Shown: one piece after another, positions 1-64,000 of the stretch
Layout: each line of letters begins with the position of its first letter
How positions within the stretch are numbered: position 1 is the stretch's first letter
Origin: an uncultured Pirellulaceae bacterium
GTDB taxonomy: Bacteria; Planctomycetota; Planctomycetia; Pirellulales; Pirellulaceae
NCBI GenBank assembly: GCA_964459305.1
Contig: CAYWNA010000038.1
Span: forward strand, 5,183 to 69,182
Length of the DNA: 64,000 nt
Reading direction: 5' to 3'
Translations under genes and position numbers: made by a program
Notes under the pieces: model-generated
The model's input: only the letters and a program-made list of their open reading frames with translations
The model's database searches: none
Told to the model about the DNA's origin: nothing

Positions 1-1104
1 CACACGATCCACTCGCTCGACGCCGCATCCGGCACAGAGCTTTGGCACCACATGGCGGGCGGGCGCGTCGATTCACCGCCCACCTACGCCAAAGGCAAGT
101 TGGTCTTCGGATCGGTTGATGGCTGGGTCACGTGTCTCCGAGCGTCCGATGGAGTTCCCGTCTGGCGATTTCGGGCGGCGCCGCGCGAGCGACTCGTTGG
201 AGCATACGGTCAATTGGAATCTGCGTGGCCCGTCCATGGCAGCGTCTTGGTCCTGGACGACGCCGTTTACTTCGCCGCCGGGCGCTCGTCCTATCTGGAC
301 GGAGGTATCCACCTCTATGGCCTCGACCTCGACTCGGGCCAAGAACGCTACCACGCCCGGCTGCAAGGCCCGAACGTCGACCTGAACAACGAGGCATGGT
401 TCGACGGCTACAACGATTCCGGCGGCCGAGGGGCGCTGGCCGACATTCTCCAGGTCAGTGGATCGTCGATCTGCATGCGCAACCGGGCCTTCGATCGCGA
501 GCTCAAAATCCATGCGGAAGCGGCGCCCCCGCACCTGCAGCCGATGGGCGGCTTTCTGGATGGCACCTACTTCAAACGCTACTTCTGGTTCTACGGCACG
601 CCCATGAACCGGCCCCTCTACGCCGCGATGGCGAGGCCCCAGATCACCAAGGAGCAAATGTCCATAGCGCTGGCACAACTCCTGGTGCGGGATAAGGATG
701 CCCTGTACGGCATGCGCATGTTCGATTCCATGAAGCTACTGAATGCCGACAACTACTTCGTGCCGGGCAAAGACGGATACCTCCTTTTCAAAGTCGCGCC
801 CGGGCACGGCGAGCCGATGTGGTCAACGCGCGTACCCGTTCGCGTCACGGCCATGGCGGTGACCCCGGATCGACTGGTCATTGCCGGGTCGCCGGATATC
901 GTCGATCCAGCCGATCCCCTGGCCGCCTTCGAGGCGCGCAAAGGCGGTCGCCTGCGCCTGGTCTCCACAGTTGACGGCAGCACACTGGAAGATCACCAAT
1001 TCGCCTCGCCGCCAGTGTTCAACGGGCTGGCCGTCGCGCGAAAACGTGTGTTCCTCTCGCTCGAGGTCGGAAAGGTCGTCTGTCTCTCGGCTGTGACAAG
1101 GTAA
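1..1104 (+). CDS. PQQ-like beta-propeller repeat protein (BamB-like), 5' partial. The frame is open from window base 1.
   Basis: Upstream in-frame translation HTIHSLDAASGTELWHH continues the ORF with no stop. Repeated 'D/SxDGxVxxLrAsDGxxxWrF' blades as in PQQ/BamB propellers. Confidence 0.75.
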   Translation, partial: HTIHSLDAASGTELWHHMAGGRVDSPPTYAKGKLVFGSVDGWVTCLRASDGVPVWRFRAAPRERLVGAYGQLESAWPVHGSVLVLDDAVYFAAGRSSYLDGGIHLYGLDLDSGQERYHARLQGPNVDLNNEAWFDGYNDSGGRGALADILQVSGSSICMRNRAFDRELKIHAEAAPPHLQPMGGFLDGTYFKRYFWFYGTPMNRPLYAAMARPQITKEQMSIALAQLLVRDKDALYGMRMFDSMKLLNADNYFVPGKDGYLLFKVAPGHGEPMWSTRVPVRVTAMAVTPDRLVIAGSPDIVDPADPLAAFEARKGGRLRLVSTVDGSTLEDHQFASPPVFNGLAVARKRVFLSLEVGKVVCLSAVTR

Positions 1105-1176
1105 CGAGGGTCGTTTCCTCACTTTGAGCGTGTCGGGGAATTGCGGATTGTATCGCGAATTGTGGAACATTCTGCC

Positions 1177-1575
1177 CTACGGCTTAACATTGAAGCCAAG
1201 TCGCAGCAGAACTCCCTTGACTCTTTCGCTTTGTTTGCCCTGAATCTCGATGACTTCGTCCTTGAGAGTTCCACCGGCGCCGCACGCATTCTTGAGTTTG
1301 GTTAGCAGTTCCGGCAAGTCGTTGCCTTCGATTGGCAATCCCTGAATCACCGTAACGACCTTTCCCTTCTTCCGCTTTTCGACCGAAACCCTCGCAGTCT
1401 GTTCCGCTGGCGGGATCCGCGGAGGCGGAGGTGGCGGACATTGACAGTCCGCTTCGAGTTGGCCGCAGTCGTCACAACGCGGTGGTCGGTCGAATTCAGT
1501 GCCCTCGAAGAGTCGCATGTCAGCTCCCAACAACTCAGGCAACCTTGCGTCGCATGCGTATGCAATCCGGGTCAC
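1177..1575 (-). CDS. SUI1/YciH-type translation initiation factor with an N-terminal Cys-cluster extension
   Basis: C-terminal KGKVVTVIQGL...LKNACGAGGT is the SUI1 fold signature. N-term CDDCGQLEADCQC. The 40-nt same-strand overlap with the upstream gene suggests the true start is an internal Met. Confidence 0.75.
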   Translation of the reverse strand: MTRIAYACDARLPELLGADMRLFEGTEFDRPPRCDDCGQLEADCQCPPPPPPRIPPAEQTARVSVEKRKKGKVVTVIQGLPIEGNDLPELLTKLKNACGAGGTLKDEVIEIQGKQSERVKGVLLRLGFNVKP

Positions 1576-2197
1576 TGTAAGTCAACAACAGTGCTCCGCG
1601 GGCTGCATACCTTTCGAACAGATCCGCCGTGAGTTCTTCATCGTTGGGCCAGGGAAAGGCGAAAACCACATCGAAATCTCGAACCTCCATCCCTAATTCG
1701 TCGTACGCGTGGTCTGCATGCGGATCGAGAGACAGCCCACCGTCGCACTCCGCAAAGGCTCGGTCGACCAGGTCGTCAGCTCCTTGGGAGATGAAACTGC
1801 CGTTGATGAACTCGACTGGAATACCGAAATCTTCCGCTAATTTCAGCGAGGCGTCGAACAGGTCTCGGTCGATCTCGATGCCAATAGCGTCAAACCCGAC
1901 CAACGCAGCCAGTGACGCCACCACGCCCAAACCACTGCCCCATTCGCAGAACGCGTTGCCGCAGGCCACGTCAGCCTCGGCGACGGCTCGCAGTGCATGA
2001 TACACGAAGACATAATCGCTCGGCACAAAACCGCGAAAGATGCTAGGGATATTACTGATGAAATCGCGGCCCAGGTGATCGGCTTCCCGCAGAAACTCTG
2101 CCACGTTTTGGGGCAAGTCAATCGGGTCAACGGCGAGATCGACATCAGTCAGAGGCATGTCGGCGAGTGGGGTCCGAGGAATTGGCGGATGGACCAA
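1535..2197 (-). CDS. class I SAM-dependent methyltransferase
   Basis: CEWGSGLGVVA glycine-rich SAM-binding motif I, followed by acidic motif II (GIEID). Confidence 0.7.
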   Translation of the reverse strand: MVHPPIPRTPLADMPLTDVDLAVDPIDLPQNVAEFLREADHLGRDFISNIPSIFRGFVPSDYVFVYHALRAVAEADVACGNAFCEWGSGLGVVASLAALVGFDAIGIEIDRDLFDASLKLAEDFGIPVEFINGSFISQGADDLVDRAFAECDGGLSLDPHADHAYDELGMEVRDFDVVFAFPWPNDEELTADLFERYAARGALLLTYSDPDCIRMRRKVA

Positions 2198-2249
2198 TCA
2201 TAGGCAATGTGGACTGAAACACAATTGGCGATTGACCCCTGAATTCATG

Positions 2250-2376
2250 CCGTCCACGGGCAAGTCTGACCTGTAGCCGAACCCGCCAGAGTCTGGTTTT
2301 TCCTGACGCGGGGCCGAAGTCTGGGCGACTTCGGCTACATGCTAAAAATAGTCAATCCAGGCCGCAGGCGGTATGA
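2250..2376 (+). repeat. dispersed repeat family A, copy 1 (MITE-like, about 130 bp)
   Basis: Shares the caagtctgac..gtagccgaa..cgccagagt.tgg ... aagtctggcgacttcggctacatgc..aaaa..gtcaatcc.ggccgc.ggcggtat core with five other copies. Confidence 0.8.
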
Positions 2377-2664
2377 CGCAGACCGAATAAAGGTGCTCAG
2401 TAGACCCGATATGTCCTACACACAGCCCCTATATTCCTTCGGGGGCTAGGCCCGAATGTGGAAAAACGGCTAGGATACGCATCGTCCATTTCGCACGGAC
2501 AAGAAGAGCTGGTTGGATGAGGTTGGAATCGCTATCATTGGGGCACGGATGAGAGACCGGCGAGCGTGACGTCCAACGATCTCATCTGCCAACCCGTCCA
2601 ATCGAACCAGGGATCTTGGCTCTACAGTCCAACGTCGTCATTTTCAAGTACGGAGAAAACAGAC

Positions 2665-2772
2665 ATGGGTGACAAGGGAAGCAAAGACAAGGGCAAAAGG
2701 GAACAGCAGAAGAAAGCCCAGCGCACTCCAAAGGAAAAGCGGAGGCTGAAGAGAGAGAAGAAAACCAAGTAG
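2665..2772 (+). CDS. 35-aa lysine/arginine-rich basic micro-protein
   Basis: ATG preceded by GGAG at -13. MGDKGSKDKGKREQQKKAQRTPKEKRRLKREKKTK uses AAG/AAA codons consistently. 70 nt upstream of the next gene on the same strand. Confidence 0.3.
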   Translation: MGDKGSKDKGKREQQKKAQRTPKEKRRLKREKKTK

Positions 2773-2844
2773 CAGGTAATTTGGTGAATGACGCGCGTCA
2801 TTCGTAATGCTCCGAACTCTGGATCTGAGAGGAAAGTCTGAACC

Positions 2845-3624
2845 ATGGCACAGATGTTGTTCTACGAGAACGTCGTTCCCGTCAGCAAAGAACGGCACAA
2901 GGACCTAAGCATCGAACGCGTTGACTTCGATTTCGCGAGCAACGTCAACTCGGTTCCACTGACCGCGATTGAAATTCCGTTAGCGGCTCGCGAGTACACC
3001 ATCGTGTTCGCAGGTAGCGAGGAAGCCGTCGTTCCCGTTGTCGTCTTGGGCGTCGAAGGAACTGAGAATCAATACCTCGATGAGAACAAAGCCTGGAAAG
3101 CTGACTACATTCCAGCGTTTGTGCGGCGTTATCCGTTCGTCTTCTCGCAGGCGGAAGACGGTTCGCAGTTCATGCTGTGCATCGACGAAACCTGGGCAGG
3201 CTGCAATCGCGAAGGACGGGGGCAGCGTCTGTTCACCGACGAAGGCGAGCAGACGCCCTATCTGCAGAACATGTTGAAGTTCCTTGGTGACTATCAGACG
3301 CAGTTCGTGCGAACGCAGGCTTACTGCAAGAAACTCAAGGAACTTGAATTGCTGGAACCGATGCAAGCCCAGCTCACGCTGCCCGGCGGCGAGAAGCGGG
3401 CGCTCGCCGGCTTCCTCGGTGTGACCCGTGCCAGGATCAACGCACTTGAAGCAGAGAAGTTGGCAGAACTCGTCAAAACCAACGAACTTGAGTTGTGCTA
3501 CCTGCAAATGGCTTCGCTGAACAACCTGGGTTCGGTCGTGAATCGCTCGATGCCGAAGAAAGCATCGGAAGTTGAAGAATCGGAGCCGGTTGAAGAAGAA
3601 AAGAAGACAAGAAAAAAGAAGTAG
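2845..3624 (+). CDS. SapC-family-like protein (tentative family call), acidic/Lys-rich C-terminal tail
   Basis: 259-aa ORF with coherent codon usage. N-terminal FYENVVPVSKERHKDL...VPLTAIE recalls the SapC (PF07277) N-terminus from memory. Not verifiable here. Confidence 0.45.
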   Translation: MAQMLFYENVVPVSKERHKDLSIERVDFDFASNVNSVPLTAIEIPLAAREYTIVFAGSEEAVVPVVVLGVEGTENQYLDENKAWKADYIPAFVRRYPFVFSQAEDGSQFMLCIDETWAGCNREGRGQRLFTDEGEQTPYLQNMLKFLGDYQTQFVRTQAYCKKLKELELLEPMQAQLTLPGGEKRALAGFLGVTRARINALEAEKLAELVKTNELELCYLQMASLNNLGSVVNRSMPKKASEVEESEPVEEEKKTRKKK

Positions 3625-3820
3625 AACGGTTCCATTCTCGTCTGCAACGGAACCGGTTCCGCTCGATTTCGCCAGGGCTTCTGTTCCCAACGAGCAGAAG
3701 CCCTGCCTTCGTTTATCGGGAATCAACCCATTCTTGGCTCAAAGCGTTGCAGTTGTACACTCTCGCTGTATTCATGGTGCGAGACCGGCATCGGCGAAGG
3801 CCGTTTCTGGTTCAAGCGGT

Positions 3821-3950
3821 TATACCATCCGCGGGCAAGTCTGATCCGTAGCCGAACTCGCCAGAGTTTGGTTTTCCCCTACGTGGCCCAAAGTCTGGCG
3901 ACTTCGGCTACATGCGGAAAAGTGTCAATCCTGGCCGCGGCCGGTATAGA
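3821..3950 (+). repeat. dispersed repeat family A, copy 2 (best-preserved: TIR-like ends TATACCATCCGCGG / CCGCGGCCGGTATA)
   Basis: Near-identical to copies at 30211 and 43662. Internal imperfect 24-bp hairpin gtagccgaactcgccagagtttgg / ccaaagtctggcgacttcggctac. Confidence 0.85.
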
Positions 3951-3985
3951 GGGGCACTCATGCGCCAAGCCTCACGAGCGTTCGC

Positions 3986-4504
3986 TTACCAAAGGCCCGG
4001 TGTGACGATTGCGGTCGTTCCATCCGGCCCGCGCTGGACGCTGTAGTCGCCCATGAGGTTTGAAAAGAAAAGCGTACCGGCAGATGGGTTGCCTGGGATG
4101 AAAATCGCGCCGCTGCCTTTATTCTGATCGATCAATACCCCTTCCCCAAAGAAGACGCCCGATAAATAGGAAATCCCTCCCGGAAGCTGAACCACCGTTG
4201 CTCGCTGGTAGATGTCCATGGCGCGGCCAAGCACCGAAGCCCGATCGCCGCACACGATGTTCGTGGTCAGTCCCTGAGCCAGAGCAAATCCTTCCGAGTT
4301 TGGGGAGGCACCGCCGTTGGAACGACGAATCTGCTGGAAGGCGTTATGGGCGCGTTCAAGTTCGTGCAAGTCGTTCCTCCGCCGCGAGCGAATGAAGATC
4401 CTTCGGCGCTGATCATCGAAGGTACTTTGGGCGGCCTCAAAGGCAGCGTTGGCGTGAACGCTGCTGGTGGCATGAGCTTTAACCTCCAAGGCAAGGCTCT
4501 CCAA
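3986..4504 (-). CDS. hypothetical protein (coding strand ambiguous; overlaps a plus-strand ORF 4346..4567)
   Basis: 172-aa ORF ending ...GTTAIVTPGLW. No recognisable motif. Both strands give protein-like translations. Confidence 0.3.
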   Translation of the reverse strand: MESLALEVKAHATSSVHANAAFEAAQSTFDDQRRRIFIRSRRRNDLHELERAHNAFQQIRRSNGGASPNSEGFALAQGLTTNIVCGDRASVLGRAMDIYQRATVVQLPGGISYLSGVFFGEGVLIDQNKGSGAIFIPGNPSAGTLFFSNLMGDYSVQRGPDGTTAIVTPGLW

Positions 4505-4728
4505 GAGTCGCTCGATTTCGCCGGCATTTTCTCCCAGAACTTCAAGCAGTCCTACAAGACCTGGTAGGTCTGCCTGACAGAGAGACTGGTGTTGTTACAG
4601 CCGGGCCCAACGTCTGCGGACGTTGGGCCCGTGCTTCTTGCGCTCCTGCTGGCCTCCGCCGTTGGGGTGACTGACCTTTAGATGGCGACGAAAAGCGGCG
4701 ATAAGTCGCCGCACTCCGATGGAGTAGG

Positions 4729-6183
4729 CTAGCGCACGAACATGATGCCGAGAAACCCGCCATCCAACAGCAGGCTGTTGTAGTGGATATTGGCTTGGCC
4801 CGTGCTGAGATCGGACGCATTGATTTGATCCGGCGCCAAGGCGACACCGCCGAGTCCCATTAGTCGGTAACCACCGTGGACCAGAAGGCGCTCGGTCAAC
4901 TGATAGGTGAGCACGAAATCGGCCTCGCCGACGAAAGCCACCTTCGTGTCGTTGACTTCAACCGCCGGGGCGAGGACGGAAGAATAGGTGCGTTGCTGCG
5001 CGTGGTTGCCGTAGACACCGAACTTCAGCTTAACGGAGAAGTTGAGGGGACCACCGCGATCGTACAACAGGGCGTCGCCCCCAAACTGTACGCCATAGAG
5101 GTTATTTTCCGCATCGATGTCCAGGGCATCTTTGAACGGTGCGTTCAGCTCGGAAACCAGCAGATCGTCGTTGAACGCAATGTAGCGAAAGCCCCCGAAA
5201 CACGACCACCGACAGCCATCGCTGATGCGCAGGTGGATTTCGCCGCTGTGCAAGCTGGAATCATATTCCACCAGGTATGCGGCAGGATTGACGGCTAGGT
5301 CGAAGCCGGGGCCGTTCAGTTGCAGATTACCCACCGCCGCTGCTTGCCCATCCCATGACGGAATACCCAGGTAGGCAATTTCCCAACCGAATCCACTGGC
5401 ATCATGGTGCGTAACGCCAACCTGGAGCCCCAATTTGTAAGTGAAGTCGAGGTCCGAGGAACTGATTACGCTGCCGCCCGTGGCCTGATCCGTGATGAGT
5501 GACAAACCATCCGCGTTCCTTCGCCGCAGACCCACCAGGTCCACATCCCAAATCCAACCAGAACAACGCCAAGTGAACCAATCGTCCTTAAGGTCGATTT
5601 TCGACGGTTCGGCGGGGGCGTTTCCGGTGGTTTTCGAAGGTGTCGATGGCTTGTCGGATGGTGAGGCTCGGTCGACGGTCGCAGACGACTGCTTTGCCGG
5701 TCGGGGCATGTCGAACATCGAGGCACCGAACGTGGTTGCGGGCTGCGAAACGCTTTGACCGTTGGGCCGCTCGCCAGGCCAAACCAACTGGCTCCGGCTT
5801 TTCGGCGCAAATGTCTTGGTTGTACGAGGCTGGAAGTGAGTCGACCCTCCCGCGCGACGGTAGTTCGTTTGATCGTAGATGGGTACGGCGGTCGGCCCCG
5901 TTTTCGGATATGGCGTCCCCCATGGCACGGCCGCGCCGGATCGCTCCGGTGCCACAGCACGCCCTTGAGGCGCGACAACCTTGGTCGTTGGGTAGCTCGT
6001 TGTCTTGCGTACGGCTGTTGGCGCGTAGCCCCATGGCTGCCAATCCGCTTGCTGGCGTTCCCCCATCCGTGTGTCCGCGCGGGGTCTCTGATTCGGCATG
6101 TCCCACGGCTGGGCGCCGGCCGTATCCAGCAGGCCCAGCACAAGTGCGATCATCATGGTTGAGCGAGCCATCATCACAACCAC
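4729..6183 (-). CDS. putative outer-membrane beta-barrel protein, BBP7-like, with Pro-rich N-terminal region
   Basis: Signal peptide MMIALVLGLLDTAGA, Pro/Thr-rich low-complexity segment, C-terminal alternating beta-strand pattern. Paralogous to 18114..19556 (NNLYGVQFGGD vs NHLYGAQAGGD; GEADFVLTYQ...GGYRLMGLGGVALA vs GEVDLMATYQ...GGYMLLYSEGVALG). Confidence 0.55.
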   Translation of the reverse strand: MVVMMARSTMMIALVLGLLDTAGAQPWDMPNQRPRADTRMGERQQADWQPWGYAPTAVRKTTSYPTTKVVAPQGRAVAPERSGAAVPWGTPYPKTGPTAVPIYDQTNYRRAGGSTHFQPRTTKTFAPKSRSQLVWPGERPNGQSVSQPATTFGASMFDMPRPAKQSSATVDRASPSDKPSTPSKTTGNAPAEPSKIDLKDDWFTWRCSGWIWDVDLVGLRRRNADGLSLITDQATGGSVISSSDLDFTYKLGLQVGVTHHDASGFGWEIAYLGIPSWDGQAAAVGNLQLNGPGFDLAVNPAAYLVEYDSSLHSGEIHLRISDGCRWSCFGGFRYIAFNDDLLVSELNAPFKDALDIDAENNLYGVQFGGDALLYDRGGPLNFSVKLKFGVYGNHAQQRTYSSVLAPAVEVNDTKVAFVGEADFVLTYQLTERLLVHGGYRLMGLGGVALAPDQINASDLSTGQANIHYNSLLLDGGFLGIMFVR

Positions 6184-6546
6184 GGCCTCTTGCCCTTACT
6201 TTTCACCGTTTGCCGTCCGCATTTCACGTTCGTAGTACTGGCTTCAGCCGGCCTGGACCACCCAAAGGGGACGAACCGGACGTTTGAATCCTGACAGACC
6301 ATCAGCACCTGCCGGCGATCCGTCTGAGATTGTTGATCGGCAATTGCTAGTTTTGAAAGCCACGCCATTTCGCGCGCATGGCACACTACGTTTCAGTACT
6401 GCCGATGGCGTGTCAGTCTGGGAAGCCTGCGAAGGGCAATCCAATTAGACAGTTCGTGCCTGTGGTTCGGATGGTTTTTCATTTCCGAGAAGTAGTGGTC
6501 CGATGATCTCTAGGGCCGGGGTGAATCCGCGCCCGCAGACCAGGAA

Positions 6547-7872
6547 ATGAGGTCCATGAAATCAGCAGGAAAAACCTGTTGTCCATTATTCTATGGGCTT
6601 CTGCTGCCGCTTTGGTGCATGGGGCTAACCTGCGCGCTGGCCGACGAGGTTCGCGACTTCGACCGTCACATGACTCGTTTCCCGCCGGTTAACAATGGAA
6701 GTCGTTCCGGCCAGCGTCTAACTTCGCCTGGTCTATCCGGCGAGACGCACCACCGCTATCCTCGCACTGAATCTCCAGACGCGCCCCAGAGGGGTGGGGT
6801 CCCTCGCACCGGATCTCCGGATGGGCCCTAGAGCGGTGCCTATCCGAGCACCCAACTTCCTGCCCCGTCTCTGAACACGCCGACGGTCACGAACAACATA
6901 AACCGGTACCCCGCACCTGCATGGCCGGTCTCGATACCGAATTCTCTCAACTCCTCTCCGCCGCCAACCGCTCCGGCCGATGGCGGATCGTCGGACACCG
7001 ATGCCGGGTCGGCAGACAAACGTGAACCCATTGGCCCGAAGCCTCCGGAGGATGCCAACGAGCTGCTTGCACGAGACACCAACCTGTTGCTGAAGCCCGG
7101 CAAAGTGCAGACCGAGATCGGTATTCTGTATAGCCGCCAGCAATCACCGAGAATCGCTGTGCTGTCGGATGGGACGCCCATTTTGGAACGTCTTCGCAGT
7201 CGTGCATTCATCGCGCCCTTCAGTCTTCGTTACGGCTTGTCGAAGAAGATGGAGCTGTTTACTGCCATACCGTTTGGGTTGTCGTTTTTCGAGCGCGACA
7301 ACGTTGTCCAGGAATCACATGAGGAAGCCGGCGTGCTTGGGGATATCACCGCCGGTTTCGTGTACCAGCTTCCAGAGACTCGGTTCCACCTGCCGGACAC
7401 AGCTTTCACCTTCAACCTGACGACTCCCACTAGCTCCAATTCGGCTTCGACGATCAGCGGGGATCAAGCGACGTTGGGAAACGGCGTGTGGAAATTGGGC
7501 GTGGGGTTCAATGTCGTCGAGTCGGTTGACCCCATCGTCTTCTTCGGCGGGTTCGGCTACCAATACCAGTTTGCGGAAACCACAAACGGACTTCACATCC
7601 AGCGCGGCGATGCATTCAACTGCTATTTCGGAGCGGGCTTCGCCGTCAGTGACGACATCTCCCTCTCCACGCAAATCACCGGCCTCCTGCAGGACAAGAC
7701 GTCCGTCAGCGGCATCGTGATCCCCAATTCGGACATCGAGCCGCTGTCTGTCCGCCTTGGATTCATACGCCGACTGTCGCTCAAGTCGCGCATTCAGCCG
7801 TCGGTCGAATTCGGACTTACCCAAGACGCGGCGGACGCTACCGTGAGCCTGCGATTCATTCACGACGAATGA
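6547..7872 (+). pseudogene. secreted outer-membrane barrel-like protein (signal peptide + about 150-aa Pro/Ser/Thr linker + beta-rich C-domain) interrupted by one in-frame TAG at 6829..6831
   Basis: ORFs 6547..6831 and 7087..7872 are in the same frame. I translated 6832..7086 by hand and found no further stop (SGAYPSTQLPAPSLNTPTVTNNINRYPAPAWPVSIPNSLNSSPPPTAPADGGSSDTDAGSADKREPIGPKPPEDANELLARDTNLLLKPGKV). N-term MKSAGKTCCPLFYGLLLPLWCMGLTCALA is a strong signal peptide. The C-domain resembles the MetA-pathway/phenol-degradation-like OM transporter family. Confidence 0.5.
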
Positions 7873-7875
7873 GAC

Positions 7876-8637
7876 ATGACCCGAAAGCCAAGTGGCAAAC
7901 GAGCTGAACTACTGGCGGCATTAGCCGTTGTGCTGACGGCATCCATGACCGGCTGCCACGCGGTTAATGAGATGATCGTCAAATACGACGGCAAGGCGAA
8001 AGCCGGCGAAACACACGGGGGCGAGGTTTTCCAGACCATCGGAAACGGTTTTCAGATCCGGCGGCCCACCAAATCATGGCGCACTATCCAGCGCGAAAAC
8101 GTGATCATTCAACGACTAGACTACTCGTGTGGTTCGGGCGCGTTGGCGACCTTACTGCGACACTACTTTGAAGACGACATCACCGAGCAACACGTACTGG
8201 AGGCGATCTTCCAGCGGATCGGGAGGTCGGAAAAGCCCAAAGAGGAACTCAAAGACCGAATCCAAAACGGTTTCTCGATGCTCGATCTACTGAACGCGGC
8301 GAAGGATTTAGGGTATTTGGGGGCTGTGGTTCGCATACCGTTCGCCAAACTAGCCGAGTCGCCAGCTCCCGTCATCGTCCGCATCGAGAAGTACGAGTAC
8401 AAGCACTTCGTCGTTTTCCGCGGCGTACATGACGACACGGTCTATCTCGCCGACCCCATTCGCGGAAATGTCCGGCTCTCAGTCCAAGAATTCCTTGAAC
8501 AGTGGAGCGGTGAATCTCTGTTCCTCGGCAAGCAAGGCTTTGGCCTGCCAAAGGAGTATCCGTTGGCTCTAAAGGTCCGCGGCCCAGCCCGGCCCGAATT
8601 GGAAGTCGCCCGACAAGCTCTTTTTCCCTCGAAGTAG
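7876..8637 (+). CDS. C39-like cysteine peptidase domain lipoprotein
   Basis: Lipobox LTASMTGC. QRLDYSCGSGALATLL (catalytic Cys in the C39 Q..CG.A motif), HFVVFRGVHDDTVYLADP (His/Asp). Starts 4 nt after the upstream stop. Confidence 0.6.
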   Translation: MTRKPSGKRAELLAALAVVLTASMTGCHAVNEMIVKYDGKAKAGETHGGEVFQTIGNGFQIRRPTKSWRTIQRENVIIQRLDYSCGSGALATLLRHYFEDDITEQHVLEAIFQRIGRSEKPKEELKDRIQNGFSMLDLLNAAKDLGYLGAVVRIPFAKLAESPAPVIVRIEKYEYKHFVVFRGVHDDTVYLADPIRGNVRLSVQEFLEQWSGESLFLGKQGFGLPKEYPLALKVRGPARPELEVARQALFPSK

Positions 8638-8757
8638 TACCCAGGGGCAGATTTCGCAGCGATTTGGGTCATCCCCTTCATTGACACTCTCGCCCCGCCG
8701 CCTATAGAATCTCGGACCCGGCCGTTCCGAGTTTCGTTTGAAGTAGGAGAGAAAAGC

Positions 8758-9087
8758 ATGGGCGAGAACGTTTGCGAATTCAACGATGACAACTTCGAGG
8801 CCGAGGTTTTGCAGTCAACGGCCCCGGTACTGGTCGATTTCTGGGCGCCTTGGTGTGGCCCCTGCCGTCTGATCGCACCCGTGATTGACGAATTGGCTAC
8901 CGAGAATGCCGATTCGATCAAGATCGGCAAACTGAATGTGGACGACAGTCCGAAGATGGCGCAGACATACGGCGTTTCCAGCATTCCCACGTTGATGTTG
9001 TTTCAAGGCGGCGAGGTCACCGAACGTTTTGCTGGAGTACAGCCGAAGACGCGTCTGCAGCAGGCGTTGGATAAGGCGGTGGGTTAG
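8758..9087 (+). CDS. trxA: thioredoxin
   Basis: WAPWCGPC active site, 109 aa, canonical thioredoxin length and sequence. Confidence 0.95.
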   Translation: MGENVCEFNDDNFEAEVLQSTAPVLVDFWAPWCGPCRLIAPVIDELATENADSIKIGKLNVDDSPKMAQTYGVSSIPTLMLFQGGEVTERFAGVQPKTRLQQALDKAVG

Positions 9088-9177
9088 ACGCCGCGTTTGC
9101 CATTAGGCCGCCCAGTCTCGTTCCCGTGCTTCGCGTCGGAACGAGATCCCTGAAGCTCGCGAATTGCGTATGGGGTC

Positions 9178-11814
9178 TCAACGCGCGCCGCCCGGTATGG
9201 TGAAGCGAAACGTGCTGCCCTCTCCAGGCTGGGAATCTACCCAAATGCGGCCCCCGTGTCGCTCCACAATCCTCTTGCAGATCGCCAAACCGACACCGCT
9301 GCCGGCATACTCGTTTTCAGCAGCGTGCAGCCGTTCGAAGATCTCGAAGATCCGTCTTCGGTCGTTGGGATCAATCCCGATGCCGTTGTCGCGCACGCCT
9401 ATCAGCCAATCGCCGTCGACGAGTTCCGCGCTGACATAAATTTCTGGCGGATGGTCTTTGCAGTACTTGATGGCGTTCCCAATCAGGTTCTGAAACAACT
9501 GCATCAATTGCGTCGAGTCCGCCATCACCGTCGGCAGCTCGTCGTGAGTCACTCTGACGCCGCTCTGCTCGATCTCCGCCGCCAAGTTCGTCAGTGCGGC
9601 ATCCAATGCCTCCTGAGAATCCACCGCCTGGGGCGGCTTGCCGCGAGTCGTCACGCGAGCCACGGATCGCAGATCCTCGATCAGGTCTTGCATCCGCTCA
9701 ACACTCTGCTTGGCAAAGAACAGGTATTCGTCGGCTGTGCTGTCGAGTTTTCCTTCGTACTCTTGTTGGAACAGTTCGCAGTAGGTGCTGATCGCCCGCA
9801 GCGGTGCGTGCAGGTCGTGGGATACGACGGCGGTAAACTGCTCCAATTCACGATTGCTGCGTTCCAATTCGGTGGAGTATCGCTTCAGGCCCTCTTCGGC
9901 ACGCCGCTTGTCGGTCACATCCCAAAAGATCGCCTGGGTCCCGACGATGCTTCCCTGAGCGTCATGGACGGGCGTCTTGAGCACCTGCACATAGATGGTT
10001 TCATCGCCTTTCTGGTGCCCTTCGATATCTTCGAACAACTCGCCTGTCGCGATGATCCGCTGGTCATCCTCTCGATACTTGTTGGCAAGCTCTTCTGGAT
10101 ACAAATTCAGATCGGTTTTGCCTACGATCTCGTCCAGAGACATGCCGGACAACGCACAATATGCCCGATTGGCGAAAATAAACCGCCCCTCCAGATCCTT
10201 GCGCAAGATGTTCAACGGAAGGTGTTCGACCAGTGAGGAATAGAGTGCTTCGGAGTCTCTCAAATCCTGTTCGGCCTGTTTGCGTTCATTGATATCGTGC
10301 AGAAAGGCGTTGAAATAGTGCTCTTCACCGAACTTGATGTGGGTTGCGGACATCTCCACTGGAAATTCGTGGCCGTCGCGATGAAGAGCGAAGAACTCGA
10401 CGATCTTATCAAGAAAAGGACTCTCGCCCGTTACCAGGAACTGGCTCAGTCCTTCACGGAAAGCTTCAACGTGTTCGGCTGGGATGATCGTTTCGGCCAG
10501 GGGCCGCCCCAGCGCATCAGTCCGGGACCATCCGAATATCGCCTCGGCCGCAGGATTCCAGTCGATAATGAAGCCGCCCGCATCCATTCCGATGAAGGCC
10601 TCTTTGGCGGTGTCCACGATCATGCGCGTGTGCTGGACATTTCTCCGCAGTTCCGCTGTTATCGCCTGGAGCGTTTCCGTTCGCTGTTCGACCTGCTCTT
10701 CCAGTGTCAGATTCAGTCGCTTCAACTCCTCGTCGGCGCGTTTCTGATCGGTCACGTCCAAAGCCACACCGATCACGCCGACAACCGAACCGTCCCCATC
10801 GCGCAGCGGTTCGGCATGTGACCGATACACGTGTCCGGCCCGTTCCATCTCGAAGTTGACAGACTCTCCCTGACACGCGCGGCGATGGAAGGCGATGGCC
10901 GGAAAGCTCTCGTCCTCCGTGTCGAAAAACTCAAACAGAGACATGCCTACGACTTGATCGGGCTGCAGGTCGAGTCCCGCAAACCCGGCTCCCGCGGACG
11001 ATGTGTAACGCAACTCCAAATCGGTCGTCCACAAGATCGCAGGAATCTGCTCGACCATCAAACGAAGCCTTGCCTCGTTGTCGCGCAACGCTTCCTGGGC
11101 ACGCATCCTCTCGGTGACGTCCCAAAAGAAGGCTTGAACTCCGACAGTCTCTCCTTCGGCGTCTCGAACGGGCGTCTTCAGGACGTGCATGTACCGCGTT
11201 TGGCCATGCTTCACATTTTTCTCGATCGCCTCAAATGGTTCCCCCGTTTCGGCGATGCGGCGTTCGTCCTCCAGATATTTCTGCGCCAACTCCGGCGGGT
11301 TGAAGTCGCAAGGCGTCCTCCCGATGATTTCTTCCTGCTTGCAGCCGAGCAACTGGCAGAACGAGCTATTTGCATAAGTGAATCTGCCTTCGAGGTCCTT
11401 CCGTACCACGTACACCGGCAGGGTCTCGACCAGCGACTGGTACATCCGTTCCGATTCCCGTAGCTTCTCCTCCGAACGTCTTCGCGAGTCGAGATCATGC
11501 TGCCACTGCACCAGCGATGCCGTTGCCGCCCAAATGCCTGCAAACAGCAGGATTCGCGGAACCAGAGATCGAATCGCCGAGTCGCCGGGCGGCGGCGACA
11601 CAACGAACACAAGCAGCATGAGGGCCGTTGCGATGACAAGGGTGAAAAACCACCATTTCGACGCGCGCAGAGCGATCAGCACGGCAACAACGAGGGGCAT
11701 ACCGAGAGCCAAGACCAGCGGTAGCGGCAGATTCCACAACGCCGCCGCTGATGCCAAGACGGCCGCGAGCAATACCACCGCTTCACGTACGAGCTGGCTC
11801 CTGATCGCGCGCAT
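9178..11814 (-). CDS. membrane-anchored multi-PAS sensor histidine kinase
   Basis: Two N-terminal TM segments, three PAS-like blocks, H-box AVVSHDLHAPLRAI, HATPase G-boxes (GIGI, GSGVGLAIC). The tool ORF extends to 11958 with a GTG start. An internal ATG at 11814 precedes the TM region. Confidence 0.9.
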   Translation of the reverse strand: MRAIRSQLVREAVVLLAAVLASAAALWNLPLPLVLALGMPLVVAVLIALRASKWWFFTLVIATALMLLVFVVSPPPGDSAIRSLVPRILLFAGIWAATASLVQWQHDLDSRRRSEEKLRESERMYQSLVETLPVYVVRKDLEGRFTYANSSFCQLLGCKQEEIIGRTPCDFNPPELAQKYLEDERRIAETGEPFEAIEKNVKHGQTRYMHVLKTPVRDAEGETVGVQAFFWDVTERMRAQEALRDNEARLRLMVEQIPAILWTTDLELRYTSSAGAGFAGLDLQPDQVVGMSLFEFFDTEDESFPAIAFHRRACQGESVNFEMERAGHVYRSHAEPLRDGDGSVVGVIGVALDVTDQKRADEELKRLNLTLEEQVEQRTETLQAITAELRRNVQHTRMIVDTAKEAFIGMDAGGFIIDWNPAAEAIFGWSRTDALGRPLAETIIPAEHVEAFREGLSQFLVTGESPFLDKIVEFFALHRDGHEFPVEMSATHIKFGEEHYFNAFLHDINERKQAEQDLRDSEALYSSLVEHLPLNILRKDLEGRFIFANRAYCALSGMSLDEIVGKTDLNLYPEELANKYREDDQRIIATGELFEDIEGHQKGDETIYVQVLKTPVHDAQGSIVGTQAIFWDVTDKRRAEEGLKRYSTELERSNRELEQFTAVVSHDLHAPLRAISTYCELFQQEYEGKLDSTADEYLFFAKQSVERMQDLIEDLRSVARVTTRGKPPQAVDSQEALDAALTNLAAEIEQSGVRVTHDELPTVMADSTQLMQLFQNLIGNAIKYCKDHPPEIYVSAELVDGDWLIGVRDNGIGIDPNDRRRIFEIFERLHAAENEYAGSGVGLAICKRIVERHGGRIWVDSQPGEGSTFRFTIPGGAR

Positions 11815-12143
11815 ACACAGTTGCCTCGCATAAGCGTGAGACAACTCCCTGGAAAAATGCCACTCACACGTCGTAGCGGAAGTCGTGAGACCTTCCGCGA
11901 CCGAACTTTCACGAGTCCGACCACGATTATTTTGGTTGTTGGGAGCTGCCTGAAACACGCCAGACTTCGAAATGAAATCCGGACAGGCCTACCTAATCAT
12001 ACGGCATTCTATCGACGGCGACCAACGTTTTGGCGGGTGTGACAGACCAATTACCGCGCATTCTCGTCGGACTATGCGTTGTATGACGAGTTCCCTATCT
12101 TCATGTCCGCCGATGGGCTCTCACTTCAGGGAGGGATGAATTC

Positions 12144-12818
12144 CTACGTCGCGACCAGCCCTCGAATGTTATCCACATTCAATTCGCGCAGGCTGTCCAC
12201 GATCAAATCGGCTGCAGCGAGTTGCTCCCGAATGCGGCCCGTGCTGACCACGGCGACACACTTTATTCCTGCGGCATGCGCGGCAGCGACGCCAGCCGGA
12301 GCGTCCTCGATCACAACGCAGCGTTCAGGCGACGCACCGACTCGCTCGGCGCCCAACAGAAAAACCTGTGGATCGGGCTTGCCGCGCGTGACGTCCACGC
12401 CGGTCACGACGCCCTTGAAACGATGGCCGCATTCCAAAGCGTCCATCACCAAGCCCACATTCTCCGGCGGACCCGATGACCCCAGACCCAACAAGAAGCC
12501 GGCGTCATGTAGCTTGTCAATCAATTCCGCGGCTCCGTCCATCCCGGGGAAATCCTTGGCCAGAATCTCGCGGAACAGTTCCTCTTTGCGATCGTCGACC
12601 TCTGCCACCATCGCATCCGTCGTGATACGGTCGCCCCAAAGCTCCTTGATGATTTCGCGGCTCGTCCGGCCAAAGGTGGCGATGAACTGCTGCTCGGTCA
12701 TTTCCAGACCGCGTTCTCCGCAGAGTAGCTGCCAACTTTGGTAGTGCGCGTCGTAAGAATCGACCAGCACGCCGTCAACATCGAAAATCACGGCCAATTC
12801 AATTGACATTGCATGCAT
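12144..12818 (-). CDS. HAD-IA family hydrolase (beta-phosphoglucomutase-like)
   Basis: Motif I VIFDVDGVLVDS, motif II S/T, motif III K...GxD (VIEDAPAG). Confidence 0.85.
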   Translation of the reverse strand: MHAMSIELAVIFDVDGVLVDSYDAHYQSWQLLCGERGLEMTEQQFIATFGRTSREIIKELWGDRITTDAMVAEVDDRKEELFREILAKDFPGMDGAAELIDKLHDAGFLLGLGSSGPPENVGLVMDALECGHRFKGVVTGVDVTRGKPDPQVFLLGAERVGASPERCVVIEDAPAGVAAAHAAGIKCVAVVSTGRIREQLAAADLIVDSLRELNVDNIRGLVAT

Positions 12819-12887
12819 CCTGCGGGCTCAGCGATCAATTCTTCTGCGCTGACTCACGGTGGTTTGACAGGAAGGCGAACTCGTGTC

Positions 12888-13841
12888 CTACGTCTTCAAT
12901 CTCCGCACCAGTTCCGGCCAGTAACCGATAGCGAGACCTACGAGGAGTCCAACACCGTGAGCCAAGTTCGCGATACCTTTCCCGAGAAGAGCATCGAGAA
13001 CGCCAGCGAACCCCAGCAGCATAAAGCCCAGCAGAATTGCCACCGTTCCGCCGCTGACGTACAGGCCCGAATCCGGCTCGTAGGTGGTCTTCATCCACAA
13101 ATAGCCAAGCAGACCGTACACGACCCCCGACATACCGACGAAGTACGGCCCCCCGGAAAACGTCCCCCAGTCCGATGGTGCTAGTCCCTGAGCGAGGTTG
13201 GAAATCAACGCAATGACCAACATGATCAGGGCAAGCCGTGCGCTGCCGCGCCGGTCTTCGATCATCCTCGCAAACATGTGAAACATATACATGTTGAAGG
13301 CCAAATGAAAAATATCGCCGTGCAGGAAGATCGGAGTTACGACTCGCCAGACCTGACCCGCCGAGATGTCAACCAGCCGATCGGCTAGTCGATTCCCGTT
13401 CCAGTCGGTCGGTTGCATCGTGTCACAGAACTGCAATGTGCGCATCGCAACGCTCGCGGGGTTGCGCCCGAGCCCAGAAAGAAGGAAGAGGACAATACAC
13501 AGCAGGATCGTCGCGACAACCAATGGGCTTCGGCGCGATCCCGGCCGATTCCACCGGCCACGCATTTGAACCACGTTCTTTCGCGCCTCCTCGCGGCGAT
13601 TTGACTCCGCCTCCAGAATTGCGCTGGCCTCGCGGCGCACACCCTGATAACGAGAATCGTCCGGATTCTGCACAAACTGCTCGACGGCTTCTTTCGCCTG
13701 CTGAAGCTGATCCTCATCGCGGACCCATATTGCCCAAGACTCGCCTTCGTGTTCCGCGTGGGCAGGAATGCCTTGAGTGATCAGGAATGCAATCAGGCGT
13801 TCCGCCTGAACTTGATTCGGTAGTATTCCGATTTGTCGCAT
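12888..13841 (-). CDS. rhomboid family intramembrane serine protease with N-terminal cytoplasmic domain
   Basis: GMSGVVYG (GxSG catalytic Ser) and NLAHGVGL (catalytic His) within 6 TM helices. Confidence 0.85.
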   Translation of the reverse strand: MRQIGILPNQVQAERLIAFLITQGIPAHAEHEGESWAIWVRDEDQLQQAKEAVEQFVQNPDDSRYQGVRREASAILEAESNRREEARKNVVQMRGRWNRPGSRRSPLVVATILLCIVLFLLSGLGRNPASVAMRTLQFCDTMQPTDWNGNRLADRLVDISAGQVWRVVTPIFLHGDIFHLAFNMYMFHMFARMIEDRRGSARLALIMLVIALISNLAQGLAPSDWGTFSGGPYFVGMSGVVYGLLGYLWMKTTYEPDSGLYVSGGTVAILLGFMLLGFAGVLDALLGKGIANLAHGVGLLVGLAIGYWPELVRRLKT

Positions 13842-14058
13842 GGATATCCCAGCGGCTTCGCATCCAACAACTTTGCCCCATCCCAGGAGGACGATTCAGT
13901 GAAATCCCGCGGCGCAGACCCCAGGGATCAGATGCCAGGAAGGATGTTACACCCCAGCGGGGTGGCACCGACGGATTTGAGGAAGCCACACGAAATCGGC
14001 GCCTGTCGTCGGGCCTATTGTAGCAAGAACGGGCCAGCCTTGTATGCGGCCTCCGGTT

Positions 14059-15168
14059 TTAGACGCCAAAACGCGACTGATCGACATGGCCGGTGTGGAA
14101 AGGTGACCGATGTTCGGTTCCTCGAGGCGGCAATGCATAGGGAGGTATGGGAACCATGTCGCCTTCCTTCGTCTGATCGCTGGGGACGTGTTCGTCCTCG
14201 ACGCCAGACTTCTTGCCGACCGACTTTCGTGCCTGCCTGCTGGGGATTGTGATCTCGACACCAATCGGAAGCAGTCGGGGATCGGACAGTACGTCTGGAT
14301 TTGCGCGAAAGATGTCTAGATACAGACGGGGATCGCCAAAGTACGTTTGCGCCAGCTTGGGCAGAGTATCGTTGTCGACGATACGGTGTCGATGCGGATT
14401 GTACGCCGTCTTCGCTGGTGCGTCGTCCTTCTTCGGCATCAACGCTTTCTTAGCGGATGACGGAACGTCCGCATTCAACTCGTCACGGCTGGGCGGCCAT
14501 GTGCTGGACGGCCAGTCGTCGTCGAGTTGTGTCAAAGGGAACAGAGATGATCTGTCGGTCGTCTTCGATCCGCGCGTCACGTCTGATGCGACATCTGCAC
14601 GAGGTGTAGCAGTCATGCTGGTCGCGCCGTCGTCTGCGCGGGGCTTATTTGCCTTGGGCGTTTGCGCCTCAGCCTCGGCGGCCAAACGCTGGTTCTCAAG
14701 TCCACCCGACTTCTTGCCTTGCCGCGGTTCTTTGCGCGTAGTGGGCCTCTTCGTACTATTCTGTTTTTCCCGACTGGAAGGTCTTTTCTTGCTCGGCCAT
14801 TGCTGAACGGATTCCTGCTCCTCCGCATCCGCTCGTTTCAGGTACGCGCTCGCGTCCTCCGTTGTTTCTGAGTTATCGATCCGCGGTAGTTTCTCGACCG
14901 TCGATTCCCGTTTTACCTGGGGCCAATCGAAATCCGCGGGTCTTGCGTTCACCTGTTCGGCGTCGATTATGGCAGCCAACGGTACGTGACTAGGAGAAGT
15001 GGAAGCGCGCGGTTGACTATCGGGATGTTGCGACAGCACCCTCTCATCCACCTGGGCGGCATTTTCAGTAGTTTGAGGAGCAGATGATCTGAACTGCGAT
15101 GCCGCGTGGTAACCAGCGACCAGCACGGCTATCACCAACAGATACTTGACAATGTGTCGCATGGACAT
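14059..15168 (-). CDS. LysM domain-containing membrane-anchored low-complexity protein
   Basis: N-terminal signal/anchor. C-terminal HRIVDNDTLPKLAQTYFGDPRLYLDIFRANPDVLSDPRLLPIGVEITIP matches the LysM fold pattern. Confidence 0.55.
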   Translation of the reverse strand: MSMRHIVKYLLVIAVLVAGYHAASQFRSSAPQTTENAAQVDERVLSQHPDSQPRASTSPSHVPLAAIIDAEQVNARPADFDWPQVKRESTVEKLPRIDNSETTEDASAYLKRADAEEQESVQQWPSKKRPSSREKQNSTKRPTTRKEPRQGKKSGGLENQRLAAEAEAQTPKANKPRADDGATSMTATPRADVASDVTRGSKTTDRSSLFPLTQLDDDWPSSTWPPSRDELNADVPSSAKKALMPKKDDAPAKTAYNPHRHRIVDNDTLPKLAQTYFGDPRLYLDIFRANPDVLSDPRLLPIGVEITIPSRQARKSVGKKSGVEDEHVPSDQTKEGDMVPIPPYALPPRGTEHRSPFHTGHVDQSRFGV

Positions 15169-15626
15169 TCTCCGCGAACCGCCTGCCTTACGAGAATTCG
15201 TATCGGAGGTAGACGATTAGGCAATTCACCGCGAGGATAGACAAGCAAGGTAAGTTAGAAGAAACCTGCGAGAAGACGCGAGAAATGACGGTTATCCTCG
15301 TCCGAGTCATTTTCGGTAATTTCAGGACACTTTCGCTTAGACGAATCGTGCGAAAGTAGCGTGCTGCTCCGTCCGTTCGGATACAACGGCTTGGTAGCTT
15401 CAACGGGCTCGTGCGAATGCTTCGGACCAGTCGGATAGAAAGGCCGCTTCGTGAGGTGCCCACTTCGACTGTGTAGATCGGGCGAGGACGGTTGATGCCC
15501 GCGTACCACCAACATGATGACATCCGGTGGCGGTGTGTCCGCTCAGACTCTGCAAAGGCGTCGAGCCATGCTCTTGCGCTTTTTCGAACGGGCGGGGAAA
15601 AATCTGGAATTTTTTCGAACTACCTG

Positions 15627-15655
15627 TTGACATCCAAATGCGCCAATAATATTAT
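15627..15655 (+). promoter_or_regulatory. consensus sigma70-type promoter (TTGACA-17 nt-TATTAT) upstream of the Rrf2 regulator
   Basis: ttgacatccaaatgcgccaataatattat, about 30 nt upstream of the ATG at 15687. Confidence 0.4.
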
Positions 15656-15686
15656 GGATGTAAATGTCTGAATATCTAGTTCAAGG

Positions 15687-16169
15687 GTGGGGGCAATGAT
15701 TTCACAAACCGCTGAATACGCGCTTCGCGCCATTGTGTTTTTGGCCGATCAGCGAGGAACTCCGCGCACGACGGCACAGATCGCAGAGGTAACGCAGATC
15801 CCTGCGGGTTATCTCGCAAAAGTCATGCAGTCGCTTAGCCGAGTCAAGCTCGTCCATTCGCAGCGTGGGCTCAACGGAGGTTTCACGCTGACGATGGATC
15901 CTTCGACGCTGTCGATGTTCGACATCATCGGCGCGGTCGACCCCGTTCGCCGTTTCCAGGAATGTCCCTTGGGGCTGCCCACGCACGGCGACGACCTGTG
16001 TCCTCTTCATCAACATTTGGAGGATGCAGCGAACATGCTGGAGACCAAGTTTAAAACGACCAGCATTGCAGACCTACTGAACGTCCCCGATACGAAGAAG
16101 CCGCTGTGCCACTTCCCAAGTGTCCGGGAAACGCCACCTCCGCAGCCGCCGCAACCAGATGCCGAATGA
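15687..16169 (+). CDS. Rrf2 family transcriptional regulator (IscR/NsrR-like)
   Basis: N-terminal wHTH SQTAEYALRAIVFLA...AQIAEVTQIPAGYLAKVMQSLSRVKLVHSQRGLNGGFTL. Cys cluster CPLGLPTHGDDLCPLH. Confidence 0.85.
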   Translation: MGAMISQTAEYALRAIVFLADQRGTPRTTAQIAEVTQIPAGYLAKVMQSLSRVKLVHSQRGLNGGFTLTMDPSTLSMFDIIGAVDPVRRFQECPLGLPTHGDDLCPLHQHLEDAANMLETKFKTTSIADLLNVPDTKKPLCHFPSVRETPPPQPPQPDAE

Positions 16170-16254
16170 CAACATTGCCCCAAGTGCGGCGATGTATTTG
16201 ACGAGGTCGAATTCGCATATCTGTATACTTTTCTGGAAGGGAGAGAGGAGAGAA

Positions 16255-16689
16255 ATGGTCATAAGTCGACTTTCGAGGACCGTTACACCTGAGACGAGCG
16301 ACGACGTATCCCGTGGTCCTGCCCGCCGCGTTGTGAAGGATCTTGCTCAACTTTTCAAGCTGCTCGCCGACGAGACGCGACTACGGATTCTCGATATGCT
16401 CGGCGCACGAAAGGAGCTATGCGTAAAAGACCTCTGGGAGCGACTCGGCCAGAGCCAACCTGCGGTCAGTCACCACCTCGGGCTACTGCGAATGGCAGGC
16501 TTGGTCGACACTCGCCACGAAGGAAAGCACATCTACTACCGGATCCATCAAGAGCGATTCGACGAGTTAGTGGGCTTGATTCAGCAGACAAGAGTTGGTT
16601 CGAAGCTTCTTTCGGCCGATGAGCAATTGGAGGCTCCGAGCGAAGCGTCAACACCGCTCGCATCTGGAAATACCGGCGACATTGGCTAG
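16255..16689 (+). CDS. ArsR/SmtB family transcriptional regulator
   Basis: LADETRLRILDML...ELCVKDL...SQPAVSHHLGLLRMAGLV. Strong SD (ggagagaggagagaa) before the internal ATG at 16255. The tool ORF starts earlier at 16120. Confidence 0.8.
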   Translation: MVISRLSRTVTPETSDDVSRGPARRVVKDLAQLFKLLADETRLRILDMLGARKELCVKDLWERLGQSQPAVSHHLGLLRMAGLVDTRHEGKHIYYRIHQERFDELVGLIQQTRVGSKLLSADEQLEAPSEASTPLASGNTGDIG

Positions 16690-16803
16690 TGGTTTTCCAA
16701 GGGGCTCGGCGCATCTTACGGCAGAAGAGCGCGAAGGATCCTGTTTCACGGCGAATACGGGACTACCCATGTTCGATGCTCATCCCTGCGGGCGGTAAAA
16801 GCG

Positions 16804-17325
16804 ATGAACGTCGCGGACTGGGAGCTAGAGGAGCAGTGCAGGCGCGTCGCGACACTGCTGGCCGATAGCGATCAACGTGTGGTGTTTGCAGAAAGTTGCA
16901 CGGCTGGGCTGGTGTCTGCTTCGCTTGCTCGCGTGCCGGGGATTTCTCGGTATCTCTGCGGATCTGCGGTCACCTACCGAGAGGACACAAAGGCCCGATG
17001 GTTGGGTGTCTCAGGAAGCGCGCTGGAGGAACATACGGCGGTCAGCGAGGTGGTGACCACGTCGATGGCCCGTGGCGTGCTTGCTAACACCCCTGAGGCC
17101 AATCTGGCTGCTTCCGTTACCGGCCATCTCGGACCAAATGCGCCGATCGGGCAGGATGGTCACGTTTTTGTGGCCGTGGCGATACGTTCTGGCGAAAACA
17201 GCGATATCGCGTTTCCCATAGTAAGCGAGTACCGCGTACAGGCCGGCGACCGATTGTCCCGGCAACGCGAGGCGGTGCTGCTCGTCTTGGCCTGTTTGCG
17301 CCGGACGTTGGAAGACGAGTCATGA
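16804..17325 (+). CDS. CinA C-terminal domain protein (PncC-type NMN deamidase)
   Basis: VVFAESCTAGLVSASL (ESCTGG motif), 173 aa. Confidence 0.85.
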   Translation: MNVADWELEEQCRRVATLLADSDQRVVFAESCTAGLVSASLARVPGISRYLCGSAVTYREDTKARWLGVSGSALEEHTAVSEVVTTSMARGVLANTPEANLAASVTGHLGPNAPIGQDGHVFVAVAIRSGENSDIAFPIVSEYRVQAGDRLSRQREAVLLVLACLRRTLEDES

Positions 17326-17997
17326 ATGCCGATTGACGGGCTCGCCCCCAACCAGAAACTTCCACCACGCGAGCAATACCGAGTGAAAGCCGGCTTAATT
17401 CCCCATCTGCCTGACCAAAGCGAAATGGTGGTACGCACCCGGGGCGAGTGGATCGTGTGTGGGTGCCACGACTCGAATCGGCGGATCCCAAAGGCAGTCT
17501 TCCCTGGTGCCTTCAATCCACTGCACGACGGACATCGGCGTATTGTAGAAGCCTCCGCAAAGATCCTCGACATTCCAACCGAATTCGAGTTGTCAGTCTC
17601 GAACGTCGACAAGCCGCCTTTGGGTCGTCGCGAAGTCGCATGGCGAGTGAGCCAAGTGCCCGCGGAACAGGCCGTGTGGGTCACCCATGCGGCGACATTC
17701 GTCGAGAAGGCGAGGCTGTTCCCCAAATGTGTCTTTGTGGTCGGCGCGGACACGATCGCCCGGATCGCCGACGCTCGCTACTACGGAGACGATCTCGCCC
17801 GCCGCGAGGTGGCGATCGACGATATCGCTCGACAAGGTTGCCGTTTTCTGGTGTTCGGCCGATTGCTGGGCGACGGATTCCGCACGCTGGCCGATCTGCC
17901 GCTGCCGGAGAGGCTCCGCGACCTGTCCGAGGAGGTGCTGGCGCATCAGTTCCGCGTGGACATCTCGTCCACGGGATTACGTCTCCGTGGCGACTAG
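17326..17997 (+). CDS. HxGH nucleotidyltransferase-superfamily protein, putative NMN/NaMN adenylyltransferase-like
   Basis: FPGAFNPLHDGH (HxGH motif) and VFVVGADTIARIAD (ISxDxxxxxW-like motif). ATG abuts the CinA stop (tgaATG). Confidence 0.55.
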   Translation: MPIDGLAPNQKLPPREQYRVKAGLIPHLPDQSEMVVRTRGEWIVCGCHDSNRRIPKAVFPGAFNPLHDGHRRIVEASAKILDIPTEFELSVSNVDKPPLGRREVAWRVSQVPAEQAVWVTHAATFVEKARLFPKCVFVVGADTIARIADARYYGDDLARREVAIDDIARQGCRFLVFGRLLGDGFRTLADLPLPERLRDLSEEVLAHQFRVDISSTGLRLRGD

Positions 17998-18113
17998 ATC
18001 GGATTTCTTAGATGGGTCGAGGCAGCGGAAGTGAGTAGTCAGCTTCGGCCTTGACGAGGATGCTGTCTGGTCCGGCACCGGGCAAGATTGTGCACGGTCT
18101 TCTTGGTGCAATA

Positions 18114-19556
18114 CTACCACATGTACTCAACACCAAACGTCCAGCCGTACCAAACAGCGTTGCCACTCGTGTCGACGGTAACGAGTCTTTCCGCCGGCGT
18201 CGCCCCCACCGGGACACCAAGTGCCGTAGGCGGAGCCGGATTGAAGTTCTCCGTTCCCAAAGCTACCCCCTCGCTGTACAAAAGCATGTATCCGCCTCGG
18301 ATCGTGAATTTGGGACTGACTTGGTACGTTGCCATTAGATCCACTTCGCCGACGAAAGACGCTTGGCTGCTGTGGGCCTCTTCGAATTGCCCTAGCGGAA
18401 TCGAGGTGGCCACGATTGACGTCTGCTGCCGCGCATCGTTACCGAAGAGACCAGCCTTGAGCTCGCCACCGACGTTCAGACCAGGCAGGAGGCACATCCA
18501 AAGGTCGCCCCCGGCTTGGGCTCCGTACAAATGGTTGACGGCCGTCACCTCGTAGTTCATGAACGGTGCGGGAGGTGTGTTCGGCGGGCTGCTGTTTAGA
18601 GGGGCGAGCGTGTTGTATTTCAAGTTGTCGCGTAGCTGAAAGTACCGGAAGCCTAACAGGTAGGACCCCTGAAATAGGCAGGTAGGGCCGACCCAGCGTC
18701 GTCGGTAGTTCGCTTCGATGGTGTTCATGCTGGTCTTGAACGTGAGTTCATGGAAGTCTGCCCGGTCGACTTCAACATACCCGAAGAACGGCACACCTCG
18801 CGGATTGGTACCAAACTCACTGAACGGAGACCAGAGCCTCGTCGTCGTATCCGTGACCGAGGCACCAGCGGACCAGTGAGTCATACCCAGATAGGTCACC
18901 TCGACATTGCTGCCAGGCCCCGTCTGGAAGGTGCCCGTCACGCGCAACCCTGGTTCGGTCCCCAACTCCAGGTCATCCGAGTCGAGGACAATGTTCGGAG
19001 GATCGGTCGGGGGCGAAGGGAAGCCCAACGACGAGAAAGGAACGTTCTCAGACACTTGGTCGCGTTCCAGGAACACGGCTTCGGCGTGAACGTCAAACCA
19101 GTGTGGGGCGCAGCAGCCTCCTTCGCTGTATGGCGCGAGCAGGCCCAGAATACGCAACAGGCCGCCCGCCAACCTACCCCCATGGTATCCTCCGTACGAG
19201 TAGTACTCGGCGTCCGCCTGCTGGTCCAACAGCTCTTCCAGTGTATCGGCTTCCAATGGGTCCGGGGGTTCCGGTGTCTCCGGTTGCGGTTCTGGTTGTA
19301 GGTAATTCGCCGGCACGACCTGTGAGAATCCGGCTGGTGCCACTTGAGACCAACCAGGCTGGTACGTCATCCCAGGTTGGTACATCATCGGCGGCAACGC
19401 CGCACTGCCCGCTGCAGATGGGTGCCATGATAGTGGCCGCGGCGGGTAGAAATAGGAAGGTTGACCGTGGACGGTCTGCCCACGCACGTCGACCTCGGAG
19501 GTAGAGAAAGCCAAGACGGCGACAATGGTGATCAACCAAGCCCGTTCAGTTGTCAT
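18114..19556 (-). CDS. putative outer-membrane beta-barrel protein, BBP7-like (paralog of 4729..6183)
   Basis: Signal peptide, Pro-rich N-region (PPDPLEADTLEELLDQ), C-terminal barrel ending ...GWTFGVEYMW. Confidence 0.55.
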   Translation of the reverse strand: MTTERAWLITIVAVLAFSTSEVDVRGQTVHGQPSYFYPPRPLSWHPSAAGSAALPPMMYQPGMTYQPGWSQVAPAGFSQVVPANYLQPEPQPETPEPPDPLEADTLEELLDQQADAEYYSYGGYHGGRLAGGLLRILGLLAPYSEGGCCAPHWFDVHAEAVFLERDQVSENVPFSSLGFPSPPTDPPNIVLDSDDLELGTEPGLRVTGTFQTGPGSNVEVTYLGMTHWSAGASVTDTTTRLWSPFSEFGTNPRGVPFFGYVEVDRADFHELTFKTSMNTIEANYRRRWVGPTCLFQGSYLLGFRYFQLRDNLKYNTLAPLNSSPPNTPPAPFMNYEVTAVNHLYGAQAGGDLWMCLLPGLNVGGELKAGLFGNDARQQTSIVATSIPLGQFEEAHSSQASFVGEVDLMATYQVSPKFTIRGGYMLLYSEGVALGTENFNPAPPTALGVPVGATPAERLVTVDTSGNAVWYGWTFGVEYMW

Positions 19557-19849
19557 GGAAGATGCTCTCCACTCCAGAAAAGTGACCCTTGACCGTGCCC
19601 GCAGGCAGGCGGTATCGAACTGATCTCAAATCGTCACCTCACGGCAAGCAGAAGCCAATAGCCGGAGGCGCAAAGGAGCATGTCTGCTCGACAGAACCTA
19701 TCGGTTCGGAATATCAGCTAGAATCAGTACTTTCCGATCTGCTGGAATAGTCGTCGCCAATTCGCGACGTTACCCAGATACCCTAAGTTGCAACGCAGGC
19801 GCAGAGGGGAGGTGCTGTGGGAAGTCGAAGGGCGCAGGGTACGCCTGAA

Positions 19850-21979
19850 TCAGAATAGCGTCTGTTGGGGATCGTGGTTGTCTGAGAGAGCGGCCAGCAG
19901 TTCTTCGGGATCGCCATCATCGTCTTTGATGATCAGCACGTTGTCGCCAAAATCTTCCTCGTCGATTTTTCGCCCGCGGTCGTCAAACTTGACGTCGGCC
20001 TCGGCCGTTTTGCGTCTGGCTACCTTGACCAACTGCAGGTACAGCCCTTCGCGGTCTGCACCGTTGATCGTGCTTACAGCCGTGGCCACCTCTCTGAGAT
20101 AACGCAGGAACACGGAGCGGCGCTCGCCCTCTTGCTTGACCTTCTTTCGGCGTCTCAGATACATCCCCAGTTTACGGCCAACGGCCTGGAGTGCCAAACG
20201 CAACTCCTTTTGGATCTCTGGATAACCTGCAATGGCTTCCTTCGATTCGCTGGTGAAAGGAACCCAGACGCTGGCCATGTGTACCATCACCGTCACTGGG
20301 CCGCTAGGCAACGATCCGCGAGACTGGCTGAGACCGTACGACCGCCAGTTCATTTTCATCACGGCCTCGGTTATCGCGCAATCACGCTGTTTGAACTGCA
20401 GGGGCACCCGATTGGCATAGCGAAATACCTGCATCGACTGACCTGCTGAGAGGTTAACGTTGCGCATCGCCTCATGCAGCCGTTTGATATCGGCATGTTT
20501 CAACTTGGCGGGCGATTGGCGCGTCCCAAACTTACCCTCCTGCAGGATTCGGTCCGCGGCCTCGGCGCCTAAACCGTCAAACGTGTTGATGATGAACTGC
20601 CGTAGCGTGCGGACATCACTTTCGCGAATCAGGTCGGTGAGCAGCTCGAGCGATACCTTCTGAGCGGTGTTCGTTCCACCGTAGGCCAAACCGACTTCGA
20701 TCTGAAATGGATTGCCCCGGTATACGGCCGGCGGCCGGGTGGCCGCACAATAGAATTCGCCAGGCACGACGTAACGCAAGCCCTTGAGCAGCAATTCCTC
20801 GCCGATGGGCGAAATACAGTCGGTGGTCGGCGCCTTGATTCTTGTCTTTTGGATTGCGCGATACAGGGAATCGGCTTCTTCGCGGCCAATCCGTTTGGTC
20901 GAAGCGCGCGTGCTTACACCAGCAGCTTCGCAGATTCGCCGGGCCACGGCCGGACTGACGCGGGAAAACGAGTCGGTCAGGAACTGAGACAGCGTGGTGG
21001 ATTTTGTCTCTTTGAGCATCGTCACCAAGCGTCCCAATTCGACGCCGTACGGATGTGGCTTGATTTCCTTCGGCTCGTCGGGCAACACAGTGGTCGAGCG
21101 ATGATAGGTCTTCTGGTTGCCTTCCGGATCGATGTAGTTGAGCGTGACGTGGGGATTGGCGATCGCCGTCTGCTCCAAGTAATCATCAACGCTCCCGCGC
21201 CCTCGCTGATAGCGGCCCTCTAACTCAATGGTCACGCGCGTGCCGCTTCTGACGGGTTGCGGTGGCTTGTCGCCTTCAGGATCATACTCCCCGACCCATT
21301 CGATGCCATGTTTCTCAATGTATCGCCGCCCGGCATCGTTGGGCGGTATGTCGACCCCATCGCCCTTGCCGTTGAGGATTTCGGGAACGTTGTTCTTGGT
21401 GTTGATTTGTATCTCGTAGTAGTGTGCCGGCTTGCGGATAGAGACCTTGGAAATGATCTTCACCGGCTTGCCCGTCGTTAGCATCCCGTACATGCCGGCG
21501 GCACTGATGCCGATCCCCTGCTGGCCGCGACTCATCCTCAGTCGGTGGAACTTTGATCCGTACAGCAGTTTTCCGAAAATCAACGGGATCTGTCGCTTCA
21601 CGATGCCGGGGCCATTGTCCTGGATGCCGATCTTGTAGCGGCTATCCCCGGTCTGCTCGATATGCACCCAAATCTCCGGCGTGATGCCAGCCTCTTCGCA
21701 GGCGTCCAGCGAATTGTCCACGGCTTCTTTGACCGTCGTCAGAAGCGCTTTTCGAGGGTTGTCAAATCCCAGTAAGTGACGATTCTTTGCGAAAAACTCA
21801 CTGACGGAAATGTCTCGTTGCTTGGACGCCATGGATTGGGCGGTCGCGCGACGACGCGCTTTGCCGTTTCCGGATGAATCGACTCTAATGCTGGCCTCGT
21901 CAGATGTCTGATTTCTCGACAATATGGGACTCCTTTGCCCGCTCGGAGGACAACACTCAGAGGACAATAAAGTCGACAA
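19850..21979 (-). CDS. top6B: DNA topoisomerase VI subunit B (type IIB topoisomerase GHKL ATPase + transducer)
   Basis: SVSEFFAKNRHLLGFDNPRKALLTTVKEAVDNSLDACEEAGITPEI...IQDNGPGI...GKLLYGSKF (Bergerat fold N/G1/G2 boxes). Transducer RGNPFQIEVGLAYGG, RYANRVPLQF, ASVWVPFTSESKEAIA all match archaeal Top6B. Confidence 0.85.
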   Translation of the reverse strand: MSTLLSSECCPPSGQRSPILSRNQTSDEASIRVDSSGNGKARRRATAQSMASKQRDISVSEFFAKNRHLLGFDNPRKALLTTVKEAVDNSLDACEEAGITPEIWVHIEQTGDSRYKIGIQDNGPGIVKRQIPLIFGKLLYGSKFHRLRMSRGQQGIGISAAGMYGMLTTGKPVKIISKVSIRKPAHYYEIQINTKNNVPEILNGKGDGVDIPPNDAGRRYIEKHGIEWVGEYDPEGDKPPQPVRSGTRVTIELEGRYQRGRGSVDDYLEQTAIANPHVTLNYIDPEGNQKTYHRSTTVLPDEPKEIKPHPYGVELGRLVTMLKETKSTTLSQFLTDSFSRVSPAVARRICEAAGVSTRASTKRIGREEADSLYRAIQKTRIKAPTTDCISPIGEELLLKGLRYVVPGEFYCAATRPPAVYRGNPFQIEVGLAYGGTNTAQKVSLELLTDLIRESDVRTLRQFIINTFDGLGAEAADRILQEGKFGTRQSPAKLKHADIKRLHEAMRNVNLSAGQSMQVFRYANRVPLQFKQRDCAITEAVMKMNWRSYGLSQSRGSLPSGPVTVMVHMASVWVPFTSESKEAIAGYPEIQKELRLALQAVGRKLGMYLRRRKKVKQEGERRSVFLRYLREVATAVSTINGADREGLYLQLVKVARRKTAEADVKFDDRGRKIDEEDFGDNVLIIKDDDGDPEELLAALSDNHDPQQTLF

Positions 21980-22134
21980 AGAGTGTAAAACGTTAGGGAT
22001 TATAACGATTTCAACTCCTTCTTCACAGCCGAGTTGCGCTTCACAGACGGACGATTGCCGACAATTGCCTCAAGCGGCAGATAAAGATTCACCCGTACCA
22101 GCGCTACCAACCGACTTACCTTGTATCAAGAGTA

Positions 22135-22614
22135 ATGAGTATGGGAAGGAGAGATTCGATGTTGCACAGCTTGACACGATCTACGTTTGCCGCAGTGGCG
22201 CTTGTGGCCGTGGTCGGTTCAAACATGTGGTGTGGTCGGCAAGCCGTTGCCGACGATCAGGAGTCGGCGGGGGAGCCGTACGTGAGTGTTGCTGCGTGCG
22301 AAAACGGCCAATTGTGCCGGCCGTGGGAATACGGAAATCCGGCGCTGTTCTACAACTTCTACGCGCCCAACCACTGTGGCGGGGTTCCGGCGGAGTTGTA
22401 CATCGCCCCGCGTCCGGTTCCACCGCTGGTTGGACACACGTACATAACCTATCAACCGCTGATGCCCCACGAGTTCATGTATCCGCACTACCGGACGTAC
22501 CGGAAATGGCACAACGACGGGCGCGGCATGACGCGGACCCGAGCGATTTGGTATAGCAACCCGGTGGCCAGTGCGTTGAAGGGCGCGAGAAATGCCATCC
22601 GCCTGCCTCGCTGA
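22135..22614 (+). CDS. secreted hypothetical protein (Tyr/Pro-rich)
   Basis: Signal peptide STFAAVALVAVVGS. No known motif. Confidence 0.45.
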   Translation: MSMGRRDSMLHSLTRSTFAAVALVAVVGSNMWCGRQAVADDQESAGEPYVSVAACENGQLCRPWEYGNPALFYNFYAPNHCGGVPAELYIAPRPVPPLVGHTYITYQPLMPHEFMYPHYRTYRKWHNDGRGMTRTRAIWYSNPVASALKGARNAIRLPR

Positions 22615-22670
22615 GCCCCGACAGATAGAATCCCTCCTCGACTATCCCTCCCACATTCAGGAACACGCCG

Positions 22671-23360
22671 ATGAAACGAACAAACCTTTTGATCCTATAT
22701 GCGGCATCGATCGCCCTGGTTGCGCTTTTCATGCAGGGGGCGTTCGCAAATGGAAAGCCCTGTCCGTGCGACACGCCGTCTGAACCAAAGGCCGCAAAGA
22801 CGACGCGGCCAGTGAAGGATGGTGGCCGCAAGTGCGTCCGCAGCGCTGGCTCGAAAGGCAAATGCGCCTCCTCCGCGCACGGCTCCAAGATCCTGGGGCG
22901 ACGAGCGGCCGCATGCAACTGCGGCGGTGCGGGAGCGTGTGCAGAATGCGGCCCCGCCCGTGGAATGTACTGTCGAGCCGCCGGGGCCATCGGCTACGGC
23001 GTAGCCGGCATGCGGGGCGCGATGCAGAGCGGCCAGCCACTTGTCGATCCATGGGCAAAGGCCGACTGGATGGCTGCCCAACAGGCGGCCACGAGATCAT
23101 GGCACGCGGGCTATTATCACACGCAGTGGGGAGTTCCCCTGGCGTTGATGGCCCCGCCACACGCGCGGACGCAAACGCGATGGGGCTGGGGAGTGGCCCA
23201 ATCCACAATGTTGCCGCTGTATCACCAGTACAAACGACCTTATCCTGGAGCCGTCACGGGCGACGGAACGGGAGCCGGGTACGGCCCGCTGCAGCCCACG
23301 CCAAGGTGGCCCAGCCATACCGATCAGTTCGGCGTCTATTATGTTCGCGGTCCGTGGTAA
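22671..23360 (+). CDS. secreted Cys-rich hypothetical protein
   Basis: Signal peptide LLILYAASIALVALFMQGAFA. CPCD...CNCGGAGACAECG Cys cluster. Confidence 0.45.
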   Translation: MKRTNLLILYAASIALVALFMQGAFANGKPCPCDTPSEPKAAKTTRPVKDGGRKCVRSAGSKGKCASSAHGSKILGRRAAACNCGGAGACAECGPARGMYCRAAGAIGYGVAGMRGAMQSGQPLVDPWAKADWMAAQQAATRSWHAGYYHTQWGVPLALMAPPHARTQTRWGWGVAQSTMLPLYHQYKRPYPGAVTGDGTGAGYGPLQPTPRWPSHTDQFGVYYVRGPW

Positions 23361-23447
23361 TGGCGCGGGGTACCACCCCACCTATTCCCGCCGCAAGGGT
23401 GATAAGCCCAGCCGACGCCAATTGAGAGAAGCAGGCGGCCAGATGCG

Positions 23448-24539
23448 TCAGAATAGACGCATCTGGCCGTTTTTACTGCGCGGCGGCCGGAATCGTGACG
23501 TATCCAGCGGCGGCAGCGGCCGGTCCAGTCCGTATTTCTTGGCAAACGCAGAGACTGTCGAACCGATGCTCTCAGCGTAGGCACCGGAACCGACCATTCG
23601 CTGGCCAAACTCCGGGTCGTTCAATCTGCCTTCACGCACCGTGCGGATCATCGCTTCCGTCTTGCTTCGCCCATGCGGGCAGTTTTGGTCCAGCCAATTC
23701 AAGAAGACGGGTGCCACGCTATATGGCAGGCGCAGCAATTCATAGCAAGCCTCAATCGCGCCTGCGTCTTTGGCCGCCTTTATGACACCCGGCACATGAT
23801 GATCTGTCAGCCCGGGAATGATCGGAGCCACCAACACTCGAACGGGAATCCCCGATTCGGTCAGCCGGCCGACGGCCCGCAGTCTGGCTTGCGGCGTTGC
23901 CGTACGCGGTTCCAGACTGCGCGACAGGTCGGCGTCCAGCGTCGCGAGGCTAATATTCACGTGTGCCAACTGGTCAGTCGCCATGGATGCCAACAGGTCC
24001 ATATCGCGCAGCACTAGCGAATTCTTGGTCGTGATCGCTGTCGCCTGCTTGGCCTCCAACATAACCTCCAACAGACCGCGAGTAATGCGAAGTTCCCGTT
24101 CGCACGGCTGGTAGCAGTCGGTCACTCCGGACATGGCAATCACCGCGCCCCGCCAAGAAGGTTGGCAAAGCTCCCGGCGCAGCAGCCCAGCCGCGTTGTA
24201 CTTGACGAGGATTTTGGTTTCGAACTCCAGCCCGGCGTTCATACCGAGCATCTCGTGGTATGGACGAGCGTAGCAGTACGCGCAGCCGTGCTCGCAGCCA
24301 CGGTACGGGTTCACGCTGAAGCGAAACGACACGTCGGGGCTGTCGTTCTGTGTGATCACCGTTTTCGATTCGTCCGGAAAGAACTGAGTCGGAACGGCGC
24401 GTGGTTCGAACCGGTCACCCTCGTCCTGGATCTGTTCCAGGTCCTCCTGGGCGTAAACCCGTTCGAAGCGGCTGGGCGGATTCACCGTCGATCCGCGGCC
24501 CATGATCGAGGACCGTCGTTTTCCTTTGGCGCGCATCAT
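23448..24539 (-). CDS. radical SAM protein, PA0069/Rv2578c (SPL-like DNA repair) family
   Basis: CEHGCAYCYA CxxxCxxC cluster near the N-terminus, 363 aa. Confidence 0.8.
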   Translation of the reverse strand: MMRAKGKRRSSIMGRGSTVNPPSRFERVYAQEDLEQIQDEGDRFEPRAVPTQFFPDESKTVITQNDSPDVSFRFSVNPYRGCEHGCAYCYARPYHEMLGMNAGLEFETKILVKYNAAGLLRRELCQPSWRGAVIAMSGVTDCYQPCERELRITRGLLEVMLEAKQATAITTKNSLVLRDMDLLASMATDQLAHVNISLATLDADLSRSLEPRTATPQARLRAVGRLTESGIPVRVLVAPIIPGLTDHHVPGVIKAAKDAGAIEACYELLRLPYSVAPVFLNWLDQNCPHGRSKTEAMIRTVREGRLNDPEFGQRMVGSGAYAESIGSTVSAFAKKYGLDRPLPPLDTSRFRPPRSKNGQMRLF

Positions 24540-24894
24540 CTACCCCGTTGAGTGGCGAGTGGGCTGAGGTCAGGATACGCCACTTGCCACTCGCAACACA
24601 AAAAAATGATACCGTGCATCTGAACATAAGTCCAGTTGCCGCGGGAGTGCGGGTGACATGGATCAGCCGACCCTGCGCCGAGCATTCAAGTTGACGACGT
24701 AACAGCTCGCCCCTACGATGGGACCGACGCCCGTCGTTTTGCCCGCTTGCTGGCGCGCTGTGTTCTGGTACCAACGCGCAGCCCATCGAACAGTGAGGCC
24801 GACCCGAACGACCGGCGCCGTTGCATTGGTGTTTGGTCGTTCGTAGACCATCATTTTCCCTCGCTCCCTGCTAGTCCGACACTCGAACGCCGAC

Positions 24895-25455
24895 ATGGGC
24901 CTCACGTACTTCAAGCGTTATCGCATGGAAATCGACGTTACCCGCCCTCTTTTCCCTTGGCCGGAAGCACCGGCCGGCTATACGTTGCGGGCCTGGGACG
25001 ATCAATTGCTGGAGGCCCATGCCGACGCAAAATCCCGCTGCTTCTGTCACGAAATCGACGCCAACGTTTTCCCTTCTTTGGGGCATATCGACGGTTGCCT
25101 CAGGCTGATGCAGGAAATTACCAGGCGCGATAGGTTTGTGGCAGAGGCCACATGGTTGCTCCAATACCGAAACCCCATTGACGGCTCGATCGCGTACTGC
25201 GGAACGATCCAGGGCATTCAGAAACGCAAAGGCCTCGGCGCGGTACAAAATGTGGGAATCGTGCCAGAGCATCGCGGCCTCGGGCTGGGGACGTACTTGT
25301 TGCGTCGGGCTTTGGAGGGATTTCGCGATGCAGGCTACGAACGCGTAAATCTGGAGGTGACGGCAAAGAACCTTGGAGCCCAGCGTCTGTACCGCCGCCT
25401 TGGGTTTCGTCGAGTTCGGACGGTTTATAAGACGGCAGAGGTTGCGTACGCTTGA
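24895..25455 (+). CDS. GNAT family N-acetyltransferase
   Basis: VPEHRGLGLGTYLLRRAL (acetyl-CoA binding motif A). Confidence 0.85.
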   Translation: MGLTYFKRYRMEIDVTRPLFPWPEAPAGYTLRAWDDQLLEAHADAKSRCFCHEIDANVFPSLGHIDGCLRLMQEITRRDRFVAEATWLLQYRNPIDGSIAYCGTIQGIQKRKGLGAVQNVGIVPEHRGLGLGTYLLRRALEGFRDAGYERVNLEVTAKNLGAQRLYRRLGFRRVRTVYKTAEVAYA

Positions 25456-25500
25456 GCGACTGGGTACCCTTGTGGCGGTCCTGCATCGTGACGCACGAAC

Positions 25501-26844
25501 TTGGCCTTTTGGCTGGGCCGGCTGTTGTATTCTCGTCGTTTTCCTGCCCCAATCAGGCTCCAACACGCAAAACCGAAGGTGACGGCACACGAAAACCCTG
25601 TGACTCAAACGATCTTCACCCATCAATTCGACAACGGCTTGGTTCTGCTCGCCGAGCCGATGGACTGGCTGGAATCGGCGGCATTTTCGTTGCTGGTCCG
25701 GGCAGGCTGCAATCAAGAGCCCGCGGATCGGTTGGGCTTGGCCAATTTTGTTTGCGAAATGGCCCAGCGTGGCTGCGGCGAGCGCGACAGTCGGCAGTTT
25801 GTGTCGGATCTGGAACTACTGGGCGCGGACACGTCGGCCTCGGTCTCGAATGCCCACAGCAGTTTCGGCGGTGCGATGCCGGCGGACAGCCTGTACAAGG
25901 CGATGTCCATCTACGCGGATGTCGTGCGTCGGCCGCACTTGCCTGCCGACCAAATGGAAGACGCTCGCATGGTCTGCTTCCAGGAGATACGCTCCATCGA
26001 CGACGACCTGCCCCAGCGAGTCTTCCTGCAATTGCGTTTGCTGCAATACGGCGTTCCTTTCGGCCGGTCGGCGCCGGGCACCATCGAATCGGTGCAACGA
26101 ATCTCGCTGGACGACATCCAGCAGTACTTCGAGCAGATCTACCGACCCAATGGTGCGATCCTGAGTGTGGCGGGAAAGTTCGATTGGCCGCAATTACGCA
26201 ACCATGTCGGCGAGCTGTTCGACGACTGGGAAACGATGGACGAGACGGAATTGAAGGAGACCCCGGCGTCTGGCAATCATCGGCACCTGGCCCACGAGTC
26301 CAGTCAAACGCACATCGGCGTCGCGTTCTCTAGCGTGCCTTACTCGCACCCGGACTATTTTCAAGCCCGCGGGGCGGTGGGCGTGTTGAGCGATGGCATG
26401 AGTTCGCGGTTGTTTACCGAGGTGCGCGAGAAGCGAGGACTGTGCTATGCAGTGTATGCCTCGTGCCACTCGCTTCGCGACCGGGGCAGCGTGTTGTGTT
26501 ATGCGGGAACGACCACCGAGCGTGCGCAGGAGACGCTGGACGTTTTGGTCGGCGAACTGGTTCGGTTGGGCGACGGAATCGAAGCCGACGAACTGGATCG
26601 CCTGAAGGCGAAGATCAAAAGCGGCTTGATCATGCAGCAGGAGTCTAGTCCGGCACGCAGCGGCGCCATCGCCGCCGACTGGTACCACCGCGGCCGCGTG
26701 CACACCGTCGACGAATTGGGACGCATCATCGACGGTCTGACATGCGACAGCATCAACGAATACCTCGCGTCTCACCCGCCGTGTGACTTTTCGGTTGTGA
26801 CGCTCGGTGCGAAAGAGTTGGAGAAGCCCGGTGAAGTTTCGTGA
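25501..26844 (+). CDS. M16 family peptidase, non-catalytic partner subunit (no HxxEH)
   Basis: M16 fold length and pattern but lacks a zinc motif. Its stop overlaps the start of the downstream active M16. Confidence 0.75.
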   Translation: MAFWLGRLLYSRRFPAPIRLQHAKPKVTAHENPVTQTIFTHQFDNGLVLLAEPMDWLESAAFSLLVRAGCNQEPADRLGLANFVCEMAQRGCGERDSRQFVSDLELLGADTSASVSNAHSSFGGAMPADSLYKAMSIYADVVRRPHLPADQMEDARMVCFQEIRSIDDDLPQRVFLQLRLLQYGVPFGRSAPGTIESVQRISLDDIQQYFEQIYRPNGAILSVAGKFDWPQLRNHVGELFDDWETMDETELKETPASGNHRHLAHESSQTHIGVAFSSVPYSHPDYFQARGAVGVLSDGMSSRLFTEVREKRGLCYAVYASCHSLRDRGSVLCYAGTTTERAQETLDVLVGELVRLGDGIEADELDRLKAKIKSGLIMQQESSPARSGAIAADWYHRGRVHTVDELGRIIDGLTCDSINEYLASHPPCDFSVVTLGAKELEKPGEVS

Positions 26845-28060
26845 ACATACACTCGACAACGGATTGGAGATCGTCGCCGAGTGCAATCCTAACGCGTACT
26901 CGACGGCGCTGGGCTTCTTTGTGAAGACCGGCTCGCGCGACGAGACTGGCGACAACCACGGTGTGAGCCACTACCTGGAGCACATGACGTTCAAAGGTAC
27001 GCCCACACGCAGCGCCGCCGACGTCAATCGCGAACTGGATGAGATCGGGTCACATTCCAACGCATTTACTAGCGAAGAACAAACCGTTTACTTTGCGGCT
27101 TTTCTGCCGGAATACCAGGATAGGGCGGTTGAACTGCTGAGCGACATCATGCGGCCGTCGCTGCGGGAGGACGATTTCCAGACGGAGAAAATGGTCATCC
27201 TGGAGGAAATCGCAAAGTACGAAGACCAGCCGCCGTTTGGCGCTCACGAAAAGTGCATGGCGGCACACTTCGGATCGCACCCGCTAGCGCGCAGCATCCT
27301 TGGCACGAGCGACAGCGTCGGTGCGTTGACACGCGAGCAAATGCTCGAATACTTCGGCCGTCGCTACAGCCCTAGCAACATGGTTGTGGTCGCTGCCGGA
27401 AACGTCGACTACGATCGATTGGTCTCGCTCGCGGACAAGTATTGCGGATCGTGGGAGCCTTTTGATGCCCCGCGCGAAATATCCCGCGCCGGCCCGCACA
27501 GCAGCACCGAGGTCATCTACAAAGAGGGGGCCGTTCAGCAATACGTCGTGCAGATCACGAACGGCCCGGCAATCGAAGATGACGATCGTTACGCAGGCCG
27601 GATTCTCGCCGCGGTTCTGGGTGACGACAGCGGCAGTCGGATGTTCTGGGAATTGATCGATACAGGGTTGGCAGAATGCGCCGCGATGAGCGCGTATGAG
27701 TATCAGGGCACGGGCATCGTGATGACTTTTCTATGCTGCTCGCCCGAGGACACGGCCACGAACTTGGCTTGCGCCCAAGAGATCTTGCGCGACGCAGAAG
27801 CCAGCGGCATCACCGACGCGGAGCTGGCTCAGGCAAAAAGCAAGATCCTATCTCACATCGTGCTGCAGAGCGAACGCCCCAGTAGCCGTTTGTTCGCCGT
27901 AGGAAGCAATTGGACACTGCGCCGCGAGTATCGGACGGTTCGGGAAATCATGGAGCGTTACGAGAAGGTAACCTGCGATGAGGTCGCCGCCGTTCTGGAG
28001 AAGTACCCGCTCACCGCGAACACCACGGTGGCCATGGGGCCGTTGAAGGAACTGCCCTGA
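26831..28060 (+). CDS. M16 family zinc peptidase (pitrilysin-like), catalytic subunit
   Basis: HYLEHMTFKGT (HxxEH) + downstream Glu. A GTG start at 26831 gives a 14-nt overlap with the upstream gene. The tool ORF starts earlier at 26807. Confidence 0.8.
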   Translation: MKFREHTLDNGLEIVAECNPNAYSTALGFFVKTGSRDETGDNHGVSHYLEHMTFKGTPTRSAADVNRELDEIGSHSNAFTSEEQTVYFAAFLPEYQDRAVELLSDIMRPSLREDDFQTEKMVILEEIAKYEDQPPFGAHEKCMAAHFGSHPLARSILGTSDSVGALTREQMLEYFGRRYSPSNMVVVAAGNVDYDRLVSLADKYCGSWEPFDAPREISRAGPHSSTEVIYKEGAVQQYVVQITNGPAIEDDDRYAGRILAAVLGDDSGSRMFWELIDTGLAECAAMSAYEYQGTGIVMTFLCCSPEDTATNLACAQEILRDAEASGITDAELAQAKSKILSHIVLQSERPSSRLFAVGSNWTLRREYRTVREIMERYEKVTCDEVAAVLEKYPLTANTTVAMGPLKELP

Positions 28061-28125
28061 CATACCCCGTGTTGAATCCTGGCGCGCTTGTCCCCAGCAA
28101 AGGCATCGGGGCGGTGCTACGCCAC

Positions 28126-30060
28126 TCAGGGCGGCCCGCGGTAGGGGCTACGGTTCTGGTACAGTTCTAATTGGCGTTGAAGTTCCTCGGTCAATCCACG
28201 GTTACCGGCGGTTCGCGCTACCTGAAGCGCCCTCTGGGTCGCGGTGACCGCCTCGCCAAACCGCGTAACGGCCGCATAGGTGGCCGCAAGCACGCTCAGC
28301 CTGACGGCGCCCGGCTCTTCGATCAGCTGGCAGGCTCGCTCGGCTAGCCGGACCGCCCTTTCCGGTTCCCGCAGTTGGTCGTCGGTGCAAGTTGCCAGCA
28401 GGAGGGCCTGGTTAAACAATGCCACTTCGTAGACGGGATCTGCCTCAATTGCCTTGTCGTAGTTCTGTACGGCCGACTGGAACTGGGCGTTACCGACAGA
28501 GGCGATCGCAATGTTGGTGTATGCAATCGCGAGGGTCCGCAAGAAATCGCGATCTTTCCATCCCGTCAGCTCGCAACCTCGCTCGGCCAACTCGACGGCC
28601 AACCCGTCGTCCCGTACCGACTCGTTCTTGCAGGTTACCAGATAGAAGGCAAAGTTCCTCAGTGCGTCTATGTATGCGGGTTCCATCTGCAACGCGATCT
28701 TGTAGTGCGGGATGGCCTGGTCCAAATCTCCCCGCTTTGCCAGGCTGTCAGCAAGGGCACGATGCGTTACTGGGTTTTTCGGGTCTGCGGTCACGCATTG
28801 CTTCCACAGGGAAACATCGTTTCGCCAAGTTTGAACCTGATAGACGCTGAGTGTGTTAAGTACGAGCAGGCACGAAATACCCGCCACGATCACTCCCGCC
28901 AACGCCAGTCGCGGCTTCACGACATTTCCGAGCGGTCTCAGCCCCACGCCCAGCGCGATCGCCAACCCCACCAACGGCAAGTACAGAAATCGATCAGCAC
29001 GATGAATGTGATGAGGCATGATCTGCGAAGTGGGCCCCAAGGCAAATCCGAACCAGAGCGTTCCAAAGAGCACCAACTTCCGCCGCCTGAGCTTCCAAAG
29101 AACCGCACACGTGAGACCTAGCGCAATCCCACCGAGGATCACTTCCGGGTCCAGAAAGCTATCGGGCCTCAGCCGGCCGTAGGACAGCGACAAGCTTGTC
29201 GGCCAAACAAGTGTCGTGAGATTCAGCCAGTACACATTGAGGACCAGCATCAATCGCTGGGCCGAAAACGCTCCGACCTCCCTGGCAAGGGCGGCTTCGT
29301 GGCCAAGCCCCTTGATCACAACCGACAGCATCCCAATCGCCCAGAGCGGGGACGTACCATAGAGGATCCTCCGCAATCTCGGCCCCTCCAGCGTCAGCAT
29401 ATCCCAGGCCACGATCAGCAACGGGATCATGGCCGCCACGGCATTACTGAAACAGGCCACCGTGCAGCAAAAAGCCGCGGCCACGTGACAGGCCAACGTC
29501 CATCGGGTCTTGCTGCCGCCTTGGCTCAGTCGCCGGGCGGTCAGATGAAAATGAAAACACCCCAACGTCCCCAGGGTCATCAACAGTTCTTCTCGCCCCG
29601 CCACCCACGCCACCGGTTCCACGACAACCGGATGGACCGCGAAGACACCGGTGGCGAACGTTGCCACACACGCATCCGCCCACGCCTTGGGTGATCTGCC
29701 GGCTGGTGCCCAATCGCGCAGCAGACGGAGGATTAGCAAAAAAACCAGCAACGTATTCGCCAAGTGAATCAAGCCGTTGGTCAGCTTGAACCCTGCGGCA
29801 TTCAGGCCCCAGAACTGATAGTCAATGGCGTACGTCAACGTACGGACGGGATAGAAGCTAGTGATACATCGCGAAGTGAAGATGTGCTTCAGGTTTTCCC
29901 CAGTCAGACCTCGAATGTGGGGATTGTGGACGGCTTGACTGACGGCATCACTCTCGATGAATTCAAAACCTACGATGGGGAAAAACGCCACGCAGACCAG
30001 GTACGCCAGAGCGCACGCAGCCAGCAGTTTCGGCCAACCGATGGTCCTGTGGCCTTGCAC
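28126..30060 (-). CDS. polytopic membrane protein (GT-C/PMT-like) with C-terminal TPR repeats
   Basis: About 12 TM helices followed by at least 5 TPR-like repeats. The tool ORF runs to 30231, but its first about 55 codons are encoded by repeat families A and B. A GTG at 30060 is a more plausible start. Confidence 0.6.
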   Translation of the reverse strand: MQGHRTIGWPKLLAACALAYLVCVAFFPIVGFEFIESDAVSQAVHNPHIRGLTGENLKHIFTSRCITSFYPVRTLTYAIDYQFWGLNAAGFKLTNGLIHLANTLLVFLLILRLLRDWAPAGRSPKAWADACVATFATGVFAVHPVVVEPVAWVAGREELLMTLGTLGCFHFHLTARRLSQGGSKTRWTLACHVAAAFCCTVACFSNAVAAMIPLLIVAWDMLTLEGPRLRRILYGTSPLWAIGMLSVVIKGLGHEAALAREVGAFSAQRLMLVLNVYWLNLTTLVWPTSLSLSYGRLRPDSFLDPEVILGGIALGLTCAVLWKLRRRKLVLFGTLWFGFALGPTSQIMPHHIHRADRFLYLPLVGLAIALGVGLRPLGNVVKPRLALAGVIVAGISCLLVLNTLSVYQVQTWRNDVSLWKQCVTADPKNPVTHRALADSLAKRGDLDQAIPHYKIALQMEPAYIDALRNFAFYLVTCKNESVRDDGLAVELAERGCELTGWKDRDFLRTLAIAYTNIAIASVGNAQFQSAVQNYDKAIEADPVYEVALFNQALLLATCTDDQLREPERAVRLAERACQLIEEPGAVRLSVLAATYAAVTRFGEAVTATQRALQVARTAGNRGLTEELQRQLELYQNRSPYRGPP

Positions 30061-30138
30061 CGTTTTGTCCCTCGGCGTTGAGTCGCCAACGATACCGCCT
30101 GCGCTCAGGCTTATTACGTTCCCGGTCGAAAATGACTC

Positions 30139-30215
30139 GTTTAACCGCGACCCGCCAGGGGAGCGCGTCCGATCGACGGCGGTTAACCAGGCGCTCCCCT
30201 GGCGGGTAGCGGTTA
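30139..30215. repeat. palindromic repeat family B, copy 1 (about 25-bp inverted arms ttaaccgcgacccgccaggggagcgc)
   Basis: Near-identical palindrome at 35711..35789. It directly abuts family A copy 3. Confidence 0.8.
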
Positions 30216-30340
30216 TACCATCCGCGGGCAAGTCTGACCCGTAGCCGAACTCGCCAGAGTTTGGCCTTCCCTACGCGGCCCAAAGTCTGGCGACTTCGGC
30301 TACATGCGGAAAAATGTCAATCCTGGCCGCGGCCGGTATG
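30211..30340 (+). repeat. dispersed repeat family A, copy 3
   Basis: gttataccatccgcgggcaagtctgacccgtagccgaactcgccagagtttgg...ccaaagtctggcgacttcggctacatgcggaaaaatgtcaatcctggccgcggccggtatg. Confidence 0.85.
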
Positions 30341-30580
30341 AACGAGAAAATGCGCCAATTCTCACCGTTCGCGGCATAACCGACCGAGTGCGTTGCCGTG
30401 CTCGGAAGATATTCGAGGACTTGTGGGCGGGTGCTCAGTTCTCGGTTAACGATCCGCACTCGGCGGACTTGCCGTCGCGATGCGGGATCCCGACAAATGG
30501 GAGGGCCGGCCGCAAAAAAGTCCCGCTCGGCAAGCGGGACCTACCGGTCGATCCTGACGGTACGTAGGTGATCTAGCGCG

Positions 30581-31069
30581 TCAATCCGTCAATTCGAACG
30601 TGAAGTCCTTGCTGCTTTCGGAAACCGTAGCGGTGAGCTCGGACATCGTCTCGTCCGCATATTTCTCCGGCAACAGAGATTTGTAGCCTGACGCGGCGTC
30701 TTCCGACGTCTCGTCCTCCGACTCCTCCGGTGTATCTTCCTCTTCTCCACTGCCCATGTCGCCACCGCCTTCCGATTTCTCCACGGCTACGAGATACTCA
30801 CCCGCCACGGCGCCATCCTCGGGGGTGTCGTGAAATGTGGTCAACTTGGCCACTCCCAATGCGTCGGTCGTACCGTATGCGGCGTCGCCAACTCCATCCT
30901 TTGGAACAAAGGTCACGTCGGCTTCGGAAACGGTCGCGCCTTTATACTTCACTGTCACAGTAACCGGCACGCGACCCGGACGCCCCGCGGGCTCACTAGG
31001 GCCGGAACACCCAGCCATGCTTGCGACCGCCGCCAGTAGAGAAAGAACAATAAGCTTGGATCGAGACAT
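30581..31069 (-). CDS. small lipoprotein with acidic C-terminal tail (carboxypeptidase-regulatory-like beta-sandwich partner often seen near DUF1559 genes)
   Basis: Internal Met gives MSRSKLIVLSLLAAVASMAGCSG lipobox. VTVKYKGATVSEADVTFVPKDG beta-sandwich-like. The tool ORF extends to 31150. Confidence 0.55.
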   Translation of the reverse strand: MSRSKLIVLSLLAAVASMAGCSGPSEPAGRPGRVPVTVTVKYKGATVSEADVTFVPKDGVGDAAYGTTDALGVAKLTTFHDTPEDGAVAGEYLVAVEKSEGGGDMGSGEEEDTPEESEDETSEDAASGYKSLLPEKYADETMSELTATVSESSKDFTFELTD

Positions 31070-31555
31070 ACCAACCTCCCTTCTTAAAGAACTGATACCT
31101 CTGCTTGATTCGCAGCCGAATGAGTGGAGTGAGTCGAGAAACGTGAACAACGCCTACCAACCCGCAAGACTGGCGCAAACTAATGGGTGAGGGGCGGCGA
31201 TGTCAACCCGCCAGAAGGGATCGTTTTTCGAGACTCACCGCCGAATTCTAGGGATCGAATAGAGCAGAGATGAAAAACAAGAAACCCGGCTTTCCGCGAT
31301 CCATCCCGAACACTTTTCCGGTATCTTCCGTATTATGGGAAAACTGATACGCAACGGTGCCTGAGTCCCCCCCTTTGTTGCAGGGGGTGATTGCATTTCA
31401 AGCGTTTTTTCCCGTAGAATCTCTTTACACATCTTTTGGTGGCAACAGTGGAGAAGACGCGGGAGGCGCTTCGTAATCTTGTTCCGGCAGGTTGCCTTGG
31501 ATGAACCTTATGCGAATGCCATTCGGCGCGCTTGTGGCTGTGATTGGGTCGCGAG

Positions 31556-31594
31556 ACCACCTTCGTCTGCACAAGGTGGTTGTCTTTTTCTTTC
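31556..31594 (+). terminator. intrinsic-terminator-like hairpin + T-tract in the 5' leader of the DUF1559 gene
   Basis: accacctt-cgtctgcac-aaggtggt followed by tgtctttttctttc. Confidence 0.3.
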
Positions 31595-31637
31595 ATCTCT
31601 TTCTTCACAAACACTTCTTGGAAAGGGGAATTGACTG

Positions 31638-32789
31638 ATGCATCGCGCAAGAGGATCTTCTCGGAGGGTAGGCGCCAGTCACAGGACTGCATTTACCCTC
31701 GTGGAATTGCTGGTGGTTATCGCCATCATTGGCATTCTGGTGGCACTCTTGCTGCCGGCCATCCAATCCGCACGTGAGGCCGCCCGGCGCACCGAATGCG
31801 GCAACAATCTGAAGCAACTGGGAGTCGCACTGCACAACTACCACGACACTCACGGCACATTTCCGTCCGGACGGGGGGGCACTGGGGGAGGAGGCGCGTT
31901 CCCGGCGGAAACCAACGGCAATACGGTAAGTGCGTTTGTCGCGCTGACTCCATTTATCGAGGAGGGCGCTTTGTACGATCAGATCGCAACTGGTGGCCCC
32001 ATGGTGTCCACGGAAAACGGCAGCGGGCCAAGGACCTTCCTTCCCTTCGGCCCCAGGCCCTGGCGGACTCACTTTCCGCCCTGGAGGACCCAGATCGACG
32101 GCCTCGCGTGTCCATCTGACCCGCATAGTAAGCCGGACGCGCCGAATTCACTCGGTCGACGCAGTTATGTGACCTGCTGGGGCGACAAGTTGTACCGCAC
32201 GAACGCCCAACGAGCCCCCTACAGCCACAGTAATGACACCTTCAACGGGCGTGGCGTTTTTGGATTCCGCTCCGGCGTTTCATTTAGGGACATCATCGAT
32301 GGCACCGCCAATACACTCGCAATGAGTGAAGCTTGCATCGTCCAAGGCGACGCAGCTAGTGCGCATCGGGCGGTCAGAGGCGGATTGGCGCAGTTCAATT
32401 TTTCCAGGCCCAGTCAATGCATGAACCGTATCAACCCCAGTGACAGACGACGCATCAGGGGGTCGGTATACCACTCTAACAGGGGCCATATTTGGGCTCA
32501 GGGGCAATTTCATCATTCCGGATTCTCCACCACGGTGCCACCCAACGGCCCGAATTGCTCGCGAGGAAACCGCGGTCATCAGTGGAGTATTGCCGCTGCC
32601 CAGAGTTATCACATAGGGGGCGTCAATGCGGTCATGTGCGATGGTTCGACTCATTTTATCAACGAGAGTATCGATGCCGGCAACCAAGCCAGGACGAACA
32701 ACTTTACCGCTACAGGCAGACCGAGTCCTTATGGAGTCTGGGGCGCATTGGGTACAAGGGACGCCGGGGAGCCTCCGACGCCACTTTAG
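31638..32789 (+). CDS. DUF1559 domain protein with prepilin-type N-terminal cleavage/methylation segment
   Basis: [53 protein letters not shown]...FP. Confidence 0.9.
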
Positions 32790-32797
32790 TGCGCCGT

Positions 32798-32918
32798 CAA
32801 TCTTCGAATGACAGGTGCGTCTGGGAGGGCGAAGCTCCTTCGGAGCCGCGAGGTTTGGAGTTGTCCCGCGGCTCGGCGGGAGCCTCGCCCTCCCATCGGT
32901 CAGTCCAAGATTGACCGA
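32798..32918. repeat. nested-palindrome repeat family C, copy 1
   Basis: Core gggagggcgaagctcc...ggagcctcgccctccc flanked by an outer IR. Shared with 42657..42787 and 55470..55600. Confidence 0.75.
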
Positions 32919-32935
32919 CCATACTGCCCCCGTGT

Positions 32936-33622
32936 TCATGTACCTCGCACGAGGCCAAACCATTCGATCTGTCGGCGCGGGCAGAAACGAAGCTCATGTT
33001 CGGTGCAGTACGGTTCGAGCCATTGGCCGACCTTTGACAGCTCGCCCGCCTCGGTGCCCAGGGGCATGAGCATAACGCGCCGGCGGTCGATGTCGGGGAA
33101 CTCGTCCAGGTACCGCAACATTTCTTCACAGTCGTCTTGATCGCCAATGACAAACTTGAACTGGTAGGTGTGTTCGGCTACCAGGCGGCGGATCACATCC
33201 GGTGCGTGACGAGTGTGATCGTGCCGCTGACGCCATTGGCGAGCCCACTCGTCGGGCGACGTCGAATTGGAGAGTTTGGGGCTGATCGACATCAAATCGC
33301 AGTCCAGCGGCAGATACAACGTCCCCGCCGTCTCGACGGTGATATGTCGCCCGCTGGCACGAATGCCCCGGCACAACGGGATGAGTTCAGCGAACAGCAT
33401 GGGCTCGCCGCCCGTCAATACGACGTGGTCGCAAGCGAAATCAACCACTTTTTCCAGGATCTCATCGACCGACCTATCCTCGCCTTCCGGATACCACGAC
33501 GCATACGGTGTGTCGCAGAACCAGCATCGCAGATTGCAGCCTGCGACGCGCACAAAGACGCTTTCGGTCCCTGTCAGGAAACCCTCGCCCTGGATCGACT
33601 TGTAGATCTCCGCGACGCGCAT
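32936..33622 (-). CDS. queE: 7-carboxy-7-deazaguanine synthase (radical SAM)
   Basis: VFVRVAGCNLRCWFCDTPYASW (CxxxCxxC variant of QueE), 228 aa. Confidence 0.9.
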   Translation of the reverse strand: MRVAEIYKSIQGEGFLTGTESVFVRVAGCNLRCWFCDTPYASWYPEGEDRSVDEILEKVVDFACDHVVLTGGEPMLFAELIPLCRGIRASGRHITVETAGTLYLPLDCDLMSISPKLSNSTSPDEWARQWRQRHDHTRHAPDVIRRLVAEHTYQFKFVIGDQDDCEEMLRYLDEFPDIDRRRVMLMPLGTEAGELSKVGQWLEPYCTEHELRFCPRRQIEWFGLVRGT

Positions 33623-33685
33623 CGTCCCCTTTCACTTTCAGTTCATCATGACAAAATGGTGCGGTAGAGGAAAGGAGTAGATCTG

Positions 33686-34048
33686 ATGTCCAGGGACTTC
33701 CGCGAAGCGCTGGAAACATTCGAAAACCAGCATCCCGAAAGGGACTATACAATTGAGATCCGTTGCCCGGAGTTCACCTCGGTCTGTCCCAAGACCGGCC
33801 AGCCGGACTTCGGCGTGCTGACGTTCACGTACACGCCGAATGAAAAGTGCGTCGAACTGAAGAGCCTGAAACTTTACCTTCAAAAGTTCCGAAACGAAGG
33901 TATTTTTTACGAAACCGTCACCAATCACATCCTGGACGACTTCGTGGCTGTCGTCGAGCCCCGGCGCGTGAAACTGTTGGGCCAGTTCAGCGCTCGGGGA
34001 GGCATTACCACCAGCGTTACGGGAACGTACGAGAGCGAGCAGGTGTAG
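33686..34048 (+). CDS. queF: NADPH-dependent 7-cyano-7-deazaguanine reductase (type I, unimodular)
   Basis: [14 protein letters not shown] (catalytic Cys), [11 protein letters not shown]. Confidence 0.9.
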
Positions 34049-34079
34049 GGTGGGCCAGAGCTAAAGCTCTGGCCCACCC
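34048..34079. terminator. perfect 15-bp palindrome between convergent queF and SPFH genes (bidirectional terminator-like, no U-tract)
   Basis: gggtgggccagagct aa agctctggcccaccc. Confidence 0.45.
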
Positions 34080-34099
34080 TGCGGCAATCCGCGATGAAT

Positions 34100-35518
34100 C
34101 TAGAATCGATCGCCGCCCCCCAGTTTCTCCTCGACTTTGTCGGCCTGCCAGGCCACGGCGGTCATCACGCGCGTTACCTCCAGCGGATCTGCCGTATCGG
34201 CCAACTGGTTGGCTTGCACTACCACCATCTCGCCCGAGTCGGTCTTTTGCACGGCAAAGGCGCCATGCACCATTTTCATGTTGTAGCGCAGTAGCGCCAT
34301 GGCGTTCTTTTCCGAAGCGGGACCGCAGATCGACGTATAGGCGATGACATCGTGCCCTTCTTCGTCTTTGCCGTCGAAGTTGACCGTCACCGTCTGCTTG
34401 CGCAGCGCGCCAATTGGTATTGTGACGTGCCACGCGTTTCCAGCCTCCTGGGTTTGCCAACCCGCAGACTGGGCCACGGTACGCACGATCTGCCTGGCAT
34501 CCGTGGGGACAGCCGCGGCGGGCGCAAGATCGCCGAAATCGAGTCCACCGCCTCCGGCCGCAGCAGCACCGGCTGCGGCGGCACCCGCGACGGGCGCAGC
34601 AGCCGCGGCTGGCATTTGCGGAGCGGCTGGTGCGCCTGCCTGCGGTACCGCTGGCTGTTGGCCACCCATCATGGCTTGCTGGATCATTCCGGGCATCATC
34701 ATGCCGAAGCCGGCACCCATGCCCATTCCCATCGCGCTCCCGCCCATGCCCCCGCCCCCGCCCGATTGCTCGGCCATCTTCGACATGCTGTTGGCGGCTT
34801 GATACATCGTGAATGCCTGCAAATCGCCGATCGCGCCCATGCTGCTGCGGGCGTCGATGGCCTTCTGTACCTCTTCGGGCGGAGTGATTGCGTTGATGAA
34901 AAAGTCGGCCAACTCCAGGCCGTATTTGGCAAACTCGTCGCCCAGCTTCGCCCGTGTACCAGCGCCAATTTCGTCGAACTTGGCCGGCAGGTCCAACATG
35001 GCCACCTGCATCGTGCCCAACAGGTCGGTCAGGCGAGAGACGATGAGGTCTTTCAGGAAAGAGGCAATCTCGTCCGTGCTGTATTTTCCCTGCGTGCCGA
35101 CCAGTGTGTTGATCAAGACGGCTGAATCGACCACGCGGAAGGAGAACTTGCCAAAACTGCGCAACCGGACAATGCCGAAATCCTTGTCGCGCACCGTGAT
35201 CGGCTGGCGCGTGCCCCACTTCTGATCCAGGAAGGTCTGTTTCCCAACGTAGTAGACCTGAGCCGTGAAAGGCGACTTCTCCCAAGGAATCGTGAGAATG
35301 CGCGTGATGATCGGGATGTTGGCCGTGGTAAGCGTGTGTCGCCCAGGCCCAAAGGTATCCATCGCTTTGCCGTCCTTGAAGAAAACCGCCTCCTGGTTCT
35401 CTTGGACGATCATTTGCGCGCCGTATTTGATGTCGGCCGAGCCTTGCGGCGGAATGCGGTGGACGATCGAGCGATTCGTTTCATCGAAGTATTCGAGGAC
35501 TTCCAGGCGGATTCCCAT
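34100..35518 (-). CDS. SPFH/band-7 family protein with Gly/Ala-rich linker and YbjN-like C-terminal domain
   Basis: An internal Met at the tool-coordinate 35518 is preceded by AGGAAG SD. The SPFH core is followed by an A/G-rich segment ([21 protein letters not shown]) and C-terminal [10 protein letters not shown]...YTSICG. Confidence 0.75.
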
Positions 35519-35710
35519 GGTAATGCTTCCTTTGGCTGCAGATCCGTGGAGAAACGGGACTTGTTTTGAAGTAAACGCACAGATTTGTCTGGCCGCAGGG
35601 CCAATGCCCAAGCGGCTCTGGTGAGTAATTCGTCCGTCTGGCCCCTAATTCTATGAATTCTGGTGAAAAACGCCAACGACAGTCGGCGGATTCTTTTCTT
35701 AGACTGGCCC

Positions 35711-35789
35711 GTTTGACCGCGACCCGCCAGGGGAGCGCATCGCCAAAGCGGCGCAACGCTCGCGCTCCCCTGGCGGGTCGCGGCTAAAC
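35711..35789. repeat. palindromic repeat family B, copy 2
   Basis: gtttgaccgcgacccgccaggggagcgc ... gcgctcccctggcgggtcgcggctaaac. Confidence 0.8.
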
Positions 35790-35830
35790 GAAGACTCCCC
35801 GACACAGCCAATCCTGGCTAGAATGCTCGC

Positions 35831-37924
35831 ATGAACGACGGTGGAAAAAAATCTGCCGCAGAAATCCTCGGCACGCCGGTACAATTCCTCAAAGGCGTCG
35901 GTCCTGAACGGGCAAAGCTGCTGGAGCGGAGGAATCTGCGCACATCCAAGGACTTGCTGTTCTTCTTCCCACGCGACTATTACGACGCGAGCGAGCTTCG
36001 GGCCGTAAAAGAGTTGGTCGAAAGCGAGCTGGCCAGCGTTCGTGGTGTTGTCGAAGAAATCGATCTGCGCAACACGGGACCGGGACGATCATGGCTGGGC
36101 GTACTGTTGCGGCAGGACCACGAGTTCCTGCGGGCCATCTGGTTCAATCAACCTTGGATGCGCGATCGCGTGCACGTTGGCGACCGGATCTTGCTTTCAG
36201 GCGAGCCACGCTTCAATGGTGGGCGATGGGAAATGGTGCATCCGCGAGTCGAGTTGCTGGGCGACGACGAGGATCTTCCATCCGGCCGGATCCTGCCGGT
36301 CTATTCGTTGACCGAAGGCATCCGGCAGTCGCAGATGCGGCGGATCGTGCAAGGCGTTGTCGAGACGTGCGCGGGGTGCGTCGACGAAGTTCTCCCGGAC
36401 GACTACCGAACAGCCCACAACCTCAGCTCGATTCACGAGGCCCTCACCCAGATTCATTCGCCGCACGATGGGGACAGCCTTGCTGGGGCCCGTCGCAGGT
36501 TCGTCTACCAAGAGTTGTTCGTTCTGCAACTCGCTTTGGCGATGCGCAGGCGACAACTGGCCGAACGGTGCGGTGCTCCGCCGTTGCCGGCAACAGCGAA
36601 GATCGACGCGCGTATCCGCCGGCTGTTTCCATTCGAGTTGACATCGTCGCAGAACCAAACGGTTGCCGAGATCTCCGCCGATATGGCGCGAAGCACACCG
36701 ATGAATCGCCTTCTTCAAGGCGACGTCGGCAGCGGCAAGACCGTGGTTGCGGAATACGCCATGCTCGTGGCCGTGGCTCATGGCTATCAAGCTGCCATCA
36801 TGACGCCCACCGAGGTTCTTGCGCGACAGCACGTCCGCACCCTCGCAAGGGATCTTCGCGACAGCCGGGTTCAGATCGCACTGCTCACGGGATCGCTCGG
36901 CAGTTCCGACCGCCGGGAGACGATGGAGCGGATCGCGTCAGGAGACGTCGATCTGATCGTTGGAACGCACGCACTGCTGGATAAGGGCATCGTGTTGGAT
37001 AAATTGGGATTGGTGATCGTCGACGAGCAACACAAATTCGGCGTGCGCCAGCGGGCCGCGCTGCGCGGCTCCGGCGTCGATCCGCATTACTTGGTGATGA
37101 CCGCCACACCGATTCCCCGGACCGTGTCGATGACGCTGTTTGGCGATCTGGATGCGTCGACTTTGAACGAATCGCCGCCCGGACGTGCCGTGGTCCACAC
37201 CTACCTGGGCGACGACGCTCGTCGCGTCCAGTGGTGGGAGTTCTTTCGCAAGAAATTGCGCGAAGGGCGGCAGGGGTACGTGATTGCTCCGTTGGTCGAG
37301 TCGTCAGGTGAGGAGGCTGTCCAGAGCGTTCAACAGTCGTTCGAATCGCTAGCCAACGGAGAACTGGAAGAGTTTCGATTGGACCTGATCCATGGCCGGA
37401 TGAGTGCAACCGAGAAGGATGCCGCCATGCAGGCTTTTGGGCGAGGGGAAACGGAGGTGCTGGTGGCGACATCGGTGGTCGAGGTAGGAATCGACGTACC
37501 TAACGCCACGGTGATGACAATCGAAGGGGGCGAGAGATTCGGCCTTGCCCAGTTGCACCAGTTGCGCGGACGGATTAGCCGTGGCGCTCATCCCGGATAC
37601 CTCTGCGTTTTCGCAGACGCCAAGACAGACGAATCCCAACAGCGTCTTGCCGCATTTTGTGAATCCAACGATGGTTTCGAACTGGCGGAAACAGATTTCC
37701 AGTTACGCGGTCCCGGCGATCTATTTAGCTCACAGCAACATGGCCTACCCCCGTTTCGCGTTGCGGATCTTGTCCGCGATCGAGATATACTGGATGAAGC
37801 GCGGCGGGACGCCCAGGCTTTGGCCGCAGAAAGCCCCGGCTTTCTTGCCCCGGCATTTACTGGGCTTCGTCGCATGGTGATCGCTCGCTATGGCAAAGCA
37901 CTCGATCTGGCCGATGTGGGGTAG
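35831..37924 (+). CDS. recG: ATP-dependent DNA helicase RecG
   Basis: Wedge domain plus SF2 helicase motifs GDVGSGKT, DEQH, TATPIPRT, QLHQLRGR. 697 aa. Confidence 0.95.
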   Translation: MNDGGKKSAAEILGTPVQFLKGVGPERAKLLERRNLRTSKDLLFFFPRDYYDASELRAVKELVESELASVRGVVEEIDLRNTGPGRSWLGVLLRQDHEFLRAIWFNQPWMRDRVHVGDRILLSGEPRFNGGRWEMVHPRVELLGDDEDLPSGRILPVYSLTEGIRQSQMRRIVQGVVETCAGCVDEVLPDDYRTAHNLSSIHEALTQIHSPHDGDSLAGARRRFVYQELFVLQLALAMRRRQLAERCGAPPLPATAKIDARIRRLFPFELTSSQNQTVAEISADMARSTPMNRLLQGDVGSGKTVVAEYAMLVAVAHGYQAAIMTPTEVLARQHVRTLARDLRDSRVQIALLTGSLGSSDRRETMERIASGDVDLIVGTHALLDKGIVLDKLGLVIVDEQHKFGVRQRAALRGSGVDPHYLVMTATPIPRTVSMTLFGDLDASTLNESPPGRAVVHTYLGDDARRVQWWEFFRKKLREGRQGYVIAPLVESSGEEAVQSVQQSFESLANGELEEFRLDLIHGRMSATEKDAAMQAFGRGETEVLVATSVVEVGIDVPNATVMTIEGGERFGLAQLHQLRGRISRGAHPGYLCVFADAKTDESQQRLAAFCESNDGFELAETDFQLRGPGDLFSSQQHGLPPFRVADLVRDRDILDEARRDAQALAAESPGFLAPAFTGLRRMVIARYGKALDLADVG

Positions 37925-38112
37925 CCAGCGGGGATGGTGGCCAGTTGAAGGCTTGCCCCCTGCTCTTTCCACGGCGATCAGCATGAAATCTGGTCACGCA
38001 CAGTGCGAGACGGACGTTGATTCATCCGCAGAAGTCGAATACCATTGGAGTGCTTGGGTCGCCACAGCCTCGTTACACATGCAGCAGCAATTTGTCAGGA
38101 GTCAACAGCGGT

Positions 38113-39600
38113 ATGGCTGAAGAATGGACACCGGAGAGACTTGCCGATCGAATCTTTGACCTGCGGCTTCTCGATACGCGCCAGTTGGAGGGCGTGTGGA
38201 CGGAGTTTGGCACACGCAATGTCTCTTGCGAGGATTTCCAAAACTGTCTGTTGCGCAAGGAACTGCTCACAAACTTCCAGTTGGGCAAGGTCTTGCAGGG
38301 GGACCGCCAGGGCTACTTCTATGGCAGATATCGCGTCTTGTACATCGCCGGGGCTGGGACGTTCGCCCGCGTCTTCCGTTCGGTGAATCTCGACACGGGA
38401 CAAGTGGTGGCGTTGAAAGTCCTCCGCAAGCGATACCGTGACAAACCGGAGCAAGTTGACCTGTTCTTGCGCGAAGCCCGTATGGGTTTGCGGCTCCGTC
38501 ACGAAAACATCGTCCGTGTCTTCGAGGTTAGCGACGACGTCAGGACCCCGTACTTCGTGATGGAGTTCGTCGAAGGGCAGACACTCCGGGAGCTCATGAA
38601 GATGCGGAAGAAGCTGGATGTAGCCACTTCGTTGGACTTCGCCATTCACATCGTCACCGGCCTGGACCACGCGCGCAAGCGAGGGATTACGCACCGTGAC
38701 ATGAAGCTCTCTAACGTGCTGATCACGTCTTCAGCAGTTGCGAAACTGGTGGATTTCGGACTCGCCACTATCTCCGAAGCCAATGACGATCTTCTGACAG
38801 CCTCCCCCAACGCCCGGTCGATCGACTACGTGGCCCTGGAGCGAGGAACGGGTGTGAGCAAGACCGATCACCGCAGCGATATCTACTTTGCCGGCGCCAT
38901 GTTGTACAACATGCTCAGCGGCGTCGCCCCTCTGACTGACACGAAGGACCGGCTCATACGAATGAGCATTTCGCGTTTTCAAGAGATCAAGGCACTGAAC
39001 AAGGTCGAACCGGATGCGCCAATCGGCCTTGTATCCGTGGTCGTTCGCGCGATGACGCTCAATCCGGACAATCGCTACCAAGAAGCGGAAGAAATGCTCG
39101 CCGAGTTGAAACGGGCCAAGATCATCCTGGAAAAGGGAGAGGATGACGCCCCAGTGCCGCAACAGTCCTCGGCCCCGGAGAAAACGGGCCCGAAGACCGT
39201 CGACCAGGAAGGCAAGGGACGAACCGTGATGTGTGTGGAATCCGGCTCGGAAATGCAGAACCTCCTGCGCGATCAGTTAAAGAAACGCGGTTATCGCGTG
39301 CTGATCACCAGCGATCCGTCCCGGGCGATTCAGCGGTTCGAAGACGAAGCTCGCGTTGCAGACTGTGCCATCTTCTCGACACAATCTTTGGGTCCTAAGG
39401 CCGTCGCTGCGTTCAATCGCTTGGGCGAATCGGAGATCACCGAGAACATTCCCGCTATCTTGTTGGTCGACAAGCGGCAGCGGGCCCTCATCAAGGCGGC
39501 CGAGACCAGCGACCATCGTGTCCTGTTGCCGATGCCGCTGAAGATCAAGCAACTGCGTTCGAAGTTGCTGAAGTTGCTGTCCGCCAAGGCGAAAACGTAG
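38113..39600 (+). CDS. Ser/Thr protein kinase with C-terminal receiver-like (REC-fold) domain
   Basis: ALKVL...K, HRDMKLSNVLI, DFGLA kinase subdomains. C-terminal about 120 aa GRTVMCVESGSEMQNLLRDQLKKRGYRVLITSD...AILLVDK has REC topology. SD aggag before the internal ATG. Confidence 0.8.
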   Translation: MAEEWTPERLADRIFDLRLLDTRQLEGVWTEFGTRNVSCEDFQNCLLRKELLTNFQLGKVLQGDRQGYFYGRYRVLYIAGAGTFARVFRSVNLDTGQVVALKVLRKRYRDKPEQVDLFLREARMGLRLRHENIVRVFEVSDDVRTPYFVMEFVEGQTLRELMKMRKKLDVATSLDFAIHIVTGLDHARKRGITHRDMKLSNVLITSSAVAKLVDFGLATISEANDDLLTASPNARSIDYVALERGTGVSKTDHRSDIYFAGAMLYNMLSGVAPLTDTKDRLIRMSISRFQEIKALNKVEPDAPIGLVSVVVRAMTLNPDNRYQEAEEMLAELKRAKIILEKGEDDAPVPQQSSAPEKTGPKTVDQEGKGRTVMCVESGSEMQNLLRDQLKKRGYRVLITSDPSRAIQRFEDEARVADCAIFSTQSLGPKAVAAFNRLGESEITENIPAILLVDKRQRALIKAAETSDHRVLLPMPLKIKQLRSKLLKLLSAKAKT

Positions 39601-39639
39601 CGCCGAAAGAATGGCGGCTGCCTCCCCAGCGTTCCCTCT

Positions 39640-40383
39640 CTACTCGCCGGGAACTTTCAAACCCATCTCGCGCATCAGCATCTTCATGTCCTCCCACGCT
39701 GCTCGCTTCATGTCCGAAGTCCTCAGCAAGTATGCGGGATGATAGGTGACCATCACCTTGATCCCTCGGTAGTCGTGGAATCGTCCTCGCAGACTCCCGA
39801 GCGATCGAGTGGTGGCCAAGAGGTTTTGGGCGGCCACGGCCCCGAGGCAACAGATGAACTCGGGCTGGATGATATCCAACTGCCGTTCGAAGAAGCCACG
39901 GCAGTTCGCTACTTCGTCGGGTTGTGGAGTGCGGTTGCCGGGGGGCCGGCATTTCAAAACGTTCAGGATGTAGACTTCCTCGCGCCGCAACGTGCAGGCT
40001 TGGATGATCTTGTTCAACAATTGCCCTGCCGCGCCGACGAACGGCTCGCCTCGGCGGTCTTCGTCTGCCCCAGGAGCTTCGCCCAGGAAACACAATCGAG
40101 CCTGCGCGTCTCCGACGCCCAACACCGTCTGCGTGCGCGAGGCCGCCAGTTCTGAACACCGCGTGCATGCGGCGACCTCGCTTCCAAGCCGCGATAACGC
40201 GTCGACAGGGCGATCCGGCACCGGGGTCTCCACCGGGACATCCGGCGTTTGCTGCAATGTCGGTACAACCGGATCAGGCAGTCTGGCGATCTGTTCTACG
40301 CCGAATCGCTCCAGACACTCAAGCTTCTGCCGAACCGCTCTCCTTGCCCGAAGCCATCCATCTGCGTCTGCCGCTGCCGTCAC
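39640..40383 (-). CDS. family 4 uracil-DNA glycosylase
   Basis: GEAPGADEDRRGEPFVGAAGQLL, NVLKCRPPGNR, HPAYLLR with 4Fe-4S Cys ligands. Confidence 0.85.
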   Translation of the reverse strand: MTAAADADGWLRARRAVRQKLECLERFGVEQIARLPDPVVPTLQQTPDVPVETPVPDRPVDALSRLGSEVAACTRCSELAASRTQTVLGVGDAQARLCFLGEAPGADEDRRGEPFVGAAGQLLNKIIQACTLRREEVYILNVLKCRPPGNRTPQPDEVANCRGFFERQLDIIQPEFICCLGAVAAQNLLATTRSLGSLRGRFHDYRGIKVMVTYHPAYLLRTSDMKRAAWEDMKMLMREMGLKVPGE

Positions 40384-40411
40384 TATGATTTCCTCCCCAT
40401 CTCTTTATGGC

Positions 40412-40497
40412 CCGGCCACTTGTTGGAGTCCAGGCTTCAGCCTGGATTCCCCAGCCTAAAGGCTGTACTCCAGCGGACATTTCAAACCGGCCGCGGC
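40412..40497 (+). repeat. dispersed repeat family D, copy 1
   Basis: ttgttggagtccaggcttcagcctg...ccccagcctaaaggctgtactccagc.gaca.t.caaaccgg shared with 60961..61054. Ends in ccggccgcgg. Confidence 0.7.
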
Positions 40498-40779
40498 ACA
40501 GTTCGTAATGCCGCGTTTACGCGGTCTTGACCGCAATAACAAGACGCTTCTCCGCCTGAAGGCGGTACTACGAACGGTCTCGACTCCCAAGCAAGACAGT
40601 CGAATCAAGATTCCGAGTATAGATCAACCGACTCGGGTTGGGGACACGGCATCGGATTGGAAGCCATGCGGCTGCATACCACAAAATAGTTTCGACAAAG
40701 GATTTAGGTTGACAGACCACCGTTCTAACGAAATGATTAAGAGAGGGCGGTTCCACTGCGAAACGTATGGAGAAAACGA

Positions 40780-42657
40780 ATGTCACGAGGCAGTAAAGCA
40801 GCCGTATACTGGTATGTCCATATAGTTCTGTTAGCGGGTGCCGTGATCGCGACGGGCCAAACCGCGTTGGCGCAAGCCAAACCGAAATACGATGTTATGC
40901 CCGTTCCACAGATCATTCTTGACGCCGACCGCAAAATCGACGTGAAAATGGCAAAGGAAGAGAAAGCAGCCATCCAGGAAGCGAAGACGACGAAGCGTGG
41001 GCTTGAGATGCTGGTGGCCAATGTCCTGCGCAACTCGCCGGATGTCTCCCTGGACGACGAGAAAACGAAGAAGAATTTCGACGGTTGGTACACGCAGTAC
41101 TATTTTGCGATCCTCACGCATCCAGAACACCTGTCCAAGTGGACCGAAACGCGTCGAAAGTTCCTCAAAATACTCACCCCTTCCAATGTACCGCCAAAAG
41201 TCCACGAACACTTGGTGGATGACCTCGCGATTCCAACGATGCTGACCATCGCCAAGGGAAACTATCACCCGGTGGCACGCTACAATGCCACGCTTTTTAT
41301 CGGCAGTTTGAATGACCATGAAGCTGTGCTGATCGGCGAGAAGAAGCAGTTGCCGGTTCCCTCGATGCTCGCTTTGGCGAGACTGATCGGAGAGTACGCG
41401 GACGCCAACCAGATCGATGCGGTACGCGTCGCTGCACTGGTTGGAATTCTGAGACATGTGAAAATTGACAGTTACTTGCCCTCCGAGAACCGGCGATTGG
41501 CGGGCAACAACGCGGAGACGCGAATCGTGGATCTCGCGACCAATCTCATCAGCCAGAAAGACGCGCCGGAAGGTCGCTCGCAGGGAGGTCACGATTGGAT
41601 GCGGCGACAGGCCATCGAGATCGCGGGGTTCTTGGGCAGCGTCGGCCAGAACGGGAAAGTCGTCTCCGCACTGGACGCCCTGGTAGCCGACGAAACGACC
41701 CCGGTGTCGCTTCGATGTAGCGCCGCCGAAGCCCTGGGGCGGCTGAACTATCCGGCAAACACGAACATGAATGTTGCGGATACCGCAAAGAAGTTCGGTG
41801 CTGTTGCCGTGTATGCTTGCCACAAAGAACTGATGCGGGTCGAGGACCAGCAGAAGCTGGAAGAAGAGGAAAAAGGAACGGCAGGGGGCGCCAGCGCGTT
41901 TGGAGGACAGTCCTTCGGTGGTGCTCTCGGCGGAACGTCGTCCGGAGCGTACGGCGCCGCCTTTGGCGGAAAGGCCGCCGCCGGTCCTCTCGCTTACCGA
42001 ATCGCTATGACCCGACGGCGCGTCAAGTATCAAACCCTGTTGGTCAAGACGGGTCTGGTTGGGGTGAAACAAGATGCGAAAAGACCGCGCCCCAGGTTCG
42101 GGAGTGCAGACGAAAGTGCGGATGCCGCCGCGGAGGAGACCAAGAAAAAGGAACGTGGGATACTGGCGCTGGCCAAATCTCCGGAAGATCAAGAATACGT
42201 CAAGAAGGTGGTCGACGGCATCGATGCCATTGTTGCCGTGACGGACAATTCGAAGGTGGAAGATCTAACGTCGCTGGTCACGGATATTCGAAACAAGGTC
42301 AACGAATTGGAGCAGAGTTGCGAGATCGTCGTGGACATGGGCGACTCGGAAGGCGACGTAGTCGACATAGAAGACCTGCTGGCAAATCCGGCGGAACCGA
42401 TGGACATCGAAGCGGGCATGGAATTGCCCGTCGGCCCACCAAGTGAACCGCCGACCGGCCCGTCGGGAAAAACTCCGGCGGATCCGGGAGTCAAACCGCC
42501 TACCAAGCCAGCGGTGACTGCGCCCGCCAAGCAAGCAGCGGATTCGCCCGCCAAGCCAGCGGTAACTGCGCCCGCCAAGCCGCCAGCGCCTGTCAAACCG
42601 CCCGCAAAGGCCCCAACTAATCCCGCCGGCGCGAAAAATCCCGCCAATAAGCCTTAG
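40780..42657 (+). CDS. secreted alpha-helical (HEAT-like) hypothetical protein with Pro/Ala/Lys-rich tandem-repeat tail
   Basis: Signal peptide HIVLLAGAVIATGQTALAQA. Tail PAVTAPAKQAADSPAK/PAVTAPAKPPAPVKPPAKAP. Confidence 0.55.
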   Translation: MSRGSKAAVYWYVHIVLLAGAVIATGQTALAQAKPKYDVMPVPQIILDADRKIDVKMAKEEKAAIQEAKTTKRGLEMLVANVLRNSPDVSLDDEKTKKNFDGWYTQYYFAILTHPEHLSKWTETRRKFLKILTPSNVPPKVHEHLVDDLAIPTMLTIAKGNYHPVARYNATLFIGSLNDHEAVLIGEKKQLPVPSMLALARLIGEYADANQIDAVRVAALVGILRHVKIDSYLPSENRRLAGNNAETRIVDLATNLISQKDAPEGRSQGGHDWMRRQAIEIAGFLGSVGQNGKVVSALDALVADETTPVSLRCSAAEALGRLNYPANTNMNVADTAKKFGAVAVYACHKELMRVEDQQKLEEEEKGTAGGASAFGGQSFGGALGGTSSGAYGAAFGGKAAAGPLAYRIAMTRRRVKYQTLLVKTGLVGVKQDAKRPRPRFGSADESADAAAEETKKKERGILALAKSPEDQEYVKKVVDGIDAIVAVTDNSKVEDLTSLVTDIRNKVNELEQSCEIVVDMGDSEGDVVDIEDLLANPAEPMDIEAGMELPVGPPSEPPTGPSGKTPADPGVKPPTKPAVTAPAKQAADSPAKPAVTAPAKPPAPVKPPAKAPTNPAGAKNPANKP

Positions 42658-42787
42658 AGCGTGTCTTCAAATTGTGGACTGGGGAGGGCGAGGCTCCTGC
42701 CGAGCCGTCGAAATGGCCGGAAGACCGGCTCAGCCGGAGCTTCGCCCTCCCAGATCGTGCCCCTCACAGGATTTTGAAGACACGCTC
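42657..42787. repeat. nested-palindrome repeat family C, copy 2, filling the whole space between convergent genes
   Basis: Outer 15-bp IR gagcgtgtcttcaaa/tttgaagacacgctc enclosing gggagggcgaggctcctgccgagccg...ggctcagccggagcttcgccctccc. Confidence 0.8.
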
Positions 42788-43563
42788 TCAGCCTGGCCGG
42801 CCAGACAGGAATTCGGCGAGGAAATTGTGCGAGGGGTACGGGTGCCCCGTGTGCTGTGTGAACCCTTCTCCGTAGGCCACTCCGATTTCTTTCCCCCGTG
42901 CACCACTCCAACGCTCGCAACTGGCAAGATACTCGTCGATACCGTGTTGCTTGAGCAGCCAGGATCGTTGGCTGGCGTGGCAGGCGAGCATCTGTCTTTT
43001 CAGTCCAAACGTCGATGTGACGTCGACAATGAACCCCGGCTCGACGCGGTTGCCGTAGTGGTCGCTGCCTTCGACCGGGTCGGCATAGTACAGGTACGGA
43101 ATCTTGTCCAGCGGCTCGGCGGGGGTACCTTCGGCGATCGTCGCGTAGTTCGGCACCGACGCACTGAAGCATGCGTCACGCACCAGATGGCTCGTGAGTT
43201 CGTGGTCACTCATGTAGTCCACCGCGGGTGCCGTGATCACCACATCGGGGCGAACCCGCCGCAAGAACTCGGTTACACGACAGCGGGACGGGTTGTCTAG
43301 CACGATGCACAAGTCCCGAAATTCGAGGCAGTAGTAGTCGGCCTCGATCAACGCAGCCGATGCTTGTGCCTCGGTTCGCCGCAACTCCGCAATCTCGTCG
43401 GGCCCCAACTCCATACTGCCGCAATCGCCCGGAGTCATCGTGGCGATCGTGACTGACGCCCCCGCCTGTTTCAGTCGTGCCAGAGTCCCGGCGCATTGGA
43501 ACTCCACATCGTCGGGATGGGCGTGAATTGCCAGAATACGCGGCGGATTCGGATTCCCAGACA
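42788..43563 (-). CDS. PIG-L family deacetylase (LmbE/BshB-like)
   Basis: ILAIHAHPDDVEF motif. Internal Met chosen because the longer N-extension runs into repeat A copy 4. Confidence 0.8.
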
Positions 43564-43661
43564 TTACCGTTCCCAAACTGCAAGGTTTCGATTGGTGGGC
43601 CAACGCATAAGCCGGGGGGGCCATGAAGCTGACGCACCCGCCCCACGCACCGGAAAACAAA

Positions 43662-43792
43662 TTATATACGACCCGCGGCCAAGTCTGACCCGTAGCCGAA
43701 CTCGCTAGAGTTTGGTTTTCCCTGCGCTGTCCAAAGTCTGGCGACTTCGGCTACGTGCAGAAAGGTGTCAATCCTGGCTGTGGGCATTATAG
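43662..43792 (+). repeat. dispersed repeat family A, copy 4
   Basis: acccgcggccaagtctgacccgtagccgaactcgctagagtttgg...ccaaagtctggcgacttcggctacgtgcagaaaggtgtcaatcctggctgtgggcattata. Confidence 0.8.
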
Positions 43793-43810
43793 GATTCGTC
43801 CGAGTTTGGT

Positions 43811-45583
43811 TCAGCGCAAGCGTGGGATTTCTTCGTTCAGGACCAAGGCCCGCACGTACTGTACCGGCGGTGAGCCAAACGACAGGATCTTGTCGTGATA
43901 GGTCTTCAGGTCGAAGTCTGCGTCCCAGGCACGTTGGATGTCGCGTCTCAGGTCGAAGTGTTCCTGAGTGCCGACGAAGTAGGTTGAGAGTTGCGTCGAG
44001 GTCAGTTGAGCGCGCACCCATTTGGCGGCCGCTTCGCGCTCTTCTTGAAACGTGTCTTCCATCATCAGCTTCATGGCCTGCTCGCGCGTCATGCCCTCGG
44101 CGTGGATCGCCTGATCGATGATCGCGTTGCCGATCCCGCGGAGGTACCATTTCAGGTTGATCAATCGCATCAGGGGATCGCCGTCGAGAAAGCCTTCGTC
44201 GATCATCATCCGTTCGGAATAGATGGCCCAGCCCTCGATAAACACACCCGACGAGAGCACGGCCCGCAACTTGCCTGGATAGCGATTCGAATGGGCCAAT
44301 TGGACGAAGTGTCCCGGCATGGCCTCGTGCATGGTCAGGTCGTGAATGGACCGCACGTTGTACTCGCGCAGGAACGACTCCACCTGCTCGCCGCTCCAGT
44401 CTTCGGGCAGCGGAGCGACGGCATAGAATGTCTTCAGCCCCACGTCCAACGCGCCCGGCGAATCGCAGTAGGCCAGCGAGACGCCGCGCTGAAACTCGGG
44501 CATGACGATGATCTCGACGGGGTCAGGCGGCAAGGTCAAGAGATCGTTTTCCCGCACAAAGGACGTGGCCATTTGCAGTGATTCCTTTGCGGTCTGGACG
44601 ATCTTGTCCGCGTCGGGTGCGTCGAGGTAGGCCCATTCCAGACTGGCGCGAACAATGGCCTGCTTGTACTCGCGCGTTGGCTCGGTGGGAAAGGTGGTGT
44701 ACGGATATTTGTCTTTATAAACTGGCTGCGAGATGCGGTACATCTCATCGCGCACGCGAATCAACTCCCGCTCGGCCCGCTCGCGCACCTGGGCACGTGT
44801 GAGCGGCGTCTTGAGGGTGAAGGCGAGCTTCTGATCGTAGAGTTCCGATCCCAAACGGAAGTCCCCGCGAGCATTTGGCAACAACTCGGATTCGAGCCAT
44901 TGCTGGTGCTCCTCTACCGCTGTTCTGGCCGTCTCCATGGCGCGTTCGAGGCGATCCCGCTGCTCCTTCGGGAGCTCGTCCAATTTGGGTTCGACCAGAT
45001 TGTCAAGAACGCTCAAAACGCCGCGATTCTGTTTGACGGCCGTTTCGGCGTGTATCTTCGGCACGCGTTTGGGGTCGAGCGTGGCCCGGATCTGACGAAA
45101 CAGGCGGGGAAACTGTTCCAGGCGATCCGCCACGTGCGCCAGACGTTTTTTCAGCGGGGCAAAATTCCGGGCCATCAAACTGTAAACCGCACCGCCGGAT
45201 AAGCCGGTATACGCCGTCGGATTCCAGGCCCATTCCTGCAGCGTCTCCAAACGCCACAACGTGCCCTCCAACTTATGCTCCAGCAGGGCATAGTCCACCT
45301 GGTTCGCACGAGACAGCCGGCCTCGGTCGATCTTGCGGAGATGCTCCAAGTATTTGCGACAGTGCTTCCGTTCGTGGGCACGCGCTTCCTCGCTCACCTC
45401 GTCCAACTGGCTGTCAAAGCGATGGTCGCCCAACGATGTCGCCGACACCGGCGACAGTGCGGGGAATTCATCCACGTAACGCGCTGCAAGCTGTTCGAAC
45501 TGCCCGTCAAGGGATGTTTCAGCGGATGTCGTGACCGGTGCTGAGATATGCGACAGGACCACTAGCAAAGGCAATGCTGACAT
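43811..45583 (-). CDS. DUF885 family protein (secreted, metallopeptidase-like HExxPGH motif)
   Basis: HEAMPGHFVQ. An internal Met gives signal peptide MSALPLLVVLSHISAPVTTSA and removes the overlap with the ThuA gene. Confidence 0.7.
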   Translation of the reverse strand: MSALPLLVVLSHISAPVTTSAETSLDGQFEQLAARYVDEFPALSPVSATSLGDHRFDSQLDEVSEEARAHERKHCRKYLEHLRKIDRGRLSRANQVDYALLEHKLEGTLWRLETLQEWAWNPTAYTGLSGGAVYSLMARNFAPLKKRLAHVADRLEQFPRLFRQIRATLDPKRVPKIHAETAVKQNRGVLSVLDNLVEPKLDELPKEQRDRLERAMETARTAVEEHQQWLESELLPNARGDFRLGSELYDQKLAFTLKTPLTRAQVRERAERELIRVRDEMYRISQPVYKDKYPYTTFPTEPTREYKQAIVRASLEWAYLDAPDADKIVQTAKESLQMATSFVRENDLLTLPPDPVEIIVMPEFQRGVSLAYCDSPGALDVGLKTFYAVAPLPEDWSGEQVESFLREYNVRSIHDLTMHEAMPGHFVQLAHSNRYPGKLRAVLSSGVFIEGWAIYSERMMIDEGFLDGDPLMRLINLKWYLRGIGNAIIDQAIHAEGMTREQAMKLMMEDTFQEEREAAAKWVRAQLTSTQLSTYFVGTQEHFDLRRDIQRAWDADFDLKTYHDKILSFGSPPVQYVRALVLNEEIPRLR

Positions 45584-45642
45584 CCTGGTTCCTTTCAAAG
45601 TTTCCAGGTGATCGAGAATATCCAGGTGCGACGAAGGACCTG

Positions 45643-46401
45643 CTATTGGCCAACAACCTTGCCGGTGGCGGCCCACTCGACGCCTCGCGCGATTAGTGTT
45701 CGGCACGCCGGATCCATGATCGCCTTGCGATCGTGCCCCAACGCATTGTGCACGCAGCGGCCCTCGCCATAGGTGCACGTGAAGACCATCGGTTCAGTCT
45801 GTTCGCTCCAATCGGAATCCGCCGTGACGAGCACCTCGATTGGCTCGTCGCCCTGCAGCTTGGCGTACAGTTCGTCGAACATTTTGAAATCCTTCATCCC
45901 TGCGGTAATGGGATGTGCCGTCTTTGTGATGTTGCACTTGAACACGCTCCGCGGGCCGTGCCCCGAAGTGCCCATCACCCAATGTCGGCCGCACATTTTG
46001 CCGAACTCTGCCCAATCGCCGTACGACGCACTTGCCAGGTGCTGAACGTAGTACCCTTTGCCGCCCTTGACAAAGTTGACAAGGTTTTCCTTGCCCAAGT
46101 CGGAGAGCATCGGCAGGCTTCTGTTGAACATGGTGAACACGATCACATCGTAGGCTTCCAGCGCCGTGGCCGATTCAAGAATGAGCGGGTCTTCGCACAC
46201 GCGGACACCAAACCGCTCAGTCGCAACCAGCGCATCACGGGTGGCCTCGGAATTCTCGCGCCAGTCATGGAACGGAGCCACGTCATCACCGGCGATCAAC
46301 AACACCTGGATCTTCGCAGGCGATTCGGCCGACTGAGCCAACGCACCCAAGAAAACGACCAGCAGACAGGCAACGGCGGACAGGTACAGAAGTTTGCGCA
46401 T
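45643..46401 (-). CDS. ThuA domain-containing protein (class I glutamine-amidotransferase-like), secreted
   Basis: Signal peptide. VLLIAGDD...DVIVF...HNALGH pattern of the ThuA family. Confidence 0.75.
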   Translation of the reverse strand: MRKLLYLSAVACLLVVFLGALAQSAESPAKIQVLLIAGDDVAPFHDWRENSEATRDALVATERFGVRVCEDPLILESATALEAYDVIVFTMFNRSLPMLSDLGKENLVNFVKGGKGYYVQHLASASYGDWAEFGKMCGRHWVMGTSGHGPRSVFKCNITKTAHPITAGMKDFKMFDELYAKLQGDEPIEVLVTADSDWSEQTEPMVFTCTYGEGRCVHNALGHDRKAIMDPACRTLIARGVEWAATGKVVGQ

Positions 46402-46691
46402 TGTTGGGACTCCTCAGGGTGAAAGAAACAACAGGAGGCCCCAAGATAGCCCAATCCGAAATGCGGGGCAACAGGCGACGTTTGCCTGTCACGCGAACCA
46501 TCGTTTAACCGCAGTGCCCAACGGGCCGCGCGTTGGCGAGGACATTGCTTTGCGCTTCTCCCAGGCGCGGAGAGAGATGCCAGTTCCAGTTCCACTCCCG
46601 CGCGGGCCGCTGGAGGCCACTGCGGTTAAACGAAGACCCGCTGGGATCGCACGCGGCCAACACGACGTCGCATGAAGGTCACCAAGCAGAC

Positions 46692-47834
46692 TCAACCTGC
46701 GGCGATCAGTTCTTCGATCATCTCCGAGATCTCCTGCGCGTTCTTCTCGCCGCTTCCGATGCGGAATAGGCGAACCTTGCCTTCTCGGTCGATCAGCACG
46801 ACATGCGGGATTCCGCTCACCGCATAAAAGTCGGCCAGCGTTCGATCTTTCTGGATCGCGAACCGGTGGTGCAGGTTGTGGTGTTCCGCAAACTTGGCCA
46901 GCATTTCCTGCTCCTGCTCCGGCGTTACCTTTTCGTCGCCGGTGGCGCGCTTGGCTCGGTTTGCCTTGTCGTCCCAGGCGTAATTGTAGTAGCGCGTCAA
47001 TCCGATGATCACCAAGCCTTCCTCGGCATGCTTCTCGTGCCACTCGCGCAAATGCGGAAACGTGGAGATACAGGGGCCGCACCAGACCGACCAAAAGTCC
47101 AGCAGCACGACCTTGCCCTTCAGGTCGGCGTCGGTCAGAGGATCGCCGTTCACCCAGGCTTCCACGGCCAGCGGCGCGGCATCGGCACCGACCAGGGCAG
47201 CCAGTCTCTTGCCTGTCTCGATTTTCTTTTCCAGCGAGGGAAACGACCGTTCTATTCTCTCGATCGCCTTCTTGGTCGCGTCCTCTTGCGCCTTCTCCTT
47301 GAGCGTCGCCAGCAACTCCTTGGCCGCATTCAACAGCTTCTCAGCTTTGTCAGGCTCCGTGCGTGTCAGCGACGCGACTTCCCCCGCTAACTTGGACGGA
47401 TACATCGAAATGGACTTGGTATCGTCCGGATTCTCTTTCAGCTTGGCCACAAGCTCCTCAAGTGTAACACGCCCGAGTTCGACCCGTTGCTCGTACATCC
47501 GAATCACCTGTTTGGCGCGACCAACGATCTGTTTACCCGCGGGCGTTTCCGGTTTGAGCGATTCCATCAGCGTCTGCATTTCGGCGAGTTGCACTTCCGC
47601 CTTGTCGGGATCCGTACCGATCAGCGATCGCACTTCTCCCAAATTCTTGATCATGTACTTGTTGAACAGAGGGATGTCATCCGGCTTCTCCTTCAACTGC
47701 TCTGCCAGAGGTTTTGCAGCATCGGCTTCGGACGTTTTCGGTTCCGCCGGTTTGGTGTCATCGGCAAAGCTGGGAGCGATCAGGCCCAGACAAGCGAACA
47801 GGACGAAAGCAAATCGTGTCATTTTGGACTCCAC
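46692..47834 (-). CDS. TlpA-like thiol:disulfide oxidoreductase with duplicated N-terminal helical repeat
   Basis: FWSVWCGPC redox motif. Signal peptide. Two about 47-aa repeats (KEKPDDIPLFNKYMIKNLGEV.. / KENPDDTKSISMYPSKLAGEV..). Confidence 0.8.
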   Translation of the reverse strand: MESKMTRFAFVLFACLGLIAPSFADDTKPAEPKTSEADAAKPLAEQLKEKPDDIPLFNKYMIKNLGEVRSLIGTDPDKAEVQLAEMQTLMESLKPETPAGKQIVGRAKQVIRMYEQRVELGRVTLEELVAKLKENPDDTKSISMYPSKLAGEVASLTRTEPDKAEKLLNAAKELLATLKEKAQEDATKKAIERIERSFPSLEKKIETGKRLAALVGADAAPLAVEAWVNGDPLTDADLKGKVVLLDFWSVWCGPCISTFPHLREWHEKHAEEGLVIIGLTRYYNYAWDDKANRAKRATGDEKVTPEQEQEMLAKFAEHHNLHHRFAIQKDRTLADFYAVSGIPHVVLIDREGKVRLFRIGSGEKNAQEISEMIEELIAAG

Positions 47835-48019
47835 GTGATGAGAAGAAAGGAACTTGCCACAAAACGGTCTTTGGCACGCGAGACGGAAGGTTGGGAACTT
47901 GACGCCGCAAGACGTTGCGTCTCGACCGGAGCGTCAGCCCCCCCAAAAAACTGCCCGGTGCCAGCAAAACGCGAAAGCCGTATTAGACCCTTGCGCAGCG
48001 GATCTGCCTAGGTGAGGGG

Positions 48020-48120
48020 CCATACCATCCGCCGACAAGTCTGGCGTGTAGCCGAACTCGCCAGAGTTTGGTTTTTCCCGTGTGAAGTGACCAAAGTCTG
48101 GCGAGTGCAGCTACGGGCTT
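48020..48120 (+). repeat. dispersed repeat family A, copy 5 (3' end diverged/truncated)
   Basis: cataccatccgccgacaagtctggcgtgtagccgaactcgccagagtttggtttttcccgtgtgaagtgaccaaagtctggcgagtgcagctac. Confidence 0.7.
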
Positions 48121-48131
48121 ACAAACAGAGC

Positions 48132-49100
48132 CTAGAAACCGGGCAGCATCTGTTGGTGAGGCGGGGTGACGCGTTTCATGAATCGTTCGCGATAGCCTTC
48201 GGTCAGGTTCATCATCACTTCCAAGATCAGCAAATCGGCTCGGCTCATCACGTGCCGGGCGCTGCGGTTGCCCAGTCCGCGGACGACGTCTTCCAGCACG
48301 TGCAGGTGCAGCATCATCACCTCGGCCGCTGTCACACCGGCGGTGACCAGCAAGTCGGCCAGCACATCCATTTCCTCGCCCAAGTTGCCGGCGCCCATGA
48401 TCACGTAAGCCCGCAAGAGCTCGCGATAGTGCCGGACGAGCGGCTCGGGCAGGTCCGGGCAGACGCTGTTTTCGAGTTCGACGAGCAATCTAGAAAGCAG
48501 ACGTGATTTGGTGGCAGAGACGTTTCTTTCTTGTTCGATTTTGACTCGACCGGCGATCAACGTGCGCTGCTGATCGAGCAGCCGCGTCGCTTCTTCATGC
48601 TCAAGCTGCAATCGATGGCGATGCTCCTGCTGCAGTCTCCGGTTCTCCGCCACCAGTTGGTGCTGCTGCATGGCCCGTGCGACTTGCCAGATCAACGTGC
48701 GCGTCGTCGTGGTGTTCACACACACGTAGGCATCGGCGCCGGATTCATAGCAGAGGTCGGCCATCTGTTGTTCGCTCTGCTGGCCCAATACGATGATCGG
48801 CTGCTCGTCGCTGCTTCCCGTGCGGATGGCGTCCAGTATCTCCAGTGCATTCAGCCCCTCGCCTTCGTGGCTGATAAGCACGGCATCGAAAACCTCGTCC
48901 CTGAGTCTCGCCAATCCGCTCGCGACGCCGACGCATTCTACGAGTAGGACTTCGGACGCATTGTCAGATGCGAAAGCTTCGGCCAACCACCCGCCGGTTC
49001 GGTGCAAACCCGTGATAAACAGCACGCGCATCCGGGGCGGCATATAGCCCCAAGGCGTTGCCGATAGCTTGCTGCTAGCATCCTTGGCAGCAGAGCCCAT
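48132..49100 (-). CDS. receiver-like (pseudo-REC?) domain protein with coiled-coil and C-terminal helical domain
   Basis: MRVLFITGL...VLLVECVG...AVLISHEG has CheY-like (beta/alpha)5 periodicity, but the phospho-acceptor Asp is not obvious. Followed by a Q/R/L-rich coiled coil. Confidence 0.45.
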   Translation of the reverse strand: MGSAAKDASSKLSATPWGYMPPRMRVLFITGLHRTGGWLAEAFASDNASEVLLVECVGVASGLARLRDEVFDAVLISHEGEGLNALEILDAIRTGSSDEQPIIVLGQQSEQQMADLCYESGADAYVCVNTTTTRTLIWQVARAMQQHQLVAENRRLQQEHRHRLQLEHEEATRLLDQQRTLIAGRVKIEQERNVSATKSRLLSRLLVELENSVCPDLPEPLVRHYRELLRAYVIMGAGNLGEEMDVLADLLVTAGVTAAEVMMLHLHVLEDVVRGLGNRSARHVMSRADLLILEVMMNLTEGYRERFMKRVTPPHQQMLPGF

Positions 49101-49275
49101 AGCGCGCGTCCTTGCGACTGATGATGTACGGTAGATAGATACGGGTCCGATTTGAGCGGGGGCGTTGTATCAAAAAGGGTAATTGGGGTCAACCTCGACG
49201 CAAGAACCCCGGCTTCTTCTGAAGAAGCCGGGGTTCTGAACGTGCGATACGCTGCGATCGATTCGTGCATCGACG

Positions 49276-51417
49276 TTAACGTTCCACCAGACCTTCGACT
49301 TTTTCCAGCGCTTTCGCCTCGACGTCGGTGAGCCGCCCTGCCTTCTTCAACCGTTGGGCGACTTCGATTTCGAAGTCGACCAGCGTGGCGAGTTTTAGCA
49401 GTGCCTTCGTTTCTTCCAGCGAGAGATCCGCTTCCAACGAGGCTTCAAGGAGTTTGCCGATTTCCTCTTTGCGCGAATTCTCGACGAAATCCTCCAGCTT
49501 GCCGAGGACGCCTTCCAGTTTCGTGATGGCCGCGGCCTCTTGGTCCGACAACTTGCCTACTTGCTTCGATTCCAGCAGGGCCCGTTCGTCCAGATCGACG
49601 CGTTTGAACAACGCCACCATGGCATCCGTTTCCGCTTCGTTCATTCCGGCCAGCTTGGCCAGTTTGACGAGAACCGGAACTTCTTCGTCACGGGGATTAT
49701 CGATGTGGTACTCCAGCTTGCCGAAATGGGCTTCCAGTTTCTTCAGCGCCGCTGCTTCCTTTTCAGAGAGGCCGCCTGATTTCTTCAACGCGACCACAGC
49801 CTCGACTTCGCACCCGGCCCGCACAAAGCCGTGCTTCAACGTCTCGGTTTCCGCATCGGTCAGGCCAGCGTCGTTGGCCAGTTCCGTCAGTTTCTCCAAT
49901 TCGTCCGCATAGGGATGCCCGAATTGCGTGAGTAGCTTTTCCAGGGCCTTTCTTTCTATGTCCGACAGCTTCCCCGCTTCATAGAGGGCAACGATCGCCT
50001 TCTCGTCAAACCCCTCGCGCACGGCTACCTTTTCGGCGGCTTTCAACTCCTCCTCGGTCAGTCCGGCTTGCGCTGCACCGTCGCGCAGTTTGGCCAGTTC
50101 GTCTTCCACAGGGCTGCCGAAATGCGAAACCAGTTTGTCGACCCCTTTGGCTTCGACGTCGGACAGTTTGCCCTTGGCGTTGAGGCTCATGATGACCTTC
50201 TCGTCACACTCGACCCGCTCGGCCAACTTCAGGACCGCCTTGGTTTCGTCGGTGCTCAAATCTGCTTGCCATGCGGCGTCCTCCAATCTGGCGAGCTTTT
50301 TCTGCACTTGTTCGGCCGTGATTTGGTCGTTTGGCTCGGCCACGGTCTCGATCACCAACGGGCTGCCAGGCAAGACCAACAACGCTGCCAGAACAGCGAT
50401 AGCCCAACAGTAGCCGGGCATACGACTTCGAAACGTACTAGCTCTTCTCATGATTTCCTCCAGTCTTTTCGAGGTTACCTCCGCCGGACGAACGCCGGGG
50501 AGAAGAAACGCAGTTCTCAACTCTTGCTTATGTTCCAGAACATCCAGCAGGCAGCGAGCATACTTGGACGGACGGCACCCAAGGGCGGCGACCGTTTCGG
50601 CATCGCAGCAGCGCTCGCGCTCGCGGCCGATGTGGCGCCCTGCCCACCAGATCAGCGGATGAAACCACCAGATGATCTTGGCGGCCAACTCTACGAGCAT
50701 GATGGCGGCGTCGTGCCGACGCATGTGAATCAGTTCGTGCGCGATCACCGGCTCGATCCGCTCGAAACTGCGGCTGGCCACAAGCGATCGCGGCAGGATG
50801 AGCTTCGGTCGGAAAATCCCGAAGACAGAAGGCCCGACCGGTTCGTCGCTGAGAACCACTTCCATCCGCCGCCGGATCCCAAGGCGCCGTGCCAAGTCCG
50901 TGATTCGCCGTTCGAGCTGCAAGTCTCTGTCTCTCGAACAACGGGCGACGGTACGTCGGCAACGTATCCACCCAACGAAGATCACACCGATCATCAGCAG
51001 CGCACCGGATCCCCACACCGATCCAGCCAACGTCGATACAGACGGAAGCCGCCCGCCGCCGGCAGCCATTGCCTTCGCTTCGTCGACAAGCGAGCTATTG
51101 GCATTCGAATGTTTCGCCCAGCTTGCCGTCGCGTTATCAGCCGACTCGAACAGCGCGGCTGGCGTGACGGGTGGTGCTCCAGATTTCTCCCCATTCTGTC
51201 GCATATCAATCTGCGCCAGACTGAAAAGCCCGAACGGGCTGCTCCAAACCGGCGGCGTCAAGCACTTGAGGATCACCAGCATCCACAGCACGTAGGCTAG
51301 ATGAGGACGGTGGTGACAGAATCGCCGTACGACGAAGGCCACAACCAACGCCAACGCGGCGATTTGCCAGGCCTGCGCCAAAGCCGCCTGGAAAAACTCA
51401 CTCGTGGCAAGCGTCAT
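49276..51417 (-). CDS. BlaR1/MecR1-like M56 family signal-transducing metalloprotease with five-fold C-terminal about 55-aa repeats
   Basis: 4 TM segments. IAHELIHMRRHD (HExxH...D of M56). C-terminal five repeats of L[ST]xEExKAxxKLA...D/Ex..AxxAL..AGKLSDxEAKAL[ED]KL...FG. Confidence 0.8.
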   Translation of the reverse strand: MTLATSEFFQAALAQAWQIAALALVVAFVVRRFCHHRPHLAYVLWMLVILKCLTPPVWSSPFGLFSLAQIDMRQNGEKSGAPPVTPAALFESADNATASWAKHSNANSSLVDEAKAMAAGGGRLPSVSTLAGSVWGSGALLMIGVIFVGWIRCRRTVARCSRDRDLQLERRITDLARRLGIRRRMEVVLSDEPVGPSVFGIFRPKLILPRSLVASRSFERIEPVIAHELIHMRRHDAAIMLVELAAKIIWWFHPLIWWAGRHIGRERERCCDAETVAALGCRPSKYARCLLDVLEHKQELRTAFLLPGVRPAEVTSKRLEEIMRRASTFRSRMPGYCWAIAVLAALLVLPGSPLVIETVAEPNDQITAEQVQKKLARLEDAAWQADLSTDETKAVLKLAERVECDEKVIMSLNAKGKLSDVEAKGVDKLVSHFGSPVEDELAKLRDGAAQAGLTEEELKAAEKVAVREGFDEKAIVALYEAGKLSDIERKALEKLLTQFGHPYADELEKLTELANDAGLTDAETETLKHGFVRAGCEVEAVVALKKSGGLSEKEAAALKKLEAHFGKLEYHIDNPRDEEVPVLVKLAKLAGMNEAETDAMVALFKRVDLDERALLESKQVGKLSDQEAAAITKLEGVLGKLEDFVENSRKEEIGKLLEASLEADLSLEETKALLKLATLVDFEIEVAQRLKKAGRLTDVEAKALEKVEGLVER

Positions 51418-51799
51418 CTTGCTCGGCCTCCAATTGGTCCAACAAATCGCGGAGCTTATGGGTTTCTTCGCGCGAGATACCGCGATCTTGGATCAGGTGC
51501 TGCATCAACGGCAGTGTTTCGCCGTCAAAAAGCCGATTCATCAAGTCGTCCACGGTTTCCCGAATGACCTGGTGCGGCCGTACTTTTGGGCTATAGATTT
51601 TGTTCCGGCCCTCGCGTCGCGTTTTCACGTAACCCTTGGATTCCAAACGCCGCAAGTACGTCTGCACCGTCGTGTAGTCCAGCTTGCGGTTCTTAGGAAA
51701 CCACAGGTGAACTTCGCCCACAGTGGCTTCCTGCAAATCCCAAACGGCGCGAGCCACCTCCAATTCCCCTTTGGACAACGCCGGACGTGCTGGCATCAT
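51398..51799 (-). CDS. BlaI/MecI/CopY family transcriptional repressor
   Basis: An internal Met gives a 133-aa winged-helix protein LSKGELEVARAVWDLQEATVGEVHLWF...LESKGYV. Overlaps the downstream M56 gene by 20 nt (operon). Confidence 0.85.
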   Translation of the reverse strand: MMPARPALSKGELEVARAVWDLQEATVGEVHLWFPKNRKLDYTTVQTYLRRLESKGYVKTRREGRNKIYSPKVRPHQVIRETVDDLMNRLFDGETLPLMQHLIQDRGISREETHKLRDLLDQLEAEQDDACHE

Positions 51800-51997
51800 T
51801 TCGCCCTTTCCATTAAGTACATCTGTACGTAATTCTAAGTACACTTGTACTGAAGTCAATATTGTCTTGCAGAAATTTCCAAGATTCTTGCGAACTCCGG
51901 CCACACGGGATGAGAGACTGTCGCAGGGCGACCAAGCCAGCCGAGGGGACGATCGGAGGGCCACCACTGCAGTATCGTGACAGAAATAGGTGTGGGG

Positions 51998-54900
51998 CTA
52001 TCGAGTCGATTCAAGCGACTCTTCGCACAATCGCCGGTGCTTGTTCTGCTCGTCGGAGCCTTCGCAACCGGCGGCGCCCTTTTTCCAAGCGGACCGCGCT
52101 TCTTCTTGGCGGCCGAGGGCTTTGAGCGCCTTTCCCCGCCAGTACTCGGCCGGTGCCTCCTGAGGGCGATTCGTGCGACCAACTCCCAGGTTTTCCGGAT
52201 ACATCAGCGCGGCTTCGAAGTCTTCGAGTGCGGCTTTGAATTGTTTCTGTTCGAAACGCTGTTGCCCCCGGGCCAAATGAGCCTGGTTGAACAAGACCCA
52301 AGTGATGTCCTGACCTTCCCAGTTCACAAAGTATGGCGTGGATTCGAGCAAATCAATCGCGTCCGCAAACCTCTGTTCGGCCACGTAGGCTTCGGCGAGC
52401 ATGATCGTGATGTCCGAGCGACGCTGTCCTTTGATTGGCATGGATTCAAGCAGGCGGATCGCATCGGGCCGCTTGTCGTCGGCCACCAGAATCTCTGCCA
52501 GGTCTCGGTAGAGAGTCTGATCTTCGCCTCGCGCGGCGATGGCTTTGCGGTAGTAATCCGCAGCTTTCGACAAGTCGCGATCCCGCGCCCAACTGGCAAG
52601 ACCGAGATTGCGAAACGGAATGCTCAGTGATGTGTCCAACTTGACCGCCGCTTCCCACTGGGAGACCGCTTCGTCGAGTCGGCCAAGATTTCCGTACAGG
52701 TTACCCAGATGCATATGGGCAGAAGCGTCGCCAGAGTTCTCTTGAATGGCGTAGCTCAGCACATCGACGGCTTCCGTTCTCGAAGGATAGATGAAATCCC
52801 GGCAGATACTCGCAGCATCTTCAAGAGAGGCCTGCGCAGCCTGGTCATCCCCATGGCGCGAAACGAAGTAGGCCACGTAGTACAACGGCAATGGACTCCG
52901 CTGCTCCAGTGGAACCGCTTCGACACATGCGGCTCGCAGCAGCCTGGCGGCTTCGTCGAAAAGTCCCAAATCGGCGAAAACGAGAGACGTCTCGATCATC
53001 TCAAAATCATCTTCGCCAACAAACTCGCGAGCCGCGCCCACAAAGCGATTCATGGCGCTATCGCTTCTCAGCGCCAAGAGCGCCCCAGGCACAAGGCTGG
53101 TCGGACTTTCGCGCACCGCCTCCTCAGCCTGCCGAAACGCCTGCTCGCTGCGCCCGGTGGCGTACAGGGCCAGCGTGAGATGATCTCTAGATCGCGCGTC
53201 TTTCGGATCGGCATCGACGGCTTCGCGGAACGCCCCGACCGCCTTCTCGCGTTCGCCAAGCCGCATGTAGGCCCGGCCGATAAGATCGTAACCGACTGAT
53301 CTGGTCCCGAAGCATCGCGCTGCTCGATGGCCAGATGCCACGGCTTCTTCAGCGTTTCCGCAGGACAATTGACAAACGCCTCGGAAATACCACGCCAGTC
53401 CATCGTCGCCATCTCGGTCCAAAACCAATTTCAGCCGCGATACGGCCTCGTGATAGAGCCCTGCTTCGACGTCGAGTACGGCCAACGCTCGCAATGCGAG
53501 TACGTGCCCTGGGTCTTTTGCCAGGGCCAATTCGTAATACTCGCGAGCCTTCAATCGATCCGTGGCCCGGTCGAGCCATCGGCCCTTCAAGTACCTTTGC
53601 TCGGCGGTAAGCTGATCGTCCGGCTTCTCTTCGAATGTAGAGGCATCGGGCGGCGTCACTTTGGGAATGGGCAGCGGAGTGGTGAAGCCGGCCAGCACAT
53701 CTCCATCGTTTGTTGTGATGGTCACACGGACGGGCACCTCTCCGATGTCGGCAAGTGTCATCGCCTGCGGCGCGTCAGGGGAAAGATCGATTTGTCTGCG
53801 TACGGGATCCCGCCCGTCAGCTCTAAGCGTACACGTCGCACCGGGAAACCTGCCCGTGGAGATCAGCCGCAAGCGGAGGCCGTCGTCGTGGCGCGCGGTG
53901 TGTATGGCCACGTCCTTGGTAGCGAATTCAAATCCGTCACCCAGGCCGTGAATGGGGTACCACCACTCCTGCCAAGAGACTTCGTCGTGTGGCCCCAACA
54001 TGCCGTAATCGGATTGCGTCGGCAGCGGCCCGCTTTGCACTTCGATATACGGCCCGTCGTCGTCGGTCAGGTTCCTCTGGCTTGCCAAGCCAAAGTCCCA
54101 GTTGCCCCAGGTCCATGCCTTCTTGCCGGGTAGCACGTGGCGGTCGGCGAACTGAACGATGCCTCGATCCGCATCGACCTCGTAAGCTCCGAAGAAATCG
54201 TACTGGCACTGGAACGCAAAAATCGATGTCCAAGTCTCGTGGTTCTTGAGCCAAGAGAGATCCTTGCCGTCGTGAATCGGCCAGTTGAAGAATTCCTTTC
54301 CATGATGGTCCGTGGCAAGCGACATCGGGTAGATGAACCGCGTCCCGGGCAGGTTCGGAAACGCCGTGCAATTCCAGAAGTAATACGGGTGCATCCCGTC
54401 GGTGGGATTGAAGATCCTGATGTTCTCCTCCAAATAGGATTTGCCCGGACGAAGCGTGAGACGCACCGTCCAACGAGTCCGAAAGATCTTCTCTTGATTG
54501 CTCACCTCGAGGAATGCCGAGCCGTCCGGATTCTTGCCGACCAGCGCGTCAACCGGGGACACGACCGTGACCGTATGCCCGTGGGGACCGAAATTCCACT
54601 CAATCCCGCCGCTAATCCAGGCACCGCGCATGGCGATCATTCCGGGTTTTATCACTCCGCTCCGATGGAACATTTCCTTTCCTTCGGTCTTGTCCAACAC
54701 CGAGTGGATTCGGCCACCCAACTCCGGCAGGCAAGTGACCTTCAGGTATTCGTTTTCGATAAACAGCGCCTTGTACCGCCGGTCTACTTTGGCTCGGGAA
54801 AGATGATCCTGCATTGTGTAAGGGTAAGTGATCGATCCTTTCACCGTCGTGGACAAACGCGCGGGTCCTTCCAACGCCCAGAACTTGGGATTCACATCTT

Positions 54901-55033
54901 CTTCCCACGGATAGGTAGGAATGGTGATCGTGCCTTCCCACGCCGTCGCTTCGGCCCAGCACCAATTTGGCAGGACACCGACAACACAAGTTGAGACGAA
55001 TGTCAGTGCGCCAAGCATTCGATACAAGCTCAT
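51998..55033 (-). CDS. secreted 1011-aa protein: N-terminal mutarotase-like/DUF5107-like beta-rich domain + long C-terminal TPR array
   Basis: Signal peptide MLGALTFVSTCVVGVLPNWCWA. About 14 TPR-like repeats in the C-terminal half. The N-domain family call is tentative. Confidence 0.65.
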   Translation of the reverse strand: MSLYRMLGALTFVSTCVVGVLPNWCWAEATAWEGTITIPTYPWEEDVNPKFWALEGPARLSTTVKGSITYPYTMQDHLSRAKVDRRYKALFIENEYLKVTCLPELGGRIHSVLDKTEGKEMFHRSGVIKPGMIAMRGAWISGGIEWNFGPHGHTVTVVSPVDALVGKNPDGSAFLEVSNQEKIFRTRWTVRLTLRPGKSYLEENIRIFNPTDGMHPYYFWNCTAFPNLPGTRFIYPMSLATDHHGKEFFNWPIHDGKDLSWLKNHETWTSIFAFQCQYDFFGAYEVDADRGIVQFADRHVLPGKKAWTWGNWDFGLASQRNLTDDDGPYIEVQSGPLPTQSDYGMLGPHDEVSWQEWWYPIHGLGDGFEFATKDVAIHTARHDDGLRLRLISTGRFPGATCTLRADGRDPVRRQIDLSPDAPQAMTLADIGEVPVRVTITTNDGDVLAGFTTPLPIPKVTPPDASTFEEKPDDQLTAEQRYLKGRWLDRATDRLKAREYYELALAKDPGHVLALRALAVLDVEAGLYHEAVSRLKLVLDRDGDDGLAWYFRGVCQLSCGNAEEAVASGHRAARCFGTRSVGYDLIGRAYMRLGEREKAVGAFREAVDADPKDARSRDHLTLALYATGRSEQAFRQAEEAVRESPTSLVPGALLALRSDSAMNRFVGAAREFVGEDDFEMIETSLVFADLGLFDEAARLLRAACVEAVPLEQRSPLPLYYVAYFVSRHGDDQAAQASLEDAASICRDFIYPSRTEAVDVLSYAIQENSGDASAHMHLGNLYGNLGRLDEAVSQWEAAVKLDTSLSIPFRNLGLASWARDRDLSKAADYYRKAIAARGEDQTLYRDLAEILVADDKRPDAIRLLESMPIKGQRRSDITIMLAEAYVAEQRFADAIDLLESTPYFVNWEGQDITWVLFNQAHLARGQQRFEQKQFKAALEDFEAALMYPENLGVGRTNRPQEAPAEYWRGKALKALGRQEEARSAWKKGAAGCEGSDEQNKHRRLCEESLESTR

Positions 55034-55175
55034 GATCGTTTCCCTCTGATTGTTCGGACTCTCAACAGGCTGGAAGTATATCGCACTTTGGTTGCAGTCG
55101 AGCGCCGCGCCAGGTGAGAAGTGACGGTTCGCCGATCATCCAACGTCTTGGCCTTGATCGTAACTCCGGCATCGA

Positions 55176-55228
55176 AACCCGAAGCGTAAGCGAGGACGTA
55201 ATCCATTACCTCGCTTACGCTTCGGGTT
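55176..55228. other. perfect 20-bp inverted repeat hairpin (13-nt loop) in the 875-bp divergent intergenic region
   Basis: aacccgaagcgtaagcgagg acgtaatccatta cctcgcttacgcttcgggtt. Confidence 0.6.
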
Positions 55229-55469
55229 ACTATGCTATCACTCCTGGCAACTGCCGGAGTTATGATCAGGGCCCAACGTCTTCAACCTCACCCTCTCCCA
55301 GAGTGAGAAGAAGCTTCCCGGGCGCGCTCAATAGTCTCGGCCGGCGCACCGGCCGTGTCAACAATGAGGTGTTCCTGTGAACGACAGAAAAAGCGAGGTG
55401 CCGAGAACCCAGGACCAGCCGAGCAGTGTGCCGCATTTGATCACGTCCCCAGATATATCTAGCTATCTG

Positions 55470-55600
55470 GAGGTGTCCGGGAATTCGAAACCGTGGAATC
55501 CACGGTTTTCGGGAGGGCGAGGCTCCTGCCGAGCCGCGCATCGGTGCCAACAAACCGGCTCCGCAGGAGCTTCGCCCTCCCAATTCCCGGACACCCTCAG
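55470..55600. repeat. nested-palindrome repeat family C, copy 3
   Basis: Outer IR ggtgtccgggaatt/aattcccggacacc. Inner cgaaaccgtggaatccacggttttcg. Core gggagggcgaggctcctgccgagccg...ggctccgcaggagcttcgccctccc. Confidence 0.8.
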
Positions 55601-56010
55601 CGATCTGTCAAGTCGATGCTGACGAGCGTCATAGGCAGCATACCCGTAGTAGTGGATCGGCACCGACTAAGTGGGGCATGCGTCATGCGCGTAATCGAAG
55701 TAGGCGTCGGCGCGCTCGCTACAAATAGCCCCATGTAGGCTTTTTCTCTCGGTTTTCCATGTTCGGATCTCACCCCAGATTACGACTTTGATCATAGTGG
55801 CGAAATTCGAAATACTCGGGTGACTCTTCAAAATGTGCAGGTGCGGTTTCGCGTCTTCCTTTCTGCTGCGCGATTGGAAAACAGCGAAACAACCGCCGGT
55901 CCAGGGCATTGGATTCCCGTCACCATTCAATTCGTTTCGGATTGCGCGATTCGGAATTCGTATTACTACCGCCGAGCCTTTGGCTTGTACTTCATTCCGG
56001 AGTCAGCGTC

Positions 56011-59000
56011 ATGTCCTTACACCATCGTTCGTCTTCGTCGCGTGCTCGCGCGAGCTTGTTTCGCCGCCAGAATCGCAACCCTGCATTTCGCCGCAGGCTG
56101 CTGGTGGAACACCTGGAAAGTCGGATGTTACTTTCGACATGGACCGTCCTGAACGTCGACGACAGTGGCGCAGGTTCCCTGCGCGAAGCCATCGACCTAT
56201 CGAACGCGAATGAGGGATTCGACACGATTGAATTCGCCATCGGCGGCGGTGGTCCCCAGACCATCCAGCTTCAGTCTCCCCTTCCCACCATCACCGATCC
56301 CGTGGCCATCGACGGCACGAGCCAGCCGGGCTTCGTTGCCCTTCCTATTGTCGAGGTTGCCGGCACTGCAGCGAGCCCCGTCCTGACGCTCGCAGCAGAC
56401 GACAGTACGCTTCGGGGACTCGCCGTCCGGACGGCCGGCACGGCAATATCGCTTTCAGGGGCGGACCGGGCCCTTGTTTCAAACTTGGATGTGTCGTGGA
56501 CGGGTGCGGGAGAATCGGGGATGGGGATCGATTTGTGGGAGTCGAACAGCGGCACCATCGAATACGTCACCGCGACGAATCGGCAGGTGGGCCTGAAGAT
56601 GAGGCGGTCGGGTGACAACGTCATCCAGCACAACGATTTTTCCGGTGCGGGCACGTGGGCAATTCAGACAAACGCGGACACCACCGGGACCGGCAATCAG
56701 TACTTGCACAACAATCTTAGCGATAGTGCCAATGGTGTGTCTCTTTCTTATGAAGTTGGAATGACTCTCTCCGGCGACTCATTTAACATGGCAGGGATTC
56801 CCGGGATGGGGTTGGAGCTTCATCGCGTATCGAATTCGCAAATATCGGGGTTGGACGTGTCATGGACGGGGGCGGGAATATCCGGTACGGGAATCCTTGT
56901 GGGCTCGTCTTCGAACAACACGATTGAGCAAGTCACGGTGATGAACCGGACCTTCGGAGTTGATCTCGTTTCCTCCAGCGCTGCCGCGGTGGAATGCACT
57001 TCGATTCTCGAAAACGCAACCGGTGTCCGTATCAAGGGAGCGTCGTCGGGTATCCTGCTGAACAACAACCGCATCGCGGGAAATTCAGGTAATGGTGTCG
57101 TGAACAGCGCGCCGGAGGTGGTGAACGCCGAGTACAACTACTGGGGTTCGGCGGATGGGCCGGCGACCCTCGGCGGGGCGGGAGACACGTATTCGGGCAA
57201 CGTGGACGCCGAGCCGTTTCTGACGGAACTGCCGCCCTGCCTCAACACGAACGAGCCACCCGTGGCCGACGCCGGCGGCCCGTATGCGATTGACGAAGGT
57301 GACGCCCTTGTCCTGGCCGGTTCGGGCAGCGACGTGGACGACGGCGACACCTTGATCTTGACCTACAGTTGGGACCTGAACAACGACGGCACATTCGACG
57401 ACGCCACCGGCGCGGCACCGACGCTCGCCTGGAGCGAACTGGATGCGTTGGGGCTCGACGATGACGGCACATTCACAGTGACGTTGCGAGTGTACGATAA
57501 TGACACATACACAGACAACTCGGCGGCGGTGACTATCGAAAACACGGCTCCCCGGCTAGTCGATGTGTCGGTGACTTCACCAATTGACGAGAATGCCGAA
57601 GCAACGCTCGCTGGCGATATTCTCGATCCCGGTTCACAGGACACGTTCACGCTGACGATCGACTGGGGTGACGGCACCACCGAAGCCGTCGATTATGGAG
57701 CCGGGACGACGTCGTTCGTCCGCACTCACCGCTACATGGACGATGGGCCGTCGCCAGGTAACGGTGCCCCATCGTACAGCTACGAGATCCAGGTCACAGT
57801 GATCGACAAGGATTCCGGCATTGGCCGAACGACAACGCCGCTCACGGTCAACAACGTGCCACCAGTGATCGCCGACTTCCATAACAGTCCGCCGTCGTCT
57901 GGCGGCGATTCTGCTGGCGAAGAGATCACCGTGGGCGGCGCGTTTAGCGACATCGGAACGTTCGACACGCATACCGCCACCGTGGACTGGGGCGACGGGA
58001 CAAGCTCGCCCGCGGATGTCACCCAGTCAGACGGATCGGGGAGCATCTTCGCGAGCCACGTCTACGATAATGGTGGTGTCTACACGATCACGCTGACCGT
58101 GACCGACGATGACACGGACAAGGCTACGAAAACCAGCACGGCCGAGATCATCGGTGTCGGAGTCAACAACAGGGTCCTACAAATCGTCGCGACGACTCGA
58201 AAGGACGACATACGCGTAAAGCCGAAGGGCCGCGGCCAGGTGGAAGTCAAGACGGACTTCACCGAGCCCAAGAAGCAGCTCTTCCCCGCCGACTCGTTCG
58301 ACTCGATTCTCGTGGTCTTGGGCCCTGGTCATGATCTTGCCCGTATCGACGAGAGAATCCTGATCGATGCGGTTATGGACGGCGGCGACGGAAAAGACGA
58401 ACTCCATGCCGGTGGCGGCAACACGACGATGTACGGCGGGGCCGGCAACGACCGCCTCCACGGCGGTAATGGAGACGACACGTTGGACGGCGGTCCCGGT
58501 GCCGACCGCCTGTATGGCGACGGTGGCAACGATGTGATCATCGACCTGGACGGACACAATCGTATCTGGTCGGGAAGCGGCGCCGACACGATCACAGCGG
58601 GCGGTGGCAACGACCGAATCGCTGCTGGTGGCGGAGACGATCTCGTTTTGGCGGGTGCCGGTGACGACCGTGTCGATGCGGGTCGCGGCAGTGACGTGGT
58701 CGTCGGCGGAGATGGCGACGACCGGATCACAGGCGGACCGGGCCTGGACCTGCTGATTGGCGGAAAGGGCAGCGACAAACTCCAAGGCGGCAATGGCCGG
58801 CGCGGGCCCGGCGATATCCTGATCGCTGGATGGACGACGCACGACGCAGACGAAAGTGCTCTGCGCTCGATCCTCGACCGGTGGATCACGGGCTGGAATG
58901 CCGGTAGGCCGTACGAAGAAATCGTCGACGAACTAGTCGCGGATTGGCTTGATCCGGGCACTACCGTGTTTGATGACGGCGTGGAAGACAAGTTGAAAGG

Positions 59001-59124
59001 TGGCCAGAAAGCCCGCGATCTGTTCTTTGCCGATCTGAGCGGAGAGCACGGTGATGACGACGTCCTCAAAGGCGCGAAGAACGACATCGTGATCGAACTG
59101 GCCGATCTTCTGGACCTAACGTAA
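56011..59124 (+). CDS. giant secreted adhesin-like protein: planctomycete N-terminal sorting motif + right-handed beta-helix repeats + PKD/cadherin-like domains + RTX calcium-binding repeats
   Basis: RRRLLVEHLESRMLLS motif after ATG 56011 (GGAG SD). Beta-helix repeats. VADAGGPYAIDEGDALVLAGSGSDVDDGD...YSWDLNNDGTFDD (PKD-like). C-terminal GGxGxDxL nonapeptides (GGNGDDTLDGGPGADRLYGDGGNDVI...). Confidence 0.8.
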   Translation: MSLHHRSSSSRARASLFRRQNRNPAFRRRLLVEHLESRMLLSTWTVLNVDDSGAGSLREAIDLSNANEGFDTIEFAIGGGGPQTIQLQSPLPTITDPVAIDGTSQPGFVALPIVEVAGTAASPVLTLAADDSTLRGLAVRTAGTAISLSGADRALVSNLDVSWTGAGESGMGIDLWESNSGTIEYVTATNRQVGLKMRRSGDNVIQHNDFSGAGTWAIQTNADTTGTGNQYLHNNLSDSANGVSLSYEVGMTLSGDSFNMAGIPGMGLELHRVSNSQISGLDVSWTGAGISGTGILVGSSSNNTIEQVTVMNRTFGVDLVSSSAAAVECTSILENATGVRIKGASSGILLNNNRIAGNSGNGVVNSAPEVVNAEYNYWGSADGPATLGGAGDTYSGNVDAEPFLTELPPCLNTNEPPVADAGGPYAIDEGDALVLAGSGSDVDDGDTLILTYSWDLNNDGTFDDATGAAPTLAWSELDALGLDDDGTFTVTLRVYDNDTYTDNSAAVTIENTAPRLVDVSVTSPIDENAEATLAGDILDPGSQDTFTLTIDWGDGTTEAVDYGAGTTSFVRTHRYMDDGPSPGNGAPSYSYEIQVTVIDKDSGIGRTTTPLTVNNVPPVIADFHNSPPSSGGDSAGEEITVGGAFSDIGTFDTHTATVDWGDGTSSPADVTQSDGSGSIFASHVYDNGGVYTITLTVTDDDTDKATKTSTAEIIGVGVNNRVLQIVATTRKDDIRVKPKGRGQVEVKTDFTEPKKQLFPADSFDSILVVLGPGHDLARIDERILIDAVMDGGDGKDELHAGGGNTTMYGGAGNDRLHGGNGDDTLDGGPGADRLYGDGGNDVIIDLDGHNRIWSGSGADTITAGGGNDRIAAGGGDDLVLAGAGDDRVDAGRGSDVVVGGDGDDRITGGPGLDLLIGGKGSDKLQGGNGRRGPGDILIAGWTTHDADESALRSILDRWITGWNAGRPYEEIVDELVADWLDPGTTVFDDGVEDKLKGGQKARDLFFADLSGEHGDDDVLKGAKNDIVIELADLLDLT

Positions 59125-59222
59125 GCGGCCGTGAGGAGACAAAGGAAGGACGGGTTATCGACCCTTGTTCTTGACCACATTTCCAGCCGCTGGCTTAACT
59201 CCAGCGCTGCATGACATTCGAC

Positions 59223-60920
59223 CTATTTGTCTTCGATTCCGAGTTCCCGTAATCGGCGGTAAAGGGTTGCACGACTGATTCCCAGCAGCGCGGCGGCCCT
59301 GGTGCGGTTGCCCTTTGCGCGTTTCAACGCCGCCGTGAGCTGGTCGAGGTCATCGAGTCCCAAATCGTCTTGATCCGCATCGGTTCTTCGCTCTAGAAGT
59401 TCGGGAGGGAGGTCCTCGGTCTGGAGGATCGAACCCAGCGCCTGGATAACGGCGTACTCCAGCGCGTTGCGGAGCTCACGGACGTTGCCTGGCCAATCAT
59501 ATTCCATCATAACCGCCATCGCATCGTCGCTGGCGGCGTCGACCCGTTTGCCGGTGGATGCCCGATGGTCTGCCAGAAAAGCGCGCACGAGGACCGGAAG
59601 GTCTTCTCGGCGCTGGCGCAAGGCCGGCAACTTCACGCGGGCGACCCGGATGCGGTACAGTAGATCCTGCCGGAATCGCTCGTCGGCCACATCTTGGGCA
59701 AGGTCCCGGTGAGTGGCGGTCAATACACGGACGTCCACCGGACGGGAACCTGATTCCCCCAGCGGTAACACGGCGTTTTCTTCCAACACTCGCAACAACG
59801 CGGTCTGCACGCGGAGGGAAAGATCGCCGATCTCGTCCAGGAATAGCGTACCGCCGTGGGCCGCCTCGAAGAGCCCCTGCTGGTCGCTGATCGCTCCGGT
59901 GAACGAGCCGCGGCGATGGCCAAATAACTGACTGGCGGCTAACTCGTCGCTGAGACCGGCGCAGTTGATCGCCACAAAAGGCGCGTCGCATCGCCTGCCG
60001 AGTTGGTGGATCGCCCGGGCGACGAGTTCTTTCCCCGTACCCGTCTCCCCTTCGATCAGCACCATAGAATCGACCCGCGCAACATCCTGGATTGTCTGGA
60101 AGACCTGCTGCATGGGTCTCGACTTGCCAACCATATTCTGAAACGTCGCATGCTGGTCAAGCTGTCGCCGCAAGTCGAACAGTGGTGAGACGTCGTATAA
60201 GAACAGAATCATGCCGCCATCACCGCGAGGGTCATCGACGATTTCAATCTCCAGGTTGCGGGGACGGGATCCGTCATCGTCAAGGGCCAGCGCGATTTTG
60301 TCACGTTGCTCCTGCGGACGACGACAGGTCTCCTCCAGCGCGGTCACCTGCTCGGGGGACAACGGCAACACGTCCTCTAGCCCGTGCCCGACTACGTCTC
60401 CGTCGAAGGGCTTGGCCATTCTGAGAGCGGCCTGACTGGCGAAACGGACCTGACCGTGCGCGTCCACCATGACCGTGCCATGACGCTGTGCGTTGAGGAT
60501 CGAACGCAGGTTTTCGTAGCTCTCGCGCAATCGCCGGTCGGCATTTCCCTTGTGCAGAGCCATTTCGATGGTCGTGTGCAGGTCGCGCGGATCATACGGC
60601 TTGACGATGTAGCCATACGGCTCGGCCACTTTGGCTCGTTCCACGGTGTCAACGTCGCTGTAAGCCGTGAGGAAAACGACGGGGACATCGCGGGACTGGC
60701 GAATCCGCCGGGCCGCTTCGATACCGTCCATCGGCCCCTCGATGCGCATGTCCATGAGCACGAGGTCGGGTTCGAGTTCCGCGGCCTTTTCGCAGGCTTC
60801 TTGTCCAGAAGCGGCGTTTCCGACGACCTGGTACCCCAGACCCTGCAAATGGCCCTCGATTGCGACGGCCACAATCTGTTCGTCCTCGACGATCAGGATC
60901 TTGATTGCTTGCTCTGACAT
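59223..60920 (-). CDS. sigma-54-dependent response regulator (NtrC family: REC + PAS-like + AAA+ + Fis HTH)
   Basis: ILIVEDE...DLVLMDMRI (REC Asp), GETGTGKE Walker A, GAFTGA-type ESELFGH region (SQLFGHRRGSFTGA), C-terminal HTH. Confidence 0.9.
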   Translation of the reverse strand: MSEQAIKILIVEDEQIVAVAIEGHLQGLGYQVVGNAASGQEACEKAAELEPDLVLMDMRIEGPMDGIEAARRIRQSRDVPVVFLTAYSDVDTVERAKVAEPYGYIVKPYDPRDLHTTIEMALHKGNADRRLRESYENLRSILNAQRHGTVMVDAHGQVRFASQAALRMAKPFDGDVVGHGLEDVLPLSPEQVTALEETCRRPQEQRDKIALALDDDGSRPRNLEIEIVDDPRGDGGMILFLYDVSPLFDLRRQLDQHATFQNMVGKSRPMQQVFQTIQDVARVDSMVLIEGETGTGKELVARAIHQLGRRCDAPFVAINCAGLSDELAASQLFGHRRGSFTGAISDQQGLFEAAHGGTLFLDEIGDLSLRVQTALLRVLEENAVLPLGESGSRPVDVRVLTATHRDLAQDVADERFRQDLLYRIRVARVKLPALRQRREDLPVLVRAFLADHRASTGKRVDAASDDAMAVMMEYDWPGNVRELRNALEYAVIQALGSILQTEDLPPELLERRTDADQDDLGLDDLDQLTAALKRAKGNRTRAAALLGISRATLYRRLRELGIEDK

Positions 60921-60960
60921 GGTGACCGCTACTATGTTGACCGAGTTGAAAGGTGTTACG

Positions 60961-61054
60961 CCGCGGCCGGTTGTTGGAGTCCAGGCTTCAGCCTGCCCCC
61001 CCAGCCTAAAGGCTGTACTCCAGCAGACACTCCAAACCGGCGAGCCGCGGGCGT
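60961..61054 (+). repeat. dispersed repeat family D, copy 2
   Basis: ccgcggccggttgttggagtccaggcttcagcctgccccccagcctaaaggctgtactccagcagacactccaaaccggcgagccgcggg. Confidence 0.7.
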
Positions 61055-61181
61055 GAGCCCGCTGATGGAACCGGAGGCTGACACCTCCGGCTCGCCGATT
61101 TCTTCACACGCTCGGAGCAAAAGGTAGCAAACTGTCTGTTCCTGTGAAGGTAACCCGGCTTGTCGTCGAGCGGAAGTGGCC

Positions 61182-62663
61182 TCACGATTCCTCGTCGGGC
61201 GTGGGTTGCTGCTCCGGCTGGTCAAAGTGGATCGTAAACGTGGTGCCCTCCTGGTAGGTATGGTCGAGCCTGCCGTGGATTTGCCGCGTCAACGCTTGCA
61301 CGACCTTCAGGCCGGTCGAGGTCGCCGCGCCTGCCGCCAACCCTTCGCGCATTCCTACACCGTCGTCCGCGACGGAAATCGAGTAGCTGCCACCCTCTTG
61401 GGCGAAGGCAATGCGGATTTCGCCAGGATGATCCTCGGAAAAGGCGTGCTGCAGCGCGTTGGCAACCAGCTCGTTGACGATCATGCCGCAAGGGATGGCC
61501 AAGTCGAGCAGGAGGGGGACCGACTGCACGTCGAGACGAAAGCTGACGCGAGCGGCCGAGGTTCCAAATCCCTGTCTGAGATTGTCGACCAGCTCTTGGA
61601 CATAGGCGGCAAAATCGATACGGGCCAGATCATCCGAGCGATAGAGCTGTTCGTGGATCAGCGCCATGGAGCGCACCCGCGTCTGACTCTCCTGAAACAG
61701 CCGAATCATCTCCGGATCGCGGATTTCTTGTGCTTGGAGGCTTAGCAGGCTGGAAATGACCTGCAAGTTGTTCTTGACGCGGTGGTGAACCTCTTTGAGC
61801 AAGAGCTCCTTCTCGCGAATCGAAACGGTCTTCTTGCGCAGTTCAGCGGCCATCTGGTTGATCGCGGCAGCCAACATGCCAATTTCATCGCGGGAACGGA
61901 TCGCCACTTGGGTATCGAGACAACCATTACCAATGTCCCGCGCCGCCCGCTGAAGCGTGCCTAGCGGTTTCCCAATCGAACGGGACATAAGGAGACCGAT
62001 CGATATGGCAATGGCAGCGGCAGCGACCAACAGCATACCGCGCTGCCGATCTGCGACGTCCAACGCCCGCTCGGCACGCCGAATACCTCTGGTTGATTCG
62101 CGCCCTGCCAGCTCGCGGATCGCGTCCAGTTGCGGCAGGAGTTCGTTCTCGAAATGAGGGCAGACCCGCTCATCAAGGAACCGCTCGGCGGCATCGACAT
62201 CCTCGTCCAGCAAAACGTGAAACTGGTTCATCAACTCCTGACGCTGGTCGAACCCCTGCCGCAGCGATTCCAGCGACGACTGCGTTTGAGAACCTGCCAG
62301 TTCAGTCAACTCGGCGGCGCCACGCTCGGCCGCGCGCGATTCCACGGCGGGACGCGAATCCGCGAGGTCCCTTTCCTCCCTCTCATGCTGTCGCTCAAAC
62401 GCTTCGCTTGATGCCGAGTCGTCGGCCACCCCACGCCGAGCCATGATCTGTCGGTGAGCGGCCAACTGGTCGGCGTACAGCGCGATGGTGACCTCTGTCG
62501 TTACCGCCATCTGGCGGATCGCGCTATGGCTAAGCCGCTCCATTTGCTGCCTGAGCTCCCGGCCGGTGCGTTGGGCGAGATAGCCCGCCGCTGCCACCAG
62601 CGAAGCGATCACCAGGAACGCCGCGGTGAGCTTGAGACCAATCCTCATCGTGATGCACCTCAA
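61182..62663 (-). CDS. membrane sensor histidine kinase (4HB/HAMP + HisKA_2 + HATPase)
   Basis: N-terminal TM. HAMP. HHRVKNNLQVISSLLSLQ (HisKA_2 H-box). C-terminal ATPase G-boxes (DDGVGM). Confidence 0.85.
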   Translation of the reverse strand: MRCITMRIGLKLTAAFLVIASLVAAAGYLAQRTGRELRQQMERLSHSAIRQMAVTTEVTIALYADQLAAHRQIMARRGVADDSASSEAFERQHEREERDLADSRPAVESRAAERGAAELTELAGSQTQSSLESLRQGFDQRQELMNQFHVLLDEDVDAAERFLDERVCPHFENELLPQLDAIRELAGRESTRGIRRAERALDVADRQRGMLLVAAAAIAISIGLLMSRSIGKPLGTLQRAARDIGNGCLDTQVAIRSRDEIGMLAAAINQMAAELRKKTVSIREKELLLKEVHHRVKNNLQVISSLLSLQAQEIRDPEMIRLFQESQTRVRSMALIHEQLYRSDDLARIDFAAYVQELVDNLRQGFGTSAARVSFRLDVQSVPLLLDLAIPCGMIVNELVANALQHAFSEDHPGEIRIAFAQEGGSYSISVADDGVGMREGLAAGAATSTGLKVVQALTRQIHGRLDHTYQEGTTFTIHFDQPEQQPTPDEES

Positions 62664-62912
62664 AAACGGGTTCTGACGCCTGTGACAGTTCTACCATAAG
62701 GCGAAAATGCCTTCCATCAGGCGAGCTGTTTCGTCCGGGCATGGCAGTTGCGTGCATCGTAGTGCGGTGCCGTTGGGGCACGCTCCGCACGGCAAAACGG
62801 CCGTCAATGGGGGCAGCGGCAACCGTGGCCGGGGTTGGCTTCAGAAAGACCCCCATGGTAAACTTGCGCTTTGTGGCCTGTTTGTTAATCGCATCTACGT
62901 GCGAGGCGCCCG

Positions 62913-63851
62913 ATGTGTCGCATGAGACGCGCTGGTGGCGCATCACCAGCGACAAATCCTGCGCTGATCTCCAGACCGCCAAGAGGATTGACCTTGGTCG
63001 AGCTCATGGTCGTGCTCGCCATCATTGCCATCCTATTGGCCCTGCTGCTGCCGGCCATCCAAGCCGCTCGCGAGGCCCATCGGCGAATCAAGTGCCAGAG
63101 CAATATCCGGCAGATCGGGATCGCGCTGCACACCCATCACGACGTACACGGACGGCTGCCTGCGGGATGGGTCTCAATCGATCCTGGCGGTAACCCCGGA
63201 TGGGCGTGGAGCGCCTTGCTGCTGGAGTTTGCCGATCAACCCACATCGCCGAACATCCAATGGGCCGGGAGAGCAACAGCGGTAGCCATCGCCACGCCCC
63301 TGCCCGTGTCGGGTAGAACGCGAATCGACCACTCAAGCAACAAGGCAATCAGAGAAAGAGGAATCTCCCTATTCCTCTGTCCCTCGGATTCGTCTGACGA
63401 GCTGTTCATGTTACCCAGCGGTCCCACAGGACAGATGTTCGAGGTTGCCCGTGCCAACTACGTGGGCGTCTTTGGCACGGGAGCGATCGCAAGCAATCCG
63501 TCGGCCGGCAACGGAGTGTTTTTCCGGAATAGTGGAACTCGCTTTGGCGGCATCCTCGACGGTCTGAGTAACACGCTCATGGTGGGCGAGCGGGCTTCCC
63601 GACAGCCTTCATCCTGGGAAGGCTCCGCCACGTGGGTCGGTGCAATCCCTGGAGCCCACCGAAGTATGGCGCGCGTCGTCGGCCGTGCCGATCGAGTCCC
63701 CAACGATGTCCTGGGAGACTTCGCCGATTTTGGCAGCTGGCACCCGTTTGGCGCCAACTTCGTCATGGCGGATGGCTCGGTGAGGATGATCAGCGACGAG
63801 ATCGACCAAGCGGCATACCACGCTCTGGCCACACGCGCGGGCGGCGAATAG
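62913..63851 (+). CDS. DUF1559 domain protein with prepilin-type N-terminus (second copy in window)
   Basis: [54 protein letters not shown]-terminal ...[20 protein letters not shown] typical DUF1559 ending. Confidence 0.85.
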
Positions 63852-63902
63852 TGGAACTCCCCACTAAGGAACACGGGAAGACAACTTGGGCAAACGCCGT
63901 GG

Positions 63903-64000
63903 TAGCTACGCTCGCCAGAGCGTGGGCGGTCTAGCCGGATCCACGGTCTGGCGACTTCGGCTACATGTCAACTACGGAAGCTATCGTTCCCTCACCCCTG
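63903..64000 (+). repeat. dispersed repeat family A, copy 6 (diverged 5' half, cut by window end)
   Basis: gctacgctcgccagagcgtggg...ggtctggcgacttcggctacatg matches the family A hairpin arms. Confidence 0.55.

Follow-up and report, generated by a model that had tools for sequence, protein, structure and literature searches.

The repeated element at positions 3821-3948 of the 64-kb stretch of uncultured Pirellulaceae DNA analysed here (the window, 64,000 nucleotides at its full length) is very probably a REPIN-like, non-autonomous doublet of REP units on which a RAYT of the RB11751 type acts in trans. The family is real but largely ordinary, as it belongs to an already described class, the REP/REPIN elements with a RAYT partner. 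The case is carried by the structure of the small hairpins and their covariation, by their phylum-wide dispersal, by their linkage to an HUH-Y1 gene and by the copying of a larger composite around them. The original prediction, made from the sequence of the window, had described a MITE-like element and had named a small RNA family or a REP-like element as further readings; it was the last of these that was borne out, through the GTAG hairpin doublet and through the linkage of such doublets to a RAYT-like gene in relatives.

The family was found at the places predicted and in the predicted six copies, with limits that could be refined: four are full composites of about 128 bp, one is without the right shell and one consists of the core only, which amounts to a high density of about one copy per 10 kb. 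A search with the 24-nt arm pattern gave 10 matches in the window and none in 100 shuffles of it (0/100), and an eleventh unit, in copy 1, carries a 1-nt insertion, giving a window total of 11 units. In the flagged copy (copy 2, a full composite, 3821-3948, + strand), a left shell (TATACCATCCGCGGGCAAGTCTGATCC, 3821-3847, +), which holds the outer inverted repeat and is private to the source genome, is followed by a C-type REP unit (3848-3871, +) made up of GTAG and CCGAACTC, a GCCA loop and GAGTTTGG. A 16-nt spacer (3872-3887) then forms the loop of the long hairpin and leads into a G-type REP unit (GTAGCCGAAGTCGCCAGACTTTGG, 3888-3911, -), the heterodimer partner of the C-type unit, and into a right shell (ATGCGGAAAAGTGTCAATCCTGGCCGCGGCCGGTATA, 3912-3948, +) with the outer inverted repeat at its end. 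This copy is placed between convergent genes, SapC (+) and 3986-4504 (-). Copy 1 (2246-2376, +), the most diverged of the full composites, has units at 2273-2296 (+) and 2314-2338 (-, with the 1-nt insertion) and lies between the divergent genes 1535-2197 (-) and SapC 2845-3624 (+). Copy 3 (30214-30340, +; units 30241-30264, +, and 30280-30303, -) is a full composite between two genes on the - strand, and another palindrome (30145-30212) adjoins it on the left. Copy 4, also full (43665-43791, +; units 43692-43715, +, and 43731-43754, -), is situated about 20 nt past the stop of a DUF885 gene (43811-45778, -) and upstream of a PIG-L gene (42788-43660, -). Copy 5 (48021-48114, +), consisting of left shell and doublet without the right shell, has units at 48048-48071 (+) and 48091-48114 (-, 2 mismatches) and lies 18 nt past the stop of gene 48132-49100 (-), its flanking genes being co-directional on the - strand; it was also found in other samples of the same metagenome population (L100, L101). 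Copy 6 (63902-63964, +) is a doublet only, with the shell absent and the arms diverged. Its first unit (63902-63925, +) belongs to a different stem subfamily (CTACGCTC/GAGCGTGG, fully paired), its second (63941-63964, -) is a hybrid, and the copy is found 51 nt 3' of a DUF1559 gene (62913-63851, +). The gene contexts given here are those of crude gene calls, several of which were confirmed by Pfam, and on these calls all copies are intergenic, as had been claimed. A protein search with the window genes found the nearest relatives among Planctomycetota and Pirellulales MAGs and Novipirellula, at 72-84% identity.

Pairwise identity between the full copies was 76-95% (94.5% for copy 2 against copy 3), and a profile built from the four copies matched those same copies over 128-131 nt with E values between about 1e-38 and 1e-43. 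Beyond the ends of copies 2 and 3, ungapped identity fell to 17/60 and 14/60, which is background, the exception being six common bases (AGCGGT) on the left side. The composite of about 128 bp was therefore taken to be the copied unit, because the entire shell recurs in all four copies, beyond whose ends identity is at background level. Doublet, spacer and shell are all common to the four window copies, an observation that does not indicate the route of copying, and the shell-bearing composite demonstrates that copying can involve a unit larger than the REP doublet. The tail catgcggaaaa, which had been described as conserved, was recognisable in four copies and exact in only two. The loops, which had been thought to vary while the arms were conserved, are similar among the shell-bearing copies and not free (TTTTCCCT.CG.GG-like).

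What had been described as a 24-bp hairpin with conserved mismatches is actually a pair of separate 8-bp hairpins. Each arm is a self-complementary 24-nt unit, GTAG-CCGAANTC-GCCA-GANTTTGG, which as single-stranded DNA folds into an 8-bp stem with a 4-nt loop, preceded by an unpaired GTAG; the GTAG stands directly 5' of the stem in every window unit. The doublet is formed by two such units in inverted orientation with a spacer of about 16 nt between them, and the two unit types differ at one compensated stem pair (C:G vs G:C). As the + arm carries C10:G19 and the - arm G10:C19, each arm, as a unit, compensates internally for the two mismatches seen in the long hairpin, and the C/G heterodimer interrupts the long palindrome. 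For the single unit as single-stranded DNA, the GTAG strand folded at -5.3 kcal/mol and the complement at -2.7 kcal/mol, the complement hairpin being the weaker because the G-T pair turns into C-A. The doublet as single-stranded DNA folded at -21.8 kcal/mol (z = -7.2). This is the canonical architecture of GTAG-tagged REPs, whose stems are short (5-13 bp) and loops small, with complementary exchanges of stem residues among members, and the arm pair is a REP doublet.

Covariation, proposed earlier as a check on the hairpin, was present for the small hairpins. With the 10:19 pair left variable, the unit pattern reads GTAGCCGAA[C/G]TCGCCAGA[G/C]TTTGG. In 244 units from other genomes (up to 3 mismatches, from at least 99 loci among the matches listed), this free pair was C-G in 108 cases, G-C in 86, T-A in 44, A-T in 1 and T-G in 3, with 2 non-pairs. 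A set of 63 distinct units, selected solely by the invariant tag and loop anchors, had 90.9% of its stem cells paired, and the free pairs were changed on both sides in 6/6. The covariation score of these units was 0.492, as compared to 0.184 after shuffling (0/500 shuffles reached 0.492), and slid-pair controls gave at most 0.184. A G-T pair was seen at 7:22 in 21/63 units. About three quarters of the doublets were heterodimers at pair 10:19, the dimer count, which itself under-reports, being used solely for the proportion of hetero- to homodimers.

The unit proved not to be confined to the window. A unit-pattern scan of 185,579 species genomes gave at least 99 loci in other genomes, distributed over Pirellulaceae, Roseimaritima, Rhodopirellula, Fuerstiella, other Planctomycetaceae, Lacipirellulaceae and one MAG labelled Verrucomicrobia. 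Among the matches listed there were 78 convergent doublets with the GTAG outermost (modal spacer 16-19 nt), 33 direct and 3 divergent pairs of neighbouring units, and also single units and tandem arrays. The loop, the inner stem (TCGCCAGA) and the GTAG tag are unusually conserved over several planctomycete orders, although the GTAG belonged to the search pattern or anchor for this wider set, so that its occurrence in these units is no independent evidence. When the profile of the 130-bp element was used, other genomes matched at positions of about 27-95 alone, which corresponds to the doublet. The source-genome shell around the doublet is a palindrome of about 65 nt with the form TATACC...GGTATA; this TIR-bearing shell was absent from the approximately 190 related loci searched and was seen in the source genome only, and Fuerstiella MAGs have their own, different conserved shell.

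These results bear on the proposal of a classical MITE, that is, an insertion sequence of the IS630/Tc1-mariner (or another DDE) type, shortened by deletion, which moved via 14-bp terminal inverted repeats and duplicated a TA target. In its favour, the outer inverted repeat TATACCATCCGCGG / CCGCGGCCGGTATA matches at 12/14 positions in copies 2 and 3, with TATA at both extremes, and the whole unit of about 128 bp is common to four copies with sharp boundaries. To this extent the predicted repeat of about 14 bp bounded by TA held up. The outer ends are, however, the least conserved part of the element, as copies 1 and 4 hold only a degenerate repeat, copy 5 lacks it on the right side and copy 6 has none. 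The TA is likewise inconsistent: copies 1 and 3 do not have it at both ends (the end of copy 3 being GGTAT|G, and copy 1 having none), and any TA that is present is indistinguishable from the palindrome's own TATA ends. The shell, moreover, is missing from all other doublet-bearing genomes, so that the inner doublet is conserved over the phylum and the shell is private, and it is an HUH-Y1 gene that the conserved core borders instead. A check run within the window for a transposase parent or any larger element with these ends found none. No empty sites were found among the DUF885 orthologues (82-84% identical) in the relatives compared, where downstream synteny is not conserved, so these loci gave no boundary or target-site information. 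The MITE reading was thus not borne out, and we consider it highly improbable. RAYT biology offers no account of the shell, which has an inverted repeat of its own and possibly TA ends.

The whole element folds as a single long hairpin on both strands (z = -5.9 and -6.2), and copies 2, 4, 5 and 6 lie 18-75 nt 3' of stop codons. A very stable fold (z of about -6) at such positions would suit an RNA element maintained for its function, either as a small RNA family or as a 3'-UTR hairpin by which upstream mRNAs are stabilised or attenuated. The stem G-T pairs (21/63 units at 7:22) would be tolerable in RNA, and in the GTAG catalogue many GTAG REPs are argued to be transcribed (PMC3733652). Against this, comparison of the window with Rfam 15 gave no match at the gathering score, and over the element, with a threshold as loose as E = 10, only chance-level matches (E > 5); no promoter-like site and no T-run were seen, and both strands fold equally well. 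No intrinsic terminator was found in the element on either strand, the sole one detected being a separate hairpin at 3673-3705. As the doublet has one unit on each strand, any transcript would combine a G-U hairpin with a weakened C-A hairpin. In addition, copy 1 lies between divergent gene starts, the polarity of the copies is unchanged 3' of genes on either strand, and the flanking of a RAYT-like gene in other genomes is left unexplained. A dedicated small RNA family was therefore not supported, and an RNA element in either form is distinctly unlikely. A position shortly after stop codons is typical of REPs, and a secondary, co-opted 3'-UTR role of the doublets is possible.

All six copies were predicted to have the same orientation, and this is true in the window whatever the gene context: in 6/6 copies the + strand carries the C10:G19 unit and the - strand carries G10:C19, a weak result (two-sided binomial p = 0.031). 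The contexts comprise a divergent pair of genes (copy 1), a convergent pair (copy 2), co-directional genes on the - strand (copies 3-5) and a position after a + strand gene (copy 6); as they differ among the copies, the window polarity is not set by local transcription. In other genomes, where all polarity tests rest on a crude GC3-based gene caller, doublet polarity showed no significant relation to the strand of the flanking gene in co-directional contexts (15 vs 7, p = 0.13), nor did it follow the majority coding strand (23/56) or the sign of the GC skew (23/56). Doublets only a few kb from each other inside contigs of these genomes frequently differed in polarity, with 8 concordant and 6 discordant pairs. 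An apparent orientation bias of 18 vs 6 was rejected, since it is inflated by RAYT-flanking loci, which are not independent. The window has a weak GC skew, from which no clear direction of replication emerges. The shared orientation is accordingly unproven as a real bias.

The candidate partner of the REP units is a protein family typified by RB11751. Its 863 relatives are about 60% identical across Pirellulales, Planctomycetaceae and Gemmataceae, and some of them carry the JGI name "REP element-mobilizing transposase RayT". The motifs MPDH[IMF]H (HUH) and Y[IV]ARNPER (Tyr) are conserved, and H47, H49 and Y108 (numbering of the first sequence) were invariant in 26 sequences, with the consensus MPDHIH and YIARNPER; both motifs align with HMH and YIYINP of 4ER8, the E. 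coli TnpA_REP with its REP hairpin. A profile search matched the family to the 4ER8 sequence at E = 0.025. An AlphaFold model (pLDDT 91.7) had 4ER8 as its best PDB match (E = 3.9e-5, TM 0.59), followed by the TnpA proteins of IS608, ISDra2 and IS200. Against Pfam Y1_Tnp (PF01797), RB11751-like proteins scored 11-17 bits, below the cutoff of 23. On the strength of its motifs and modelled fold, the family appears to be a conserved, divergent predicted RAYT, that is, an HUH-Y1 enzyme.

The flanks of 85 RB11751-like loci were surveyed for GTAG-tagged perfect hairpins. Such a hairpin was present within 300 bp of the gene in 27/28 loci with at least 54% identity, and on both sides of the gene in 21/26 loci. 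Hairpin density was 7.9 per kb near the gene as compared to 0.5 per kb further off, and the flanking stem sequences drift with the divergence of the RB11751-like protein. Units of the window family stand on both sides of the gene at three loci (L104, L105 and L106), in a REPtron layout, and at another (L119) the window's exact C-type and G-type units occur, as a single doublet on the upstream side of the RB11751-like gene and two doublets on its downstream side. The idea that the sense strand of the RAYT gene always carries one and the same unit type was checked and rejected, as the assignment is specific to each lineage. From these other genomes we infer that the partner RAYT of the window doublets is of this type; the 64-kb window itself yielded no RAYT gene by regex or tblastn. 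REPs can persist after RAYT loss. The same searches of the window and the at least 99 unit loci had a sole find, a planctomycete RAYT (L043) that passes Y1_Tnp at 33.7 bits. It was rejected as the partner, being E. coli-like (42% identical) and flanked by another REP (GTAGGGTGGGTC...).

A physical association this tight with a RAYT-like gene also argues against the idea that the repeats are chromosome-architecture sites, bound by gyrase, IHF or another nucleoid protein and conserved for use by the host. Binding sites of the gyrase/IHF type have been proposed for E. coli BIMEs, and both the high density of about one copy per 10 kb and the conservation of tag, loop and inner stem (TCGCCAGA) over several planctomycete orders would fit such a role. 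Copy content and shells vary by lineage, however, and the tandem arrays and truncated copies resemble the products of a replicative process, so that there is only a very small chance that this explanation is the right one.

By contrast with these explanations, a REPIN-like doublet mobilised in trans would operate as follows. The RB11751-type RAYT gene would be located elsewhere in the chromosome, with the same hairpins on its flanks. By analogy with TnpA_REP and IS200/IS605, each unit would fold into its small hairpin when the DNA is single-stranded, the RAYT would recognise the hairpin together with the unpaired 5' GTAG, and its tyrosine would cleave and rejoin the strand (PMC6006769, PMC3337134). 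On the same analogy, doublets would arise in this way, be copied in trans and spread into intergenic DNA, and in the source genome shell and doublet would be copied jointly as one unit of about 128 bp. If the doublets affect DNA topology or the 3' ends of mRNAs, they would do so only secondarily. In the GTAG catalogue it is suggested that heterodimers, by breaking the long palindrome, may protect against hairpin-processing enzymes (PMC3733652).

A more far-reaching proposal can be made, although we regard it as unlikely. The RB11751-type RAYT and the GTAG-...TCGCCAGA... hairpin might constitute one ancient, vertically inherited partnership over Pirellulales, Planctomycetales and Gemmatales, in which the C:G/G:C heterodimer would represent functional left and right ends. 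The lineage shells (TATACC...GGTATA in the window, and that of the Fuerstiella MAGs) would then be successive REPIN generations, and the 6/6 polarity would reflect strand-specific insertion, into the lagging-strand template, by a single-stranded DNA transposase. If this were true, the partnership between RB11751 and the GTAG hairpin would be far older than the genus-level REPIN-RAYT pairs so far studied. To our knowledge, there is no system in which the movement of REP doublets by a RAYT has been reconstituted in vivo.

For annotation, it follows that the window element should not be called a MITE, an sRNA or a terminator. An uncultured Pirellulales-like genome is tied to the GTAG-21/RB11751 system of Rhodopirellula baltica, and the REP core and a divergent RAYT clade missed by Pfam are found to be conserved over much of Planctomycetota. 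Since core and RAYT clade are conserved across the phylum in large part, Planctomycetota should be useful for the study of long-term REPIN-RAYT co-evolution.

The nearest known system is that of R. baltica. In the work of Di Nocera et al. (2013), the catalogue of GTAG REPs includes the R. baltica families GTAG-20, -21 and -22, the supplement holds the rba11751 sequence among the aligned RAYTs and TIRYTs, and the peptides SRIRQEF and RILANPA are listed for GTAG-21 (PMC3733652). The orthologue of RB11751 in Rhodopirellula sp. P2 has GTAGCCGGATTCGCCAGAATTCGG doublets on its flanks, and these encode SRIRQEF and RILANPA. The window unit was assigned to GTAG-21 because the P2 doublets translate to the GTAG-21 peptides given in that supplement (PMC3733652). 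The window family thus appears to be the R. baltica GTAG-21 REP family, as judged from a consensus derived from the supplementary peptides and a sister strain. So far as GTAG-21 is documented by these sources, the two have in common the 5' GTAG, an 8-bp stem and a GCCA(A) loop (with the core GTAGCCGGATTCGCCAGAATTCGG there and GTAGCCGAANTCGCCAGANTTTGG here), the inverted dimers, and an RB11751-type gene flanked by them. On the same material, the window units differ from GTAG-21 at 2-4 positions (A8, T22, which leads to a G-T pair, and the variable pair 10:19), and they are paired as C/G heterodimers across a 16-nt spacer, inside a shell that was not seen in the Rhodopirellula sequences compared.

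The REPINs and RAYTs of Pseudomonas fluorescens SBW25 (Bertels & Rainey 2011; PMC3116915, PMC3337134) resemble the window family in that inverted REPs and a spacer give a long hairpin, the doublet replicates, the cognate RAYT is located between the same REPs, and singles, doublets and higher-order arrays occur side by side. The planctomycete RAYT clade is, however, a different one, highly divergent and below threshold in Pfam, and its REP core is conserved over whole orders and not within one genus, with an extra outer palindromic shell in addition. The E. coli REP/BIME system with TnpA_REP (4ER8) provides the best structural match and likewise has GTAG 5' of a short hairpin, whereas the identity of the RB11751-like protein to 4ER8 is only about 15% and other residues take the place of the WQ motif that typical RAYTs have. 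E. coli BIME dimers combine two REP types (Y and Z), like the two unit types of the window. In another known REP-dimer system, the dimer is found inside a longer conserved palindrome with TATA... ends, as in the window shell, although the sequences and the organisms are unrelated. Lastly, MITEs of the IS630/Tc1 type are comparable in being non-coding, about 130 bp in length, intergenic and multicopy, with terminal inverted repeats; in the window element, by contrast, the conserved and functionally linked part is not the termini but the internal GTAG hairpin pair.

Near the flagged copy of the element (3821-3948), the only terminator-like site was a hairpin separate from the element itself, CAGGGCTTCTGTTC...GAGCAGAAGCCCTG, which has a 14-bp stem and lies at 3673-3705, about 50 nt past the stop codon of the SapC gene. 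A second repeat family of about 90 nt was present in the window in two copies (40405-40496 and 60956-61045) that are 88-93% identical to each other. Its two small hairpins, CCAGGCTTCAGCCTGG and CAGCCTAAAGGCTG, are enclosed by GGAGT...ACTCC, and its terminal sequence reads ...CAAACCGGC. This family is not related to the GTAG doublet element, and looks like a further REP-like doublet with a tag other than GTAG. A long palindrome, CCGCGACCCGCCAGGGGAGCGC...GCGCTCCCCTGGCGGGT(A/C)GCGG, was likewise found twice (30133-30212 and 35705-35783), the first of these copies directly adjoining copy 3 of the element (30214-30340) on its left side.

Two further pairs of repeats, each of about 70% identity, were located in coding regions. 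The similarity between 31691-31855, in the ORF at 31638-32789, and 62987-63151, in the DUF1559 gene at 62913-63851, may derive from paralogues, while 9893-9989 and 11093-11189, both within the 926-aa ORF at 9178-11958, may represent an internal domain repeat of that ORF.

Among loci from other planctomycete genomes, three copies from Fuerstiella MAGs (L060, ~3998-4102; L042, ~3522-3640; L032, ~1697-1794) contained the same doublet of inverted hairpin units as the window, enclosed by their own conserved, common flanks (ttagtgcgtggtcaagtctaagaac...). As these flanks are unrelated to the palindromic shell of the window copies except for a short CAAGTCT, it seems that lineage-specific shells arise repeatedly. 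The unit was also found in arrays at four loci (L028, 150-290; L069, 4588-4730; L058, 2765-3260; L187, 3095-3610). Some of these arrays are head-to-tail, the unit recurring every 39 or 28 nt, and others consist of composite repeats, about 147-174 nt long, that contain either a single unit or a doublet. The array at L187 is situated directly downstream of an orthologue of RB11751, the Rhodopirellula baltica RAYT-type protein whose relatives are the proposed partners of the unit. At three other loci (L119, ~2847-2850; L104, 4579-4582; L106, ~4567-4570), the upstream gene takes its stop codon from the TAG of the REP GTAG tag, and in L104 and L106 that gene is the RayT gene itself.

In the cultured strain Roseimaritima multifibrata (CP036262, locus L103), the RB11751-like gene is flanked by a variant REP, GTAGTGGATCTTGTTAAAGATCC (3840-3975 and 4610-4675), which differs in stem and loop. 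A related form, GTAGCCGATCTTGTTAAAGATTGG, was present at L043, a Rhodopirellula MAG locus with a RAYT gene on the minus strand (185-739). This gene is bracketed by a GTAG REP of another sequence, GTAGGGTGGGTCAAGGA...GACCCACC (~95-190 and 752-840), and its product scored above the Pfam Y1_Tnp threshold and shared 42% identity with E. coli RayT. It was therefore concluded, from the pairing of this E. coli-like RAYT with a different GTAG REP, that planctomycetes contain two or more separate RAYT-REP systems.

Follow-up and report, generated by a model that had tools for sequence, protein, structure and literature searches.

Features of the locus

The window, by which we mean the whole 64-kb stretch of DNA analysed, carries on its plus strand a gene for a FapF-like outer-membrane channel protein and, directly downstream, a gene for a FapD-like C39 cysteine peptidase. 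The features of the locus are summarized in Table 1. Positions 6547-7872 form one reading frame of 442 codons with a TAG at 6829-6831 as its sole internal stop. The channel gene is not an intact ORF with a signal peptide, since the TAG parts the signal peptide from the barrel. Translation bears out the original prediction on several points: the ORFs 6547..6831 and 7087..7872 share a frame with the TAG as the only break; the upstream part consists of a signal peptide followed by a Pro/Gly/Ser-rich stretch; the Pro-rich linker claimed for 6832-7086 contains no stop and belongs to a genuine disordered N-terminal region; and the listed start of the barrel ORF is a TTG, at 7087. In-frame ATG, GTG and TTG are all absent from the 85 codons 3' of the TAG (6832-7086), so that this TTG is the first start that can be listed. 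The product starting there has no signal peptide, and no start codon with a signal peptide was found anywhere 3' of the TAG. The true start of the channel gene is probably ATG 6556 rather than 6547, because the orthologues begin MKSAG. The claimed close coupling to the peptidase gene is correct as regards the tight spacing, the gap being 3 nt (TGA at 7870-7872, next start at 7876) and not 4 nt as stated.

Table 1. Coordinates of the features at the channel and peptidase locus
Feature	Position	Strand	Evidence
5'-truncated remnant of a small secreted leader gene (s1 type)	4250..4567	+	62% identity to L010 s1
GC-rich terminator-like hairpin, located between remnant and convergent BBP7-like gene	4602..4631	+	Conserved after s1 in L010
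BBP7-like beta-barrel protein with signal peptide and low-complexity N-terminus of ~200 aa	4729..6183	-	PF07585, 2.3e-6
FapF-like gene, 5' fragment	6547..6828	+	Translation; alignment with full-length orthologues P0003-P0005 and P0007
Sec signal peptide of the FapF-like gene	6547-6642	+	Predicted cleavage between MRSMKSAGKTCCPLFYGLLLPLWCMGLTCALA and DE; same signal peptide in orthologues
Conserved R-F-P-P-V motif, 5' of the TAG	6676-6690	+	Same RFPPV in orthologues P0003-P0005 and P0007
Premature in-frame TAG, context CCC-TAG-A	6829..6831	+	Translation; six assemblies; sense codon in orthologues
Pro/Ser/Thr-rich disordered linker of the FapF-like protein, no in-frame start codon	6832..7053	+	Translation; AlphaFold
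Predicted plug helix ANELLARDT, within the most conserved segment EPIGPKPPEDANELLARDTNLLLKPG	7054..7080	+	AlphaFold, residues 75-83
Outer-membrane beta-barrel of the FapF type, lacking its own signal peptide; coordinates include the TGA stop	7105..7872	+	Profile; PDB; Foldseek
FapD-like C39 cysteine peptidase, probable lipoprotein, 253 aa	7876..8637	+	PF03412; NCBIfam; alignment
Lipobox Cys27 of the C39 protein	7954-7956	+	Cys at lipobox position in most homologues
C39 catalytic residues Q79, C85, H177, D193	8110-8112, 8128-8130, 8404-8406, 8452-8454	+	Alignment

Homology to FapF and FapD

The barrel matches PF13557, the family guessed for it, with 25.1 bits against a gathering threshold of 22. 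Among the NCBIfam models it is recognized by FapF (E=2.4e-17) and FilC (1.7e-8). A family-profile search of the PDB identified FapF (5o65, E=1.3e-23), and the best 18 Foldseek matches in the PDB are all FapF, with TM-scores of 0.75-0.85 normalised to the target. The score against the FapF model is 62.9 bits, far under its equivalog cut-off of 700 bits, and judged by these profiles the window barrel is a distant homologue of FapF and not an equivalog.

An AlphaFold model of the post-TAG product has a helix followed by a barrel. Residues 1-63 have a pLDDT below 50, a disorder call that covers the post-TAG part only; the predicted helix then precedes the strand at residues 92-110. The helical plug of FapF occupies the corresponding position, directly ahead of strand 1 (PMC5557850). 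Invariant columns of the ortholog alignment (I162-G185) cover the plug-helix segment. There is no N-terminal trimerising coiled coil of the FapF type: the region is Pro/Ser/Gly-rich, with no helix-forming stretch visible in the sequence.

The peptidase matches PF03412 (E=4.7e-20, 72 bits) and contains no further domain, ABC transporter domains included. Its best NCBIfam models are FapD (8e-28) and FilB (5e-24), and it too stays below the FapD equivalog cut-off, with 97.2 bits against 330. Q79, C85, H177 and D193 are invariant among 26 C39 homologues. The N-terminus, MTRKPSGKRAELLAALAVVLTASMTG-C, ends in a lipobox-like Cys conserved in most homologues, and this putative Sec/lipoprotein signal would place the peptidase in the periplasm. 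PF03412 had been guessed rightly, the full set of catalytic residues had been recognized, and the lipobox that had been proposed is plausible.

Conservation of the gene pair and its neighbors

The channel and peptidase genes behave as a unit. Of 80 metagenome loci retrieved by way of the C39 protein, 59 have a FapF-like gene directly adjacent to the C39 gene and in the same orientation. In 18 of the other 21, less than 700 nt of contig precede the C39 gene, and an upstream partner would lie beyond the edge; where the contig permits the test, the C39 gene hardly ever lacks a FapF-like neighbor. The same arrangement occurs in loci L003, L005, L009-L011 and L017 and in Pirellula staleyi DSM 6068 (CP001848, around 3.64-3.66 Mb). 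The synteny that had been proposed for checking extends beyond the window.

A BBP7-like beta-barrel gene is a conserved neighbor of the pair in Pirellulaceae. Its orthologues adjoin the pair in L003, L005, L009, L010, L011, L019 and L021, in two different arrangements. Two other candidates were rejected. The thioredoxin gene at 8758-9087 encodes no signal peptide, is absent from L005, L011 and L017, and has a strong promoter-like site of its own (8681-8710). The minus-strand ORF at 3986-4504 (172 aa) is probably a shadow ORF, because its similarity to L010 runs antisense to a real plus-strand small-protein gene.

Candidate substrates of the peptidase

In related loci, the pair is accompanied by genes for small secreted proteins that bear a leader after the signal peptide. 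Clusters of 4-5 such genes adjoin the pair in L005, L010, L011 and L019, and single copies in L017, L032, L033, L043 and L051. The L017 copy (15325-15648) encodes a protein of 107 aa whose leader has ..AIRG. The leader in Pirellulaceae reads ..LPAAL..vLTxxEAxxVRG. The motif ranges from ..EAxxVRG in this family to the canonical double-glycine form LSxxELxxIxGG in other lineages (L078 and L082), and FapE of true Fap operons bears the same motif (AIDDAQLADVAGK; AIDDxQLAxVAG). A regular expression combined with a signal-peptide filter yielded 30 matches within 5 kb of the pair, compared to 0 among six-frame ORFs farther away, which total 239,151 aa. The distant leader loci were reached by this motif and filter; a leader HMM built from Pirellulaceae and iterated did not extend to them. 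Pfam and NCBIfam scans assigned the small proteins to no family, and all of their database homologues are annotated as 'hypothetical protein'. Their position and leaders make them likely substrates of the C39 peptidase.

No leader-bearing substrate gene stands beside the C39 gene of the window, and the leader HMM found no match across its 64 kb. What is present is the leaderless remnant at 4250-4567, which is 62% identical to the L010 s1 protein (153 aa) over residues 51-151 of the latter (62-162 on the 164-aa ORF numbering). It keeps ...AHDVRG and the mature domain, and lacks a start codon, a signal peptide and the LPAAL leader. No homology was detected upstream of it in any frame. The original prediction had suggested a search for a GG-type leader in the N-terminal ORF of the channel gene; there is none, and the leaders reside on the separate small secreted proteins of related loci.

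Comparison with known systems

Contrary to the earlier statement that such a combination is not a described system, the pair is homologous to FapF/FapD of the Pseudomonas functional-amyloid machinery (fapABCDEF; PDB 5O65/5O67/5O68; Rouse et al. 2017, PMC5557850), and the supposedly undescribed system is a relative of that pair. A C39 peptidase that stands alone in the periplasm is already known in FapD (PMC5557850). In both systems the barrel belongs to the PF13557/COG4313 superfamily and has 12 strands; a helix directly precedes strand 1, and a disordered linker lies N-terminal to that helix. Both have a Sec-exported stand-alone C39 peptidase with its Cys/His site intact, encoded next to the barrel gene. 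A further likeness is a neighboring gene for a small secreted protein whose N-terminal motif is [ILVM]-[STD]-x-x-[EQ]-[LAM]-x-x-[IV]-x-G; in Fap, this protein is FapE.

The differences are considerable. FapA, FapB and FapC genes are absent: neither FapB/FapC (PF27129) nor FapA was found among the neighbors scanned in the window or among the small proteins of the related loci L005, L010 and L017, whereas the true Fap operons L006 and L007 do show FapA and FapB/FapC. The gene order is F then D, compared to D-E-F in Fap. In place of the coiled coil of FapF, the N-terminus has a Pro-rich region bearing RFPPV motifs; the peptidase has a lipobox, and a BBP7-like barrel is linked to the pair. The channel gene of the window is, in addition, broken by a stop.

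The locus also resembles the colocalised fapD/fapF homologues outside Fap operons, reported in 2018 from five further phyla (Rouse et al. 2018, PMC6173800), and the pair FilB (C39) and FilC of the NCBIfam 'putative pilus system' models. These also consist of an adjacent C39 peptidase and FapF-like barrel with no amyloid subunits, although the window proteins score far under the cut-offs (475 for FilB, 630 for FilC). What sets the Pirellulaceae loci apart is the BBP7-like barrel and the clusters of leader proteins; a description of these beside such a pair was not found in the literature searched.

Two other groups share parts with the locus. Peptidase-containing ABC transporters (PCATs; PDB 4RY2, 6MPZ) have the same C39 fold and catalytic residues, and the candidate leaders in related loci match the LSxxELxxIxGG spacing. 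However, the PCAT peptidase is a cytoplasmic domain of the exporter, whereas here it is a free periplasmic protein or lipoprotein. Unlike PCAT substrates, the candidates carry their leaders after a Sec signal peptide, and export across the outer membrane would use the FapF-type barrel instead of TolC. The COG4313/PF13557 (Phenol_MetA_deg) channels, e.g., PDB 4RL8, have the same barrel fold and are the next-best structural matches (E ~1e-12). They take up hydrophobic molecules, and no C39 peptidase has been reported in association with them (PMC6173800). FapF is clearly a closer match to the window barrel.

The premature TAG in the channel gene

The same TAG occurs in six assemblies (L001/L014, L002, L012, L013 and L016) from five samples (ENA SAMN10231914, ENA SAMN10231913, Logan SRR8062346, JGI 3300009128 and JGI 3300007510). 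The assemblies were made by at least three pipelines (JGI, ENA third-party assembly, Logan) and show, at other positions, a few SNPs relative to the window. Alleles were recovered via the identical C39 protein, and every assembly checked that covers the site has the TAG. A sense allele was also sought in the JGI metagenomes by an exact-pattern search (40-nt context, NNN in place of the stop codon), which gave no match. Because the assemblies are nearly identical, they may represent a single young clone.

The orthologues, at 55-77% identity, are intact proteins of 442-445 aa. As the original prediction proposed to check, every one that spans the site carries a sense codon at it (uninterrupted in P0003, P0004, P0005 and P0007 and in L003, L009 and L010), and in none is the stop conserved. 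In the window itself, TAG is the commonest stop: of 49 long ORFs, 22 end with it, among them those of the C39 and BBP7-like proteins, and these stops sit where homologous proteins end, as in the C39 protein.

The barrel downstream of the TAG has no second stop or frameshift. Private changes occur at 2 of 72 otherwise invariant columns, the same as in intact orthologues. Long-term decay of the barrel, as in an old pseudogene, is ruled out by this lack of excess; if the gene is a pseudogene, it is a recent one.

Probable recent inactivation of a FapF/FapD-type module

Three options had been raised for the TAG, and the one that the evidence supports is a recent nonsense mutation. The locus is, as far as homology can tell, the Pirellulaceae version of a FapF/FapD-type two-step secretion module, and we consider it probable that the module has recently been hit by a nonsense mutation and may be decaying. 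In its intact relatives, a Sec-exported protein of ~440 aa, with a disordered Pro-rich N-terminus bearing R-Phi-P-P-V motifs, a plug helix and a 12-stranded barrel, would be co-transcribed with a periplasmic, lipid-anchored C39 peptidase. The cargo would be the small Sec-exported proteins encoded nearby, with the double-glycine-type propeptide following the signal peptide. The C39 peptidase would remove this propeptide in the periplasm, and the barrel would export the mature protein. These steps parallel those proposed for FapD, FapE and FapF, and the substrate-peptidase-channel mechanism is inferred from gene neighborhood and motif similarity.

In the window, a point mutation has created the TAG at codon 95 of the channel gene, so that translation ends after a 94-aa fragment bearing the signal peptide. 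The plug and barrel, having neither a start codon nor a signal peptide of their own, could then not reach the outer membrane. As the barrel has no other lesion, the mutation is probably of recent date. The adjacent substrate cluster has shrunk to the one 5'-truncated remnant. With the channel stopped and the substrate reduced, the module as a whole appears to be decaying, while its C39 and BBP7-like genes are still intact. Loss of the cluster alone is no proof of a dead module, since the intact relatives L003/L008 and L009 have no small leader genes within 10 kb; substrates could be located elsewhere in the genome.

The most serious alternative, though an unlikely one, is that leaky or programmed readthrough of the TAG keeps the channel working, with most ribosomes releasing a short periplasmic peptide that bears the RFPPV motif and a few making the full channel. 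The undamaged barrel, with private substitutions not in excess, fits continued selection via readthrough and a very recent mutation equally well. Further points in its favor are the C39 gene downstream, which is undamaged and does not vary between haplotypes, and the presence of the TAG allele in every assembly sampled. The context CCC-TAG-A, with Pro in the P site and A after the stop, is one of weak translation termination in E. coli. Against this, bacteria rarely use programmed readthrough of such a kind, the site is a stop in none of the orthologues, and TAG is the preferred ordinary stop of the window. A stimulatory RNA structure 3' of the TAG was not detected (z=0.45 relative to shuffled sequences for the fold of 6820-6920), the window holds no tRNA gene, and the neighboring substrate gene is truncated. 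The programmed readthrough put forward in the original prediction therefore gains no support.

Somewhat less probable still is that the 94-aa fragment, the C39 peptidase or both are retained for a function independent of the barrel, e.g., with other periplasmic substrates or with the BBP7-like barrel as partner. It would be consistent with intact C39 and BBP7-like genes (the former free of SNPs), with the linkage of the BBP7-like gene to the pair in two gene arrangements and with the position of the RFPPV motif 5' of the TAG. An independent role nonetheless has no positive support, and the near-constant company of a FapF-like gene beside C39 argues against it. Moreover, premature termination ~1 kb upstream would be expected to lower expression of the tightly spaced C39 gene.

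Decoding of the TAG as an amino acid, via pyrrolysine or a genomic amber suppressor, is very improbable. The responsible tRNA and pyl genes could lie beyond the 64 kb, but TAG as the commonest stop, placed at the ends of homologous proteins, together with the lack of a tRNA gene in the window, led us to reject recoding. Least credible of all is a sequencing or assembly artefact in a gene that is intact in the organism: although the sequences come from metagenome assemblies, the identical TAG recurs across pipelines, samples and SNP-differing backgrounds, and the error once suspected is rejected.

The nonsense mutation is of little general importance, being another recent pseudogene in an environmental population of Pirellulaceae. 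The value of the locus lies in its context: many stand-alone FapD/FapF loci adjoin small secreted proteins with a double-glycine-type leader, and FapE shares the motif. The FapD substrate has been described as unknown or merely presumed (PMC6173800; PMC12822426). On balance, we lean towards the view that the locus in the window is a decaying member of a class of FapD/FapF-type modules, widespread and uncharacterised, in which the C39 peptidase cuts a propeptide and thereby licenses export of the cargo via the barrel. If so, the long-sought class of FapD substrates can be named, and a general two-step pathway of Sec, C39 and FapF is defined that reaches beyond amyloids. The shared leader motif offers a concrete, testable cleavage site and a cargo class for the FapD/FapF secretion route, and P. 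staleyi DSM 6068 is a cultured organism in which the cargo idea could be tested.

Population variation at the locus is weak evidence for a decaying channel. There are five variable sites in the 786-nt barrel, four of them non-synonymous, compared to zero in the 762-nt C39 gene, and they include D370A at a nearly invariant residue. Four of the five come from one contig (L015), at most 310 nt from its end, and all four are A>C or T>G changes that may be errors.

Structure of the interrupted channel gene

Translation of 6547-7872 (+) gives a single frame of 442 codons with one internal stop, a TAG at 6829-6831, and so bears out the original prediction that a signal-peptide ORF and a barrel ORF are one frame split by a single codon. 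The rest of that description was accurate too, except that the gene for a 253-aa C39 peptidase begins 3 nt, not 4 nt, past the TGA at 7870-7872. 5' of the TAG the frame encodes a Sec-type signal peptide (...LTCALA/DE) and a Pro/Gly/Ser-rich stretch, and the ATG at 6556 is probably where translation really starts, since the orthologues begin MKSAG.... In the ORF listing and translation, the 85 codons following the TAG contain no in-frame ATG, GTG or TTG; the first start is the TTG at 7087, where the barrel ORF was listed. Neither a start codon to rescue the barrel nor a signal peptide lies 3' of the TAG, and the barrel is therefore not exportable without readthrough. All the FapF-like proteins of Pirellulaceae that are full-length (P0003-P0014) have a short motif, R-[FLM]-P-P-V, just past their signal peptide.

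The barrel is homologous to FapF. It scores above the Pfam cut-off for PF13557, and in NCBIfam it matches best to FapF, the amyloid transporter (2.4e-17), followed by FilC (1.7e-8), with scores far under the equivalog cut-offs in either case. A family profile matches the FapF crystal-structure sequences across the whole barrel (E=1.3e-23). AlphaFold modelled the post-TAG product with a mean pLDDT of 73, exceeding 90 across much of the barrel; in this model residues 1-63 are disordered and a short helix at 75-83 (ANELLARDT) precedes the barrel. The 18 best structural matches to this model in the PDB are FapF chains (target-normalised TM-score 0.75-0.85), and COG4313 channels rank next. The predicted helix falls within the family's most conserved segment (EPIGPKPPEDANELLARDTNLLLKPG), where FapF carries its plug helix (PMC5557850).

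The peptidase is homologous to FapD, with Pfam and NCBIfam matches to PF03412 (4.7e-20), FapD (8e-28) and FilB (5e-24). Residues Q79, C85, H177 and D193 are invariant among 26 homologues, most of which share a Cys at the lipobox position. FapD is a stand-alone, Sec-exported periplasmic C39 peptidase needed for secretion via FapF (PMC5557850), and a 2018 review reported colocalised fapD and fapF homologues in five additional phyla (PMC6173800); the suggestion that the pair is not a described system consequently fails. The locus is related to Fap, yet several tests of membership in the Fap operon itself came out negative: FapA, FapB, FapC and the coiled coil are absent, and scores fall far beneath the equivalog cut-offs. 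Relative to Fap, it adds a peptidase that is putatively lipidated, judging by its lipobox, a Pro-rich N-terminal region with RFPPV motifs and a linked BBP7-like barrel.

Interpretation of the TAG codon

Among the readings originally offered for the TAG, a recent nonsense mutation is favoured: the codon is real, is not conserved and has no rescue start behind it. Every orthologue covering the site has a sense codon there, is intact and shares the same signal peptide, namely the proteins P0003, P0004 and P0005 (442-445 aa, 55% identity) and P0007 (63% identity) and the loci L003, L009 and L010. We consider it probable that the window's Pirellulaceae lineage is losing a FapF/FapD-type secretion module and that this mutation, found in every assembly checked, knocked out the module's channel gene. 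The truncated gene products would then be non-functional.

Alternatively, readthrough at CCC-TAG-A might be frequent enough to sustain a working channel. An undamaged barrel is compatible with this, but nothing is positively in favour of it and we regard it as unlikely. TAG is an ordinary stop here, terminating 22 of the 49 long ORFs in the window, the C39 and BBP7-like genes among them; the 64-kb window contains no tRNA gene; and the RNA 3' of the TAG has no stimulatory fold, being no better folded than shuffled sequence (z=0.45). Together with the lack of conservation, this speaks against programmed readthrough. A sequencing or assembly artefact is very unlikely because the same TAG recurs in assemblies traced through the identical C39 protein, L001/L014 (ENA, SAMN10231914), L013 (ENA, SAMN10231913), L002 (Logan, SRR8062346), L012 (JGI 3300009128) and L016 (JGI 3300007510), which differ from the window by a few SNPs elsewhere.

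If the channel gene is a pseudogene it is a young one, because the barrel contains no second lesion and, of 72 otherwise invariant columns, two carry a change private to it, the same number as in intact orthologues. Near-identical assemblies show five variable sites in the 786-nt barrel and none in the 762-nt C39 gene, a hint of relaxed constraint on the barrel. The sites are T278P in two assemblies and T293T, I303L, I351L and D370A in contig L015 (JGI 3300009320), D370 being nearly invariant across the barrel family. We give the hint little weight because a single contig, close to its end, supplies four of the five sites, and all are A>C or T>G. These four L015 differences span window positions 7425-7655, inside the barrel and at most 310 nt from the contig end; they reflect either true differences between strains in a gene under relaxed constraint or sequencing errors at low coverage.

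Conservation of the pair and associated leader proteins

The pairing of barrel and C39 peptidase is conserved. Its nearest occurrences are in Pirellulaceae MAGs, and it is also found in Pirellula staleyi DSM 6068. Among 80 metagenome loci collected by a C39 profile search, 59 have an adjacent FapF-like gene on the same strand, which precedes the C39 gene in 46 and follows it in 13. Of the other 21, 18 have less than 700 nt upstream of C39, so that a partner on that side would be cut off by the contig edge; in L058 this stretch is 1.1 kb, and in L040 and L080 there is space on either side of C39 and no FapF-like match.

In loci L005, L010, L011 and L019, four or five small secreted paralogues are clustered beside the pair, and P. 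staleyi has one such protein 4.6 kb from its pair. They consist of a Sec signal peptide, a conserved leader, ..(E/D)LPAAL..G....(V/I)(L/V)(T/S)xxEAxx(V/I)RG, and a divergent mature part. The leader has the same spacing as the double-glycine leader LSxxELxxIxGG recognised by C39 peptidases. More distant loci share this layout with variant leaders: VKAVPMSSxELSxVKG, directly upstream of C39, in the loci with C39 first, LSDDELASITGG in L078 and LTDMDLATIQGG in L082. The leader motif, [LIVM][STDGNA]xx[EDQ][ALMI]xx[IVL]xG, spans the range from EAxxVRG to the canonical form. A motif search combined with a signal-peptide filter gave 30 matches within 5 kb of the pair, spread over 18 loci, and 0 among six-frame ORFs farther away (239,151 aa). 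Scans against Pfam and NCBIfam assigned the proteins to no family, and every database homologue of theirs is annotated "hypothetical protein". They are candidate substrates of the peptidase and cargo of the barrel.

Many unrelated loci from metagenomes have such leader-bearing small proteins next to a FapF-like/C39 pair. Two of the proteins, in P. staleyi and L051, have mature parts that consist of short repeats, for example DANVDVDANVKV and NANVDVHAVANV, and recall fibre or amyloid subunits built from repeats.

In genuine Fap operons, FapE carries AIDDAQLADVAGK or AIDDEQMAGVAGK right behind its signal peptide. FapE alone among the Fap proteins yielded no N-terminal peptides in the mass spectrometry of Rouse et al. 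(PMC5557850), and the leader-like motif fits the published suspicion that FapD processes its N-terminus.

Coordinates of features in the window and in related loci
Feature	Location	Strand	Remarks
C39 peptidase	window 7876-8637	+	
R-[FLM]-P-P-V motif	window 6676-6690		5' of TAG, hence kept in truncated product
R-[FLM]-P-P-V motif	L017 8425-9996		P. staleyi FapF-like gene; 3 occurrences
BBP7-like protein	window 4729-6183	-	
BBP7-like protein	L010 8086-9639		
Second BBP7-family barrel	window 18114-19556	-	480 aa; distant paralogue, E=1e-17 against orthologue HMM
Small leader proteins	L005 2453-4969	-	
Small leader proteins	L010 5767-8076	+	
Small leader proteins	L011 6885-9269	-	
Small leader proteins	L019 656-4060		
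Small leader protein	L017 15325-15648		P. staleyi
Small leader protein	L032 8249-8893		
Small leader protein	L033 7608-7898		
Small leader protein	L043 8578-8928		
Small leader protein	L051 7977-8312		
Small leader proteins	L078, L082, L093 and others		
FapE	L006 6949-7740		true Fap operon
FapE	L007 9092-9889		true Fap operon
SapC-family protein	window 2845-3624	+	PF07277, E=2.8e-68
Promoter-like site, sigma-70-type	window 8681-8710		TTGACA, 18-nt spacer, TAGAAT; 11/12 consensus matches; directly upstream of thioredoxin
Thioredoxin, cytoplasmic-type	window 8758-9087		TIGR01068, E=7e-38
Multi-PAS histidine kinase, large	window 9178-11958	-	
Rhomboid protease with cytoplasmic N-domain	window 12888-13841	-	

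State of the module and its neighbours

The related Pirellulaceae locus L010 has the order s1-s4 (small leader genes), BBP7-like gene (minus strand), FapF-like gene, C39 gene, thioredoxin. The neighbouring small gene is truncated in the window. Of the small genes only 4250-4567 is left, with 62% identity to L010 s1. The homology begins exactly at the motif ...AHDVRG and extends almost to the C-terminus of s1; no frame upstream of it offers a start codon, a signal peptide or an LPAAL leader. The window keeps, at 4602-4631, the terminator hairpin located after s1 in L010, and a leader HMM found nothing else over the 64-kb window. Since only this 5'-truncated remnant is left and the channel gene contains the TAG, the module in this species has two independent lesions, the loss or truncation of the adjacent putative cargo genes and the nonsense codon. 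The intact relatives L003/L008 and L009 also have no small leader genes within 10 kb, so cargo genes can lie elsewhere. A 172-aa ORF at 3986-4504 (-) looks like a shadow ORF, because its similarity to L010 is antisense to the real plus-strand small-protein gene.

The BBP7-like protein beside the pair (about 480 aa) has a signal peptide, and about 200 aa of its N-terminal part are of low complexity. Its gene diverges from the pair on the upstream side in the window, L003, L009, L010 and L019, and converges on it from the downstream side in L005, L011 and L021; linkage kept through a rearrangement suggests a functional tie to the pair. The family is multi-copy, given the second member in the window. 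Repeats of YP-x-T and GTFGASMFP occur in the low-complexity regions of the window protein and its orthologues, with two copies of GTFGASMFP in L010, and in L005 and L011 Y/P/Q/N-rich stretches take their place. The window protein ends in ...GIMFVR, whereas all five orthologues examined end in Trp (..VECVW, ..LEYVW, ..LTVRW), which may be a further degenerative change or harmless.

The thioredoxin is an unrelated neighbour rather than a module member, forming a separate transcription unit with its own promoter-like site. Synteny of the histidine kinase extends to the closest relatives but not to L005, L011 or L017.

What the first reader, a model, noticed from the sequence alone, without database searches (positions are those of the whole stretch)
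19850..21979. Full-length topoisomerase VI B subunit with no A (Spo11-like) subunit gene anywhere in the 64-kb window
The 709-aa protein matches archaeal Top6B across the GHKL ATPase, H2TH and transducer domains (conserved strings quoted in the feature). Topo VI is an A2B2 enzyme and, where it occurs in bacteria, the two genes are usually adjacent. Here the flanks are a BBP7 barrel gene and two secreted hypothetical proteins, with 290-bp and 155-bp non-coding flanks. Possibilities are a distantly encoded Top6A, a B subunit working with another partner, or an MORC-like stand-alone GHKL with a topo-VI-type transducer. The C-terminal about 120 residues (Lys/Arg/Asp/Glu-rich, ...DDDGDPEELLAALSDNHDPQQTLF) extend beyond archaeal Top6B.
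Basis: partly seen in the sequence, partly recalled or inferred. Interest (0 to 1): 0.55.

Follow-up and report, generated by a model that had tools for sequence, protein, structure and literature searches.

The report
Topo VI B gene, partner elsewhere
This is an ordinary, intact topoisomerase VI B-subunit gene of a marine planctomycete whose A-subunit partner gene has moved to another place in the genome, so it is not an orphan enzyme.

Summary
Window 19850..21979 (-) encodes a full-length Top6B, and no Top6A/Spo11 gene exists in the 64 kb (tblastn in six frames, Pfam scans of 35 ORFs).

In about 49 related Pirellulales genomes top6A lies directly downstream of top6B. The window belongs to one of two clades in which that linkage was lost. 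In the sister species, a stand-alone top6A lies in the same MAG (JADHUC010000018.1; top6B on JADHUC010000104.1). It also lies in the same assembly at the same coverage (42.34x against 42.37x).

For the window's own species, the orthologous stand-alone top6A (P0174) has the same A2M/TPR neighbour. It co-occurs with the window's exact top6B locus in two assemblies, matches the window's composition, and mirrors the Top6B tree (r = 0.755).

Both genes are catalytically intact and under strong purifying selection (dN/dS about 0.05). Conserved upstream genes show that top6B kept the ancestral locus and top6A moved.

The insertions and the C-terminal tail are traits of all Pirellulales Top6B proteins. 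One insertion is a duplicated H2TH module.

Verdict: known enzyme with unlinked subunit genes; low interest.

The parts
19850..21922 (-). top6B coding sequence (690 aa from the TTG at 21922). The longest ORF extends to 21979 (709 aa), and JGI calls start at the ATG at 21832 (660 aa).
   Evidence: P0001 is 100% identical. An AAGGAG lies at 21935-21930, 7 nt before the TTG at 21922.
21080..21832 (-). GHKL (Bergerat) ATPase domain, residues about 50-300 in 709-aa numbering. It contains E85, N89, D121 (G1 box) and the G2 box SRGQQGIGISAA at residue 150. The KGRR-loop equivalent is R259-G260-R261. It includes lineage-specific insert 1 (residues 203-244).
   Evidence: Residue mapping to M. mazei E44 and KGRR186-189 uses PMC5922973.
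20825..21073 (-). Canonical H2TH domain (residues 303-385).
   Evidence: Pfam NFACT_N/H2TH-type hit at residues 303-378. Aligned to 2q2e_B residues 172-366.
20453..20665 (-). Insert 2 (residues 439-509): an internal duplicate of the H2TH module inserted at the start of the transducer domain. It is present in all Pirellulales Top6B proteins examined.
   Evidence: hhalign probability 98.1%, E = 1.1e-13. Smith-Waterman score 77 against 23.9 +/- 4.4 for 1000 shuffles. Present in linked and unlinked clades. It probably corresponds to the 'unique alpha-helical bundle' reported for Pirellula staleyi in PMC11302465.
20057..20452 (-). Transducer domain core and stalk helix (residues 510-641), with N523, WRSY 545-548 (the WKxY motif), the switch lysine K580 and the stalk arginine R602.
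   Evidence: PF09239 at 4.2e-53. Alignments, residue checks, functional residues.
19853..20056 (-). Charged, acidic C-terminal tail (residues 642-709). It does not align to archaeal Top6B but is conserved at 38-84% identity across the Pirellulales Top6B proteins compared.
21999..22004 (-). A perfect TATAAT hexamer in the 155-212 nt region between top6B and the divergent small gene. It is a candidate -10 element only.
   Evidence: Sequence read. The consensus scan found no full -35/-10 pair here.
22135..22614 (+). Small signal-peptide protein (159 aa; the public call is 151 aa), divergent from top6B. It is a conserved neighbour of top6B across Pirellulales.
   Evidence: No hit in Pfam or NCBIfam.
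22671..23360 (+). Second small signal-peptide protein (229 aa), also a conserved neighbour of top6B.
18114..19556 (-). BBP7-family gene occupying the position where top6A lies in operon-linked relatives.

Best explanation
The gene encodes the ATPase (B) subunit of a canonical A2B2 DNA topoisomerase VI of a marine Pirellulaceae planctomycete. The ancestral arrangement in Pirellulales is hyp229 <- hyp159 <- | -> top6B -> top6A. In the lineage that includes the window, top6A left this operon and now lies next to a giant A2M/TPR gene elsewhere in the genome. top6B stayed in the ancestral locus, and a BBP7 gene now follows it. The two subunits are therefore made from separate transcription units and assemble in trans, as they do in plants.

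Shown here: gene identity, intact motifs, loss of linkage in two clades, purifying selection on both genes, and a partner gene in the same MAG and at the same coverage in the sister species.

Inferred: that contig L008, which carries Top6A P0174, belongs to the same genome as the window; and that the enzyme is active.
For: Identity:
- Top6B equivalog models are passed, and the best solved relative is 2q2e_B at E = 1.6e-143.
- Functional residues are intact: E85, N89, D121, the G2 box, N523 and K580. RGR 259-261, WRSY 545-548 and R602 correspond to the M. mazei KGRR loop, the WKxY motif and R457, which are essential for strand passage in M. mazei.

Linkage in relatives:
- Of 85 related loci, top6A is directly downstream of top6B in 49. 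It is absent in 16 that have at least 2.5 kb of flank on both sides, and undecidable in 20.
- The unlinked loci form two monophyletic clades. One contains the window.
- Relatives at 93% and 84% identity share the window's synteny.

Partner gene in the sister species:
- Top6A P0244 is on JADHUC010000018.1, and the unlinked top6B is on JADHUC010000104.1 of the same MAG, GCA_016784735.1.
- In assembly ERZ24794672 the two contigs have coverage 42.336 and 42.372.

Partner gene in the window's species:
- Top6A P0174 is stand-alone and carries TP6A_N, Topo_VI_alpha and Toprim domains.
- It co-occurs with the window's exact top6B-BBP7 locus in ENA ERZ23498660 and JGI 3300007510.
- Its A2M/TPR neighbour is orthologous to that of P0244: 84% identity over 1275 aa, with spacers of 185 and 184 nt.
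- GC is 0.587 for both, and the tetranucleotide correlation is 0.971, inside the window's internal range of 0.968-0.980.
- The mirror-tree correlation is r = 0.755, against 0.73 +/- 0.21 for true operon pairs and -0.07 on average for mismatched pairs.

Selection:
- dN/dS for top6B is 0.03-0.085 in the unlinked clade and 0.05-0.08 in linked clades.
- dN/dS for the stand-alone top6A is 0.048, and its IRGLYY, HVEKD and LDNDPWG motifs are intact.

Which gene moved:
- The two small upstream genes are conserved next to top6B in about 74 of 78 assessable loci, whether or not top6A follows.
Against: - The window's own assembly accession could not be retrieved. Its species is not among the GTDB representatives scanned. 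Assigning P0174 to the very same genome therefore rests on co-occurrence, composition, an orthologous context and co-phylogeny, not on a shared assembly accession.
- Tetranucleotide composition does not separate congeneric species: L005, L006 and L022 score as high as L008.
- In the mirror-tree test, 6 of 43 mismatched pairs reached the observed correlation.
- MAG membership is itself an inference from binning.
- No expression or biochemical data exist.
Confidence: 0.9

Rival explanations
1. True orphan: the genome has lost Top6A. Top6B then works alone or with a different nuclease or partner, as a MORC-like or otherwise repurposed GHKL ATPase.
For: No top6A lies within 64 kb. The gene has its own upstream region and a candidate -10 element. 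Lineage-specific insertions and an acidic tail exist.
Against: A stand-alone top6A with an orthologous context is found in the same samples and, for the sister species, in the same MAG at the same coverage. The insertions and the tail also occur in operon-linked relatives. The stalk, WKxY and KGRR elements and the switch lysine, which serve the holoenzyme, are conserved. dN/dS matches that of linked clades.
Confidence: 0.04
2. P0174 belongs to another co-occurring planctomycete, and the window organism uses a more divergent A subunit that was not detected.
For: Several close relatives co-occur in these samples. For example, Top6B proteins at 93% and 100% identity are both present in JGI 3300009320. 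Composition cannot separate congeners.
Against: The Top6A tree around P0174 has neighbours at 97-98% and then 86-88%. This parallels the Top6B tree around the window, at 91-93% and then 81-85%. P0174 and the window's Top6B share the same nearest linked relative, L026. Exact-sequence co-occurrence is seen in two assemblies. Even under this reading a Top6A partner would still exist, so the finding would remain ordinary.
Confidence: 0.05
3. top6B is a decaying remnant left behind after loss of the operon.
For: The neighbouring partner gene has been lost.
Against: The reading frame is full-length and all catalytic motifs are intact. dN/dS is 0.044 against the 93% relative at dS = 0.85. The gene is retained across a whole clade.
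Confidence: 0.01

Closest known systems
Methanosarcina mazei topoisomerase VI B subunit (PDB 2Q2E chain B)
   Same: The GHKL, H2TH and transducer architecture aligns over residues 46-639 at E = 1.6e-143. E44, the switch lysine, the WKxY motif, the stalk arginine and most of the KGRR loop are conserved.
   Different: The window protein lacks the Ig-like C-terminal domain of M. mazei and has a 68-aa acidic tail instead. It has a 42-aa insert in the GHKL domain and a 71-aa duplicated H2TH module in the transducer. K399 is Asn, and KGRR is RGR-G.
Pirellulales Topo VI (Pirellula staleyi Top6B, described in PMC11302465)
   Same: Same bacterial PVC Topo VI lineage, derived from Euryarchaeota by horizontal transfer. 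It has the same extra helical bundle next to the transducer and no M. mazei-type C-terminal domain. Complete cultured genomes of the order (Adhaeretor mobilis, Lacipirellula limnantheis) carry top6B-top6A together.
   Different: In the window's clade the two genes are no longer adjacent. The paper does not discuss gene linkage, and the passages I read do not call the bundle an H2TH duplicate.
Plant topoisomerase VI (Arabidopsis TOP6B with SPO11-3); from general knowledge
   Same: The A and B subunits are encoded at separate loci and assemble in trans.
   Different: Eukaryotic, with accessory subunits and different structural elaborations of TOP6B.
Topo VIII and Mini-A, type IIB relatives on mobile elements (PMC7671362, PMC4117785)
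   Same: Type IIB family members found in bacteria, sometimes with atypical gene organisation.
   Different: Those are divergent and are plasmid- or provirus-borne. The window gene passes the canonical Top6B equivalog models and sits among chromosomal housekeeping genes such as RecG, UDG and M16 peptidases.

Membership tests
DNA topoisomerase VI subunit B (Top6B) | Score above the curated equivalog cutoffs. | tested here: met
   NF003218 scores 674.1 bits against a cutoff of 274. TIGR01052 scores 502.4 against 380.7.
DNA topoisomerase VI subunit B (Top6B) | GHKL/Bergerat ATP-binding motifs: N-box Glu and Asn, G1 box DxGxG, and G2 box. | tested here: met
   E85, N89, D121-N-G-P-G and SRGQQGIGISAA at residue 150. 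These align to S. shibatae E38, N42 and D76, and to M. mazei E44.
DNA topoisomerase VI subunit B (Top6B) | An H2TH domain between the GHKL and transducer domains. This domain is absent from Top6B-like and MORC proteins. | tested here: met
   Residues 303-385 align to the H2TH region of 2q2e_B and give a Pfam H2TH-type hit. A second, duplicated copy lies at residues 439-509.
DNA topoisomerase VI subunit B (Top6B) | A transducer domain with a switch lysine and a long stalk helix that contacts Top6A. | tested here: met
   PF09239 at 4.2e-53. K580 corresponds to S. shibatae K427 and M. mazei K435, and R602 to M. mazei R457. The alignment runs to residue 641. No structure was predicted here.
DNA topoisomerase VI subunit B (Top6B) | DNA-sensing elements required for strand passage: the KGRR loop and the WKxY motif. 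| tested here: met
   WRSY at 545-548 is a conservative K-to-R change. KGRR becomes R259-G260-R261-G262, keeping two of three basic residues. The K399 equivalent is Asn.
DNA topoisomerase VI holoenzyme (A2B2) | A Top6A partner (5Y-CAP Tyr plus Toprim) encoded in the same genome, tested in the sister species. | tested here: met
   GCA_016784735.1 carries top6A on JADHUC010000018.1 and the unlinked top6B on JADHUC010000104.1. In ERZ24794672 the two contigs have coverage 42.34 and 42.37.
DNA topoisomerase VI holoenzyme (A2B2) | A Top6A partner encoded in the window's own genome. | tested here: inconclusive
   P0174 co-occurs with the window's locus in two assemblies and has an orthologous locus context, matching composition and co-phylogeny. 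No shared assembly accession or closed genome could be obtained.
DNA topoisomerase VI holoenzyme (A2B2) | ATP-dependent decatenation and relaxation by the assembled heterotetramer. | not testable with these tools
   This requires biochemistry.
MORC-like or other stand-alone GHKL ATPase | A GHKL domain without an H2TH domain or a Topo VI-type transducer, and no Top6A partner. | tested here: not met
   Both the H2TH and the Topo-VIb transducer are present. PF13589 gives only a weak hit (6.5e-7) that overlaps the HATPase_c match. A partner gene exists in the lineage.
Topo VIII / Mini-A (mobile-element type IIB) | Divergent sequence, a plasmid or provirus context, and an A-B fusion or a lone mini-A. 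| tested here: not met
   The sequence passes the canonical equivalog models. The context is chromosomal housekeeping genes, and no mobile-element genes were seen in the scanned ORFs.

The most novel reading that the evidence does not exclude
Linkage between top6B and top6A was lost twice independently in Pirellulales. All members of the order also share a duplicated H2TH module, which PMC11302465 describes for P. staleyi as protruding into the enzyme cavity. In addition, two small secreted proteins are kept next to top6B in almost every species. Together these could mean that planctomycete Topo VI is regulated or used in a lineage-specific way. For example, the B subunit might be expressed independently of A and have an additional A-independent role, or the enzyme's handling of the transported DNA segment might be altered. 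My evidence does not exclude this, but nothing specifically points to it.
Probability: 0.05. Interest if true: 0.45.

Novelty: already known. Interest (0 to 1): 0.12.

Why it matters
It matters little for biology at large. The finding is a canonical bacterial Topo VI whose two genes are no longer adjacent.

Three points have practical value:
- Absence of a partner gene in a 64-kb window is weak evidence for an orphan subunit, especially in Planctomycetota, where two whole clades have split this operon.
- NCBI names these Top6A proteins "DNA topoisomerase IV subunit A". This can hide the partner from annotation-based checks.
- The Pirellulales-specific helical bundle in Top6B appears to be a duplicated H2TH module. 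That gives a concrete hypothesis for anyone studying DNA sensing by type IIB topoisomerases.

Tried and rejected
1. I guessed that top6B was the gene that moved, because an A2M-like gene lies near the operon in L003 and next to the stand-alone top6A in L008. This was rejected. The two A2M genes are not orthologous (27% over 197 aa), and the conserved upstream gene pair shows that top6B stayed in place.

2. I tried to obtain the window's own NCBI assembly accession. Two look-ups of P0001 and one of the BBP7 protein returned only Logan, ENA and JGI contigs.

3. The single genome-contig scan did not return the window's species. The best hits were 83-85% identical.

4. Top6A proteins P0206 and P0219 proved to be further stand-alone top6A genes, next to a DinB-type polymerase. 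They belong to MAGs (CDLUIP01, CDLUKZ01) for which I hold no top6B contig.

5. P0279 is reported on a 7128-nt contig, the same length as L025. tblastn shows it is not on L025, so this was a coincidence.

6. Matching NCBI protein accession blocks between Top6A and Top6B entries gave no pair.

7. Tetranucleotide composition agrees with the assignment but does not discriminate between congeners.

8. An apparent dN/dS of 2.3 for L007 came from the fragment coordinates used. With the called gene coordinates it is 0.085.

9. The consensus promoter and terminator scan around the gene found nothing above shuffled expectation. Rfam and tRNA scans of the window found nothing.

10. The two small upstream proteins are not paralogues of each other (hhalign probability 0.2%) and match no Pfam or NCBIfam family.

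11. No structure prediction was run. The published AlphaFold description of P. staleyi Top6B already covers the fold.
Full report
**1. What is there**

The minus-strand ORF at 19850..21979 exists: 709 aa counted from a TTG. Public gene calls use 690 aa (P0001, 100% identical) or 660 aa (P0002). The 690-aa start is the TTG at 21922. An AAGGAG lies 7 nt upstream of it, and a perfect TATAAT lies at 22004-21999.

The protein passes both curated Top6B equivalog models. NF003218 scores 674 bits against a cutoff of 274, and TIGR01052 scores 502 against 380.7. Pfam finds the Topo-VIb transducer (4.2e-53), HATPase_c and an H2TH-type stretch. The best solved relative is M. mazei Top6B (2q2e_B, E = 1.6e-143), aligned over residues 46-202, 245-438 and 510-639.

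**2. Is the A subunit really absent from the window?**

Yes. Relatives on long contigs gave me lineage-appropriate Top6A proteins (L003, L004). tblastn of these against all six frames of the window gave nothing better than E = 0.19-0.47. There is no remnant in the 293-nt spacer between top6B and the BBP7 gene.

Pfam scans of 35 ORFs show an ordinary planctomycete chromosomal neighbourhood. It includes RecG, UDG, M16 peptidases, a DUF1559/N-methyl protein, two BBP7 genes, histidine kinases, a sigma-54 activator and an RTX/PKD protein. No TP6A_N, Toprim or 5Y-CAP domain appears. The factual core of the finding is confirmed.

**3. Is the protein intact?**

All diagnostic residues are present:

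| Element | M. mazei / S. shibatae | Window protein |
|---|---|---|
| Catalytic Glu | E44 / E38 | E85 |
| Mg-binding Asn | - / N42 | N89 |
| G1 box Asp | - / D76 | D121 |
| G2 box | - | SRGQQGIGISAA at 150 |
| Transducer Asn | - / N375 | N523 |
| Switch lysine | K435 / K427 | K580 |
| KGRR loop | KGRR186-189 | R259-G260-R261 |
| WKxY motif | W400-K401-x-Y403 | W545-R546-S547-Y548 |
| Stalk arginine | R457 | R602 |

The last three are the DNA-sensing elements that Wendorff and Berger showed to be essential for strand passage (PMC5922973). They serve the holoenzyme, which argues against a repurposed stand-alone ATPase.

**4. The extra segments are lineage traits**

Insert 1 (203-244), insert 2 (439-509) and the charged tail (642-709) occur in every Pirellulales Top6B I compared, whether or not top6A follows the gene.

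Insert 2 is an internal duplicate of the H2TH module. hhalign gives 98.1% probability and E = 1.1e-13. The Smith-Waterman score is 77 against 23.9 +/- 4.4 for shuffles. [quoted passage not shown]

The tail is 68 aa, not about 120. The same paper reports that the bacterial Top6B proteins it modelled lack the M. mazei C-terminal domain.

**5. Gene arrangement in relatives**

The family is very large in Planctomycetota (8000 hits). A scan of GTDB species representatives returned 80 loci. Together with five loci fetched earlier, this gives 85 loci:

| Arrangement | Loci |
|---|---|
| top6A directly downstream of top6B | 49 |
| No top6A despite at least 2.5 kb of flank on both sides | 16 |
| Flanks too short to decide | 20 |

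The linked set includes the complete genomes of Adhaeretor mobilis and Lacipirellula limnantheis.

A neighbour-joining tree rooted on M. mazei places the unlinked loci in two clean clades nested among linked ones:
- Clade 1 contains the window, L005-L007 and L020-L025. It is sister to the linked group L003, L004 and L026-L028.
- Clade 2 contains L067-L099, mostly from freshwater.

Relatives at 93% and 84% identity share the window's exact synteny: radical-SAM gene, two small genes, top6B, BBP7.

**6. Where is the partner?**

Top6A P0174 (382 aa; TP6A_N, Topo_VI_alpha and Toprim domains) is a stand-alone gene. It lies between a 2820-aa A2M/TPR gene and a methyltransferase gene. It occurs in the same assemblies as the window's exact top6B-BBP7 locus:
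- ENA ERZ23498660: scaffold_19117 carries top6A, and scaffold_31743 carries top6B.
- JGI 3300007510: Ga0105013_1002954 carries top6A, and Ga0105013_1040010 carries top6B.

P0174 is also binned in NCBI MAG GCA_964617665.1.

Composition agrees but is not discriminating on its own. GC is 0.587 for both, and the tetranucleotide correlation is 0.971, within the window's internal range of 0.968-0.980.

Co-phylogeny holds. Across 43 operon-linked genomes, the window-Top6B / P0174-Top6A pair gives a mirror-tree correlation of 0.755. True pairs give 0.73 +/- 0.21, and mismatched pairs average -0.07. Both proteins have L026 as their nearest linked relative.

The decisive evidence comes from the sister species:
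- Top6A P0244 (87% identical to P0174) lies on JADHUC010000018.1. This is the same MAG (GCA_016784735.1, Pirellulaceae bacterium BS150m-G36) whose contig JADHUC010000104.1 carries the unlinked, window-syntenic top6B.
- In assembly ERZ24794672 the top6A contig has coverage 42.336 and the top6B contig 42.372.
- The A2M/TPR gene upstream of top6A is orthologous between the two species. It is 84% identical over 1275 aa, with spacers of 185 and 184 nt. The relocated top6A locus is therefore inherited within the clade.

**7. Selection**

For top6B in the unlinked clade, dN/dS is 0.03-0.085. The least saturated comparison gives 0.044 at dS = 0.85. Linked clades give 0.05-0.08. For the stand-alone top6A, dN/dS is 0.048, and the IRGLYY, HVEKD and LDNDPWG motifs are intact.

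**8. Which gene moved?**

The two small signal-peptide genes upstream of top6B (159 and 229 aa) have homologues in the same divergent position in about 74 of 78 assessable loci, in linked and unlinked genomes alike. Downstream genes vary. So top6B kept its ancestral locus and top6A was the gene that relocated.

**9. Verdict**

The residual uncertainty is that the window's assembly accession could not be retrieved and its species is not among the GTDB representatives. Assigning P0174 to the very same genome is therefore a strong inference and not a direct observation.

Confidence in unlinked subunits of an ordinary Topo VI is 0.9. Novelty: already known. Interest: low.

Noticed in passing
window 22135-22614 (+) and 22671-23360 (+); same position in L003-L007 and L020-L099: Two small signal-peptide proteins with no Pfam or NCBIfam family lie divergently upstream of top6B in about 74 of 78 assessable Pirellulales loci, although the downstream genes are not conserved. 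Each has a strongly conserved C-terminal core, for example ..FYNfY...AqlY.sPrPvPp.VGHTy.TYqP.MPHE.. and ..HQF.RpYPG...QFGVyyvRGPW. They are not paralogues of each other. Why they stay next to Topo VI is unexplained; a shared divergent promoter region is one possibility.
   Followed up: partly
window 20453-20665 (-), Top6B residues 439-509: The Pirellulales-specific insertion at the start of the transducer domain is an internal duplication of the H2TH module (hhalign probability 98.1%, E = 1.1e-13). It probably corresponds to the helical bundle reported for P. staleyi, but the passages I read do not describe that bundle as an H2TH duplicate.
   Followed up: partly
protein hits P0126, P0150, P0163, P0230, P0244, P0259: NCBI names these TP6A_N/Toprim Top6A proteins 'DNA topoisomerase IV subunit A'. 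The name is misleading and could hide the Topo VI A subunit from checks based on annotation.
   Followed up: no
L067, L069, L071-L074, L077-L079, L082-L085, L090-L092, L094-L096, L098, L099: A second, independent clade of Pirellulales, mostly from freshwater or engineered systems, also has top6B without an adjacent top6A. Whether its top6A is elsewhere in those genomes was not checked.
   Followed up: partly
L033, L067, L069, L072, L077, L078; proteins P0115, P0226, P0229: Contigs or proteins that carry planctomycete-type Topo VI genes at 70-80% identity are labelled Nitrosopumilus sp., Candidatus Kuenenia, Myxococcales or Terriglobia. These are probably mis-binned contigs or wrong taxonomic labels.
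   Followed up: no
L004 12309-13468; also L039, L041, L075, L076: In several long-read MAGs, top6A is split into two ORFs or aligns only in part (for example 198 + 203 aa in L004). These are probably frameshift errors from long-read assembly and not pseudogenes.
   Followed up: no
L105-L114 about 5152-6074; L100 and L101 about 1446-3143: The genes downstream of the stand-alone top6A differ between species. The sister species has three small genes including an RHH_1 (toxin-antitoxin-like) gene. The window species has a 525-aa methyltransferase. Two other MAGs have a DinB-type (IMS) polymerase.
   Followed up: no
window 4729-6183 (-), 14059-15168 (-), 40780-42657 (+): The window holds a second BBP7-family gene, a 369-aa protein with only a weak LysM-like match (NCBIfam 5.7e-06, below cutoff), and a 625-aa protein with no family in Pfam or NCBIfam.
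   Followed up: no
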